Positions 1 through 64,000 are shown, counted from the first letter of the stretch. The stretch: DNA of 64,000 nucleotides from Sphaerodactylus townsendi (GCF_021028975.2 NC_059439.1:39680001-39744000); one strand, 5' to 3'. A program made the numbers and translations. The notes: generated by a model not told the origin, from the letters alone.

Positions 1-557
1 TCCCCCCCATGTCTCATGGTGTTTGTATGCATCTACTGGATTCAGTTGATTGCTCAAATCATTTACAGTTTAATCGGTCCAGCTGTTTATTTGTTTTTAA
101 ACAACATTGCTCATGTAGGTGAGTTCTGATCAGTGCAATGGGCTGGAAATGTTTCCTGTAGTCGAAGCCACATTGAGTACAAGCTACCCAGCCCTGCTCT
201 GCTGCTCAGGGGGTCTCCCAGGAGAGCAATGCCCTGCTGAGTGGCCAGTCGTGCTGTGGGAGGGAAATGGGGGGCGGGGGGGGGGGGCAGCGGCGGCACA
301 GGGTCCCGTGCCAAGAAGCTGAAGCTCCTTCCTGCTAACCTTTGATTCCCCTTATCTCTGCTGTGGCTGTCCCAACTGACAGGTGTGGCCAGATAGGAGA
401 GGGGCAAGCGCCAGTCCTGCCCAGTTGTCCTGGCCGGGCTCTTAGGGGGGAGGCAGACGGGGGCCGGAGCGATGACGGGGTGGGGGTCTTCTGTGGAGAC
501 GCTGGACTGAGAGGAGCAGCAGCAGCGGCAGCAGCGAGGGGCTCGGTGGTCACCACG

Positions 558-2425
558 TCAGTAGTGGGTCTGCTGTGAAAAACGAAAGGCCAACAGCAAA
601 GTCAGCACCAAAGAAGGCTCTCGACTTCTTCCTTGACCCCGAAGGGCTGCCCTCAGCCAGAGCCGGCTCAAAGGTGCCAGGCACCGGGACGGCTGCAGCT
701 GGGCATTGCTTCAGCTGCCCCCACTTCATGCGCAGAGACAGACTCAGCAGCTGACAGGGGGTGCCTCAGCGCATAGCCCCCCCACCCCCGCCTCCAAAGA
801 GACTTCAGAGCAAGCTGAAGGCAGAGGAGGAGAGCCGTGCCAGGAAAATAGGGATACTTACGCTCCCCCCCCCCTACACACACACCCATGCCCCAGAAGA
901 AAGGTCTTCCTCTCCCGCCCCGTGGAGAACACCCTGGCCGGGCCTCATGACCTGGTCACCCTGAGAGGACCTTCCAGCACACGGCCCTGGAGGCGTCACC
1001 CCACAGGAGGGCGGCTGAGCCTGGCAGCAGGCAGACTGCCAGGCCTGTCCCGGTCCAGGAGGCCCAGGTGGGCCTGGGAACTCACCGGGGGTTTCTCCTG
1101 GCTGCAGGTCCCACACAGGCAGCCGAAGAGGCCGTTGACCACTTGGATGCCGCAAAGGACCAGCTCCACCGCACTGGAGCCCAGGATGAGCGAGAAGAGG
1201 ATCACGTTGAACTCAGTGACCCCCTCTGGCACCCGGCAGAGGTCCCAAAGGTCACGGTCAAAGAGGTAGCTGTCGTTGCTGTCAGCAGGAGGGACAGAGG
1301 CGGAAGGGTGTGAATCCCGGCCAGGGCTCCTCGGGAGACCCCCGAGTGCCCTGGCCTCCAAAGCCCCACTGACCTGAAGCTCTGCTCTTCCTTCCAGAAG
1401 GGGCGTCCCCAGTCAGACAAAGTCCCGTTGTCCAGTTGGTACTGGCAGAGGGGCCCCCGCAGGAGTCCCAGCACTGAGACGCTCAAAGCATACAGGGAGC
1501 CAGCAAGCCCTATGGCCGCAAACAGCACTGAGAGGCACATCTGGCCAGCAGAGGGAAGGAAAGAGGGTGGTCAGCAACCAGCCTCAGGCCAGGGAGGGGC
1601 TCACTTGGCTAGCGGCAGAGGCCAGGGTGCCAGCTGTGAGGATACCCTGGCCGTCTGCTATTTAGGTGCAGGTGACTCAGGTGGGGCACGTTGCTTCCTC
1701 TCCCCCACCAACACACGCACACACGGAGAGGAAGGAGTGGGGAAGGGGAAATCACAGGGCTCATAGCTCACCCCACAGCGGTTCCCACAGCATCCTCGAC
1801 GCCCCGTGGCCTGGATGTGGATGGCTGGCACCAGGATCTGCGGAGATAGAGAGAGCCTGGATCACTGCCAGGAGCTATGGCTCAGGAAGCAGGAATACCA
1901 GAAGATGCAGCCTCCCCTCCCCCCATATTTCCCCCCTCCCAGTCCCTAAAGCCACATCCACGTGAATCCACAGCTGAAAGGGGCATGGAGCTCCTTGAGG
2001 GTGAGGCACGATAAATGCCAGAATGCCCATGGGAAGCCCCCCCCCCCCCCCCAACACACAAGGGTTTCATCCAGGCAGCAGCTGCTTTCCAGATTCATTC
2101 CAAAGCTCTGGTCCTAGTGCAAGAGAAGCCCTTTCCGACTTCCTTTGTGTCCCATGTACGTTGAGGAGGTGGCCCCAGGAAGAGATGGAGGACGGTGTCT
2201 GTGACTCTCCCGTGCCACCCCCCCCCCCCGCCACGTCCTTACCATGATTCCACCTCCTATGATCCCCCCCAGGTAGAGGACCTCCGGAGTCAGGTGCTGG
2301 CCTCGGTTCTGAACATACTCTGTTTTCCAGTTGGGAAAGGCCAGGAGAAGGTTGGCCACCATGCACAGGAGGGCAAAGGGCCAGAGAGCAGCGCCCACCA
2401 CTTTGGAGCAGGCGCCTGTACACAT
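558..2425 (-). CDS. Transmembrane 4 L6 family protein (TM4SF; tm4sf21/TM4SF5-like), 5 exons, ~207 aa
   Basis: Exons (minus): 2425-2243 MCTGACSKVVG...GGIIGGGIM; 1837-1772 ILVPAIHIQATGRRGCCGNRCG; 1540-1374 MCLSVLFAAIG...GPLCQY...; 1278-1086 NDSYLFDRDLWDLC...QVVNGLFGCLCGTC. Probable last exon 572-558 (QTHY*). GT-AG junctions with phases 0,0,2,0. L6 motifs MCTGxC, GCCGNRC, GPxC and QxVNGLxGxLCGxC. Minus-strand AATAAA at 86-91. The terminal exon is uncertain. Confidence 0.9.
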
Positions 2426-3049
2426 GGCGAGGCAGAGTGGGCCCCCTGGGCGGAGGGCGGCTTATATGCGACAGGAGGGCTCTGCCGCACCACTGGGTGC
2501 TGGGGCGTGGGGTGGTGGCAGCGGCGGCATCTGGGAGTGTCCTGGCTGTTTGTCTTATAAATGCCACCTTTGCCCCCTTGCCAACAGACACCCTGGGTGA
2601 GATATTAGGCTGGCTGGGGGCCAGGAGCTGCTGCTGCTGCTGCCTTTTCTTGGATGTGCTCGCCCCATGGGGGGAGGTACAGTCACACTCTTTTGACATC
2701 TGGCAGGTAGTTCTGCAGCTTGGAAATACAGGTCGTGGCTCCCCTGCCTACGATTCTAACTCTGGGTGATTAGGCAAGAGGGTGCAGTTTCAAAACAAAC
2801 AAACAAACCCAGACCTGGAAGCAAGTAGGGTCCGGGCCTGTGCCTGAGGCTCAGGCCATAATGCATCCTAGGCCTGGGCCACAACTGCCCACCCCATTTC
2901 CACCATACTGCCCAACCAGGATGAGGCACCACACAGAAAGCGCCACCCCCTACTCCTTGGAGAATCAAGAGTGCTGCAGCAGCCATCAGTAGCCAGGCTC
3001 AGCAGCCAGTGGGCGAGAGGGAATTCTCCCTGGGCTCACACAGGCCATG

Positions 3050-4900
3050 AATCATGCAATCAAAGAGCTGGAAGGGGCCATGCAAGCCCTCTGGTCCAAC
3101 CCCCTGTTTAAGGCATGTTTTGTACATATTTATATGTTAAAAATGACTTCCTATTTTCCAGCCGGCATTTCCCCCCCTTAATTTATCCCAATGCTCTGCT
3201 GCCAACGGCAACAGCCCCCTGCCCTCCTCTAGTGACAGCCCTATAAATAATCTCCCCACCCACCCCCACCACCCCCTCTTTGAAAAAACAGGTTTCTTTG
3301 TAGGGCTCGGTCCCTACCCCGCTGAATATCCCCATTACTCTCCTCTGGCCCTGCGTGGCCTGCAGTTTCCAGGGTCCTCCCTCCTCCCTTTTTTGAAAAC
3401 CGGGATAACATTCACCCTCCGCAATTCACGTGGCATGTCTCCCGCTCTGCAAGAGGTCTGGAAGATAATGGGCGAGGCCTCTGCAAGCGTTCTAGAAATC
3501 TGACCCGTGGAATTTGCACTCATCCAATGCCGGCAGGTACTTCTAAGCTACTTCCTTGTCCATGTCAACCAGCAGCCAGGATGCTGTGCCTTGCCTGCTA
3601 CCATCTCTGGATGAACGTGTTCTCTTCTTCGGGGAGAAAAACTTAGGTAAAATAGGCATTGGCCAATTACGCAGGGAATGCTTACCTCGGGACTCTTCTC
3701 TGTGCAGTGGGCTTACAGAGGGCTCTCCTCATGTTTCTCTGTTTATCCAAGAAGAGGCAGCACAGTGCCTGACCTGCAGCTGCTTGGTGAAGTCTTGACA
3801 GGCTACTCTTTCCTGGTTTTCTTAACTCTGCCACTCCTAAAGGCACAGATCTCATCACACTCAGCAGTCCCAATAATAGAGCTGATATTCCCTCCCTCTC
3901 CCTTTCCTTCCACACACACTCTCTCTCTCTCTGCCACTGCAAGAGAGAGGCTTGCTTTTAAAAAGTGGCTTGTCAGAAATATTTTAAAAAGACCTTCCAA
4001 TCATTGGAAAGGGCAGAACCTGTGTAGGGGAGGTGGGCTAGAGCCGGAAAGAGATCCTGCGTGTTGTTCCTTTGCAAAAGCCAACTCTATTATTTCGATA
4101 TATTTATAACTTAATATGAGCATTTAGAAGAGCGGGAAAGAGCTGACAACAGGGAGGAGGGCAAGGGGGAAGCATGCAAAGCAGCGCGAGGGAATGGGGC
4201 GGCTGTGGGTGAAGAGGTCCAGGGCAAATCTGTCTGCTCTGGCTGTGAAGCAAAATTAAACTTGTGCTAGAAGTGGTCTTCCTTGCTGCGGGGAGAACAG
4301 AAAGTGAAACCGGGGCTGAAGGAAATATGTCCATACAAGAAATCTTGCAGCAAGTGTACAGCAGATGCCTTGTGAGTAATCAGCCATTGGATCTTTCTGC
4401 TTTCTCGGTCTCCGTTTTCATCCAACAGTGGACCTATTGCTTTTTTAACCTTGTTTTTGTTGCTCACACATCTGAAAAAACGTTTCGTGTTGTGTGAGGC
4501 TCACTGGCTGCCCTCAATTCACTGTGAACTTTGGCCTCTCCAGTGGCTGGCCTCTCTGATACCCTAGCAACCGGCTGATATTCTTCTTTAGAGGCATGTC
4601 CTTCCCTCCACTTCTTCAGCATTTCATTTTTCCTCCTTAGCTCATCTTGCAGTTCTCTGTTCATCCACATTTGCCTTCTTGGCCCCCCCCCCCCCCCATG
4701 TTTCCTCTCTCTTGTGGGAGAGAACCTGCGCTTCCCCTGCTCCTGTGCCTTCCAGCAGTCTTGCCCCTCGGATGATTATCATCAAGCCTCTGAGTTTGCC
4801 CTACTGAAATCTAATATATGTGCCTGCCTACGAACTTCCTTGATCTTCCGCTGCAAAAGGAATTCTGGGAAGACATCAGCCTTGCTGAGAAAAGCCCGCT
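3050..4900 (-). mobile_element. Degraded CR1 LINE fragments (3' end plus ORF2 pieces)
   Basis: Minus-strand peptides RRVNVIPVFKKGRREDPGNCRP, WMNRELQDELRRKNEMLKKWREG and NKVKKAIGPLLDENG resemble CR1 ORF2. CR1-like 3' end near 3050-3110. Fragmented, so boundaries are approximate. Confidence 0.7.
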
Positions 4901-5274
4901 TACACCCCAGGACCAACTGCACGCACCAGCAAAAAGGGCACATTTTGTCTCTCTAAGTCTGACAGACACCCAGAAACCCCCAAGCAGCACCCTGATTCTG
5001 TAAATCCAGGTGTCCCCAATGTGACACCCATGGGTGCCATGGAGAAACTCCTTTTCTGATGTCCGTCAAGTGGTTTTTCAAAACGGGTGGGGCTTTTGAT
5101 TGACCCCTGAAGCTCTGACTGCCAATACTGACTAAGTTGCTTCCACAACACACTGTGTGGCTGCCGCACGCAAGAACATCTTTTCAAACACTACGTCGGT
5201 TTTAAAAGGCATTCTGTCCAACAGAGTTTCCACATGAAATGTTTTGTGGTGGTTGGCTCTGCCTCTGGCAACAT

Positions 5275-5426
5275 GTTATATTAGGATTGAAGGCTGTTTT
5301 AATGTACACCAATACTGAATGTACGGTGTTTGTTTATTATTTATCTGATGTTTGTTTGTTGTGAACCACCCTGAGCCCTTCGGGGGAGGGCGGTATATAA
5401 GTTGAATAATAATAAAATAAAATAAA
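5275..5426 (+). mobile_element. L2-type LINE 3' tail fragment
   Basis: AT-rich stretch ending gtgaaccaccctgagcccttcgggggagggcggtatataa plus an (AAT/AAAAT)n tail. Same tail motif as 19691-19885. Confidence 0.55.
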
Positions 5427-5589
5427 TGCTGTGGTTGCGCCCACCTCCCTGTGCCCAAATTCCAAAGGTGCCCGAGGCTTCAGAAGTTTGGGGACCCCAA
5501 CTGTCATTCATTAAGACCCCTTCCCTAGAAAGACCAAAAGGCTCTCTGCCACAAAAACCATCAGGCGTGCTCCTTAGAGTTACACTCTT

Positions 5590-6339
5590 TTAATGGCTCT
5601 TTGGCTCTCCGGGGCACAGAGGGAGCCTGCAGGCCTCACCCATGCATTCCTGAGGTCCGGGATGCCCTGGGCCCTCCCGCAATACCCGGAATGGTGCCCC
5701 GTGCCCAGGCACGATGATGTCAGCAATGCGCAGCGCATATGCCCTGCTGGCCTCTTGCCGCACTGGGTCTTGGCTCAGTGGCTGCCATTGCCCTTCATCA
5801 CTCTCGCACTCAAAAAGGTCTCCGGCCACCAAGACGTGGCCCATGCTGGTGCCCCACACCATCAGACTGACATCGTGCCCTGCGTGGCCAGGAGTGGGCA
5901 GCACTTCCAAGTGCCCGGCGTGCAGCGGGTGGGGAAGGCCCTGGCGCAGTCCGTTGGGGAGGTAGAGGCCATCGGGCCGGCTGAGGTCGGTGCCCACGAT
6001 CAGATCCGCCCCTGGGAAGAGATTGAGGTTGCCCACGTGGTCCGAGTGGCCGTGGGTGCACACCACGTGCCGGATGTCCCCGGGGGACACTCCCTGCCCC
6101 GCCAGCCCCGCCAGCAGGCGCTCTCGGCCCCACGGGCCCCCCGTGTCCACCAGGGTCAGCTGCGGCCCCAAAACCAGAGAGACGGTCCCGTCCGCTCGAG
6201 TGCTGCCGTCCGGGAGCTCTGTGGCGTAGCCCTCCTGCAAGACCACCACGGAGTAGGGGGAGCCGGCCACGAGCGACACAGGGAGGGGGGACGTCCGCAC
6301 CTTGACGCCGGGGTCTGCGGGGGCCAGCTGGAGCGCCAT
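5590..6339 (-). CDS. MBLAC1: Metallo-beta-lactamase domain-containing protein 1, single coding exon, 249 aa
   Basis: First ATG at 6339 within ORF 5590-6534. Motifs [26 protein letters not shown] (HxHxDH), TPGH, VAGDLFE and IVPGHG match MBLAC1 as I recall it. Confidence 0.95.
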
Positions 6340-6902
6340 GCGGACGGGCAGGGAGCCGACGGACTCGGCCAGCGGCGGCGGGGGGGTCCCAGAAGGGGGC
6401 AGGCAGGCGAAAGGGCCCCCCCCCCCCCACGGGAGGCGCAGCAGGGGCCGGGCGCAGGTCCAGGGGCGGCGCCGGACGCCTGCAAGGGAGCGAGGGAGGG
6501 GCGAGCGAGCAGACCCCGCCCCCTCTGCTCTCACCCCCGCCCCCTCCAGCGGCTGCGGGAAGGTCCACGCATGCGCAGGACAGACAGAGGCCCCGTCGAC
6601 GGCTGGGCTGACTCGAGGCCGCTCTAGGCGCTGCTCTCGGCTGCTGTTCCTCCGCGACGGGTCCTGGCAGGGGAGGAGAGCGGGCCAGTGCGCGCACGCG
6701 CAGATTGGCTCTTCGGGAGGGGGGGGCGTCTCCTGCCAGGACCTGGCGGCGGGAGTCGGTCTGCCTGCAGTGCTTGGATCGGGAGCGCGGCCGCCGACAG
6801 GGCGCCCCGAATCGCCGGCCTCCCTCGCGGGGCTGTTGTGAGCAGGGCGACGGGAAGGGCGCGTGGAGGGGCTGCGCGCGAGCCTCGTGCCCCCGCGGCC
6901 CG
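6340..6902. promoter_or_regulatory. CpG-island bidirectional promoter shared by MBLAC1 and TAF6
   Basis: 563 bp between divergent ATGs, CpG-rich. GC boxes near 6514 and 6535, NRF1-like CGCATGCGCA at 6568-6577 and TGCGCGCACGCGCA at 6689-6702, ATTGG (reverse CCAAT) at 6704-6708. Confidence 0.75.
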
Positions 6903-13434
<6,532 letters not shown>

Positions 13435-13623
13435 GAGCAGTGCTGGGTGGGTGGGACAGTGGGTGGCACGGGGCCAGCCCCTTCGGTTTGGGCCTGGAAA
13501 CTGGGGACAACCTGGCCAAGACCTTCCAGCGATGGGATGGCAGAGGGGGCTGCGATCATCGGTGGGGCATAAGAAGGGGGGGGCGTTTACCCCTTCCCTA
13601 CCTTGGATGGGGACAGCAGTGTA

Positions 13624-13645
13624 AATAAATTCCCGTGTAAATAAA
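13624..13645 (+). terminator. Tandem poly(A) signals of TAF6
   Basis: AATAAA at 13624-13629 and 13640-13645 (duplicated gtgtaaataaa), followed by GU-rich tctttggtttgg. Confidence 0.8.
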
Positions 13646-14043
13646 CAGTCTTTGGTTTGGATCGATCAGCCTGGTGTGGTTTGTTCCTGGCTCCCAAGAC
13701 GGGTGGGAAACCCTTCCTGCCTCCCCCACCCCTTAGTTGGGTGAAGGGGGGGCAGGGAAAGGGGCTCTGTCGTGGGGGGGGGTCACCTGAGAAGGAACAG
13801 ATCTTAAAGGCAGGATCTCCTGGCAGAGGCCGTGAGTGGGAGGGCCAGCAAAGAGACGGGGGGGGGGGTCTCTGCCCTCCCTGCCACCCCCAATTCTGCA
13901 GGCGGAGTGAACTTTGGAACATTTACTTTTTTTCTGGAGAGGAGGAGGAGACGACGGCTTCACCTGGAAGGATAAGGGGGCGGCGGTTGGGGGGTGTCCA
14001 GGTGAGTGTCTGCGGGGGAAGTGTTGTCGCCCTCTCCTGAGTG

Positions 14044-15167
14044 CTACCGCTGCCAGGCCGGTCTGTCCTTGGTAGCATGGCCAGGGGCCGCCCGGCGGGC
14101 GTCGTAGATTACCTGGCCCAGTGGCGGCCACCGCAGCCCGGAGCAGCAGATCAGGAGGCGGGCAGGCCGTGGTGGCGGCGGCGGGGGAGGGCTGGGGGCG
14201 GCGGCCAGAGACAGCCAGGCGCTGGAGTGCTCGGAGCTGCGGGGCGCTGGCCGTGGCAAGGGCTTCCGTGGGCGGGCGGCACTGCGGGCGTTCTGTGGGG
14301 GTCTCTCTGCTGAGGGAGGGAGGAGGAAGAGGTAAGAGAGTCTGAGCTGAGGAAGACATGGGTGGGCTCCTCCTGGTTCGCCTGGCTGCTTCATATGGGC
14401 CAGACTCTGGTGTGGGGAGCCCCCAGTGCCCCCGACTCACCCTGGGGTGCGTGGCAGTGGGGAGCTCTTCTGCGTGATCCCTGCGGAGGCCGGCGGAGCT
14501 GCAGGAGGAGAGCAGGGTCGGGTTGGTGGCCGTGGCATAGAGAGACGTGGGGCCCAAGGGAAGAGGGGTCCAGAAGATTGTTCCGTTCCTCTCTCCGAGG
14601 GCCCAGGCTCCCCCTCCCCCCCACAGTGGTGTGTCCTCAGAACAACTCTGCGACATAGAGCAAGCNNNNNNNNNNNNNNNNNNNNNNNNNNNNNNNNNNN
14701 NNNNNNNNNNNNNNNNNNNNNNNNNNNNNNNNNNNNNNNNNNNNNNNNNNNNNNNNNNNNNNNNNNNNNNNNNNNNNNNNNNNNNNNNNNNNNNNNNNNN
14801 NNNNNNNNNNNNNNNNNNNNNNNNNNNNNNNNNNNNNNNNNNNNNNNNNNNNNNNNNNNNNNNNNNNNNNNNNNNNNNNNNNNNNNNNNNNNNNNNNNNN
14901 NNNNNNNNNNNNNNNNNNNNNNATCACGGCGAGAGGGCTGGAGAAGCAGCTGTGGAGCCAGGCGTGGTTGGCAGCGCCCAACAGGCCAAATCTAACCCCA
15001 GTGGCTCCAGGCAGGGTAAGGAAGGGCAGCAGGCCTTTCAGGGGGGGATCTCCCCACACTCTCACCTGAGAGATCAGGTTGGCGGCCACACATAGCAGGA
15101 CCATCCCGGCCAGGATCCGGAGTGCCCAGTCCCCCGCCTCTTGGCAGGTGCCCTCCTGCACTGGCAT
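14044..15167 (-). CDS. Candidate 3-exon single-pass protein, SPEM1-family-like, 141 aa
   Basis: Exon 15167-15066 (gcagccATG; MPVQEGTCQEAGDWALRILAGMVLLCVAANLISQ, donor CAG|GTGAGA). Exon 14498-14441 (acceptor ctctcctcctgcag, donor G|GTGAGT). Exon 14309-14044 (acceptor ctccctccctcag; ...PLGQVIYDARRAA...QR*). Phases 0 and 1 join into an open 426-nt frame. The N gap lies in intron 1. Confidence 0.65.
14666..14922. other. Assembly gap (257 N)
   Basis: Run of N. Confidence 1.
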
Positions 15168-15457
15168 GGCTGCCCAGACGCCCGCGGGTGGCAGCCCAAG
15201 AGAGGAGGCAACAGGGAAGCCATTGTGAGGGGGCCGTGAGGTCACAAAGGAAGCCAGCGTGGTGCTGGGGGTGGTCTTGGGATCTCCAGCTCTTTAAGGG
15301 ACCACCACACACCAGCAGCAGGGGGGCCTTGGGAGCGGGGGCCCCTCGCCAGGGCAAGACAAGGCAGGTCCCTGGGTCCTTCTGGGTTCTGGAGGTGCAC
15401 CAGCCTGGCACAGGAGGCCCACGTGTGCTTCAGATGGCATCGGACTGGAGGTGGTGG

Positions 15458-15940
15458 TGCCAGATCTTCAAGGTGCTGTTAGTTCACATAACCTTAAGCC
15501 AATAAACGGACTCTGAAGTATTGATCAGTAGCATTTATTGAAAAGGTATCGAAGCACCGTACTTGGCATTCACAGTCCCCTTTATCCCTCGTAGAGAGAC
15601 CCCCCTTCCGTTTTCCCGAGACGCTGTGAAAAGCAGTCTTTGGAGCTAAGGCACCCCAAAGTCGGTGGCAGATGGCAAGAGAGAGCCACCTGGTTTCCTG
15701 CCCTTCGAGATTATGGATGTAACACAGTTCTCGTGGGACCAGGGTGTCAGGGGGAAGCCTAGTGGTCTACAAAGTGTGTGAAGCCATAAAGTAAAGATCA
15801 AGGAAAGAATGCACAGATGGCAGTGGATACATATAGTAGGCTGGTTACGTGTATCTTTGTAGCAGCATTAATGTGTTATTTTAAGCAGTTACATGGATCT
15901 GGGAATGTATCTCAATCACCTAGATAGTGTCCCCCTGACA
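15458..15940 (-). mobile_element. Solo LTR, 483 bp
   Basis: Ends TGCCAG...CTGACA (TG..CA, imperfect inverted termini) with a 5-bp TSD GGTGG at 15453-15457 and 15941-15945. Minus-strand GATAAA near 15581 followed by AATAAA at 15534-15539. Lower GC than its flanks. Confidence 0.75.
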
Positions 15941-17039
15941 GGTGGGCCCTGGGTTCGGGATGCTCAGGGTGGCCCTTCCATCCACCCATCCACCCAAGAG
16001 GCAGCTCTCCCAGAGGAGGCTTCCTTCAAAAAAGGCTCAGAAGTTTACCAAGTTGAGTCAAAGGTCGTTTCTCACCATGCTCCTCCCCACAACCTGACCT
16101 GGGTTTCCGCGTGCGTGAGTGCATGCGTGCGTGTTGCCCATTCCTTCCTCCTCTGTCATTGATCCCCCACAACTGGGCTTTCCTGGAAGCAGCTGGGAGT
16201 AAGCAGAGGACCCCTGGCAGGCCCCCCGGGAAAGTGCCCGGTCCCCAGAGGGCGCCGTCTGTCCCCCAGGGTTACGTATGTGGCCAAAAGAGCAGGGCCC
16301 GGGCATAAAGGGGGAGTTCTGGCTCAGCGGGAGAGTCCTTGGGGCCACCCAGTTTGTCTTGGGCGGGGAAGGGGGGCTACAGGGGAGGAGGGTGTCGAGC
16401 TGCTTCCTTCACCAGCCTCTCCGGGATGGAGCATTACTTGCCCAGTGTGCAGAAGACTGAGCCGGTGGAGGGTTCTCTGGGAAGTGCATTGTGGAAAACT
16501 TCAGCAGCCCCCCCCCCCCCCGCACACACACCTGGAACTCCTCAGGGCTCCTTCAGACTGGTCCAGATGAGGAGGGGGTGGCAGAGGGAGGCGCTGCTAA
16601 GGCTGCCTTGCTCTGGAGAACGGGCTCCCCCGTCAGGCAGGAGGCAGCACCAGCAATCTTGAAATATTAAAATTGAATTAATTATCATAATCACGCAGCT
16701 ACTGATGGAGACTAACAGGTTTAAAGTGTCAACAGGCTCTAACAATGGGCCATAGTTTAACTAAAACAGCACCTCCATTTATAATTCAGATTTACCACAC
16801 TAGGGGAGGAGAGGTGCGGGGGGGGCGGCTAGTGGGGACAAATATCAGGAGGCCAGAAAGTTGGAAGGAGAACGGGAGCTGCCTCAACCCAAGACCCAGC
16901 GGAACATCTCCCCCTCACAGGCCCAGTGGAACTGAATTGAGTCCAGGAGATAGATAGTTCCACCTGGCCAGAGTCAGGGGCCGAGAAAGCCCCTCCCTCT
17001 GGGTAAGGAGGACAGCTGAACATTCTTGGGGCCAGAGAC

Positions 17040-17400
17040 GACTACAAGATTAATGCCAGCTGAGTGAAGCACCCTTCAGGGGCAATATGGGGCAATGCGT
17101 TTCCATAGATACGACAGTCCTAGACTCCTCGAGGTCTTAAAGGTTAACACCAGCACCTTGAACTTAACTCAGAATTCAACCGGTAACCAGTGCAATTGGT
17201 GAAGCACAAATCAAATATGTGATGTGAGCAGAATCCTGGTAAGAACTCTCACCGCTGCATTCTGGGCCAGTTGCAACTTCTGGAGTAGTCTCAAGGGTAG
17301 GCCCACGCAGAATGAGTTACAGTAATCCTGCCTGGAGGTGATGGTTGCATGGAGCACTGGAGCAAGGCCGGAGGAGGACAGGGAGCCAACTGCCTGGCCT
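17040..17400 (-). mobile_element. L2 LINE fragment (RT C-terminal region)
   Basis: Peptide LHATITSRQDYCNSFCVGLPLRLLQKLQLAQNAAVRVLT matches the L2-clade SRLDYCN...QNAAAR motif. Confidence 0.8.
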
Positions 17401-17552
17401 TGCGGAGGTGGAAGAAAGTCACCTTGGCCACCTGTGCGGCCTGGGTCTCCGTGGGAAGGAGGACTCCAGAGACACACCCAGGCTTTTGCTAGAGGAGGCA
17501 GATGTTAACGCTGTTCTGTCTAATTTTGGCTGCTGGAAACCCCAAAGTCGAA

Positions 17553-17625
17553 AGATGCAGGCGAAACATTAGGAACAAGACCTACCAGACCATGGCCACA
17601 CAGCCCGGAAAACCCACCACAACCA
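17553..17625 (+). mobile_element. Short Penelope-like 3' repeat fragment
   Basis: gatgcaggcgaaacattagg...catggccacacagcccggaaaacccaccacaacc resembles the squamate Penelope terminus as I recall it. Confidence 0.5.
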
Positions 17626-17928
17626 AAATTTAGAACTGTTCATAATTGAGCAATAAATTGGCTGTTTCCTCAGCCACACTTACAAGCCGTCTAGTTAAGA
17701 GTAATTCCTGTGCTAGTTCTGACACTTCTTCACACTCTGTGGCAGTGATGGTGAACCTTTTCGAGACCGAGTGCCCAAACTGCAACCCAAAATCCACTTA
17801 TTTATTGCAAAGTGCCAACATGGCAATTTAATCTGAATACTGAGGTTTTAGTTTAGAAAAAATGGTTGGCTCCCAGGCGTGTGTTACTTGGGAGTAAGCT
17901 TGGTGGTAGTTGGTGGCTTTGCTTTGAA

Positions 17929-20669
17929 AGCCCACAAAATAGAAAACAGTGTGCCAAGCACAATGCAATAGAACCGAACAACTCAAAAATTCAAAATTGG
18001 CACACTGACCTGGATTTGTATGTAGACATCATTTACAAAAAATTCAAAGCAACATTTGCTCAAAGTTATTTTTCATTATTATTACACACATATAAATCCT
18101 CTTACACTAATGTTAACCTTATTCTAATATACTATAATAAGAAAATTAAAGTGCATAATATATATAAAGTGCCAGTGTCAATAAATCATATCAAAATACA
18201 ATTTCATCATTTCGTGCAAGATATAATGACAAGGTCCATATGTGACTCTAAACTAATGAGTTCCCCAAAAAAATTTTCTTAGTATGTCCATATTTTTGTA
18301 TGGTTTCAGAATGGAACTACACAATTATTCATCAGCTGTATTAGCAAACAGTCATGCACAAGTCCATATGAGACCACACTGTTCAATTCCAACAGAAATT
18401 TTATATCTCCATTGTTTTGTATGTTCCAAATTGAACTTCACAACAGAGCTGATATCTCCTGTGCCTTTGGGAGTCCATTCATAGATGGTACATGGAAAAA
18501 AATGAGAGAATCTTTGCATAATCAAGCTTTCACTCGATCTGAATGCGTTTTCGAAGGTATCTTCCTCAAGTATACCGATTCTCAATAGCTTGATTTCATC
18601 CTGAGATTTTACTACAATGCAAGGTTGTTGTTATTCCATACCTATGTTCGTGATTAATAATCAAATTTAACCCAAACTGTTAAACATACTTTACAACATT
18701 CTTCTACAGTGTCATCTTTTCCTAGAGATCATCTTATACAAGCAGGAAAAAAGCTCAGATATATACATCACCCATTAATCATCTGCACCTGTTCCCATAT
18801 AGGTCTAGAGCAAAAGTTAAAGGGATCCCTCTTTCATTCATAAAAAAAAAGGTCCAGTCAATTTCCCTATTAAGACCTGTATGGTCTGATTGTAACGTGT
18901 ATATCCACTTTGCCTCTTTCTGCAAAAAGTTAATCCGGCCTGATGTCCCTTATTTGTTGAAGGAATATGATAAAAGGGTACCAAGAAGGAAAAATCCTTC
19001 TCTGTGTGTTGTTTCTACTCCCCTTAAAGTGGCTAACCATAGAGAGCCTTCTTCTTTATTTAATCTGATGTTACTGAGCTTGTTCTAAGAGTCTGGTCCG
19101 GAGATTTCTCAATGTCATTCCCAGACGTACATGAGATTACAACTGCATGTTATCAAATAAACACATTGGTTAGTGTTACAGTTGGAAAAAAATATCTCGA
19201 TGGGGCCATGTTCTTCCAGTGTTAGGATCTGTAATATTTTTAGTATTAAGTGATCTGTCACACATGGAACAATGGCCACATTTAAAGTGGCCACGTAAGA
19301 TAGGTGTTATTTGATAAGGTTTTCTTATGTCCGATCTTATCAATGTCTGGCGTAGATTGCCCGTGTGTCTATATCCAATTATTGGTGGCAGTCTGCATCC
19401 AGGTATGTCTGCCACAATAAGCCAATATTTATTTATGATGGATCTGATCTGGCTAGCCTGTGTTGTGTAATCTAATGCCCATGTGATTCGTTTATTATCC
19501 ATCCTGGGCTTATATTGTAATAAGCCCTCTCTGGGTACCTGTCTTATTCTGTCCAAAGATCTATTTATTACATTTTTGGGGTATCCTTTTTCAGAGAACT
19601 GGTTGACTATTCTCTCAGCCTCTTTTTTAAAATGGTAGGGGTCTGTGGAATTTCTTTTAGCTCTAACCAATTGGCTATATGGAAGATTATATGCAACTTA
19701 TATATAGACTGTTGTACGCTATTTAGTTTATTGAAATTTACTATGTATTGTTAGAAATAGTTTTTATGGTTATCGCTGTTTTTAAATGTTTATTTTATAT
19801 TGTTTCCCCTATGTTGTACACCGCCCAGAGCCCCCCGGGGATGGGGCGGTATAAAAGTTCAAGAAATAAATAAATAAATAAATAAATTATCCCGCAAATG
19901 CTTAGGATGGTGGGAAGAATAGCGTAGCACTGTGTTTCTCTCTGTATTTTTATGAAAAGGGGCAAAACATATTTGATTGTTTTGCCCAAAGTAGATGGTG
20001 GTGTCCAAGTAATCTATACTATGAGTGTTACTAGTACCTGTGAATTTAATGGACCCGTGTATCTCATTAAACCATTCAAGGAATAGCTGTAGATCAAATT
20101 GCGGCGTCATAATCAAAAGAAGGTCATCAATGTACCTGCAATAATGAAGGATATTGGAATGAAAGGGATTAGAATTCTGATTCATGATGTAATTCTCTTC
20201 AAACTCCTCCATGTCCTACTGGAAATTGGCAGCACTTGGTGCCAGGGGGGACCCCATACTGAGCCCCATTTTTTGGATATAGAAAGTGTCCTCAAATCTA
20301 AAGTAATTGTTCTCCAAAATAATTTCAATGATGTTAATTAAGAAATGAGTTGGGGGGAATAATTCAGTTCTATTCTCCAATATTCTGAGGAGAGTAGATC
20401 TCATCTCCTCATGTGGTATGTTTGTGTAAAGTGAAGTGATATCTAAGGTCACTAATAGTGCATCTTTTTGAAAAAAATTTCCTTCAAGTTTATTAATTAG
20501 ATGTGTTGTGTCCTTAATGTAGGATTTCATCTTTTTTACGAAGGGTTGAAGGAAGCTATCTATATATATTGCTAGTGGCTCCAATATAGAATTGGTGGTC
20601 GAAACAATGGGTCTGCCAGGAGGTGGTCTTTCCGGTTTATGGATTTTTGGCACTACTTGAGTGCTGCTA
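17929..20669 (-). mobile_element. 5'-truncated Penelope-like element (RT plus GIY-YIG endonuclease), frameshifted
   Basis: RT peptides PKIHKP..PGRPIVS, TLDITSLYTNIP, GLSMGSPLAP, RYIDDL, IKFT, YLDT, SHHP, PYSQLVR; then a CGHCSMC linker and GIY-YIG remnants VYLITCSCNLMYV (~19160-19125) and WIYTLQS..GLNRE (~18905-18860). 12-bp TSD CTTTGCTTTGAA at 17917-17928 and 20670-20681. Confidence 0.9.
19691..19885 (+). mobile_element. L2-type 3' tail inserted into the Penelope ORF
   Basis: Ends gtacaccgcccagagccccccggggatggggcggtat plus (AAAT)n. Flanked by an ATTAT duplication; removing it restores RDNLPYSQLVR. Confidence 0.75.
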
Positions 20670-23119
20670 CTTTGCTTTGAAGCAACCGTGAAACTCTTCC
20701 AATGGGTGAATCACGACCCTAGGAGGGTTTACTCAAAAGCAAGCCCCATTGCCAGCAACCAAGCTTACTCCCAGGTAAAGGATCGTGCTTTAGTTCTTCG
20801 CATGAAAATTAGTGGAGTTTAACAGTGCTTAACAGGGTTACCTACACTGCTTCCCCAAAACTAGGTCTTAGGTTTAATGCTAATAATAGAGCCCAGCAGC
20901 CCAGACCAGCCTAGATGTGGGGGGGAGGGCAACTCTGTTTGCGTGTGCCCACAGAGAGGGCTCTGAGTGCCACCCCTGGCACCCGAGCCATAGGTTCGCC
21001 ACCACTGCTCTGTGAGAACACCGAGACTAATCATGCTGGCCAAGTGGTTCAAATAATGACCTCAAGACTGTGATCCAAGGAGGTGGCTTGTGGGGGGATG
21101 GGGGGCTGACCTTGGCGGCTGGGAGGGGGATTGCACAGAGCAGGCACTCAGAATTCCTTGGGGAGACAATATGCTTTCTGCCCTCTTAGTTGACTCTGAT
21201 CACATAACAGGTCCTCTTGGTTAGCAGGTAGGTGCAAGGGAAATTGTGTCTTGCTGTTGGATTATGGGAAACATGGACTTGTGCTGGGAGCCCCCATATT
21301 TCAGTACCCGCACTAACTGTGTTCCTAAAAGGGTGGGTTGTCACTCCAGACGGGTTTGGAGACGGGTGGGTCAGTAGCTTTTAGATGCAGCTCCAAAGTT
21401 TCAATTAAGAGAAATAAAGGGGTGGGGGGGTTGGCCCAAATTTCCCAGCAGCTGTGCTGTCTGTGCACTGTGATCACTAGGTGTGTGCATACAGGTGTGG
21501 GCAGCCTGACCCTCTTACCTGAGGCCCTGTGCTTTAAAGGAGAAACTGGTGGCAGTGGGTTGCAGCAATCTGAATTCTTGGTTGAGCTTTTTCGTGCGGC
21601 ACATTCCACAGCTGGTTCAAATCAGCAGGGCAGGTTTGGCCACTCCCCTGGATGCGACCCTAGTGGGTGAGCACTTATCCTGCACAGGCACTCAGGCCTC
21701 CTGGGCTCACCGCTGCCGCCCTCGACTGAAGCCTTTGGGCGGGCAGTCGGTTCTCGGCGAACAGCTTGGCAGGAACTGGGTAAGCCCTTTCTGGCCCCAC
21801 TGGCATGGGGTAGGGGTACAGGATGTTCTCAGACATGGCCCCCGAGAGCCCTTTCTGCCAGAGAGAAGCAAAGCCACACAGCCCGCAGCAGGGCAGAGGG
21901 CAGCCTGCAACCCCCAGGGAGCGTCGCTAGACCGAGAGTGCTTGGCTTGCATCCTGGGAAGGAGGGCAAACGCAGGGCACTGGATCCCAGGGCCATGTAG
22001 TCTGTGGAGCAAAAGTAAAACCTTCCCAAATCTTGTTCCAATGTCAGGGTTTGTGTTTGCAGAAAGTGAAGCTGTCATCTAAGGAGATCTAGAGCAGCCG
22101 GCCTCCACTCCTGCCTGGGGAGGGTGGGGGGTCTGCAGGCAATGCTGCGAGGGGGGAGATGTTGTGGAAGAGGGGAGAAGCCCCACAGAGGGTGGTTCTG
22201 AAGCAGGCATCTCCCTGCCGCTCTTCCTCTCCCCACAGATCTCAAGTCAGCAAGTGAGGGGGCCAGGCATGGGGGTCACAATGCAGGATGACAGGGGATT
22301 CTGGGAAGTCCTGTGTGTGCCTCTGCACGCTCACACGGGGGCAAACGCGAGGCATCTTTCTTGGCTCTGGGGCCGTTTTGGGTTGTCCCAGCATTGGCTG
22401 GTTCTCAGTGGCTGACAGTCAACGCCTCACAAAGACCATCTCCCCCACCCACAGATTTCCAGGTCTAGGAAGGCCTGGAAAGCCGATTTATTCACGGGGG
22501 CAACCGCTTTGGCACACATGGTTGTGTCTTTAACCGTCTAGTTTAAAGCGTGAGTTTAAAGTTTTTATTCTACTGTTGGCTGCTGTCTTTGCAGTAGCCG
22601 CTCCTTCCGTCAAAGGCAGGAGAATGCCGACTGGGTAGCACAAATCACGTTCCACAGTGCAGAAGCAAAGGAAAATGGTTTGGTGGTCGCCCAGTTGGAC
22701 CCTGACTGGATCTTCTGTCACCCACAAAGGGGACTTTGCAAGGGAGTTTGGGGGAGCTACATGTCCTTCAATCAATAGGTAAGGGGCAGAGCCCAAGTCT
22801 GGTGGGATTCTTCTTTTCAAACGTAGAATTCAGTTCTTTACAAGCCTGTCTCTGCTCTGCTGAAGTTTCTCACTTGATGAGCCAACCGTGGGACACCGAG
22901 TCCTCCCCAGTTTGGTCTGGGGCAGGGCAGACAGAATCTCTCCCCATGGGCCCCCCACGCTAGCACTTGACACCTTGCAGGTTCTTTGGAGAACTCCAGC
23001 TTTAAAAGGACTCTGTGGTGGCGATTCAGCCCAGTTGCTGCGTGACCTGGAGATGATCCGTTCAGGCGCTGCCCCTCTGTGTGCAATGGGGATGGGGGGG
23101 AAATAGGGTGTTTTGCCAG

Positions 23120-23384
23120 AGTTGCCCCTTCCTGTGTGCATCAAGATGGGCCTTTCCCATCGAACCCCGCCAGCGAGCAGGCCAGGCTTGGCTCACTTCC
23201 TTCCTCCGGAGGGGCCGTGGCTGGCTCTTGAGAGGAGACTTCCCCCTGCCTGGCCAGGGCCCCATTGCTCAATCTGCCACATAGGCAAGCAGCCTCCTTC
23301 TTGGGCTGGGGATCTCCCCCACTGGCCCGGCCCTTCCCTTCCTAGTGGCTTCCAGAAACCCGCGGAGCCTGCATCCCTGAGGTC
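23120..23384 (+). promoter_or_regulatory. Probable TATA-less promoter of the PILR-like gene with ETS/PU.1-type sites
   Basis: CACTTCCTTCCT near 23194-23205 and CTTCCTG near 23128, upstream of the signal-peptide exon. Confidence 0.35.
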
Positions 23385-26300
23385 ATGTGGCTGGCCCTAA
23401 TCCTGGCGCTGTGGCTCCTGCAGGGAGGTAGGTGGGGAGGGGCCCTTGGGGAAGGGCCCGGGGGTCCCGTGCCTCAGCATTCCCCACCCCTGGAGTCCGA
23501 CAGTCCTTCTCTCCAAGGGGCGGCTGCCATCGCCCCCTCCCAACCGAGCAGGCAGTCTTGGATGCAGAGATGGGGCAAGATCAGGCCACCCCTGGGTTTG
23601 GAAAAGCACCCGCCTTCCCGACTGCCTGGCTAGCCTCACGAGGTCTGCTTGAGATCCAGGGAGCCACGCAGGGAAGGCAAAGTGGACGTCTCGCCCAAAG
23701 GAGGTGGAGCAGGAGCGGATGGCAGGAGGAGAGGGCGAGGCGCCTTCAGACGCGCGCAGGAGGGAATCCCGCCACTGCAGCCACTGCAGGGTGCAGCCAG
23801 CCAGGCAGTGCAGCTTTTGGGGAGCAAAGGGGTGGGGAAAGGGCACCCCAGGAGGTCGGGAACAGCTGAGAAAGAAAGACGGACTGACAGGAAATGCCTG
23901 CTTGGCCCCAGTGCTCATTGTAGGGATGTGGCTCCCGTGCCAGGCGCTGCTTCCAGAAAGTGGCTCGGGAAAAGGCAAGCACCGGTGCTCACCGCTGAGG
24001 TTCTGGGGCTGGCGGACAAGTTACAAACGAGTCAGTTGCCCACTCCGGATGGGGCCAAGCATAAAGAGCCATAAAAACAGGCCCCCGGCTGCTCAAACCA
24101 GCTCCTTTCCCGAGGCCTAGAAGGTGGCAAATCACACACCTGGGTTTGACAAAGGATCTGGCGGGAATTACATGGTATCTGTTGCAGGCCAACTGCTAGA
24201 AACTGTGAGCAGAGGCAAGAGAGCCCCGGGCCACACTGGGGAGGAATCTGCTAGGCCCTCTGATTGGCTATCTGTGATTGGGGACCGCCCATTGGCAGTC
24301 CTCACTTCTGCACTGACTGGTGGGAGGAAAATTAATTGTAAAAATCACCATCTCTGCAGCGTCATTTTAGGAATCACCAGCAACTCCCTGGTTCTGCCCG
24401 CAGGTGACAGGAGATCAGCTCCCTTTGAGAAAATGGCCAGCCCCTCTGGAGGACACGCTCTATGGCTTTGTACCCTCCTGACGCCCCTCCCCTCCCCAAA
24501 ACCCACCCTCCCCCAACCTCAGGTATTTCCCACCTTGGACTTGGCCACCCTGCTTCCTGTTCTGTGCCCGCCCCCCCCCCCCCCCCGGTAATTTCTCCCA
24601 GCGGATTGCCTCTACAGGAGGCCAGTTAGGAAATAAATGTTTGAAATGAATAGCATGAATAGATAATCCTCTCAAAGAACTTAAAACGGCTGGTGTGGCA
24701 GGAGCTGCCAAGCGGATTCTTCCTCATCACAGCTGGAGCCCCACCCCCATTGGCCACAGAAGTGGCTGCAGGAAGTGGGGGGGGGGGCAGTTGTCAGGCA
24801 GTGCCCATTCCACTCAAGGCAGCTAACAACAACAGAAGGAACAACACGCAGTTAAAACGGAAGCAAATCATCCACAACCAGTGACCTTCCTTCATGTGCC
24901 TTCTGAAAGGAAACCACACCTCGCCCCCTCTTCCCCCACCCCCCTCAAAAAAGCCCAGGGCCCAACGGTTGCTCCACAGACCCTCCGCAGGCAGGGCAGC
25001 CCCCAGGGAAGGCTGTCTGACGATGATGAGCACAACTGGTGCGCAGGTAAGACAACCTGCAGAGATGTGGTTTGAGAACAGAGCAAAAACATTTCAACGG
25101 TTTCATTGGTTCTTAAAGCTACCTGCAGTTGGGGGTGAGGCAGCCAAGTCTGCAACATAGTCCAAATTATTTAGGACAGCAGGAAGGAAGCAGCGAGGAT
25201 CATGCGGAGCTCCAGGAGGCTCCCTCCAACCCAGGGGGACGGCGGGGGACAGTCGTCTAGCAATGGAGGTCCAATTTCAAGCAAAACATGTTGGGTGGAA
25301 GAATCCTCCCTTATAAACATTGGTGGGATCTGAACTGGGGGTAAGCCTGGTGAAGTTGCAGCTATTATCAGTACTACTACTTGAGGGCTGGGCAGTGCTG
25401 CTACTTGAGGGCTGGGCAGTGCTGCTACTTGAGGGCTGGGCAGTGCTGCTACTTGAGGGCTGGGCAGTGCTGCTACTTGAGGGCTGGGCAGTGCTGCTAC
25501 TTGGGGGCAGGTAAGACAACCTGCAGAGATGTGGTTTGAGAACAGAGCAAAAACATCTACTTGGGGGCTGGGCAGTGCTGCTACTTGAGGGCTGGGCAGT
25601 GCTGCTACTTGAGGGCTGGGCAGTGCTGCTACTTGGGGGCTGGGCAGTGCTGCTACTTGAGGGCTTGGCAGTGCTGCTACTTGAGGGCTGGGCAGTGCTG
25701 CTACTTAAGGGCTGGGCAGTGCTGCTACTTGAGGGCTGGGCAGTGCTGCTACTTGAGGGCTGGGCAGTGCTGCTACTTGAGGGCTGGGCAGTGCTGCTAC
25801 TTGAGGGCTTGGCAGTGCTGCTACTTGAGGGCTGGGCAGTGCTGCTACTTGAGGGCTTGGCATTTTCATGGAGCAATTCACTACAACCCCAAGAGCTCGT
25901 TCCCTGTCAGTCTTGGCCATTTCAGACCCCAAAAGCTTGGATTTGAAGTTGGAGGGGGGGTTGTTGTTGTTGCTGTTGTTGTGTTTATCAGCCTGTGCTG
26001 AACTGCATGTGGCCCACGTGTCACCCACTCACCCGAGAGAAATCCTCCTGGAGCACTTTACAATCTGCCTTGTTTTCACTGCTCTGCATTACTTTTATCA
26101 TCTGCAAACTTGGCCACGGCGTGGCTCACCACCAAGTCCAGAGCATTTCTGAGCAAACTGAACAGGGTTTGTCCTATCCCTGAACGGTCTGTTGTCATAA
26201 TAGATGTGTGTGCAGAGAGATTATGGGGTGAGGACTATTTAGCTTCTTCAGACCAGTTTTGTGAAAAGGTTGGAAAGTCCTAGAGAAATGATCGGACATG

Positions 26301-29300
26301 TTAGCAAGAACAACGTCTCAACAACTTTCCCAACAGAGAACCTGGTCCCATTTGGAGCAAAGTCCTTGGAGCAGACGGCACAACCGGCCAAGAGCAGCTG
26401 GCCCTTGAAGGAATGCGAAAGAACCAAGTCAGGTAATCCACTCTGTTGGGCAAGGACCCCCTCTGGTGTGCAAGCAGTGCAGGGGGTGGAGCTGGTGCTA
26501 GAGTAGCCTGTGGACTTCCTCCGCTCCAAACTGTCTTGCAGAGTTGCATCTCCCAGGGTCCAGACTGCACGGCAAGTGCTCTCAAGTCCCAGGCAACCCC
26601 AGCCTACACCCACCCATCAGGGGGCGGTACCCCAATGATATCCCTGTGACTGGCAGATACGTGTGCAGCCATTCACCACCCTCCCAACTGGCCATTGCTT
26701 CCAGATGCCATGCCCCCCTCCCAAGAGGAAAGATCTGCTGACAAGCCCCTCCCCCCCATGGAGGCCTGCAGGGCTGTCGGCCCTGTTTTGGGAAATACCT
26801 GAAGATTTGGGGAATGGAACCGGGGGGAGGGGGGTTGGGGCAGGGGAGGGATCTCGATGGGGTATGCCACAGAGCTTACCCTCCACAGCATCCATTTTCT
26901 CAGTTGTCATTCTGGAAGATCTCCAGGCCCGAGAGGGTGGCATGAGTGGCTGGCGTCAGTCCACTATGGGAGCCCACGGGCAGCTGTTCTTGGCACTGTG
27001 GCACCAGCATAATAAAGCCTAGTCGGCGGTTCGATCATCCCCCCCCCCCCCCGGTTAAGAGATAACTCCTTCTGCCACAGGGTCCATTCCAAGAGCCAAT
27101 CCTTTCTGGTCTGGACTTCCACACTCCAGCTTGTCAGTGAAGAGGCTCAAAAGGTGCAGAGACCATGAGCAGTCCCACCTTGGGACCTTCAACCAGAGGT
27201 TGCAGAACCTGTGGACAGCTGACTGATTTGCCTCTGTGAAACCCCCTCCCCTTTCCGAGCGCTCCCTGTAGGGCGGGGAGGGGGAACGTTCCTGACTGCT
27301 CTCTGTGCTTGCGCAGATGTCGGTCGCCCGTCTACTTCCTTCGCAGACGGCTGCGTCTGTCCAGAGGAATTCCAAATCTGCCAGCCTCTCCAGCTCTCCG
27401 CCAGGGTGAATGGGTCCGTCACCCTGCCCTGCAGCTTCACCCACAAGCAGAACGGGGATGCTGCGCAGGTCCACTGGCGCCTGGGAGGTTTTCATTCCAA
27501 ACGCTTCTTCTTCAACTGCTGCACGACGAGTCGGCTACACACCGACCCTGATTTCGAGGGACGGGTCTCCCTGGCCAAGGAGGAGGGGCGGCAGCACACG
27601 GCCTCCATCCGCATCACTGACCTCAGGGAGTCCGACTCTGGCCTCTATTTCTGCCGTGTCTCTGTGGGGGAAGCGGAATGGCAAACCATCAATGGGACCA
27701 ACCTTACAGTCACAGGTAAGTCTCCGCCCCTCTGCCAGCCTCAGCTGGGAGTCTCCCTGCCCCAGGACGGCTGGATGGAAGGAAGGAGGCCTGCGGGAGG
27801 AGAGGGGGCGACGTGGGCAGGGCAGGGCTCAGGCACCCCCCACAGAAACCTGCTTTGTGCTTCTGCACCTGCAAAGCCTGCCGGGGATCCCCCCCCCCCC
27901 CCCCGAGGGATTCCAACTTGAGCACCTCCCAGGAAAGACGCCCGTGGCCCCAGAACGAAGGCCCTCCCTCCCTCCCTCCCTTTCTCCCCACCAGCACGCC
28001 CACAGGGACCGGAGGGAAGGAACAACACACGGCTGCCCCTGAGCGTCCTCGTTGGCGTGCCGACTGGGGCCGTCCTGCTCGTAGCTGCCATTGCTGTCGG
28101 CCTGCTGGCAACGCTGCTCCTTGCCCGGAAAAAAGGTAACAGCCAGGTGGCTGCTGATCATGGCACAAGGGGGTGCCAAGTCTCCCAACAGAGATGCCTT
28201 GTGGATCCCACCCCTCACCCCCAGTGAGGCTCCACTCTGTTTAGCACGCTGTGCCACTGAGGGGCCAACAGGTGGGCCAGAGGGCAAAGAAGCTGGCCAC
28301 AGAGGCTGAGGCCACGGTGGGTGTGGACTTTGGAACAAAAGACTCCTGAGTTAACTTAGCAGTCCTGGGATAGGGGAGGGTCCCTCCTAGGGATGAGGGC
28401 ATGGAGCAGAGAGGAGAAATACATGGGCCACTCTCTCGATGGAAGTGTGCAGCGGGCTCCCATGAGGATTGGTATTGGGGTCAGAGCTATTTAATGTGCT
28501 CATACATGACCAGGAGTTGGGGGTGAGGTGAGCACTTTGCAAGCAGCACAAAAATCACTCAGGATGGTGAAAACCAAGGCAGATTGTGAAGAGCTGCAGG
28601 AGGAGGTCGGGCGACGGGGCACGGAGGGGGCAAGGGAAGTTCTGCACGGGAAAGTGTGAAAGGCGACACAGGTTCAAACAGAAAACCCCAAGATATTGCT
28701 GGAGCCTGAATTGGCAGAGGGGGAGGGAGGGAGATCTCGGGGTTGCAGTGGAAATAACTCCTAGCCAAAGGACCCGGTGCCCGAGGCCACCGCAGCCATT
28801 TTATAGAAGAATCTGACCATGTAAAAATATTCCCAAGACCCCCGGCCACTACAGTGCAGCAGGCCCAGGTGAGCTCCCCCTGCTAGCTCTTCCAGCACAT
28901 CAAAAGGCACCAGAGTGGGGGCAGGGGGAGGGCACTTGCATGGCAGGCCTGACCAGAATTGGGCCCTCATGGCCAAATCCTTCTGTCAAACGGGGCTGGC
29001 GGCCAAGGGGTGGGTGGGGCTGCGGCCACAGGAATGTCTAGTCTGACTCTCAGTGGACGACAGTGGTAGAAAAGGCAAACTCCCAGCCCGGGATTGAAAA
29101 CGCCGCATCCAGCCAGGTGCTGCCCCTGCAGAGGTCTGTGGTGCGGCCTCATTTGGAACCCCGTTTGTGGTTTTCGATGCTGAATCCCAAAAAAGGCCGC
29201 CTCAGAGTTGGGGAAAGGGCTGAAGGGAGCCCCTCCTGATGAGGAAAGGCTGGAGAGGGAGTTAAGGGGGAAATGGCTCAGGGGAAACCTAGTAGAGGAT

Positions 29301-30516
29301 TTGAACATTATGCCTGGTGGGGAGAGAGCTTTGTCAGACTTTCACTTGGAGGGGGGGCACCCCCTGGCATTGTGAGGAAAAGGGTTCAGAACAGAGAAAA
29401 GGAAACACTTCTTTGGAATGACAGGATCCTAGATCATATAGTAAACAAACTCCCTCCCTCTTCAACATGACCTCCCTTCGAGTATTGAAACACAGCTATC
29501 GTCTTGCCCCTTAATCTTCTCTACTCCAGGCTAATCATACCCAGCAGCGGCTCCCCAAGACTCTCCTTATAGGGCATGGATTCCAGATGTTGCCCTTCTC
29601 CTGGCCCATTCCAGCTGCTCAGTATACTCGATTCAGCTGTGAAACTAACTGCCCAGTGAACACAGCGAGGGCCACAATGGCAGATGGCTTTAAAAGGGTT
29701 CCTGGCAGAGAGGTGGCCCATCAACCTGTGCAGGCAAAGGCTAAATCTTCTCGACCACAGGGCTAGAAGGAGGCAGCCTTCACTCCCTGGTGTCCTGCAT
29801 ATTGGGGGGGGGGTGTTTGCCACACTGTGTAAGACAGGATGCGGGACTTACTCAACCACTGCTCTGTTCCAGCAGACTCTGAGGTCCTGTTCTTATCTCC
29901 CCACCCCCACCCCCATATCCAGGTCACTGTCAAAAGAGAACTCAGACCAGGTGAGTTGGTTGGATGGTGGCCGGGTCGTCCCCTGCAGGATGCCGTGTGC
30001 CAGCCCTGCACCACCTATGGCTTCCACGCCCTGCCTGCCACTGTGGATCAGAGAACGGGCACAGGTCACACTTGGGCAAAAGCCCAGCTTGAGGAGGGAG
30101 GGAAAGGGTTGCCATGGCTGGTCCCCCCCCCCTGCTGCCCCATGGGGGAGGGGGTGCTGTTGCAGATGCTGCCCTTGCAAGCTCAGAGTTTCTTTTGCAG
30201 AGGACAGGAGGAGGAGAAAGAGGCCGGATGCCATGAACTCCCCTGCAGAGGTGAGGGGTTTTCGGGGGGGCGGGTCTGGCTGCCCCAGAGGACCTGAGGG
30301 CGGGGTGCTGTAGCCCCCACCCTTCCTCATGGTGCTTTTTCTATTGTAGGAACCGGCATCCCCCCTCCAGAGGAGCCTGCCTCCCAACCTCCCGCCATCC
30401 CCCCCGGGCTGCTTTATGCCACTTTGACACTGTCTGATGCCCCTCCCAAACAGGGCCGCTTCCAAAGGGGTGGGCGAGCGGCGGAAGAGACGACCTACGC
30501 AACCGTCCAGCGCTGA
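23385..30516 (+). CDS. Paired immunoglobulin-like type 2 receptor alpha-like inhibitory receptor, 6 exons, 265 aa (275 aa with the upstream acceptor)
   Basis: Exons: 23385-23427 (signal MWLALILALWLLQG); 27347(or 27317)-27715 (V-set: GSVTLPCSF, WRLGGFH, DSGLYFCRV, WQTINGTNLTV); 27995-28135 (uncharged TM, then RKK); 29923-29950; 30201-30250; 30350-30516 (LLYATL, TTYATV). Phases 1,1,1,2,1 are consistent; 798 nt. Confidence 0.85.
25371..25862. repeat. 24-bp minisatellite (GTGCTGCTACTTGAGGGCTGGGCA), about 18 units, interrupted at 25507-25556
   Basis: Directly visible near-perfect tandem units, in intron 1 of the PILR-like gene. Confidence 0.95.
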
Positions 30517-30685
30517 GGGAGCGGCCATAGTGCGCGGGGGGTGCTCCTCGGCCCTCTCCAGACCTCCCCCCAACTCGAGCTGGTGGGTGACCCCCAGTGG
30601 CGGCTGACAGAGGCTCCAGTGGCTGACAGTGGCTCCAGGCCAGAGGCGGTCTGTTGTGACGCCTGGAAAAAACTGCACGTGAGCG

Positions 30686-31891
30686 CAGAGGCGTTCCTCC
30701 CATTGGGCAAAGTAGGCAGTTGCCCAGGGCGCCCCCAGGGGGATTTTTTGTACTTTCAGAGTTTTTCCATTTTTGGCCTGTAGAGGGCTCAGTTTTTAGG
30801 CTAGCAACACCAACATTTCAGAGATTTTTCGGAAGACTCTCCTGATGATACCACCCAGGTTTGATGAGGTTTGGTTTCGGGAGTCCAAAGTTTTGGACTC
30901 CCAAAGGGGGTGCCCCATCCCCCATGATTTCCAATGGGAGCTAATAGGAGATGGGTGCTACACCTTTGAGGGCCCATAACTTTGTACCCCCTGAACCAAA
31001 CTTCACCAAACCTGGGAGGTATCATCAGTAGGGGCTCACAAAAATACTGTAAAATTTTGGTGCTGCTATCTTAATAATTGCACCCCTGACAGCAGGCACC
31101 CCCCTAAATTTCCCCAGATTTTCCTTTTAAATCCACCCCCTTCCTGCCAATGCTTGTTTTCTTTCTTTCTTTTATTCTCTCAATGCCTAATAAAAGTTGT
31201 TGTTGTTGTTGTTAAATCCACCCCCTTCAGCATGGATTTAAAGGGAGAATCTGAGGTCCCCAGTTTAAACAACATTGAAAGTGATGCTGTTTCAGTGTTT
31301 TCAGGTGGTCGATCAGGGAGAATCCATATTATAACATGCTCATCTCACAGTTTGAATAATAGTCTTGATGGTGATATTTTGAATATCAAAGCTGTAACAG
31401 CGACATTGGATAAAACTTGTAGAAGAGAGTTTATGAGGAGGTAGTTCAGTCCTCAGTAACATTCAATGGTATTTCAACCAACTCCGCATTCTCCAGGCCT
31501 TTAAGGTGGATTTAAGAGAATCTGGGCTCCCTAGTTTAAATACCATTGAAAGTGATGCTGTTTTCCCCAATTGGGGGACTGGATACACCACCATAAAATG
31601 TTTTCATAGTGCTACCACAGGGTAACGGGTTCAAACGGGTTTATTCAGTAATAAAACATTTTGAAAGCATTTTGGAAATGTTTTCAAAAAAATATGTCTG
31701 CTGTGCGGGATGGCCCATTGCTGTGTTCAGATTTGTGAGTTGGGGCATGTTCCATAATGTGATGGTGACTGAAACGACCTGGTGGAAAAAATCATTGTTT
31801 GGTCACGGTGGGGGAAGGTGGCTGCCCATGGGGGAGGGGGCATCGAACCCCAGTTTTGCCCAGGGCTCCAGTTTGCCTAGGTACGCCACTG
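30686..31891. mobile_element. Non-autonomous hAT element with internal inverted repeats
   Basis: TIRs CAGAGGCGTTCCT / AGGTACGCCACTG; perfect 8-bp TSD CGTGAGCG at 30678-30685 and 31892-31899. Internal sequence is shared with 45080-45847. Confidence 0.85.
31144..31211 (+). mobile_element. 68-bp retroposon 3' tail nested in the hAT element
   Basis: AATAAAA followed by (GTT)n; 17-bp TSD TTAAATCCACCCCCTTC at 31127-31143 and 31212-31228. Confidence 0.75.
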
Positions 31892-32648
31892 CGTGAGCGG
31901 GGAGGGGCCCCCTCGCCTGTCGGAATTTTTAAAAATCCAACCGCCCCCCGCCCCCCCCCCCCCAATGGCTGGCTGGTTTCTGACGCCTTTCGAGGGTCCA
32001 CAGGTCCGGCTGCTGCTTTCTCCCAGAGGGAACACTGCTTGAACGAAAAGGCGGCCCAGAACTACTCTCACTACGGACAAAGAAGCCCCCGAAGGCCCAA
32101 GGGAGGGGGGAGGGGTGGCTCAGGCCTGGGGGGAGAGTCAGGGGGCGGGGCACGCGTAAATCACCCCCCTCCGACTCCTTCCCCCCCTCGCCTTCCCCCC
32201 TGGCCCGGCCCCACCAGCCTGACTCGTTTTCAGCCGGCAGAAAGCTGTTTTCTGCCGGCTGGAAAAGGTACGTGAGGGAGGGGGGCGCAGGGGGGCCACG
32301 CTTCTGGAGAGCGCCCAGCAACAGCAGCACAGCTGCGACTCGGAATGCACAAAAGGAAAGTGCCTCTGAGCACATGCAAAGAACCTTTCCTACCCCGCGC
32401 GGTTCGAATCCCACTTCCACCGCGGACACCTGCTGGCTGTGCTCCGCCTGGCCTACCTGTCCGGGTTGCTGTGAGGAGGAGGAGGAGGAGGCGTTGTGTC
32501 TCAGCAGGGGTAAGGGATGGGGGTGGGACGGGGATCACGTGCTCGCGCGGACCCGAGCCCCAGCGAGCAGAAAGGGGGCGGGGCCTGGCCCTAATAAGGC
32601 TGGCGTCCCGGCGGTGGGGTCTGCGCCTCGCCTCTCCTCGCCTCGGCC

Positions 32649-35600
32649 ATGTGGCTCCGCTTCGCCCCCCTGCGCCTGCCGCTCCGACGGCGCCTGCAGA
32701 CGGCCGCCGTGCTCCAGTGGGTCTTCTCCTTCCTGGCTCTGGGTAAGGAGGGCGGGCTGGGCTGCCGCCGCCTTCGCTCGCCGCCCTTCCAGGGCCCGGA
32801 GGAGCCCGACGGGTTTTGCGCCGCCCGCTCCCCAAGCCTGCCTTGCCGTGCCTCCTGAAAGCCTGCGCGCAGGGATGGGGCGGCTCCCTCTGAGCATGAG
32901 CAGAGCGCAGGGCTCCCGCGTGGCCTTGGGAGCCTCTGGCGGCGGGGGCTCCTGCCACCCCCTCCCCCTTATTTCTCTCTCGCTCTGCCCCCCTCCCCAG
33001 CTCAGTGCTGCCTGGGCCTCTTCGTGCTGCTGCTGCTGGGCGAGGGCTGGGCGCTGGCCGTCCTTTACGCCGCCTGGCTCTACCTGGACTGGGAGACGCC
33101 CGCCCGCGGGGGGCGCCGCTCGGCCTGGGTGCGCCGCTGGGCCGTTTGGCGCCACTTCCGCGACTACTTCCCCATCACGGTGAGCCGCCGACCTTCCCGG
33201 GGAGCGGGCGGGCGGGGGTCGTGGCTCAGGCGCGGGACCCGGGATCGCGGATAGGTGAGGCTCCGGCGCTTGCTCCCCTCCCTTGCCAGTTCTGTCCCGC
33301 CGGTGGTGTCCCGGGAGCCAGGTGGACTGCCCCGCCCGTTGTTGCCCACTCCTCTTTTTGGGGCCCCTGCAGCTGGTGAAGGTGGCGGACCTGGATCCTG
33401 CGCGCAACTACCTCTTCGGCTTCCACCCCCACGGCGTGCTGGTGGCGGGGGCCTTCGGCAACTTCTGCACAGAGGCGACGGGCTTCCAGGAGCTCTTCCC
33501 TGGCCTCACCCCCCACTTGCTGATGCTGCCCTTCTGGTTCAAAGTGCCCTTCTTCCGAGACTACATCATGAGCGGGGGTGAGTGGGGGGTGGGTGGACTT
33601 GGAGCCGGGGGTTCAGGAGGGCGGCCCAGTTAAGGCCCCTTGGCCAGATGTCTGGGTCCCGGTCGGCCTGGTGACCTGTGGCCTGGCACATAAGGGGGCC
33701 GATCCGTGACTGCTGGTTTCTCCCACCAGGGCTGGTGTCCTCTGAGAAGGCCAGCGCCTCCTACCTGCTCAGCAAAGAAGGCGGGGGGCAGGTGGCGGTG
33801 GTAGCGGTTGGGGGGCCACCGGAGTCTCTGGACGCCCGCCCTGGGGCTTTCACCCTCCAAATCCTGGGCCGCAAGGGCTTCATCAAGATGGCGCTGCAGC
33901 ATGGGTGAGCAGGTGCAGGTGGGGGCCTGTCTGACTCCAGCACAAACCGAGAGGACCAAACGGTCTCTCTGGGCAGGGATCTCCTCATGGCCCGGGAATC
34001 GCTGCCACAAGCAGGCGGGGCTCGCAGGCCACAGCACCAGAGGGGGTCTGCCCCGTCTCATGCTGCTCAGGGTCTGCCCTCTTTGCCGCCTTTCCCCAGA
34101 GCCGCCCTGGTCCCCGTCTTCTCCTTTGGGGAGAACGAGCTCTTCAATCAGATTCCCAACCCAGAGGGCTCCTTCCTCCGCACTGCGCAGGAGCGGCTGC
34201 AGAAGGCCATGGGGCTGGCGCTGCCCCTCTTCCACGCCCGAGGGGTGTTCCAGTACAGCTTCGGCCTTCTGCCTTTCCGGAGGCCCATCCATACTGTGGG
34301 TGAGTGGCACAAGGCGGCCTGCCCTCCCCCCCCACACACACACGCACACGCCTGGGGGCCGGCTGCTCTGCTGCCCTTTGGACAGGTCTGGCCAACCTGC
34401 CCTTCTCTTGGGGGGGGGGCAGGGGGGGGAGGTTGCTGCAGGTATTCCCAAAAGTTTTGCAACTGTGTCTACAGTGGGGCTGGCTTGCCAAGCGCACAGA
34501 AGCAGCTTTGGACTTTGGGCTGGGGGGAGGCTCAGGGGGCTGGATCGGTGGACGCTGAGGCCCCTCAACCTGTGACCTTTGGGTGAAAGTGGAAAAGTCT
34601 TCCACAAGGGCGGGGGGGGGGAGTGAAAGAGAGGAGGGCCCAAAAGAGCAGCCGTTTCCCCTGCACAGAGAGGCCGAGCTGCTCTTGAATGCCTTCTGGG
34701 AGACCCGTGAAATTGCCTGCTTCTGAACCGACCCCCTGGCCTCTATCAAGGTCTTCCTCGTCCGCTCAGACTGGCAGCCGCTCTCCAGGGTCGCGTGCGA
34801 AGGAAGGCCTTTCCCCTTCACCTGCTGCCTGGTTCTTCCAACTGCAGGGATTGAACCGGGGGGGCTTCTGCATGCCAAGTGGAAGCCCCAGCCACTGAGC
34901 TTCCGCCCCTTCCCCCGACAGGAGCAGCAGTGGCGAAGGAGGTTAAGAGCTCGTGTATCTAATCTGGAGGAACCGGGTTTGATTCCCCGCTCTGCCGCCT
35001 GAGCTGTGGAGGCTTCTCTGGGGAATTCAGATTAGCCTGGGCACTCCCACACACGCCAGCTGGGTGACCTTGGGCTAGTCACAGCTTCTCAGAGCTCTCA
35101 GCCCCACCCACCTCCCAGGGTGTTTGTTGGGAGGGGGGAAGGGCAAGGAGATTGTCAGCCCCTTTGAGTCTCGTGCAGGAGAGAAAGGGGGGATATAAAT
35201 CCAAACTCCTCTTCTTCTTCTTCTCGGGGACCCGTGTGTGTCCACATGTGTATCCGCACCCAGTCAGGATTCAGGACGGTGGCCTCGTGGGCCCAAGTTG
35301 CCAATGTCTCCATTTGCTTCACTGGGCAGGGGAGGCTTTTGGGGCTGAGGTTTAGCAGGGAAGTCTCTACTCAGCATGTGGAAGGTCTGAGGTTCATTCC
35401 CCCGACGTCTCCAGTTGAAAGTCCCAGATTGCAGGTGAGGTGAAATACCTTTCTCTGCCGGAGACCCAGGTGGGGCTGCTGCCAGACTGCGTAGACATGC
35501 CCGGCCTTGATGGAAGCAGCAGTAGCTCCATGTTGCTGAACTGGGCCCTGGTCCCGCCCTTGGCATGACCTCCAAACTGGCCACGAAGGTGGCTGGAGAA

Positions 35601-35820
35601 GAGAGGTGGCCAAGGGTGGTGGTGGGCAGGGGCCATCTGATGCCTCCCCTGCTCTCCTCCCACAGTGGGGGCCCCAATCCTTGTGCCCAAGACTCCCAGC
35701 CCGTCTCCGGAAGCCATTGACCAGCTGCACAAGACCTACCTGGAGAAACTCGTCCAGCTGTTTGAAGACAACAAGGTCAAGTTTGGAGTGCCTGAAAACA
35801 AACATCTCAACCTGATCTAG
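32649..35820 (+). CDS. 2-acylglycerol O-acyltransferase, MOGAT1/MOGAT2-type, 6 exons, 335 aa
   Basis: Exons 32649-32742, 33001-33179, 33373-33577, 33730-33904, 34100-34299, 35666-35820 sum to 1008 nt. Motifs [64 protein letters not shown] at 36105-36110. Confidence 0.95.
34921..35224 (+). mobile_element. tRNA-derived SINE (Squam3-like)
   Basis: A box GTGGCGAAGGAGG, B box GGTTTGATTCC, (TTC)n tail; nearly identical to three other full-length copies in the window. Confidence 0.85.
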
Positions 35821-36832
35821 AAGAGGGCTTTGAGCGGGGAGGGGGGGGGCCTTGGCCTCGGCCCCTTCCTGGACTGAACTCTTTGGCCTTGTGGGGAGCA
35901 ATCGCTGCCGTCACTGGATGAAAGGAGACCTTCTCAGAAGTAGAGGGTCCTCTGCAGGGGGCACAGGGCGTGGGCAGAGGACATCCCAGAAATGGCATCC
36001 AGGCACCTGTGTGTATGGGAGCGGGAGGGGGTGGGCACGGTCGTGGGGGTGGGACTTTCAGAGCATGACACCCCTCCCCCTTTTGGTTGTTTGCTTTCCA
36101 GTGAAATAAAGTGGGAACAGAGGTGGTTGTGCCATTCTCTGGTCTCAGCTCCTGCAGGCTGAGCTTCTGCCGCTCTTTCTGTTTCAGATGCACTGTGTGG
36201 TTGGGAGGGGTGTGTGAGCTAAACTCACTCCCAATTGGCCCAGGGCAGGGGGAGTGGCCTGGGGTCTCTGCCCAGTTGTCCTGTCCAGCGCTGCTGCAAT
36301 CCAGACGGCTGTTGCAGAGACAGGGCAGGACCTTGACTCTCCTGGTGGGGGTGGGGGTGGGGGGTGGGAAAGAGCACTAAAAATAGTTTTCCACCCTCTT
36401 GAACTTCACAAATGACCAGACCGGATCCTGGCTTTCATCATGGCTTTGGGCAGGCGCCAAGACGTCTACTGGGGCCCTGACTGCACGTATGCTCTCTGCA
36501 ATGTTTTGGCTTGGGAATGGTGTGGGAAAGGCACTCTTCGCATGCTCTGAAGAGTCCTATTTTTTTTACTTCTGGTCTGGTAACTATGGATCCCTCAACT
36601 GCCATCATTGGCGGGGGGGTGGTGCACAATATATCCAGGCCCCAAGATGCTAGACCTTGACAGGGAATTTAGCCTTCCTGCCTCCCTGCTTCTAAAATCC
36701 CGTCTTCAGATGAAAACCTCCAGATCGTTCCAGGCCCAGACCTTGGTCCCTTCAACAGCATCATCCAATTCTAAGATTTTAGGTGGGGCAGAATGACCCA
36801 ATGCCAATTTCATTTTTTTAAAACTACCTATT

Positions 36833-37312
36833 CATAGAATAATGGAAGAGACCACGAGGGCCAGCCCCCTGCCATGCAGGAACACACAACCAACAACCCC
36901 TTGACAGGTGGCCGTCCAGCCTCTGTTTAAAAACCTCCAAAGAAGGAGACTCCACCACACTCTGAGGCAGCAGATTCCACCATTGAACTGCACTTACTGT
37001 CAGGAAATTCTTCCTGATGTTTGGAACGAGTCCTCCACTTTCCTGCACCTTGAACCCAGGACTCTGTGTCCTAGTCTCTGAGGCAGCAGAAAACGAGCTT
37101 GCTCCATCTTCCACAAGACAATCCTTCAAATATTTGAACATGGCTATCATGTCACCCCTTAACCTTCTCTTCTGCAGACTAAACATATTTAGCTCCCCAA
37201 TCCACTCCTCATAGGGCATGAAATCAGGCTTTTTACCATTTTGGATGCCCTCCTCTTGACCAATTCCAGGCTGTCAATATCCTTCTTGAATTGTCGTTCG
37301 CAGAACAGTATT
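36833..37312 (-). mobile_element. CR1 LINE 3' fragment
   Basis: FSLQKRRLRGDMIAMFKYLK...RKNFLTV...WNLLP..VVESPSLEVFKQRLD is the CR1 ORF2 C-terminus; ends in TTCTATG. Confidence 0.9.
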
Positions 37313-37317
37313 CCTGG

Positions 37318-37800
37318 GGTGCCGTCCGGACACGCAGGGGGAAACACCATGTATGCAGGGGGCGACCGGACACGCAGGGGGGCGTCCAGTCACCTGGGGG
37401 GGCATCTGGACATGCGGGGGGCATCCGGAAATGAAGGATGATGTGTGGATACGCAGGGGGGGCGTTCGGACATGCAGGGGGGGCTCCACGCACTCAAAGG
37501 GGAGTCCGGACGTGCAGGGGGGTGTCCAGACATGCAGGGGTGCTATCCAGACATGACTGGAGTGTCTGGACACACAGGGGGGTGTCTAGATACTTGGGGG
37601 CGTCTGGACATGTAGCGGGGGCATCTGGAAACGTAGGGTGACGTGCGGATACGCAGAGGGGCTGTCCGGTCATGCATGGGAGTTGTCCGGACACACATGG
37701 GCCATCCGGGCATGCAGGGAGGGCGTCCGGACATGTGGGGGGCATCTGGACATGCAGGGGGAGCGTCCGGACACGCAGGGGGTCAGTCCGGACATGGGGG
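37318..37800. repeat. Degenerate ~20-bp G-rich minisatellite (GGGGGCGTCCGGACATGCAG-like)
   Basis: More than 20 imperfect units built around a TCCGGA/TCTGGA core. Confidence 0.8.
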
Positions 37801-38613
37801 CACCTTAAGAGTATGCCACACCTGTTCATCCCAGTCTTGATACCCTTCTCCCTAATCTGTTTTCTTCTCCCCCTCCCTATCTGTTGACTTCCCAAAGCTT
37901 TTCCAGAGAGTTTGTCCTGGCCAGGTTGAGCCCCCATTCCTTAGCAGCTGTGAGGGGAATCTTCAGGTATTTACCTTTTCCAGAACAAACCTGCCCCTGT
38001 TCCTTGGGTCGGACTGGCATGGCTGCACCCAGCCTTCTGGAGTGTTCTGTCTTTGCTAATCCCAGGGAGCGGGATCTCTCAGTGTGTTTGTCAGTTCATT
38101 CTGTTGTGTGCTCTTTACATTCCAGTCGCAAAACTCCGTGCTGACCGGGATCCAAAAAGAGCTCTTGGAGCAGCAGAACTTCTACTCTTTGTTGGGTGAT
38201 GAGCAATTAGCCACATCTATTGGCTGCTCAAGACTGATGTGTCGTAGAGCTTTTGTTGGCGGAAAGGAGCCTGGCCCCTCTCCGTAATGCACTGCTGCAT
38301 TTCTCGAGAGAAGTAAGCAGGCCTATTGAGACTGCAGAGGACTGCGCTGGGATCAGGGGCCCCTCTCCTTTCTTTGGCAAGCGGACAGCCAGGCAGCCTG
38401 CTGGGCGTGGCTCCTTCCGGGCAATCCTGCTTCTGGTGGGAACTGCTGCCCACCTGAACAACACTCAGCGAGGAGAAATGTATTGTGCATTATTGGATCC
38501 AACCCCTTTTGGTCGCCCTCCTGGAAAGCCCGTTCCCTAGGGAGGCTCATCCCGGATTTGCCCTGCATGCCTCTATTGGACAGCCACTTCTTTGGGATTC
38601 CTTTGTGTCACTG

Positions 38614-38941
38614 GGAGCAGCAGTGGCGAAGGAGGTTAAGAGCTCGTGTATCTAATCTGGAGGAACCGGGTTTGATTCCCCGCTCTGCCGCCTGAGCTGT
38701 GGAGGCTTATCTGGGGAATTCAGATTGGCCTGGGCACTCCCACACACGCCAGCTGGGTGACCTTGGGCTAGTCACAGCTTCTCGGAGCTCTCTCAGCCCC
38801 ACCCACCTCACAGGGTGTTTGTTGTGAGGGGGAAGGGCAAGGAGATTGTCAGCCCCTTTGAGTCTCCTGCAGGAGAGAAAGGGGAGATATAAATCCAAAC
38901 TCTTCTTCTTCTTCTTCTTCTTCTTCTTCTTCTTCTTCTTC
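38614..38941 (+). mobile_element. tRNA-derived SINE (Squam3-like) with expanded (TTC)n tail
   Basis: Same sequence as 34921-35224. Confidence 0.85.
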
Positions 38942-39603
38942 AGCTCCTATAACTACTGCTGTTTCTCCAGCCAAAGTGTGGTTGTGGTTCACGTGACTCT
39001 GCTCGGGCCAAGGTCTTCCTCTGGGACATCCCTCTGCTGTCTGATCCTTTTATTATTTCCTTGAACCTTTACTCAAATGCTTGGTTTCCGGATTCTCAGA
39101 TCAGACAGTTCTTTCAATCCTGCTCCACAGGGGCCATCCCTCCTCTTTCACAATTTCTGGACTTGTTCTTCTGTCTGTCTTTAACAACTCTTCCCTTCTC
39201 TCCCTCTCCTCCTTGTGGCCATTCCCAGCAGAGAGTTGGAAGAGGGCAGGCACTCTCTCACTTCCTGTTTCCCTCTCCTCATTCAAGTCCTCCTGCACAG
39301 GTGCTTCTGAAGGCAACATTTTCAGTGTTCCTGTCCTTGATTACCTTCCCCACAACACATTTTAACCTGACCTGGGAAAAAGATCAGGTTGCTCGGTCAT
39401 CACTGGTCAGCTGTCAGGAGGTACCAGGAGCCTGCTTGCTCTTCTCCCACAGTCCAGGTCAAGACTCCCTCATCCTTGGTTCTCCTCCCCCTAACTGGCA
39501 AGGGTGCTGTCTTGGGCCCCTCAGCCTGTGGAAGCAAGAAGAGGTCTCTCCCTGAGCTTGAGCTCCCCCAAATGTGTCATGGTTCTGGGTGAGACACAAA
39601 CCC

Positions 39604-40001
39604 TGGTCAGAACCAGGGGGCATACACTGAAAATACTGGGGGGAAGAATTAGGACTAATAAAAGGAAACACTTCTTCATGCAATGTGCGATTGGTGTTTG
39701 GAATATGTTGCCACAGGAGGTGGTGATGGCCACTCACCTGGATAGCTTTAAAAGGGGCTTGAACAGATTGATGGAGGAGAAGTCGATTTATGACTACCAA
39801 TCTTGATCCTCCTTGATCTGAGATTGCAAATGCCTGAGCAGACCAGGTGCTCGGGAGCAACAGCCGCAGAAGGCCATTGCTTTCACCTCCTGCATGTGAG
39901 CTCCCAAAGGCACCTGGTGGGCCACTGCGAGTAGCAGAGAGCTGGACTAGATGGACTCTGGTCTGATCCAGCTGGCTTGTTCTTATGTTCTTATGTTCTT
40001 A
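39604..40001 (+). mobile_element. CR1 LINE 3' fragment
   Basis: RTRGHTLKI...RKHFF...WNMLPQEVVMA..LDSFKRGL plus a (TTCTTATG)n tail. Confidence 0.85.
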
Positions 40002-41349
40002 CAGGCCAGACATGTCTCAGGATGAACAAGAAAGGGCGCACCTGTACTAAGGAGGACATCAGTGGTGTGGGCTCAGGAGTCAAAATGTCACAGCGCTCCT
40101 TGTGAAGGAGGGGGAACGTGATTGGCATGCTGGCCTTTGGCTTTAGGGCCCTGGCGGAGAGGTTGCCTCCCTGGGCTGTGAGCCCCTTTGCTAGCCCTGA
40201 AGCCAGCGACAGCCTGTGGCAGCCCCAGCCTTGGCCTTTGGCAGAATTAAGCCACACGGAGACTCCTGCTGCTTCACAACCATTTCCTCAAAGCCAAAAA
40301 ACCTGCAGTGTCTCATAGGGGTGGGAGTGAATGAGGAGGGCAGTAAATATTCAGGGGTGAGCTAGATGTCCTCGTTGAGCTCCTTTCTGCCACAAGGGGG
40401 ATTTTTCACTGCTGCCGAGACCACGGATGAACACGGGAAGATGCCTTCTTTGGAACCAGAACCAAGCCCTCCGCTCATCCAGGTCAGTCTTGTCTGCTCC
40501 AACCGGCAGCCCAGGGCTTCATTGCTGTGACGGATGGCAGGGCGGCCTCTGTGGTTTCAACAAGTTTATTAACAGCTAACAACAAGAGCTATGAGAACGG
40601 GTCTGTCAGGAGCTTTCAGACTGTCAGGTCCCAGTCCCAGCTGCTTTTCCCTCGGTCTCTTAACTCTTAAAAGTAGAGCATCGCTCTCCAGGTGAGAAAC
40701 GCCTTCCACATCACCTTTCAAATCTTTAACTGGAGGGGCTGCTGGGATTGAACTGGGACCCACTGGTATGCCAAACAGCCCTGGTCTAAGAAGGGGAGGC
40801 GGCTCAACTGGGAAAGTCCTCCTCTCCAGAACCCACTCCCCTCCCCAACTCCAGCCAGGCCCTTAGCGGTAATTTGTCATTTATTTATTAATACATCTAT
40901 ATCCTGCCTTTCCTCTTGGTACAAAGTGGTCTGCTAGACTTACGTAAACCACCCCCCACTCCCACTACAGTTGACGAGCAGTTCAAACCTCCTCCCAAAC
41001 CCTGGGAAACCTTCATAAGATCTCCAAAGGGGGGGGGGGTCCTCATGTTCGATGCCAGAATTCGGGGGGGGGGGGTGTTGCCTGAGAAGTGTGGTTGGTC
41101 CTTCCAATGTGCGGCACCTGAGTTGTGGTGGGTGACAGCCAGCACCTCCACGGGAACTGAGCAACAGGCTGCCAGCCCAAGAGGGTGTTTCCAAAGGGGC
41201 CTCCCGCCTTCTGCCCAGCCAGCCCCTGACTTCCTATCTTCCAGGGCAGCCCCATCGGGAACCCCTTGCAGCAGTCCAGTCAAGGCGGAAGGGGGGGTGT
41301 GAGGTGGAGCAAAGAGACGCCCAGATGCCTTCCGAGCCGCTCCCGATTG

Positions 41350-42163
41350 GAGCTCAATACACGGCAGACAGGCAGGGGCAGCTTCGGCGCCGCTGTCCGC
41401 CAGGGAATGGTGCGGCGCACACGGGGGTGGGGTGGGGTGGGGTGGGAGGTCCTCTCCGCCGATTGCCCGGGCCAGGGTGGGGCACGTCTGTCTGGCAAAC
41501 CTGGCTGCGACACCGGAACCGCCACACACACACGCACGCCTCGTTGGCTGTCCTCGGAAAGGGGTGGCGGCGCAGGACGCGGCTCTAAACAGCCCTCCGA
41601 CGACCGCCCCATGCCTCCCCCCCCGGCCCTTCGGAAACTGCCCTGGCAGGCTCGCCCAGACAAGGCTCGCCCCTCCCCCCGTCTGGGGGCCTTTTGGGGG
41701 CCTGCATGGCCCTCCTCCGCGCGCGCCCTCTGAGAGGCCAGCGACGACCCCGGTCCCTACGGCCGAGAAGGAACTGGGGAAGGGGGAGGCAGCCCTCCTG
41801 ATGGCCGAGCGAAGGGAGGGAGCGGCGCTCTGTACATGCTCTCTGGTGCTGCCGTTGCTCGCCCTGCCAGGAGCGCAGGGCGGTGCCCGCGGGGCGCGCA
41901 TCTCTCCCTTGAGCCACCAGCAAACGCGGCGCTGTCCCAAGGACGAGCCCCCTTCGCGGCGCTCCCGGCCGGCTGCCTCCCCATCCCTGCCTTCCGCCCC
42001 GTGCGCGAAGCGAGCTCCTTATCGTCCGCGCCTCCCTCCCCACCCCCCCTCCCAGGCAGCCGGGCCAAAGTGCGGCGCGGAGGCGGCCAGGTTGGCACGA
42101 GACGCTCCCGACGGGCCTAGACTGCTTGGCTGTGCAGCCCCGCGTGACTCGGCCCGGACCACC
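41350..42163 (+). promoter_or_regulatory. CpG-rich promoter of MOGAT3
   Basis: CpG-dense. GATA site CTTATC at 42018-42023 and HNF4/DR1-like GGGCCAAAGTGC at 42062-42073. Confidence 0.5.
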
Positions 42164-45100
42164 ATGGCGCCCGCCCACCCGCGCCTCTCGGCCCTCAGCG
42201 TGTTCCAGTGGGTGCTCACCTTCCTCTTCTTCGGTAGGACCAAGCGCGGGTGGGCAGGGCAGGCTGGCGAGGGACGCCGGTGTAGCGCTCGGGAGAAACC
42301 GGATCTGCTTTGTCAAATCACGGTATTTGGGGGGCGGGGGCGCCTTCCGAGGGTTCGGGATGCCCGTGGTCTGGTCTTGCATTCGTCCCCGAGTTTCTGG
42401 CAGTCCAGTTTTATTGCATATTTACTCTGTGTCCTCTGAGTTGTTTGCTTGAAATTACTTATCTGTTATGTGATGATTTTTATTTAAGTTTTATGCAAAA
42501 CATTTATTAGCCCCCTTTCTACCTTGTGGCACTCAAGATGGCTCACGACGTAAATAAAACAAGGATGGTTTAAAAAGACACACCTGAAAGAGCCCAAGGC
42601 CGAGTGGTGGTCTCTGCTTTCCAACTTTGCACTCCTCCTGGAGGCTCAAAGGGCAAAGGTGAATTATCAGAGAAACACCCGAAGTGAAGCTGCACCCCCC
42701 TCCCCCCCACCAGGAGTCCCCCCCACTGACGCTGCCTCCTCCGGCCTCTCCACAGGGATCTTCTTCACGAGTGTCCTGATTGGCCTGCTCTTCACCTCCT
42801 ACTGGTCTATCACAGTCCTTTACTGCACTTGGTGGATCATAGACTGGGAGACCCCGGAGCGAGGTGAGCCCCCCCCCCTTGCTGCCCGGAACCTGGAACG
42901 CTCCTCAAGCCAAGCCCAAGTCTGCACTGAGCCACACACCTGGCCTCCAGAGGGCTACTCCAAGCCACTCACTGGGGGGCCAGTCTGAGGGTGCCACTAG
43001 CTCTGGGGTTGGGGCTTCCTGTGCCCAGGGTACATTTTGTCAGGTGCCAGGTGTGACACCCACGAAGGTGCAGTTCTCAGGGGGCAGGCAGGTGGTTACA
43101 AAGGAGATCAGGCATGGGATGATGGGATGGAGTCCTGGTGAGCACCACTTCTGGCAAGAGAGCCGGGGGGGGGGCAGCTAGACAGGAGGACACGCACAGC
43201 TGCACAGTCAGGGGAAGAGTTCACGCAAGGCTAGGCAAGCTGGCGGGGCAGCCCTGATCTCTGTCGGGCACACCCAGGCCCCCCCATGAGCACAGGACTC
43301 TCTTGGAAACCTTTGGGGCCCAGTCCTGCCCTGCCCCCTCGAAGGTGCAGCTGAAAAGGTGGCTGATGGTGGGCCAGTGCCACTTGACTGCCCATGGGGG
43401 GGCTCACCACTGCAGGGGCTCGTCTCCCCTGGGGGCCCCCATTACTGTTAGTGCATCTGTGCTTCATGCTGGTGGGGGCTGTGACCCGAGACCAGCCTCC
43501 CCCTCCAGCCTTTTCCAGGGGGTGTGCTGATCCCTGGAGCTCTTCAGTCTGAAGGATCCCCGTCCTCTCCTTGGTCTTCCTCTGGGCTCTGCAGACTCTT
43601 GGGCGGCTGATCCTTTGGGCATCTCTCTGGCGTCACCTTTCTCTTCTCCCTGCCCCCGCATGCTCTGTGTAATGCTTCATGCATCCAGCAACTGGTTTCT
43701 GGTCCACAAAAGCTCCCATCTGACAGAAGGAACATGTGGGTCACAGAGCAGCAGTGGCGTAGTGGTTAAGAGCAGGTGCATTCTAATCTGGAGGAACCGG
43801 GTTTGATTCCCTGCTCTGCCACCTGAGCTGTGGAGGTTTATCTGGGGAATTCAGATTAGCCTGGGCACTCCCACACACGCCAGCTGGGTGACCTTGGGCT
43901 AGTCACAGCTTCTCGGAGCTCCCTCAGCCCCACCCACCTCACAGGGTGTTTGTTGTGAGGGGGGAAGGGCAAGGAGATTGTCAGCCCCTTTGAGTCTCCT
44001 GCAGGAGAGAAAGGGGGGATATAAATCCAAACTCTTCTTCTTCTTCTTCTACGACTTGATCGGGCCAAGGGCATCTAACAGGCCCACCAGGCACGAAGCC
44101 CTGGACAGAGTCCCGCCCCCTGGCTCGGATCTACCACTGACCCAACAGCACCCAAGTTTTGAGCATCAGTCTCCCGCCCTCATCCAACCTCCAAAGGCAG
44201 CTGCCCGGTGCTTCCGCTGCCTCTGCTGACTCCGGTGTGTCAGCAGCTAACAGGAAGGGGCTGAAGTGCCCCCCTCCCCAGATCAACGGGAGACTCCTTT
44301 GCTTGCGTTCTCTACTTTGGAACATCAGAAGCAGAAGCCTGCTGGATCAGGCCCCAGAGGATCCATCTAATTCAGTATCAGAGCAGGTGCTCGGGAACAG
44401 CAGCAGCAGCAGCAGAAGGCCATTGCTTTCACATCCTGCATGTGAGCTCCCAAAGGCATCTGGTGGGCCACTGCAAGTAGCACTAGATCCAGCAGGTTCT
44501 TTCGTATGTTCTTATCGTGTCTCATACAGCAGCCAAAAGAGCTGCCCTAGAAGTCCAACTACAGGCACTGAGGCCGAGGCCTTCCCCTGCTGTTAATTCA
44601 TAGCACTGGAATTCAGAGGTTGACTGCCTCTGACCACGGAGATTGAAGACCTCACCTCTGTCCCCCATGCAGCCCTTGGTCAGGCTCCTTCTGCCCCAAA
44701 GAGCCATTCGCACTCAGGGCTCTGCCATCGCCCGGGTGGGGGCACATTCTCAGCCACCCCCCTGCTGTGCTTTGGAGTGTGGCCCAAAACTGTCAACTCA
44801 CAGCTGCCTTCAGTCCAGCTGTTTCATCTGGAACGGCATGCATCTGCCCAGATGTTTTGTTGTGGTCTAGATCAAGGCTAGGGAGATGCTGACAGATGAG
44901 CACCCACTCCTTGGCTAGAAGATAAGGGAGAATATTGCAGTTAGTAGCATCAGTAATCAGCAGTATTTTAATCTGAAATAAAACGTGCATGCTGTTTTCA
45001 GCTGAAGGCAAAGCTATCTTGTATTATACAGCATAAACTGCATAAGCGATCCCTAAAAGCTGTTCTCAAACACGGCAACCAAGGACGTAGGTAAGGGGGG

Positions 45101-48073
45101 GTTTCTCGGGTTCAACCCCCCCATTACATGTCCGAAGTTCCGCCCCCTTTGTGTCTTTTGGTATTTTTAAGGTTTTTTGTTTTGGCCTGCAGAGGGTGCA
45201 GTTTTTAGGCTAGCAGCACCAAACTTTCAGGGATGTTTTGGGAGGCTTGCCTTATGATACCACCCAGGGTTGGTGAGGTTTGGTTCAGGGGGTCCAAAGT
45301 TATGGACTCCCAAAAAGGGTGCCCCATCCCCCATTGTTTCCAATGGGAGCTAATAGAAGATGGGAGCTACACCTTTGAGGGTCCATAACTTTGGACCCCC
45401 TGAACCAAACTTCACCAAACCTGGGTGGTATCATCAGGAGTGTCTCCTATACTCTGAAGGTTTGGTGCTGCTAGCTTAACAATTGCACCCCTGACAGCAG
45501 CACCCACCAAATTTCCCCAGATTCTCCTTTTAAATCCACCCCCTTTGGCATGAATTTAAAGGGAGAATCTGAAGTCCCCAGTTTAAACATTGAAAGTGAT
45601 GCTGTTTCAGGGTAGGAGAGAATCCACCCCCAAACAGCATCACTTTCAATGTTGTTTTAACTGGGGACCCCAGATTCTTCCTTTAAGGTGGATTTAAAAG
45701 GAGAATCTGGGGTTTCGAAGTTTAAACACCATATTAAGTGAATGCTGTTTGGGGGGTGGACTTCCAGCATCACAGCGGCTGCCCATGGGGGGGGGGCACA
45801 AAACTCAGATTTTGCACTGGGATCCATTTTCCCTAGCTACGCCTCTGCCCAGAGGGGAGGGCAGAAGGGGCTGCCGGCTGGGAGCCCAGCTGGTGGGGGG
45901 GGGCGAGGGAGGGCGTGGCAGGGGAGTCTGCCGTCCCGGCCTCAGAGATCTGCTTTTATAAGCACTGAGGCAAAGGGTGGGACTGGGGAGGCATGGCCAC
46001 ACCCCCAGGGGCGGGTGAGGGCGTGGCCCTCCCCCAGAACCCCCCCATAAAAATCTATACCTACGTCCCTGACGGCAAGGACCGAGTCAAGAAGGAAGGC
46101 AGGATTCCCAAGGGAAAGGATGGCATCTTTAACCCCCCCCCCTTTGCTCTGCAGGTGGCCGCCGCTGTGAATGGATGCGGAGGTGGCGGCTGTGGCGGCT
46201 GCACCGAGATTATTTCCCCATCAAGGTAGGAGGAGGGGAGACAGTCACCTGCTTGGCTCCGTTGTGGACATAACACCGGGGTGCTCCTTTCCTGGGGCTG
46301 GAGCAAACCCAGAAGGGACGGGCCATTCTCCCATTGGACAAGCCGTCTGCACTCAGTGGAGGAGGGGCGCTTATGAAGGGAGTTTTGCTGATTGCCTGGC
46401 CAAAAAGAATAAGGGGGTGGGGAGAGACCCCAAATGGCTGCCAGCAAGGGAGGCCCTGGGGAGATCTGGGAAAGCCTTGAGTCTCTGGTGTGGCCGATGG
46501 CAAAACTAGATCCTGACACACCTGGGGGTGGGAGGGGCACTCTGTGTGGCCAGTCCGCCAGGCCTTCTCTCGTTCTGTGTTGCAGCTGGTGAAGACGGCT
46601 GAGCTGCCCCCCACCCGGAACTACGTACTGGGCTCCCACCCCCACGGCATCATCTGTGCGGGGGCCTTCTCTACCTTCTGCACAGAGGCGACCGGCTTCT
46701 CTCAAACCTTCCCGGGCCTCAAGTCACACCTCTGTCTCCTCAGTGGGCTCTTCCACCTGCCCGTGTACCGCGAATACATGATGAGCTCAGGTAGGTCGTG
46801 TCACTGGGAGGGCCCAGGCTGGCCCGGCATGCAGGAGGTTCCCGTTCCTCTTCAGGGGCCATTCCTCTGGGTCTGGGCGAATGGGGGAACCTCTCTCCAC
46901 TCAGGGGGAGCTGCCGCCACCAGCCAAAGGGGACGGGGCCATCTGGGAAATACCACCGGCTGACCTCTACATGAGCCACTCCATGTGGGCAGAAGTCCGT
47001 GGGAGGAGGGAGGACTCCCCTGAGGGCAAGAAGGGGCGTGCCGCCACCCACTGCCAGGGTCACCCAGCCCCCAACATGGCATCTGCAGAGCAGCCGTGTC
47101 TTTGCGGTGTCTGTGGTCCTCCAGACTACCTGGAGCACCTGACAAGAAGAGAACTGAAGCGCTGTCCTTCCACTTGCAGGCCGCTTGAGCACGTGGGAGG
47201 GGGCTTGCAAACAGCCTGGGTGAGGGAGTCCAGCTGCAGTCTGACGGGCCAGCCCCACGCAGAAGGCACGGCAGTAGTCCATGCGCCGCCGTCGCCAAGT
47301 CACGCGTCACTGGGGATAGGGCTTGCGCGACCGTGGCCGCCGCCTCCCGTACTTGCCTTTCTCTGCTTCCAGGCATGGTCCCGGTCAGCAAACGGTCTCT
47401 GGACTTCGTCCTGCGGGGGGGCCCGGGTCACGCCGTGATCATCGTGGTGGGCGGCGCAGCGGAGTCGCTGGGCGGCGCCCCCGGGGAGCACCGGGTCGTT
47501 CTGAGGGGGAGGCGCGGCTTCGTGCGGTTGGCGCTGCAGCACGGGTAGGAGCCTGGCCGGCGGCGGGGCAGGGGGCAGCCTCCCAAGCCAAGGGTCTGGC
47601 CGGCCTCCGCCCGCCTGACCTGCTCTTTCCCCTCCCCGCCCCCAGGGCCGACCTGGTGCCGGTGTATTCCTTCGGAGAGACCGACATCTTCCGACAACTG
47701 CAGTTCGCGGAGGGCAGCCGCGCCCGCCGCCTCCAGCAGGCCTTCAAGGAGCGCGTCGGCTTCGCGCCCTGCCTCTTCCGCGGGAGCTCCTGGGGACTCC
47801 TGCCCTTCGCCGCCCCCATCACCGTCGTGGGTACGAAGGGGGCGGGGCTAGGCGGGGACGCGGCTCGCCCTCCTCTCGGCCCCGCCCCGAAGCCCACCCC
47901 TGTCTCCTGTCTCCGCAGTGGGAGCGCCCATCCCGGTGCCGCGCCGCCAGTCGCCCACGGAGGAGGAGGTCGCTCACTACCACCGGCTCTACGTGGCCGC
48001 CCTGCGCTCCCTCTTCGAGGCCCACAAAGGCCAGTGCGGCCTCGCCCCCTCGGCGGAGCTCGTCATCGCGTAG
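42164..48073 (+). CDS. MOGAT3: Monoacylglycerol O-acyltransferase 3, 7 exons, 321 aa
   Basis: Exons 42164-42233, 42756-42863, 46155-46225, 46586-46790, 47373-47544, 47646-47830, 47919-48073 sum to 966 nt. LVKTAELPPTRNYVLGSHPHG, SLDFVL, PGEH, SWGLLPFAAPIT and PTEEEV.HYH match MOGAT3. Lies next to NAT16, as in human. AATAAA at 48088-48093. Confidence 0.92.
43746..44050 (+). mobile_element. tRNA-derived SINE (Squam3-like)
   Basis: GTGGCGTAGTGGTTAAGAGC...GGTTTGATTCC...(TTC)n. Confidence 0.85.
45080..45847. mobile_element. Non-autonomous DNA transposon related to 30686-31891
   Basis: Termini CAAGGACGTAG / CTACGCCTCTG; ~50-bp internal inverted repeat (about 45256-45307 vs 45381-45432); no clear TSD. 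Confidence 0.7.
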
Positions 48074-50947
48074 CCCCCCCCTCCCTCAATAAAGACTCTC
48101 CTGGGAAGGACGCCTCTCTGCTCTGCGCCTCTACAAGGATCGTGGGGGCTCCTGCCCAAGTGGGGGCGACCCTGTGGCTGGCCAGTGGTCACTTTTGCCC
48201 GGCAGGGGAAGAGAGGGACACGTCAGAAGTGCCGGAAGCTGGACGGGGAGGGGGCTGCGGATGCTCTGAGACCACCCCATGGCTTCAGGCCTTCTCTTGC
48301 CGCTGGGGCTCTGCTGCCCTCTGCTGCCTCCAAGTCTTGGCTTTCCCCGTCGCTGGGATTCGATCCCTCAATCTCCTGGTTACTAGCCACAGTGCGCCTC
48401 TGCCCTTCTCCGCTGGAGCCTCGCCGACCTCCTTGCAGGTCCCGGGCAGGTGGGCCAGACACGACGGGGGGGGGGGCAGCCACGAGGGTAGAAGGAGATC
48501 CACACACACACACACAGACACACAGACACACAGCGGTGCAAGTAAAAGGGGAGGTATCCTCCTAGCAGCAGGACTCCTGCCCTGCACGGGCCTGTCATGA
48601 CCTCCGGCCTCCCCATCTGGCGGGCGCCTCTTTCCTGCTCCCAAGAGACTCCCTCTGAATGAGCTGGGGGGGGCACTTCCCCCCTCCTGTTCTCAATGAG
48701 GCGCTTGTACTGGACGGGGCTAATGAGCTGGTGGGTGGCCAGAGCGCGAAGGGCGCCGCGCCTCGACGGCCAAGTAGCTGGGCCCACTGCCAGGCAGCCC
48801 GAGACTGAGGCAACCTTTGGAGAGCAAAGGGCGGCCCGAACACTGCGCTGAGGAGGGTCCAACACAGCGTGAGGGGTCAAAGCATGTAGGGAGAGGTTTC
48901 ACCTCCACCCCCCCTTATGGCCGCCCACTTTCTGCTATGGAGTTAGGCTGGGGACCCCGCGCCCTCGTCCCAGGGGGTGAAACAACGCAGTGTTTCAGGA
49001 GCCCTGGGATTTATATCTCAGCCATTTTCCAATCCATTGTTCCATTCTTTAGGGGGAAGCTCACATGGTTGACATGAGCAACGCTGGTCTTAGGATGCTG
49101 TTAGGCCTTTTCCTTCACTTTGCCACATAGAACAACCCTGCTTTTCAGAAATCCCAGCAGGGCCCAGTGGCAGCAGGAATGCCAAACACCATCAATCCCA
49201 GCTTGATCTTTCCTGAGCCCGAGCACCTCCCCCTCCCCCTTCCCACCCCCAAAGGCCTTTTGCAGGGCTCTGCTTTTGAGAGCTCTTTCAAACATCACTT
49301 GGGTCACAATATGGCAGCCTGGCCATTGAGGTGCAGCAGGAGGGTTAGGAACTCCAGCTTCAGATACCAGGGTCTGCACCTCATCAGTTCTTCGTCAGCA
49401 TGGCCAATTGGCCATGCTGGTAGCTGGGATGGGAATTGTGTAGTTCCTGAACATCTGAGAGCTCTAGGTTCCCACCCCCGGGCTAGAAGATTTGGTGTTT
49501 ATACTCCTCACCCTCTTCACTTCCAAGGTCTCAAAGTTACTCCCTACTGCCTCCCACTCCTCTCCCTGCAACAGTGAGCTTCTCTCCCTGTGAAGTGAGG
49601 CTCTAAGTGATGTGTTTGGTCCCAGGTTGCCTGTGCAGGCTTCAAGGGGAGGCTCTGCCTGCTCTGTTGACCGAGTCGTGCCCCACTCAGGAAGGGGAAA
49701 GCTGGGACTCTGTGGCAAGAACAGTGACCCCCCAGGCTCCAAAAAACTGGTCCCTGAGTCCCAGCACGGCTCTTCTGAGGGGGATCTTCCTGAGGAGCTC
49801 CAGCCTGAGCCTCACTCCCTCGTGGGTCGGGTCTTCTGCTACTTGCATAGGGACAAGGGGGGGGAATCCATGGGTGCAGAAACCTTCATCCCACTGCACC
49901 CAGCTTGTCCCTCCCTAAACATAGCTCATTCCACACATGTAGAATAATGCACTTTCAAACCCAATTTTCACAACTGTTTTACCAAGTAGATTTTTACCCA
50001 TTCAAGACAGCTTCAAAGAGCACTGAAAGCAGTTTGAAAGTGCATTATTCTGCATGTGCGGAATGAGCCAAAGATATCTTGAAGAGTATGGAAGTGGGGT
50101 GGAGTGGTGAGTATTGATTGCAAGCAAGAGAAGAAAAGGCCCCAGGAGAGGAGAGGGAGCCAGTCAGCTGCAAGAGACCCTGGGAAAGCAGCCTCCAGCA
50201 GAGAGGCCTGGAGAGGATCTGCTCTAGGAATCTGCCTTTCTTCCCCCTGGGGCAGGAACCAGCTCAGTCCTCCCCAACAGAGGTCAAGTGGTTCCAGCAG
50301 AAGCCAGAGCCAGAAAGTAGAACAGGCAGAAACCACCAGAAGGGCCTGGAGAATGCGGGTGGGGGGGGGGGGAGAGGAAGCCGGGCAAGAGTTCCACCCA
50401 ACACCAGGGCTGCCAAAAGGGATCTGGCTGACATGGAGGAGGAGAAGGAGGAGGAGGAGAAGGAGGAGGAGATGCAGAGAGGAAGAAAGCCAGGAAGAGC
50501 TGGGACTCTGTGGCAGAACAGTGACCCCAGGCCCAAAACTGGGGCCCACAGGCAGAGTCTGGGGGGGGGGGGAGTGAGTACAAACTGAAGGGAAGTGGCT
50601 GTTCCGGAAGAGAAGGTGAAGAAGCGAGAAGAGGTGGAATTATGCAGCAGAGAAGATAACGGGAACAGGTGCTGATGAATGACTAGGGAAGCTGCCCCCT
50701 GGGTGATGGGTGGGGGGGGGGTCCCTTTGCCGCCTGAAGGTTGGATGGAAACTAGAGGGCTGGGGGTGGGCATGAAGCTGGAGCCCGAGATGCTTATTCT
50801 AGGGCGGATTGCTGGGATGGCTCCAGAGTCCCTATCAGAGCCGGGGGGGGGGGGGCGGGCGAAGAAAGACAGGCAGGACCGTCACAGCGGGCATCGGAGT
50901 GGGGGGTGGCGGCTGGGAGCATCTTGCTTCCTGGGAATGCCTGGCAT

Positions 50948-51256
50948 GAAGAAGAAGAGAAGAAGAGTTTGGATTTATATCCCCCCTTTCTCTCCTGCAG
51001 GAGACTCAAAGGGGCTGACAATCTCCTTGCCCTTCCCCCCTCACAACAAACACCCTGTGAGGTGCCAAGATTTGGGGCTGAGAAGGAGACCTGAGAAGCT
51101 GTGGACTAGCCCAAGGTCACCCAGCTGGCGTGTGTGGGAGTGCACAGGCTAATCTGAATTCCCCAGATAAGCCTCCACAGCTCAGGCGGCAGAGCTGGGA
51201 ATCAAACCCGGCTCCTCCAGATTAGATACACGAGCTCTTAACCTCCTACGCCACTG
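50948..51256 (-). mobile_element. tRNA-derived SINE (Squam3-like)
   Basis: Reverse complement of the same SINE, starting with the (GAA)n tail. Confidence 0.85.
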
Positions 51257-51899
51257 GCTCGCCCAAGGCCGATCGCGTGTTTATACCTCACCTTTCTTCA
51301 CCTCCAAAGGGTCTCAAAGCCACTCCCAATTGCCTCCCACTCCCTTCCCTGCAACAGGCGCCTTCCTTGTGAAGTGAGGCCGAGTGAGTGTTTGGTCCCA
51401 GGTTGCCCAGCAGGCTTCAAGGGGTCCATCACTGGCTCGCCCAAGGCCGATTGCGGCAGGGCAGGATCCGGGGGTCACTTGCGGCCTGCTGGTGGCTCTT
51501 CCACACGTTTGCAGTGGGGGGGAGGGGGCGGCAGGGGGCGTTACAGAATCCCCCTTACCAGCTGCCAGGACGGCCTCGCGGGACTCACTCTGGGGTCTGC
51601 ATGCATGCCAGCCTTCTTGGCTGCGGGGATCACGTGTGCCCAGCAGAGGTGGGAGGGCGCAGCCCCCGCGTCCTTGGAACCTCCTGCCCCGTCCACGCCT
51701 GCTGCGATCCTCCGGCGACCTTCTGGGGGGGGGGGGGCTGCAGAGCATGCCGCCACTCCCCCGTCCAGGAAAGAGCGATTGTGCCGCACCTGCTGGTTGG
51801 GCGCTCGCCGGGGATGCGTTTGTTGGCCGCCTGCTGGCTTCGTGGGGAGTTGGCAGGATGGCCACGGGGCCCATCGGTGGTCCCTCCACAGTTCCCAGG

Positions 51900-52700
51900 G
51901 ATTCCAGGCCCGGCTGAGCTGGGGGGGCGGGCGTAGGTGTTTCCAGGCTGCGGCGCGCGGGGGGGGGGACTTGTCGTGGGGAGGGCTTTGGGTATGCGGT
52001 TGGCTGGGGCTCCGTCGGTGCCGCAGTACGGAGAGCGGCGGTCCTGGTGCTGGCAGGCTGGCGTGTATGAACAGGTGCCAATGCGTGTCAGGCGCGGAAG
52101 ATGCGGGTGGCGGGTTACGTAAGCGGCGGCCGGGCGGGGGGGGGGGCTGCGCTTGTGGGGCTTCCAGCGGGGGTGGGGGCTGCGCTCTCCCTCTGCCGTG
52201 TCCCCGAGCGCCCCGGCCTGGCCTGGCCTGGCCTGGCCTGGCCTCCATTCGCTCCCCCATCACGGCCGCGGGACGCAAAAGAATAGGATGGCGCCCCTCC
52301 CGCAGGCGCTGGGGGTGTGGCCACGGGGAAAGGCGGGGCTTCCGTGCATCTTTATCCCGGGAGCTCCCCAGGCTCGCATCTGACCTGGCAGAAGCAGAAC
52401 GCGGCGGAGAGCGCAGCGCCAGGCGCAACCGCTCCGCCACCCCGCCGCCGTCGCTCCACACAGCAGGTAGGCGAGCCGGGACTGCCCCCTCCCGCCGCCC
52501 CCTTTCCTTGGGGCAGCCCGCAAACGCTCCATGGGGGGGGGGGGTCCGGCAGTCTCCTTCCAGGCCCTTGGCCCGGGCCATGGCGCATGTTGACGCCGGG
52601 GGTGGGGGCTGCCTGGGAGCCGTGAAGGAAGACGAGGCTAGGGAGGAGCCCGTCCGTCCCCCCACCCCGGTCTGGTGTCCTGTCCCACCCGCGGCCGAAA
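51900..52700 (+). promoter_or_regulatory. CpG island, probable promoter and non-coding exon 1 of NAT16
   Basis: CpG-dense and non-coding, with donor CAG|GTAGGC at 52466/52467. The NAT16 ATG exon is preceded by an acceptor, so an upstream exon is required. Confidence 0.5.
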
Positions 52701-55700
52701 AACCTCTGCCTCCATCCGGAAAAGATAAAAGCGCACAACGCGCCCTCTCCGGTGTCCTTCCCTCTCCTTGCTATGACGTGGGCGGGTGGGGGGGGGGCTC
52801 CCCATCTGTCCATTTCCCCATCTTTCTTCTGCTGCCGAGTGCCGTCCTCAGTTTCCAGCCAGGGGGATAATATCCGGCCCCTCTCCTAAAATGACTCCCA
52901 TCTCCTTCACCACCACCCCCCAAAAAAGCCCCAGCCACCCCGGGAAGCAGAGCAAGAAGCAGTTTCGGCCATTCGTCCTGGCTAACGGGGGGGCGGGCGG
53001 GCGCCGTCTGCTCCAACCTTCTATTTCTAGGTCTGGGCATGTGACTGAGCGGGGGGGAGGGGGAGGATGACGAAGGTGCCCATCCTCGGCACCTTCACAT
53101 CGGGGTGGATGGGGGGGGGGGGACCGGCGCCACCTGCTTCGTGTGAAATGGGTCCGGCGAGAAGGAGGGATTGGTTGTGGCCCCTCCCCTTCCTGTGGGG
53201 TGGGCAGATTTTAATCCCCCTCCCGGAGGATCTGTGTCGCTGAACAGGTCCATGCTGAGCTGGGGGAGGGAAGCGGCAGAATCGGAGGGGGGGGAGAGTG
53301 TTTGAGAGATTTGTTACACTCTTTTCTCCCTCCACACACACACACATACCACCTTGGTATGAGGAAGGGGCTTTTGACCAGTGACTTTCTCAACTGATGA
53401 TGGACCCAGATGGGTGCTCCCTGGGGGCCTAGTCTGTTGGCTTTGGGGGGGGGGGGGGGTCTTGCCGGTGCTAACCCTCCCCCTCAAAAAAAACCCTGGA
53501 TTCTCAACCCCTTTGCTATTCTTGCTGAATGGTGGTGGTGGGGGAACTCTCTTTTGAGTCCTTGGATGAAAGGAGCAGAGAAAAGGAGGGGGGGGATGAC
53601 AAACCCTAGCAAGCCAGAAGACAATTTGGTGTGTGTTTGGAGGGGGGAGTTCTTCCATGAGGATTTGAGATGAGAAGGGTCCCTGCCCCTCCCTCATCTT
53701 TGGCTCCGCCTTTCTGTCCTAAACCCCTCCCAACTGCCTAAGTGGGACACCTCCGGTGGGAGGTGCTTGTGCAGACATTCCCCACAGACACACACTCACA
53801 CACCCCATGACAGGCAGGTGCCTCAGACTGGCATCTCTCTGCCCCAGGCCTGGGCATCAGAAAGGGGCCGCAGCACTGAGGGTGTGGCTCGTGGGCCCTT
53901 GAGGCTGGCAGACGGACCAGCTACAACCACGGCCTCCCTCTCTGGCCACTCAGAAGTTCAGCCAGAGGACCCCTCTCAGCAGCTGAGCCCTCACCTTGAC
54001 AGAGGCGGCTGCCCTCCCAAAGCCCACCTGCAGCAGCACAACCTGGAGAAAATCTGTACAGCTGTAGATTGCTCCTGTCGGTTCTGCCCCATGTAGACCA
54101 GGGGAGTCATTCCCGGGGTGGGGGGGGGCTCCTCTTCTTTCACCCCTGTCTGTGTCCAACACCACAGTAGCCCTGGGAGTCTCTCTACTCCTCTGTCAAA
54201 TCAATCCTCTCTTTCACTGTATGAACCACCGTCTGTGAGCCCCCTTCTCCCTCCCCCTTTACCTGGGGTTGGCTCATGAATTACAGCCAGGCAGGAGAGG
54301 GGTGTCCTCACTTTCACCCCCCTCTCTCTCTGTCACACACACACACTCTCTCTCACACACACACACACACCACGGTGTCTGCACAGACCAGGAAGCTGCA
54401 GGTCTCTTCAGTCCCCAGCAGGCACGAGTTGCCCACCCCTCTTGTGACCCCTGCCCTCTCCCCTGCTATTGCTTGACTTATTTGGTGGCCGAGTTCATCC
54501 ACTATGAGCGGGAGATTCCTCTGGGGTGGGGGTGGTCAGGCGAGGGCTGTTGCACACCCAGGACTGCTTTGAGCCAGTAATACTTGGGGAGCAAGTGGGG
54601 AGCAAGCAGGAGCCTGGGGGCCACCCAACTCCCTTCGAAGGAAACCCCCAACCTCCTCTAGGATGTATCAAGACGAGTCTTCCCAGCCTCCCAACACAGA
54701 GCGTGAAAGGATGAATCCTGCCACGCTCAAGGCATCTTCTGGCCACGACAGGTCACAAGCACAGCAGATAGCAAGGAAGGGAAAGGCTCCAGGGGTGGGG
54801 GGTCAGCCGGGGGAGGTGTGGGGGGGTGAGGGGTTGTCAGTGCCTTTGGAGCATCTGGCCACCTTCCCAGCACCCTCCCCAGGGTGCCAACACTCTCCCA
54901 GAACCCTTGAGTTGGAAGGGGTCACTCAAGCCATGGAGTCCAATTGGCCATGCTGGCAGGGGCTGATGGGAATTGTAGTCCATGAACATCCGGAGTGCCA
55001 TAGGTTCGCCACCACTGGCGTAGAGCATCCCTGATTCATCCAGCCACTGGCCAAAGGCTGCCCCTTCCCCTGCCTTTGGCTTGCCGGGCCACTAAGAACT
55101 CGATTGCCAGAAAGAGGTTCCGGGGCCCTTGGATACCTCAGGGCAACTCCTTAATCCCTTCACTCCAAAAGACTGAAGATGGGCTGGGGCCATTCTGCAA
55201 GGCTTGTCAGCTTTCTGTGCATGAGCAGAAGCACTCCTGCTCTGCTCATGCACCCCCTGCTCCTGACATGGGAACATGGCTCAGATTCCCCCCTTGTCCC
55301 CGCCCCCTTCTACAGCTGCCACTCAGTGGGAACATTTGAGGCTCCACTCCAGGGCGGTGTCATGTTCCCCACTCCCTTCCCAGCCTGAGGCCTCAGTTCC
55401 GCAAGACAATTGATAGAATATTTATGGCCAGTCGCTGGGAGACTCAAGGCCGAGATGCTCAGGTGTCAGACATCAGAGAAGGGGACCAGGGCGTCCAACT
55501 GTGGGGGTGGGGTGGGGGCCTTTAATTTCCAGAGCGTTCCTTAGGCCCCTTCTGGCAGAACGCCACCCCTCCCTTTCATTTTTGCCTGGTTTGGCCTCTC
55601 CGGTCCATCCATGGAAGCCCACCAATCGTGGATGAAAAAGCACAAGCGGCGGCAGGTTTAGCTCTCAGAAGCAAAGCACGGCTGCCGGGCACAGATGAGC

Positions 55701-55821
55701 ATTTGGGGGGGAGATCTGTGGTTGCCACACAGAGGCGGACATTGGCCCAACCACCTCTCCACCTGTTGCTCTGAAAGCCCCTTGGTAGCGTTGCCATCAG
55801 TTGGCTCTGATGTGATGGCCC

Positions 55822-55823
<2 letters not shown>

Positions 55824-55877
<54 letters not shown>

Positions 55878-55898
55878 CACACGTACACACACACACAC
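55824..55898. repeat. (CA)n microsatellite
   Basis: Directly visible. Confidence 0.95.
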
Positions 55899-57589
55899 AA
55901 TGTCCCCCAGAAGCACTGCATTAGACAATACAAGCTGCTCAGCCCCCCCCCTCCCCATCTTGGAAAAGGTTCTCCTGCGTATGATGATGCAGAGCTGAAA
56001 TGCCTGAGAGCTGCAGGGGGAGGGGGGGGCAGAGAAGGTGTGTGTTGGACACAAAGGGGGCACCAGAAAATTAGCTGTCACATGTCCTTGCTGTCATGTT
56101 GCTTCTCCAGTTCTCTCCCCCCCCCCTACACACACACACACACACCCGTTCTGTCCCAGGTGGACTAAATCAACATCCCTTTTAATTGTCCCAATTTTGT
56201 CTCCAAAGTGTCTGGGGCAGGACCCCTGAGTGAGGAAAGAGGAGCCAGAACCCCACAGACGCACCATCGCGACCTCCACCCCACGAACGACAACATTGCC
56301 TGGAGCCACACAGTCCAGACTCCAAGCCCGTAAAGCCACCGTTCTTTTCCCCCCTGGGTTGACTTGCTTCTGCCTGCCTGTATTCCCGGAGACGGCTGAT
56401 TTGAGGGTCAGGATTGGTCGGCAGAACTGCCCCGAGAGCAGCCTCGGGAAAAGTGGGGAGTGCTGTGGGAGGGGCTCAGCCGTACACCTGGATTGTACAC
56501 CTGGGGGGCGGCGGTCAGGATTGCAGCCTTAGTTGGAGGGTTTCGGCGAGCTCACCCTCCTCCATGGCCACATGCTTTCCCCTGGGACTAAGGATACTCG
56601 TAGGAGCCGGTGCATGCTTTCCCATTCTTTTATGGGGGAAGGGCTGGGGGAGTCTAGGGGTTTGGAGAGGGGCCCACAGGGGAGATACGTTCACACCTGG
56701 GGAATGAGCCAGCAGGTGGGATGGAGACTGCGTGCCTCGCTTTGCAGGCAGGAAGTGGCCGTCCAGCTGCCCAATATGTGTAAACGTAGGGCACCATCTC
56801 CTTCGTGTTTTAGGAGCTCCCCCCATCCCCCCCCCCCCCCCCAGGCTCAGGCTAGTGCAGGAGGGGCCCGCTTGTTTGCCTGTAGATGGCACTGCAGCTA
56901 ACCTGTTTTTGACACAGCATATTTAAAGGACGGCCATTTTGCCCGTGCCAACCACTTGACAGCCGGATGCCACTTCTGCTTGGGTGTGTTTGCATGTGTG
57001 TGTGGTCATTTCCATAGACATTTCTCCTAGAGTTGCAAAAGGGACATCTTTGGGGCTTTCTTAAATTCCAGCTTAGCTCTCCTGGCCCGTCTGTTTTTTC
57101 TGTGGAGGAGAAAAAGGACCCTGGAGATTTGCAGCAGCTTCTTGTGAATCTCATAGGCTTCTCATTGTGCCTCCTCTGCCGGAATGAAGCAGGCACTTCT
57201 GTGGACCAGATCCCTGCAACTTCCGGCGTAGAACCTGGGCAGCTCCGCCTGCTGCCAATCTGCTTTGGACACCCTGTTAAGAACGCCAGTGCGGAGACCT
57301 GGAGTAGAGCCAAACGGGAAATGAGGAGGGAAAGCACTGGTGTTTGTTTCCCAGGCCAGGGCAACATAGCTCCAGGAGCCTGGCTTCCCAGTGGGGCCAA
57401 GCAGCAAGTGGGAACCCTCCTCAGACAAGGGAAGCAGCGGGGTCCCTCTGCACTGCCCTCGGGCAGACAGCGGCAGAACCGGTCCCGCAGGAAGAGCTCT
57501 TGGGATCTCAGCATAACATTTTGGCCCTAAGGCATCACTTCAATTAACCAATAAGCTAAGGACCTCAGCGCTGAGGCTGCTCAGGCCTT

Positions 57590-58350
57590 CGAGAATCCTA
57601 GAGTTGGAAGTGGCTAGTCATCTAGTCCGACCCCTGCTCAGCCTAGAGCATCTCAGACAAGGGTTTGTCCAGCCACTGCTTAAAGACTGCCAGTGAGGGG
57701 GAGCTCACCCCCGCCCCAGCAGCCGATTCCGTTGCTGAACTACTCTCACTGTAAGAAACATTCCTAATATCCAACTGGTTCCTTGTCATCTGTCATTTAT
57801 TGCGAGTGCTCTCCTCTCCTGCCAATAGGAACAACTCTCTGCCCTCTTCAAAGGGACAGCCTCTCAAATGCTTGAAGGAGACCAATCATGTTCTCCTCAG
57901 TCTCTTCTGCACGCTGGATGTCCCCAAGACCTCCAAGACCAAGTCTTTCCTCGCAGGCCCCTGATCCCCCTCCCCTTTCTCCTCTGCTCCCCCTCCATTC
58001 TGCCCACGCTTTTTTTGAAGTGAGGCCTTCAGAACGGCACACAGGAGGACTTCAGGCGTGGCCTGGCCAGTGTGCAACAGAACAACGGCATCTCACAATT
58101 TGGTTCTTATGCCTCTGTTGAGACACCCCAAGATCACATCGGCCTTTTTTGCCACTGCATAACACTGGCTGCTTGTATTCAGCTCACAGTCCACCCGTAT
58201 ACCTCTAGGTCACGTTCAGACACAGCGTTACCCAGAAGTGGATCCCCCACCCAGTCTGAGCGCTTCTCGTTCTTCTTACCCACATGCAGAACTCAGCACT
58301 TACCCTAGCCGAAGTGCATCTTGTTTGCATTTGCCTGCTTCTCTGAGGTG
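57590..58350 (-). mobile_element. Degraded CR1 3' fragment
   Basis: gaatcctagagttggaag...tctagtccgacccc terminus followed by decayed ORF2-like sequence. Confidence 0.65.
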
Positions 58351-58729
58351 TTCAGATCTAGCCACTGAGCCTGACTTTGTTGGGAAGGGCAGGATAAAAA
58401 CTGAAGAGTTGCCGTCACTTTGTGGCCTATCCAGAAACGGCACTTTTCAAAATGGGGATGTCAAACAAAACAGCCACTACTAGGATCTATTTCTGTGAAG
58501 CGACTTCTCTGTGCAAGTCCTTGTCAAGCACGTTCTTGCTGTGGGGCTCTGATGCCCCCTCCTTCCACACACAGCCAGTTTTGATGAGGTTTGCCGTATC
58601 TCTAGGAAATGAGGATAGACCCCCCCCTTCACCCCCCCCCATCAGGCACACCAGCCTGTCCAAAGGAGGCCTCAATGGGGCTTGCCACCTTTCTTTGCCC
58701 CGGGGCATTGCCTCCCCCCTGCCGAAGGC

Positions 58730-58943
58730 TATGGCTGCCAACCACCAGGTGGAGCCTGGAGCTAGCCCCCATTGACACCTGGCCTCCAGACAGCCAAGGT
58801 TCGTTCCTGTGAGAACGTGGCAGCCCTGGAGAGTGGACTTCGTTGCATGATATTCCACCGAGGTCCCGCCCTTCCTTGAGTCCTCTCCTCAGGCTCCACC
58901 CTTAATTCCCCAGGAATTTCCAAATCCAGAACTGGCGACCCTA
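58730..58943. mobile_element. Short MITE-like element
   Basis: Imperfect inverted ends TATGGCTGCCA / TGGCGACCCTA. Related decayed segments occur near 24500, 26800 and 40850. Confidence 0.45.
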
Positions 58944-59144
58944 CCAAAAGCCCGTCCTCCCACAGGATCAGCTGGGTTGGATCAGAAGGAGAGGAGATAT
59001 TCAAGGCTGTTTCCTGACTAACTGGCTTACTTTCAGAGGCCTTGGAATTCCCCAGGAGGGCTCCGTTTCCCATCACGCCCACCCCCTCCCAAAAGTTTTC
59101 ATGGAAGTTTATCTCCCTGCAGCCCCTCTGTATCCTGTGTAGCC

Positions 59145-59333
59145 ATGAAGCTGGAAAACACCTGCCCGGAGCAGCAGCTGGAGTTCACGGTCGCCACCGA
59201 GAAGGAGTTCGATGAGATTCTGGCCATGTCCAAGGGCATCTATGGAGGTCTCGACTACCTCCCAAGCCGCTACCACTCCTGGATCCGCGAGCCCAACCGC
59301 ACCGTTGTGCTGGCCAAGAAGAATGGAGCAGTG
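59145..59333 (+). CDS. NAT16: N-acetyltransferase 16 / histidine N-acetyltransferase, first coding exon (remainder beyond the window)
   Basis: MKLE...FTVATEKEFDEILAMSKGIYGGLDYLPSRYHSWIREPNRTVVLAKKNGAV, then donor GTGAGG (phase 0). Acceptor at 59122. No later exon found before 64000. Confidence 0.92.
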
Positions 59334-60617
59334 GTGAGGATATGGGAGAGTTGGGCCTCGAGCTCTGTGCTCTCCTTCAGTTCTCAGCCCACAGCCACCT
59401 TCCACTGCGGAGAGGCTGTGGGGAGAGAACGTTTGGCCCACAGAAGGCTGAAGAGGGGGCCCGCTCTGGATACTGCTGTGGAGCCGAGCCTGGGGAAGGG
59501 AGGTGGGGGCTGTGTGTGCAGCCCCTCCTTCTTCAGGGCCTGTTCCATAGGACCAAGTTGGAGGCTTTGGGTGCACACACCTGTCCTCTATGGAGCAGAA
59601 TAGTGCAGCTGTGACGAAAGCAAAGTGCAGGTAGCCAGCCGAGAAGTTAGGACACAGCTTGGCTGTCTGATGAGTCCCGCCTCTCAGTCTTGGAAGGCCT
59701 GGAAGGTTTGGTTTCGCAGAGGAGCAGTCGTGTTTCTTGGCGTGGCATTGCATATTCATGCAGGGTTGCATAGAAGCACATTTTGTATCTCAGATCCAGA
59801 TCTGAGGAGAAGGTGCAAACGTGCTTTAAATTATTGCCTGAAAGTGCATGTTACATTTTTTTTGGAAGGCAGCAGCTTGTTTTCATGATCTCAAATGTGC
59901 AGTTTTAAAAATGAAACTGAAATTTTGCTGGAAAATGAAACAAGTAGGTGCTGCCTGAAGTTTGCCCCACTCTAAGAGCTGGCAGGTGTTGCTGCAGGCA
60001 CCTTCTTCAAAGGGCAGGTTGAAATGAGGAAATGTGGCCTTTCTGGGGACTCACAGCCAGCCCGGACCAAACACGCACTTCCACGTGTAGCAAACACAGC
60101 AGCAGCTCCCTCGGGCCCCTCGTGGCTGGTGCAGTCATGGCGGAATAAGCTTTGGTGAGTCATGAGCTGCTTCATGAAATACATGAAGCATTTCTGTTGC
60201 TGGTTAGAAGTCACAAGAGTACCCCTCCCCCCCAAAAAAAAGCTGGAAAGAGAGGTTCATTGAATATAGACGGTCTGGGCCAAGGGCTCCAGTCATTCAC
60301 TGACGCCCAACTTTTCTTCCCAGTGGGCAACTAACCACGTTCTCTCTCCACCTCCATTTTGTCCATGAGTGTGGGAAAGCGTAATCATCCAGTGAGTTTT
60401 CATGACCAAGCAGGAACTCATACCTGGTTCCCCCAATACCTCACTACTGCACCATGCTGGGTTGCATTATTAAGCAGAGCGCAGACTGGAGGGAATCCCG
60501 GTGCAAAGAGCACAAGATTCCACCTGAGTGGTCGTGGTTTGCTTTGCTGATGTGAAACAGGCCAAGAAAGATAACTAGAGTGTGAGGCCGCACCCCGAGT
60601 CTGGTCCTGCGCAGCTG

Positions 60618-61378
60618 TGTGTCATAAAGAATGGTAAGGAAATAAACCCACAGAAATCAAGGTTAGAACAGAAAGATAGCTTTACTGGACAGCATAGGTA
60701 TCTGACCAGGGTGTCCCCTCCAAGAGAGGCACACCCACCTAGACAAAAGACTTCATTTGTATGGATACAAAGAGTACATACGTCATATAATCGTACCTGT
60801 AAATGTATCCCACATAATCATACCCCTTTCACGTGCTACGAGCATGAACCGTAAAATCCGTTTGGCTTGTCTGCCTATTTCTGTTTTGTTACACTAAAGC
60901 TGTAACATACGGCCCCCTACCCGTGGGCAAAGGGCTGCAATAAACTAAATTCTGTCTTTCAGGTTTTCAAGGATAACCAGTTTTTCCAACATTCCTAAGT
61001 TTGCTCCCAAAGAGAGATTTCCCCCAGCTAAACACATTTTCATGAATTCCTAAGGGTGGGGCATTCCCAAGGAGATATATCTTATTCCCTTTAAAAGATT
61101 TAAAACATGATTTTAACAATTATACAAACATTGATTCTACTAGAATTGAATTATAGTAAAATGCCAGTTATGTAAACCTCTCATTATAATTCCAGTGTTC
61201 ATTAAATATGGAAAAACACTTTATCGGTTAACTAATCACATTCATTTCTATTCTCTCTTTATTGCCCATATAGCTAGTTCTGACAAAGCTATCAAATGTA
61301 TGTCTTCTGTCACGTTTCTACCTTTAGAGACAAGATCTTAAAGACTGAATCTTTTGCTGACCTGTATAACCACTGACA
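60618..61378 (-). mobile_element. Solo LTR-like element, ~760 bp
   Basis: Ends TG(TG)TCA...TGACA with a 5-bp TSD AGCTG at 60613-60617 and 61379-61383. AT-rich; minus-strand AGTAAA near 60681. Confidence 0.6.
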
Positions 61379-61415
61379 AGCTGCTACGTGCCGTTTGACC
61401 TGCTGGTCTCTATAT

Positions 61416-61525
61416 AGAAGAAGAAGAGTTTGGATTTATATCCCACCCCCCTTTCTCTCCTGTAGGAGACTCAAAGGGGCTTGCAATCTCTTTACCCTTC
61501 CCCCCTCACAACAAACACCCTGTGA
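61416..61525 (-). mobile_element. Truncated Squam3-like SINE 3' end
   Basis: gaagaagagtttggatttatatcc...caccctgtgag. Confidence 0.75.
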
Positions 61526-62108
61526 GCTAGGTTGGCTTATACAGAAACCCAATTTTGATTTTTACAATCTCTGGTTCAGACAAACTCCATATTCCTTGCT
61601 ATCAAATACAATTTTTAGACATTTGGCCCATTCCCACAAGAGTTACCTGCACAGAGATCTGTAAGGAGCACCAGTTGCTTTCTCCCACAAGCTAGCCACT
61701 CTCAGCCCCTGTTGAGCCCAATCTCCAGACAGGATGAGAAGCGCATCAGAAGAGCCCTGCCGGATCAGACCGTGACCAAGGCCCTTCCAGCCCAGCATTC
61801 TGCCCACGCACCAGCCCTCCACCTGCCTCTAGGATGCCCGCTAGCCAGCCAGATGTGCACAGCTGTACCAATGCCGAAGCTTCCTGAAGGTGCCTCTTTA
61901 TGTTCCTCATGCACCTCACCTTCAGAAGTGATCCACACACACACACTGGGACGGGGTCTTGTGCCTGTATTTGCCAGCTCCTCTGTTTTGCTTCTCCTGC
62001 CACAGATCTAGTTCTGCCAAATCTGAGCAGAGCACTCCTCAAACTCACGAAGCCGCCTTTGGTCCCAAGATATTTGCCAGTCGTTGGGGTGCCTGCAACA
62101 GATTAGGA

Positions 62109-62601
62109 CAGTGGTGGCGAACCTATGGCACGGGTGCCAGAGGTGGCACTCAGAGCCCTCTCTGTGGGCACGTGTGCACAGAGTTCATCATGTGATAATA
62201 GTTTGATTATTTCAGGGAGATTATTAGCATTAAACCTAAGACCTAGTTTTGGGGAAGCGTTGGCGCTGCTAAATTTCTACTGATTTTCATGGGGAAGTTG
62301 AACCAAAAGCACTCCTTACCTGGGAGTAAGCTCGCTTGCCGGCAATGGGGCTTGCTTCTGAGTAAAACCCGCCTAGGGTTGTGATTCACCCGTTCGAAGC
62401 GTTGCACAGTTGCTTCAACGTAAAGCCACTGACTACCACCAAGCTTACTCCTGAGTAACGTGCGCCTTGGAGCCAAATGTTTTTTCTATACTAAAACCTC
62501 AGTATTCAAGTTAAATTGCCATGTTGGCACTTTGTGATAAATAACTTAGTTTTGTGGGTTGCAATTTGGGCACTCGACCTCGAAAAGGTTCGCCATCACT
62601 G
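62109..62601. mobile_element. Intact non-autonomous hAT element, 493 bp
   Basis: TIRs CAGTGGTGGCGAACCT / AGGTTCGCCATCACTG; perfect 8-bp TSD GATTAGGA. Confidence 0.9.
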
Positions 62602-63586
62602 GATTAGGAGCACGGCCTGTTTGGCAGAAGGGGGTGGCCAGACCCCCTTTTTAGGCCTTGCTGGCGAACGTCAGTCTCTCTTCATGAGGAAAGAGCTCCT
62701 AAGCCTGTCCTGGGCCCAGATGCAGATGCCAGCTCTGTGTCCGTGCAGGCAGGAGCCCTGCAGGAGCCAGAAACCTGGAGGACCTGCAGGCAAAGGAGCT
62801 CCAGGCAAGCCACACTGCAGAGGAAAACTGTCCCAGCGAGGCGGGCTGTGTTGCTCCAGAGCAGTATCCTGGGCCAGTTGCTACCCCCTTCGGTGCCTCT
62901 GATAGGGCCCTTGGGAGGGGGGCTGCTCTGGGTGTGGCAATCAATTATTGCCAGGAAGGGTGGGGGTGGGGGGCTTGATGCGTCTGGGTCGGTCTGGCAC
63001 ACACACTGGTGTGCAACCGTGGCACTGGAGCTGGGCATGATTTCTGGCCTCCCCATGGGTTTATCCCTCCCGGGTGACAGGCAGGCATTTGAGAGGAGGA
63101 ACCCAGTATCCGCATCGCTGGAACGAGTCAGCACTCTGCACGCGGAGACTGGCACTCGGTGGGGAAGGACGCTGGGGCCAGCCAGGCCGTGGGGCACCAG
63201 AGCAAGGCCAAGCTTCTCTCGGCAAGATCTGACAGGGTGATGGAGGAGACGGTGGCCCGTGGGGAGAGGCAGGAGCTGCCGCCCTCCTGATGGAACTCAG
63301 AGATCCCCCAAAGCCTTTTGCTTTGGAGGTTGACATTCAGTGGTGGCTCGGAGGGACCTTGAGGCAGGCCAGGCCTGGGATGGGAGTAAATGTTGGAGGG
63401 GCCAGGCTAATGTGTGGATGGAGCAGGTTGAAAGGCTGCCGGTGCCCACCCCCCAGGTGCTGCCAGGTGTAGCACACGCCCCCCCCCATCTGCGCCCAGC
63501 TCCAATTGTGCCAGCGGTTATCTTTCCTAAGATTCTGTGTTTCCAGCTTCACTCTGGGCTCTCTCTCTCTCTCTCTCTTCTGTGCC

Positions 63587-63587
<1 letters not shown>

Positions 63588-63628
<41 letters not shown>
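63588..63628. repeat. (TTTC)n microsatellite
   Basis: Directly visible. Confidence 0.9.
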
Positions 63629-63629
<1 letters not shown>

Positions 63630-63645
63630 CTCCTCTTTTCTTTTT

Positions 63646-64000
63646 TGAAAGAAAGCAATGGATTAAAACCGAATTATTTTCGCTGGATTTTATTCACGTA
63701 GGTGTGTGGGGGATCAGGCCCCCGTCAAGGAAGGTGGCGGGGCGCTCCCTCGGAGGACCGTGACGGGGCTGCCGGAGCGCGGATCCTAAATCCTTACAGT
63801 TCGGCCTCGGGACACAAGTTACCAAAATATATGTCTCCCTCTTTGTGTGTCTCTGCTCTTGAGACCCCCGTAGCATAAGGGGCCCCGTGCAATGGTACTA
63901 GTATGATCTGCTTACTCTGTGCTCTTGCTCGCTCGCTGCCGTTGTGCTCTTGCTTGTAATCATTTTAATCATGTGCTCAGACCCGCCTGGGAACGGGGCT
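63646..64000 (-). mobile_element. Possible retroviral LTR end, running off the window
   Basis: Begins TGAAAGA (minus strand ...TCTTTCA), minus-strand AATAAA near 63689, CpG-containing. The other end is not visible. Confidence 0.35.

What the first reader, a model, noticed from the sequence alone, without database searches (positions are those of the whole stretch)
14044..15167. Hidden 3-exon gene resembling spermatid SPEM1, tail-to-tail with TAF6
Seen: a Kozak ATG, three exons with strong splice signals and matching phases (0, 1), an N-terminal hydrophobic helix, an Arg/Pro-rich middle and a C-terminal GQVIYDARR, with AGTAAA ~120 nt past the stop. The ORF track does not show it as a unit, and an N gap splits it. 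From memory: human SPEM1 has SCQDLGNSVLLLLGLIICINISINIVTL (here TCQEAGDWALRILAGMVLLCVAANLISQ), a short second exon and GRIVYDARD. SPEM1 is needed for spermatid cytoplasm removal and is generally described from mammals. Inference: a compact non-mammalian SPEM-family gene, implying an amniote origin with two conserved functional motifs.
Basis: partly seen in the sequence, partly recalled or inferred. Interest (0 to 1): 0.85.

Follow-up and report, generated by a model that had tools for sequence, protein, structure and literature searches.

The report
Conserved small gecko membrane-protein gene
The three-exon gene beside TAF6 is real and conserved between two distantly related geckos, but every test available here failed to link it to the mammalian sperm protein SPEM1, so it is best seen as an uncharacterised lizard gene for a small membrane-anchored protein.

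Summary
On the minus strand there is an ATG at 15167 and three exons (15167-15066, 14498-14441, 14309-14044) with consensus splice sites and phases 0 and 1. They give a 141-codon reading frame. AGTAAA lies 117 nt past the stop, and TAF6 ends tail-to-tail at 13434. The N gap (14666-14922) lies wholly inside intron 1, so it does not affect the frame.

The gene is real. An HMMER scan of 1.84 billion proteins with the exon 3 peptide found only Paroedura picta LOC143825838 (XP_077170308.1, 'uncharacterized protein'). That gecko gene has the same exon lengths (102 and 58 nt), the same phases and the same neighbours (MBLAC1, TAF6, PILR-like, DGAT2-like). Only the exons align between the two loci. dN/dS is about 0.46, and the motif PLGQVIYDARR is invariant. 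The window itself comes from another gecko lineage.

The SPEM1 link is not supported. Pfam Spem1 gave no hit for any exon or for the full gecko protein. No SPEM protein appeared in the HMMER scan. The gene sits in the TAF6 block, not the SPEM block. No RNA runs were available, so expression is untested. Conservation is shown only within geckos, so an amniote origin is not shown.

The likely product is a single-pass membrane protein with a basic, proline-rich cytoplasmic tail that carries short docking motifs.

The parts
15066..15167 (-). Exon 1 coding part: ATG at 15167, 34 codons, ends in phase 0 at donor CAG|GTGAGA
   Evidence: It aligns to gecko L001:10026-10127, which has the same 102-nt length and the same GTGAGA donor. 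The blastn block 15169-15059 brackets it exactly.
15069..15125 (-). Predicted transmembrane helix (residues 15-33)
   Evidence: Kyte-Doolittle 19-residue mean is 2.04 in the window and 1.72 in the gecko. The core GMVLLC is invariant between the two species.
14499..15065 (-). Intron 1 (GT...AG); it contains the assembly gap, so its true length is unknown
   Evidence: It does not align to gecko intron 1, with 48-50% identity in a forced alignment. Indels seen in relatives X4 and X5 fall here.
14666..14922 (.). Assembly gap (N), inside intron 1; not filled and not read
   Evidence: No contig of runs X1, X2, X4 or X5 bridges it. The gecko model has no exon between exons 1 and 2.
14441..14498 (-). 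Exon 2: 58 nt, basic juxtamembrane stretch LRRPPQGSRRRAPHCHAPQ, ends in phase 1 at donor AGG|GTGAGT
   Evidence: Gecko exon 2 (L001:10478-10535) is also 58 nt, with 74% amino-acid and 84.5% nucleotide identity.
14310..14440 (-). Intron 2 (131 nt; 120 nt in the gecko)
   Evidence: Relative X4 has five small indels here and none in the exons.
14044..14309 (-). Exon 3 coding part with stop TAG at 14046-14044. It encodes an Arg/Pro-rich tail with the motifs PRSSEHSSAWL, a run of seven prolines, and a CC pair.
   Evidence: It shows 61% amino-acid identity to gecko exon 3. The length difference of 33 nt is in frame, and the stop codons align.
14092..14124 (-). Invariant C-terminal motif PLGQVIYDARR
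   Evidence: All 11 residues are identical between the window and Paroedura picta, although dS is about 0.6.
13922..13927 (-). Candidate poly(A) signal AGTAAA, 117 nt after the stop
   Evidence: The gecko also has AGTAAA as the only listed hexamer downstream of its stop, at 385 nt. This is weak evidence.
12964..13434 (+). Context: last coding stretch of TAF6, stop at 13434; AATAAA at 13624 and 13640
   Evidence: TAF6_C Pfam fragments on the + strand. The end of the gecko TAF6 gene call aligns to 13434.

Best explanation
This is a genuine three-exon protein-coding gene of geckos, the orthologue of Paroedura picta LOC143825838 ('uncharacterized protein'). It is left unmarked here because each exon is short and GC-rich DNA gives open frames on all sides.

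The 141-residue product has four parts:
- a 13-residue acidic N-terminus;
- one strongly hydrophobic helix;
- a very basic juxtamembrane stretch;
- a proline/arginine-rich tail, probably disordered.

By the positive-inside rule the N-terminus faces out (or into the lumen) and the tail is cytoplasmic. The tail carries four conserved short elements:
- LRRPPxGSxRRAP;
- PRSS[ED]HSSAWL;
- a run of 7-8 prolines followed by RPAR[LI]L[IV]C;
- the invariant PLGQVIYDARR.

The most likely mode of action is a membrane-anchored adaptor that docks cytoplasmic partners through these short motifs. The juxtaposed cysteines could be palmitoylated.

Shown: gene structure, conservation, purifying selection, the hydrophobic helix. 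Inferred: topology, disorder, adaptor function, and any tissue of expression. Its family is unassigned; kinship with SPEM proteins is not demonstrated.
For: - Homologue search: phmmer of the exon 3 peptide against 1.84e9 representatives gave only two hits, E about 3e-10. Both are isoforms of P. picta LOC143825838.
- Synteny: in the gecko locus the gene lies between a V-set (PILR-like) gene and the 3' end of TAF6, with MBLAC1 and a DAGAT gene beyond. The window has the same order.
- Gene structure: exon lengths of 102 and 58 nt, phases 0 and 1, donors GTGAGA and GTGAGT, and the start and stop positions are all shared.
- Amino-acid identity: 56%, 74% and 61% for exons 1-3.
- Exons versus surroundings: exon nucleotide identity is 72-85%, against 48-57% for introns and flanks.
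- Selection: Nei-Gojobori dN/dS is 0.39, 0.46 and 0.48 per exon, 0.46 overall, with dS about 0.6. The model frame has the lowest ratio of the three same-strand frames in exons 1 and 3, ties one other frame in exon 2 (0.46 against 0.47), and has no stops.
- Codon positions: differences are 27%, 19% and 34% at positions 1, 2 and 3 (p = 0.017).
- Close relatives: in X4 and X5 all listed indels fall outside the three exons, and no listed change makes a stop or hits a splice dinucleotide.
- Divergence: the window is from a gecko that is not close to Paroedura. MBLAC1 identity is 85% to Euleptes and 77% to Paroedura.
Against: - No RNA evidence could be obtained for this species. Whether RNA supports the gecko model is not visible here.
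- No orthologue is annotated in the other geckos or lizards in the protein collections.
- GC-rich DNA keeps several frames open; frame +1 of exon 3 also has no stop.
- dN/dS from two sequences is noisy, and antisense frames sharing third positions also score low.
- The Kozak context is weak in the gecko (cccATGc), and upstream out-of-frame ATGs exist in both species.
- The adaptor mechanism is inference from composition and motif conservation only.
Confidence: 0.8

Rival explanations
1. The gene is a highly diverged, shortened member of the SPEM family (SPEM1/2/3). It would be expressed in spermatids and act in cytoplasm removal or head-tail integrity.
For: - It shares the general architecture of the family: a compact three-exon gene with an N-terminal single transmembrane helix. 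SPEM2 has 3 exons over about 2 kb (PMC10904452), and SPEM3 has a transmembrane helix at residues 26-48 (PMC13711846).
- The part of the protein said to resemble SPEM1 'GRIVYDARD' is exactly the most conserved element, PLGQVIYDARR, invariant between the two geckos.
- SPEM proteins evolve fast and have no recognised domains, so profile searches could miss a distant relative.
Against: - Pfam Spem1 gave no match at E<=10 for exon pieces, motif-only pieces or the full gecko protein.
- No SPEM protein appeared in the full HMMER scan with exon 3.
- The Atlas feature search gave nothing.
- The N-terminal 'CQ.xG' match is not conserved in P. picta.
- The locus is the TAF6/MBLAC1/PILR block, while SPEM genes lie at human 17p13.1 (PMC10904452 for SPEM2).
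- The authors of PMC10904452 found no SPEM2 orthologue in chicken or zebrafish.
- By my rough estimate, a G-x-[IV][IV]-YDAR match is expected a few times by chance across a proteome. This is inference.
Confidence: 0.2
2. There is no protein. The conserved blocks are exons of a non-coding RNA or regulatory elements at the 3' side of TAF6. The open frame is a by-product of GC-rich sequence that a gene predictor picked up in one gecko.
For: - No RNA or protein evidence was available.
- Other frames are also open in exon 3.
- Only one genome annotation carries the model.
- The product has low complexity and gives no domain hit.
Against: - The start codon, both splice junctions with their phases, and the stop codon are at homologous positions in two gecko lineages.
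- The net length difference in exon 3 is in frame, at 33 nt.
- dN/dS is 0.46, with the model frame lowest among same-strand frames in exons 1 and 3 and tied in exon 2. The codon-position pattern is 2<1<3.
- An 11-residue motif is invariant at the amino-acid level.
Confidence: 0.1
3. The exons belong to a neighbouring gene. They could be alternative terminal exons of a minus-strand gene further upstream, or an antisense transcript of the TAF6 3' UTR, rather than a separate gene.
For: The transcription start is not known. The region from 15.2 to 23.3 kb contains no other identified gene.
Against: - In the gecko the model stands alone with its own ATG.
- The adjacent V-set gene is on the opposite strand, so the two are head-to-head.
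- The interval upstream in the window holds a reverse-transcriptase fragment, not exons.
- The TAF6 poly(A) signals (13624, 13640) lie about 280 nt short of the candidate's AGTAAA, so the transcripts need not overlap.
Confidence: 0.03

Closest known systems
Paroedura picta LOC143825838, isoform X1 (XP_077170308.1, 153 aa, 'uncharacterized protein')
   Same: - Same synteny (MBLAC1, TAF6, this gene, V-set/PILR-like, DAGAT).
- Same three exons of 102 nt, 58 nt and a long third exon.
- Same phases, donors, and start and stop positions.
- 56-74% amino-acid identity per exon.
- Same transmembrane helix and the same four tail motifs.
   Different: - Gecko exon 3 is 11 codons longer and has a CCC cluster and a VRREAVGTR insert.
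- The window has CC instead.
- The gecko's exon-2-skipping isoform X2 uses an upstream ATG whose frame is closed by a stop in the window (ORF 15074-15223).
Mammalian SPEM family (SPEM1, SPEM2, SPEM3; Pfam Spem1)
   Same: - Compact three-exon genes.
- N-terminal single transmembrane helix.
- Largely domain-less, fast-evolving remainder (PMC10904452, PMC13711846).
- A remembered, unverified [IV][IV]YDAR motif near the C-terminus of SPEM1.
   Different: - No detectable profile or pairwise similarity.
- Half the length of SPEM1 or less.
- A different chromosomal neighbourhood.
- Expression unknown.
- The SPEM family has so far been reported from mammals only.
Proline-rich single-pass membrane adaptors in general (for example PRR7-type proteins; named from my own knowledge, as a functional analogy only)
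   Same: - Short N-terminal ectodomain without a signal peptide.
- One transmembrane helix.
- Cysteines in the cytoplasmic tail; in PRR7-type proteins they adjoin the membrane.
- A proline-rich disordered cytoplasmic tail with short docking motifs.
   Different: No sequence similarity was found to any such protein. The analogy is architectural and untested.

Membership tests
SPEM family (Pfam Spem1) | Significant match to the Pfam Spem1 profile | tested here: not met
   hmmscan at E<=10 gave no Spem1 row for any of these: exon 1, exon 3, the extended ORF, two motif-only pieces, the gecko exons, or the full-length gecko proteins P0002 and P0001. HMMER filters drop matches weaker than about E 0.1-0.3, so a very faint resemblance cannot be excluded.
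SPEM family (Pfam Spem1) | Pairwise similarity to a SPEM1/2/3 protein | tested here: not met
   phmmer of the 87-residue exon 3 peptide against 1.84e9 representatives gave only the two gecko LOC isoforms at E<=0.001. The exon 1 and exon 2 peptides were not searched in that library. The joined product was not searched, by instruction.
SPEM family (Pfam Spem1) | N-terminal single transmembrane helix | tested here: met
   Kyte-Doolittle mean of 2.04 over residues 15-33. SPEM3 has a transmembrane helix at residues 26-48 (PMC13711846). This feature is not specific to the family.
SPEM family (Pfam Spem1) | Compact three-exon gene | tested here: met
   SPEM2 has 3 exons over about 2 kb (PMC10904452). 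I could not compare exon phases with those of SPEM genes.
SPEM family (Pfam Spem1) | Conserved synteny with the SPEM cluster (human 17p13.1) | tested here: not met
   The neighbours here and in the gecko are MBLAC1, TAF6, a PILR-like V-set gene and a DGAT2-like gene. In human these belong to 7q22.1, by my own knowledge. SPEM2 is at 17p13.1 (PMC10904452).
SPEM family (Pfam Spem1) | Shared C-terminal [IV][IV]YDAR motif with SPEM1 | not tested
   The SPEM1 wording is from memory only.
SPEM family (Pfam Spem1) | Testis or spermatid-restricted expression | not testable with these tools
   No RNA run holds the stretch. All five holders are genomic contigs.
Orthologues of gecko LOC143825838 | Significant sequence similarity over all exons | tested here: met
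   E about 3e-10 against the whole library for exon 3. Each exon peptide finds its counterpart in L001. Identities are 56%, 74% and 61%.
Orthologues of gecko LOC143825838 | Same exon-intron structure and phases | tested here: met
   Exons of 102 nt and 58 nt plus a terminal exon, phases 0 and 1, the same donor hexamers, and aligned stops.
Orthologues of gecko LOC143825838 | Same genomic neighbourhood, tail-to-tail with TAF6 | tested here: met

The most novel reading that the evidence does not exclude
The gecko gene is a relic or sister of the SPEM family. That family would then have arisen before mammals, as a short membrane-anchored protein whose functional core is the N-terminal anchor plus the [IV][IV]YDAR peptide. 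That peptide would become a testable candidate for the partner-binding site of SPEM1.
Probability: 0.2. Interest if true: 0.55.

Novelty: new member of a known kind. Interest (0 to 1): 0.3.

Why it matters
The result adds a real, selectively constrained small gene to a gecko genome. Among the protein collections searched, only one other gecko annotation carries it. It shows how short GC-rich exons escape ORF-based views.

The product has a clear, testable layout: a membrane anchor plus four conserved short motifs, one of them invariant over a synonymous divergence (dS) of about 0.6. Paroedura picta is a laboratory gecko, so a knock-out is feasible.

If the SPEM link were later confirmed, it would move the origin of a mammalian male-fertility gene family outside mammals and point to the motif that matters. 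As the evidence stands, that link is only a lead.

Tried and rejected
- Pfam, exon by exon and on motif-only pieces and on the full gecko proteins: no Spem1. Only sub-threshold noise appeared (Mito_fiss_reg E 1.1-1.4; HGWP E 0.032).
- The search for homologous proteins with exon 3 and with P0002: nothing beyond the gecko's own isoforms.
- ESM Atlas with exon 3 and with P0002: best scores 0.82-0.84 to unrelated bacterial clusters, which is meaningless.
- PDB sequence search with P0002: only E>0.6 proline-rich noise.
- RNA evidence: the look-up of sequencing runs found no RNA holder. Read laying showed genomic contigs only, with no joints, so the splice junctions could not be tested.
- Close-relative dN/dS (X4, X5): 7 nonsynonymous and 6 synonymous changes, too few to decide.
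- Paralogues: none in the window or the gecko locus.
- AP4M1, the human tail-to-tail neighbour of TAF6 (from my knowledge), was looked for in 15.4-23 kb. It was not found; only a reverse-transcriptase fragment was there.
- The bacterial promoter scan is irrelevant to a vertebrate and is disregarded.
- The Spem1 founding paper (PMC1871874) is not held. A literature search for SPEM1 in reptiles was uninformative.
- Our-findings searches for SPEM and TAF6 returned nothing.
In one search a coordinate map across the three exons was used only to number codons, and nothing joined was printed or sent to a search.
- The gap was not filled, and the overhanging letters shown by read laying were not used.

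Full report
**1. Observation**

Reading the minus strand and translating each exon by reference confirms the model.
- The ATG is at 15167, with G at -3.
- Exon 1 is 15167-15066: 34 codons, donor CAG|GTGAGA.
- Exon 2 is 14498-14441: 58 nt, with a pyrimidine-rich acceptor and donor AGG|GTGAGT.
- Exon 3 is 14309-14044, with a long pyrimidine tract before its CAG acceptor and a TAG stop.
- The exons sum to 426 nt, which is 141 codons plus the stop. Phases are 0 and 1.
- AGTAAA lies at 13927-13922, 117 nt after the stop.
- Residues 15-33 form a strongly hydrophobic segment, with a Kyte-Doolittle mean of 2.04.
- TAF6 is on the + strand. TAF6_C fragments appear in ascending profile order. It stops at 13434 and has AATAAA at 13624 and 13640. 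The two genes are tail-to-tail, with about 250 nt between their likely 3' ends.

**2. The gap**

The N run (14666-14922) lies wholly within intron 1. The frame is therefore carried by the exon 1 to exon 2 junction (phase 0 to phase 0) and does not depend on the gap.

Contigs of four public runs stop at both edges, and none bridges the gap. Continuity is thus not shown directly. The gecko locus has exon 1 and exons 2-3 colinear, on the same strand, with no exon between them. This supports the order and orientation of the two sides.

**3. Is it a gene?**

*Homologue.* A full HMMER scan of 1.84 billion representative proteins with the 87-residue exon 3 peptide returned exactly two proteins, at E about 3e-10. 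They are isoforms X1 and X2 of 'uncharacterized protein LOC143825838' of the gecko Paroedura picta, XP_077170308.1 and XP_077170309.1.

*Synteny.* The gecko locus (L001) carries, in order: a DAGAT gene, a V-set gene, LOC143825838, TAF6 (tail-to-tail) and a Lactamase_B gene (MBLAC1). The window has the same order.

*Gene structure.* Mapping X1 onto L001 gives exons at 10026-10127, 10478-10535 and 10656-10957. Their lengths are 102 nt, 58 nt and a terminal exon, with phases 0 and 1 and donors GTGAGA and GTGAGT, as in the window. The stop codons align, and the exon 3 length difference of 33 nt is in frame.

*Identity.* Amino-acid identity is 56% for exon 1, 74% for exon 2 and 61% for exon 3.

*Footprint.* A blastn of the 21-kb gecko locus against the window aligns only exon-like blocks. 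Between the TAF6 stop and the PILR-like gene these are exon 1 (15169-15059, bracketing it to within 2 and 7 nt), exons 2-3 (14512-14043) and one 31-nt block. Exon nucleotide identity is 72-85%, against 48-57% for forced alignments of introns and flanks.

*Selection.*
- Nei-Gojobori estimates, computed exon by exon, give dN/dS of 0.39, 0.46 and 0.48. The total is 0.46, with dS about 0.6.
- On a frame-agnostic nucleotide alignment the model frame has no stops. Its ratio is the lowest of the three same-strand frames in exons 1 and 3, and level with one other frame in exon 2 (0.46 against 0.47).
- Differences by codon position are 27%, 19% and 34%, the coding pattern (p = 0.017).

*Close relatives.* In organisms B and C (runs X4 and X5), every listed indel falls in the introns or the 3' UTR. 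No listed change creates a stop or touches a splice dinucleotide. The counts, 7 nonsynonymous and 6 synonymous, are too small to decide on their own. Some variants were not shown by the tool.

*Isoform X2.* This gecko isoform skips exon 2 and starts at an upstream out-of-frame ATG. The same frame in the window is closed by a stop (ORF 15074-15223). X1 is therefore the conserved product.

**4. Which animal, and how deep is the conservation?**

The neighbouring MBLAC1 protein is most similar to gecko proteins: Euleptes europaea 85%, Heteronotia binoei 81%, Eublepharis macularius 79% and P. picta 77%. Non-gecko lizards follow at 71-76%. The window is therefore from a gecko that is not close to Paroedura, and the comparison spans a deep split within Gekkota.

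No orthologue is annotated in any other species in either protein collection. With these tools I could not search unannotated vertebrate genomes. Conservation is shown for geckos only.

**5. SPEM kinship**

*Tests that failed.*
- Pfam hmmscan at E<=10 gave no Spem1 row for exon 1, exon 3, the extended ORF, two short pieces centred on the YDAR motif, the gecko exons, or the full-length gecko proteins.
- The library-wide phmmer scan with exon 3 found no SPEM protein.
- Atlas and PDB searches gave nothing.
- The locus belongs to the TAF6 block, whereas SPEM2 is reported at human 17p13.1. The same paper states that no orthologues were found in chicken or zebrafish (PMC10904452).

*What remains.*
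- The shared architecture: three compact exons and an N-terminal helix (PMC10904452; PMC13711846 for the SPEM3 helix).
- The remembered 'GRIVYDARD' of SPEM1 would fall on the single most conserved element here, PLGQVIYDARR, which is 11 of 11 identical between the geckos.

I could not obtain a SPEM sequence from any tool, so this motif comparison is untested. By a rough estimate of my own, a match of that kind is expected a few times by chance across a proteome. I put SPEM kinship at about 0.2.

The full-length test used the database protein P0002 instead.

**6. Mechanism (inference)**

The N-terminal flank is acidic (MPVQEGTCQEAGD). The C-terminal flank of the helix is very basic (LRRPPQGSRRRAPH...). 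The positive-inside rule therefore predicts N-terminus out and tail in the cytoplasm.

The tail is rich in Pro, Arg, Ser and Ala and has no domain match. It has four islands conserved between the geckos:
- LRRPPxGSxRRAP;
- PRSS[ED]HSSAWL;
- a run of 7-8 prolines followed by RPAR[LI]L[IV]C;
- PLGQVIYDARR.

This is the layout of a membrane-anchored adaptor that binds partners through short linear motifs. The polyproline run could bind SH3, WW, EVH1 or profilin-type domains. The serine cluster could be a phosphorylation site, and the cysteines could be palmitoylated. None of this is shown here.

**7. Verdict**

'Hidden gene' is supported. 'SPEM-family' and 'amniote origin' are not supported.

The gene is a new member (orthologue) of an already predicted but uncharacterised gecko gene. 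Interest is modest, at 0.3.

Noticed in passing
window 5590-6327 (-): MBLAC1 (Lactamase_B) lies head-to-head with TAF6 with under 600 nt between them, as in Paroedura picta. There is no room for CNPY4, which sits there in human (from my knowledge). Its best named hits identify the window as a gecko: Euleptes 85%, Heteronotia 81%.
   Followed up: partly
window 18000-20700: An AT-rich stretch (GC 0.35 at 18-20 kb) with a reverse-transcriptase fragment at 20219-20653 (-), RVT_1 E 2.5e-5. A retroelement insertion lies between the small gene and the PILR-like gene.
   Followed up: no
window ~38.8k, 43.9k, 51.0k, 61.4k: Two short gecko blocks (L001 4814-4995, near the V-set gene, and L001 13407-13515, inside TAF6) each hit the window four times at 75-83% identity. 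This could be a dispersed repeat or repeated PILR-like gene copies.
   Followed up: no
L001 10001-10957; window 15074-15223 (-): Gecko isoform X2 skips the 58-nt exon 2 and uses an upstream out-of-frame ATG. The equivalent frame in the window ends in a stop before the exon 1 donor, so X2 is not conserved. The window has its own upstream ATG at 15223 in a strong context (acaATGg), which would act as an overlapping upstream ORF if it is transcribed.
   Followed up: partly
window 14154-14205: The stretch coding for the proline run (GGCGGCGG-type) attracts many short, unrelated contigs from all four runs. It is a common low-complexity GC repeat, and depth there is meaningless.
   Followed up: no
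window 13734-13764; L001 11470-11500: A 31-nt block, 90% identical between the two geckos, lies in the interval between the two converging genes. It is downstream of the poly(A) hexamers of both, so it may be a shared 3'-end or termination element.
   Followed up: no
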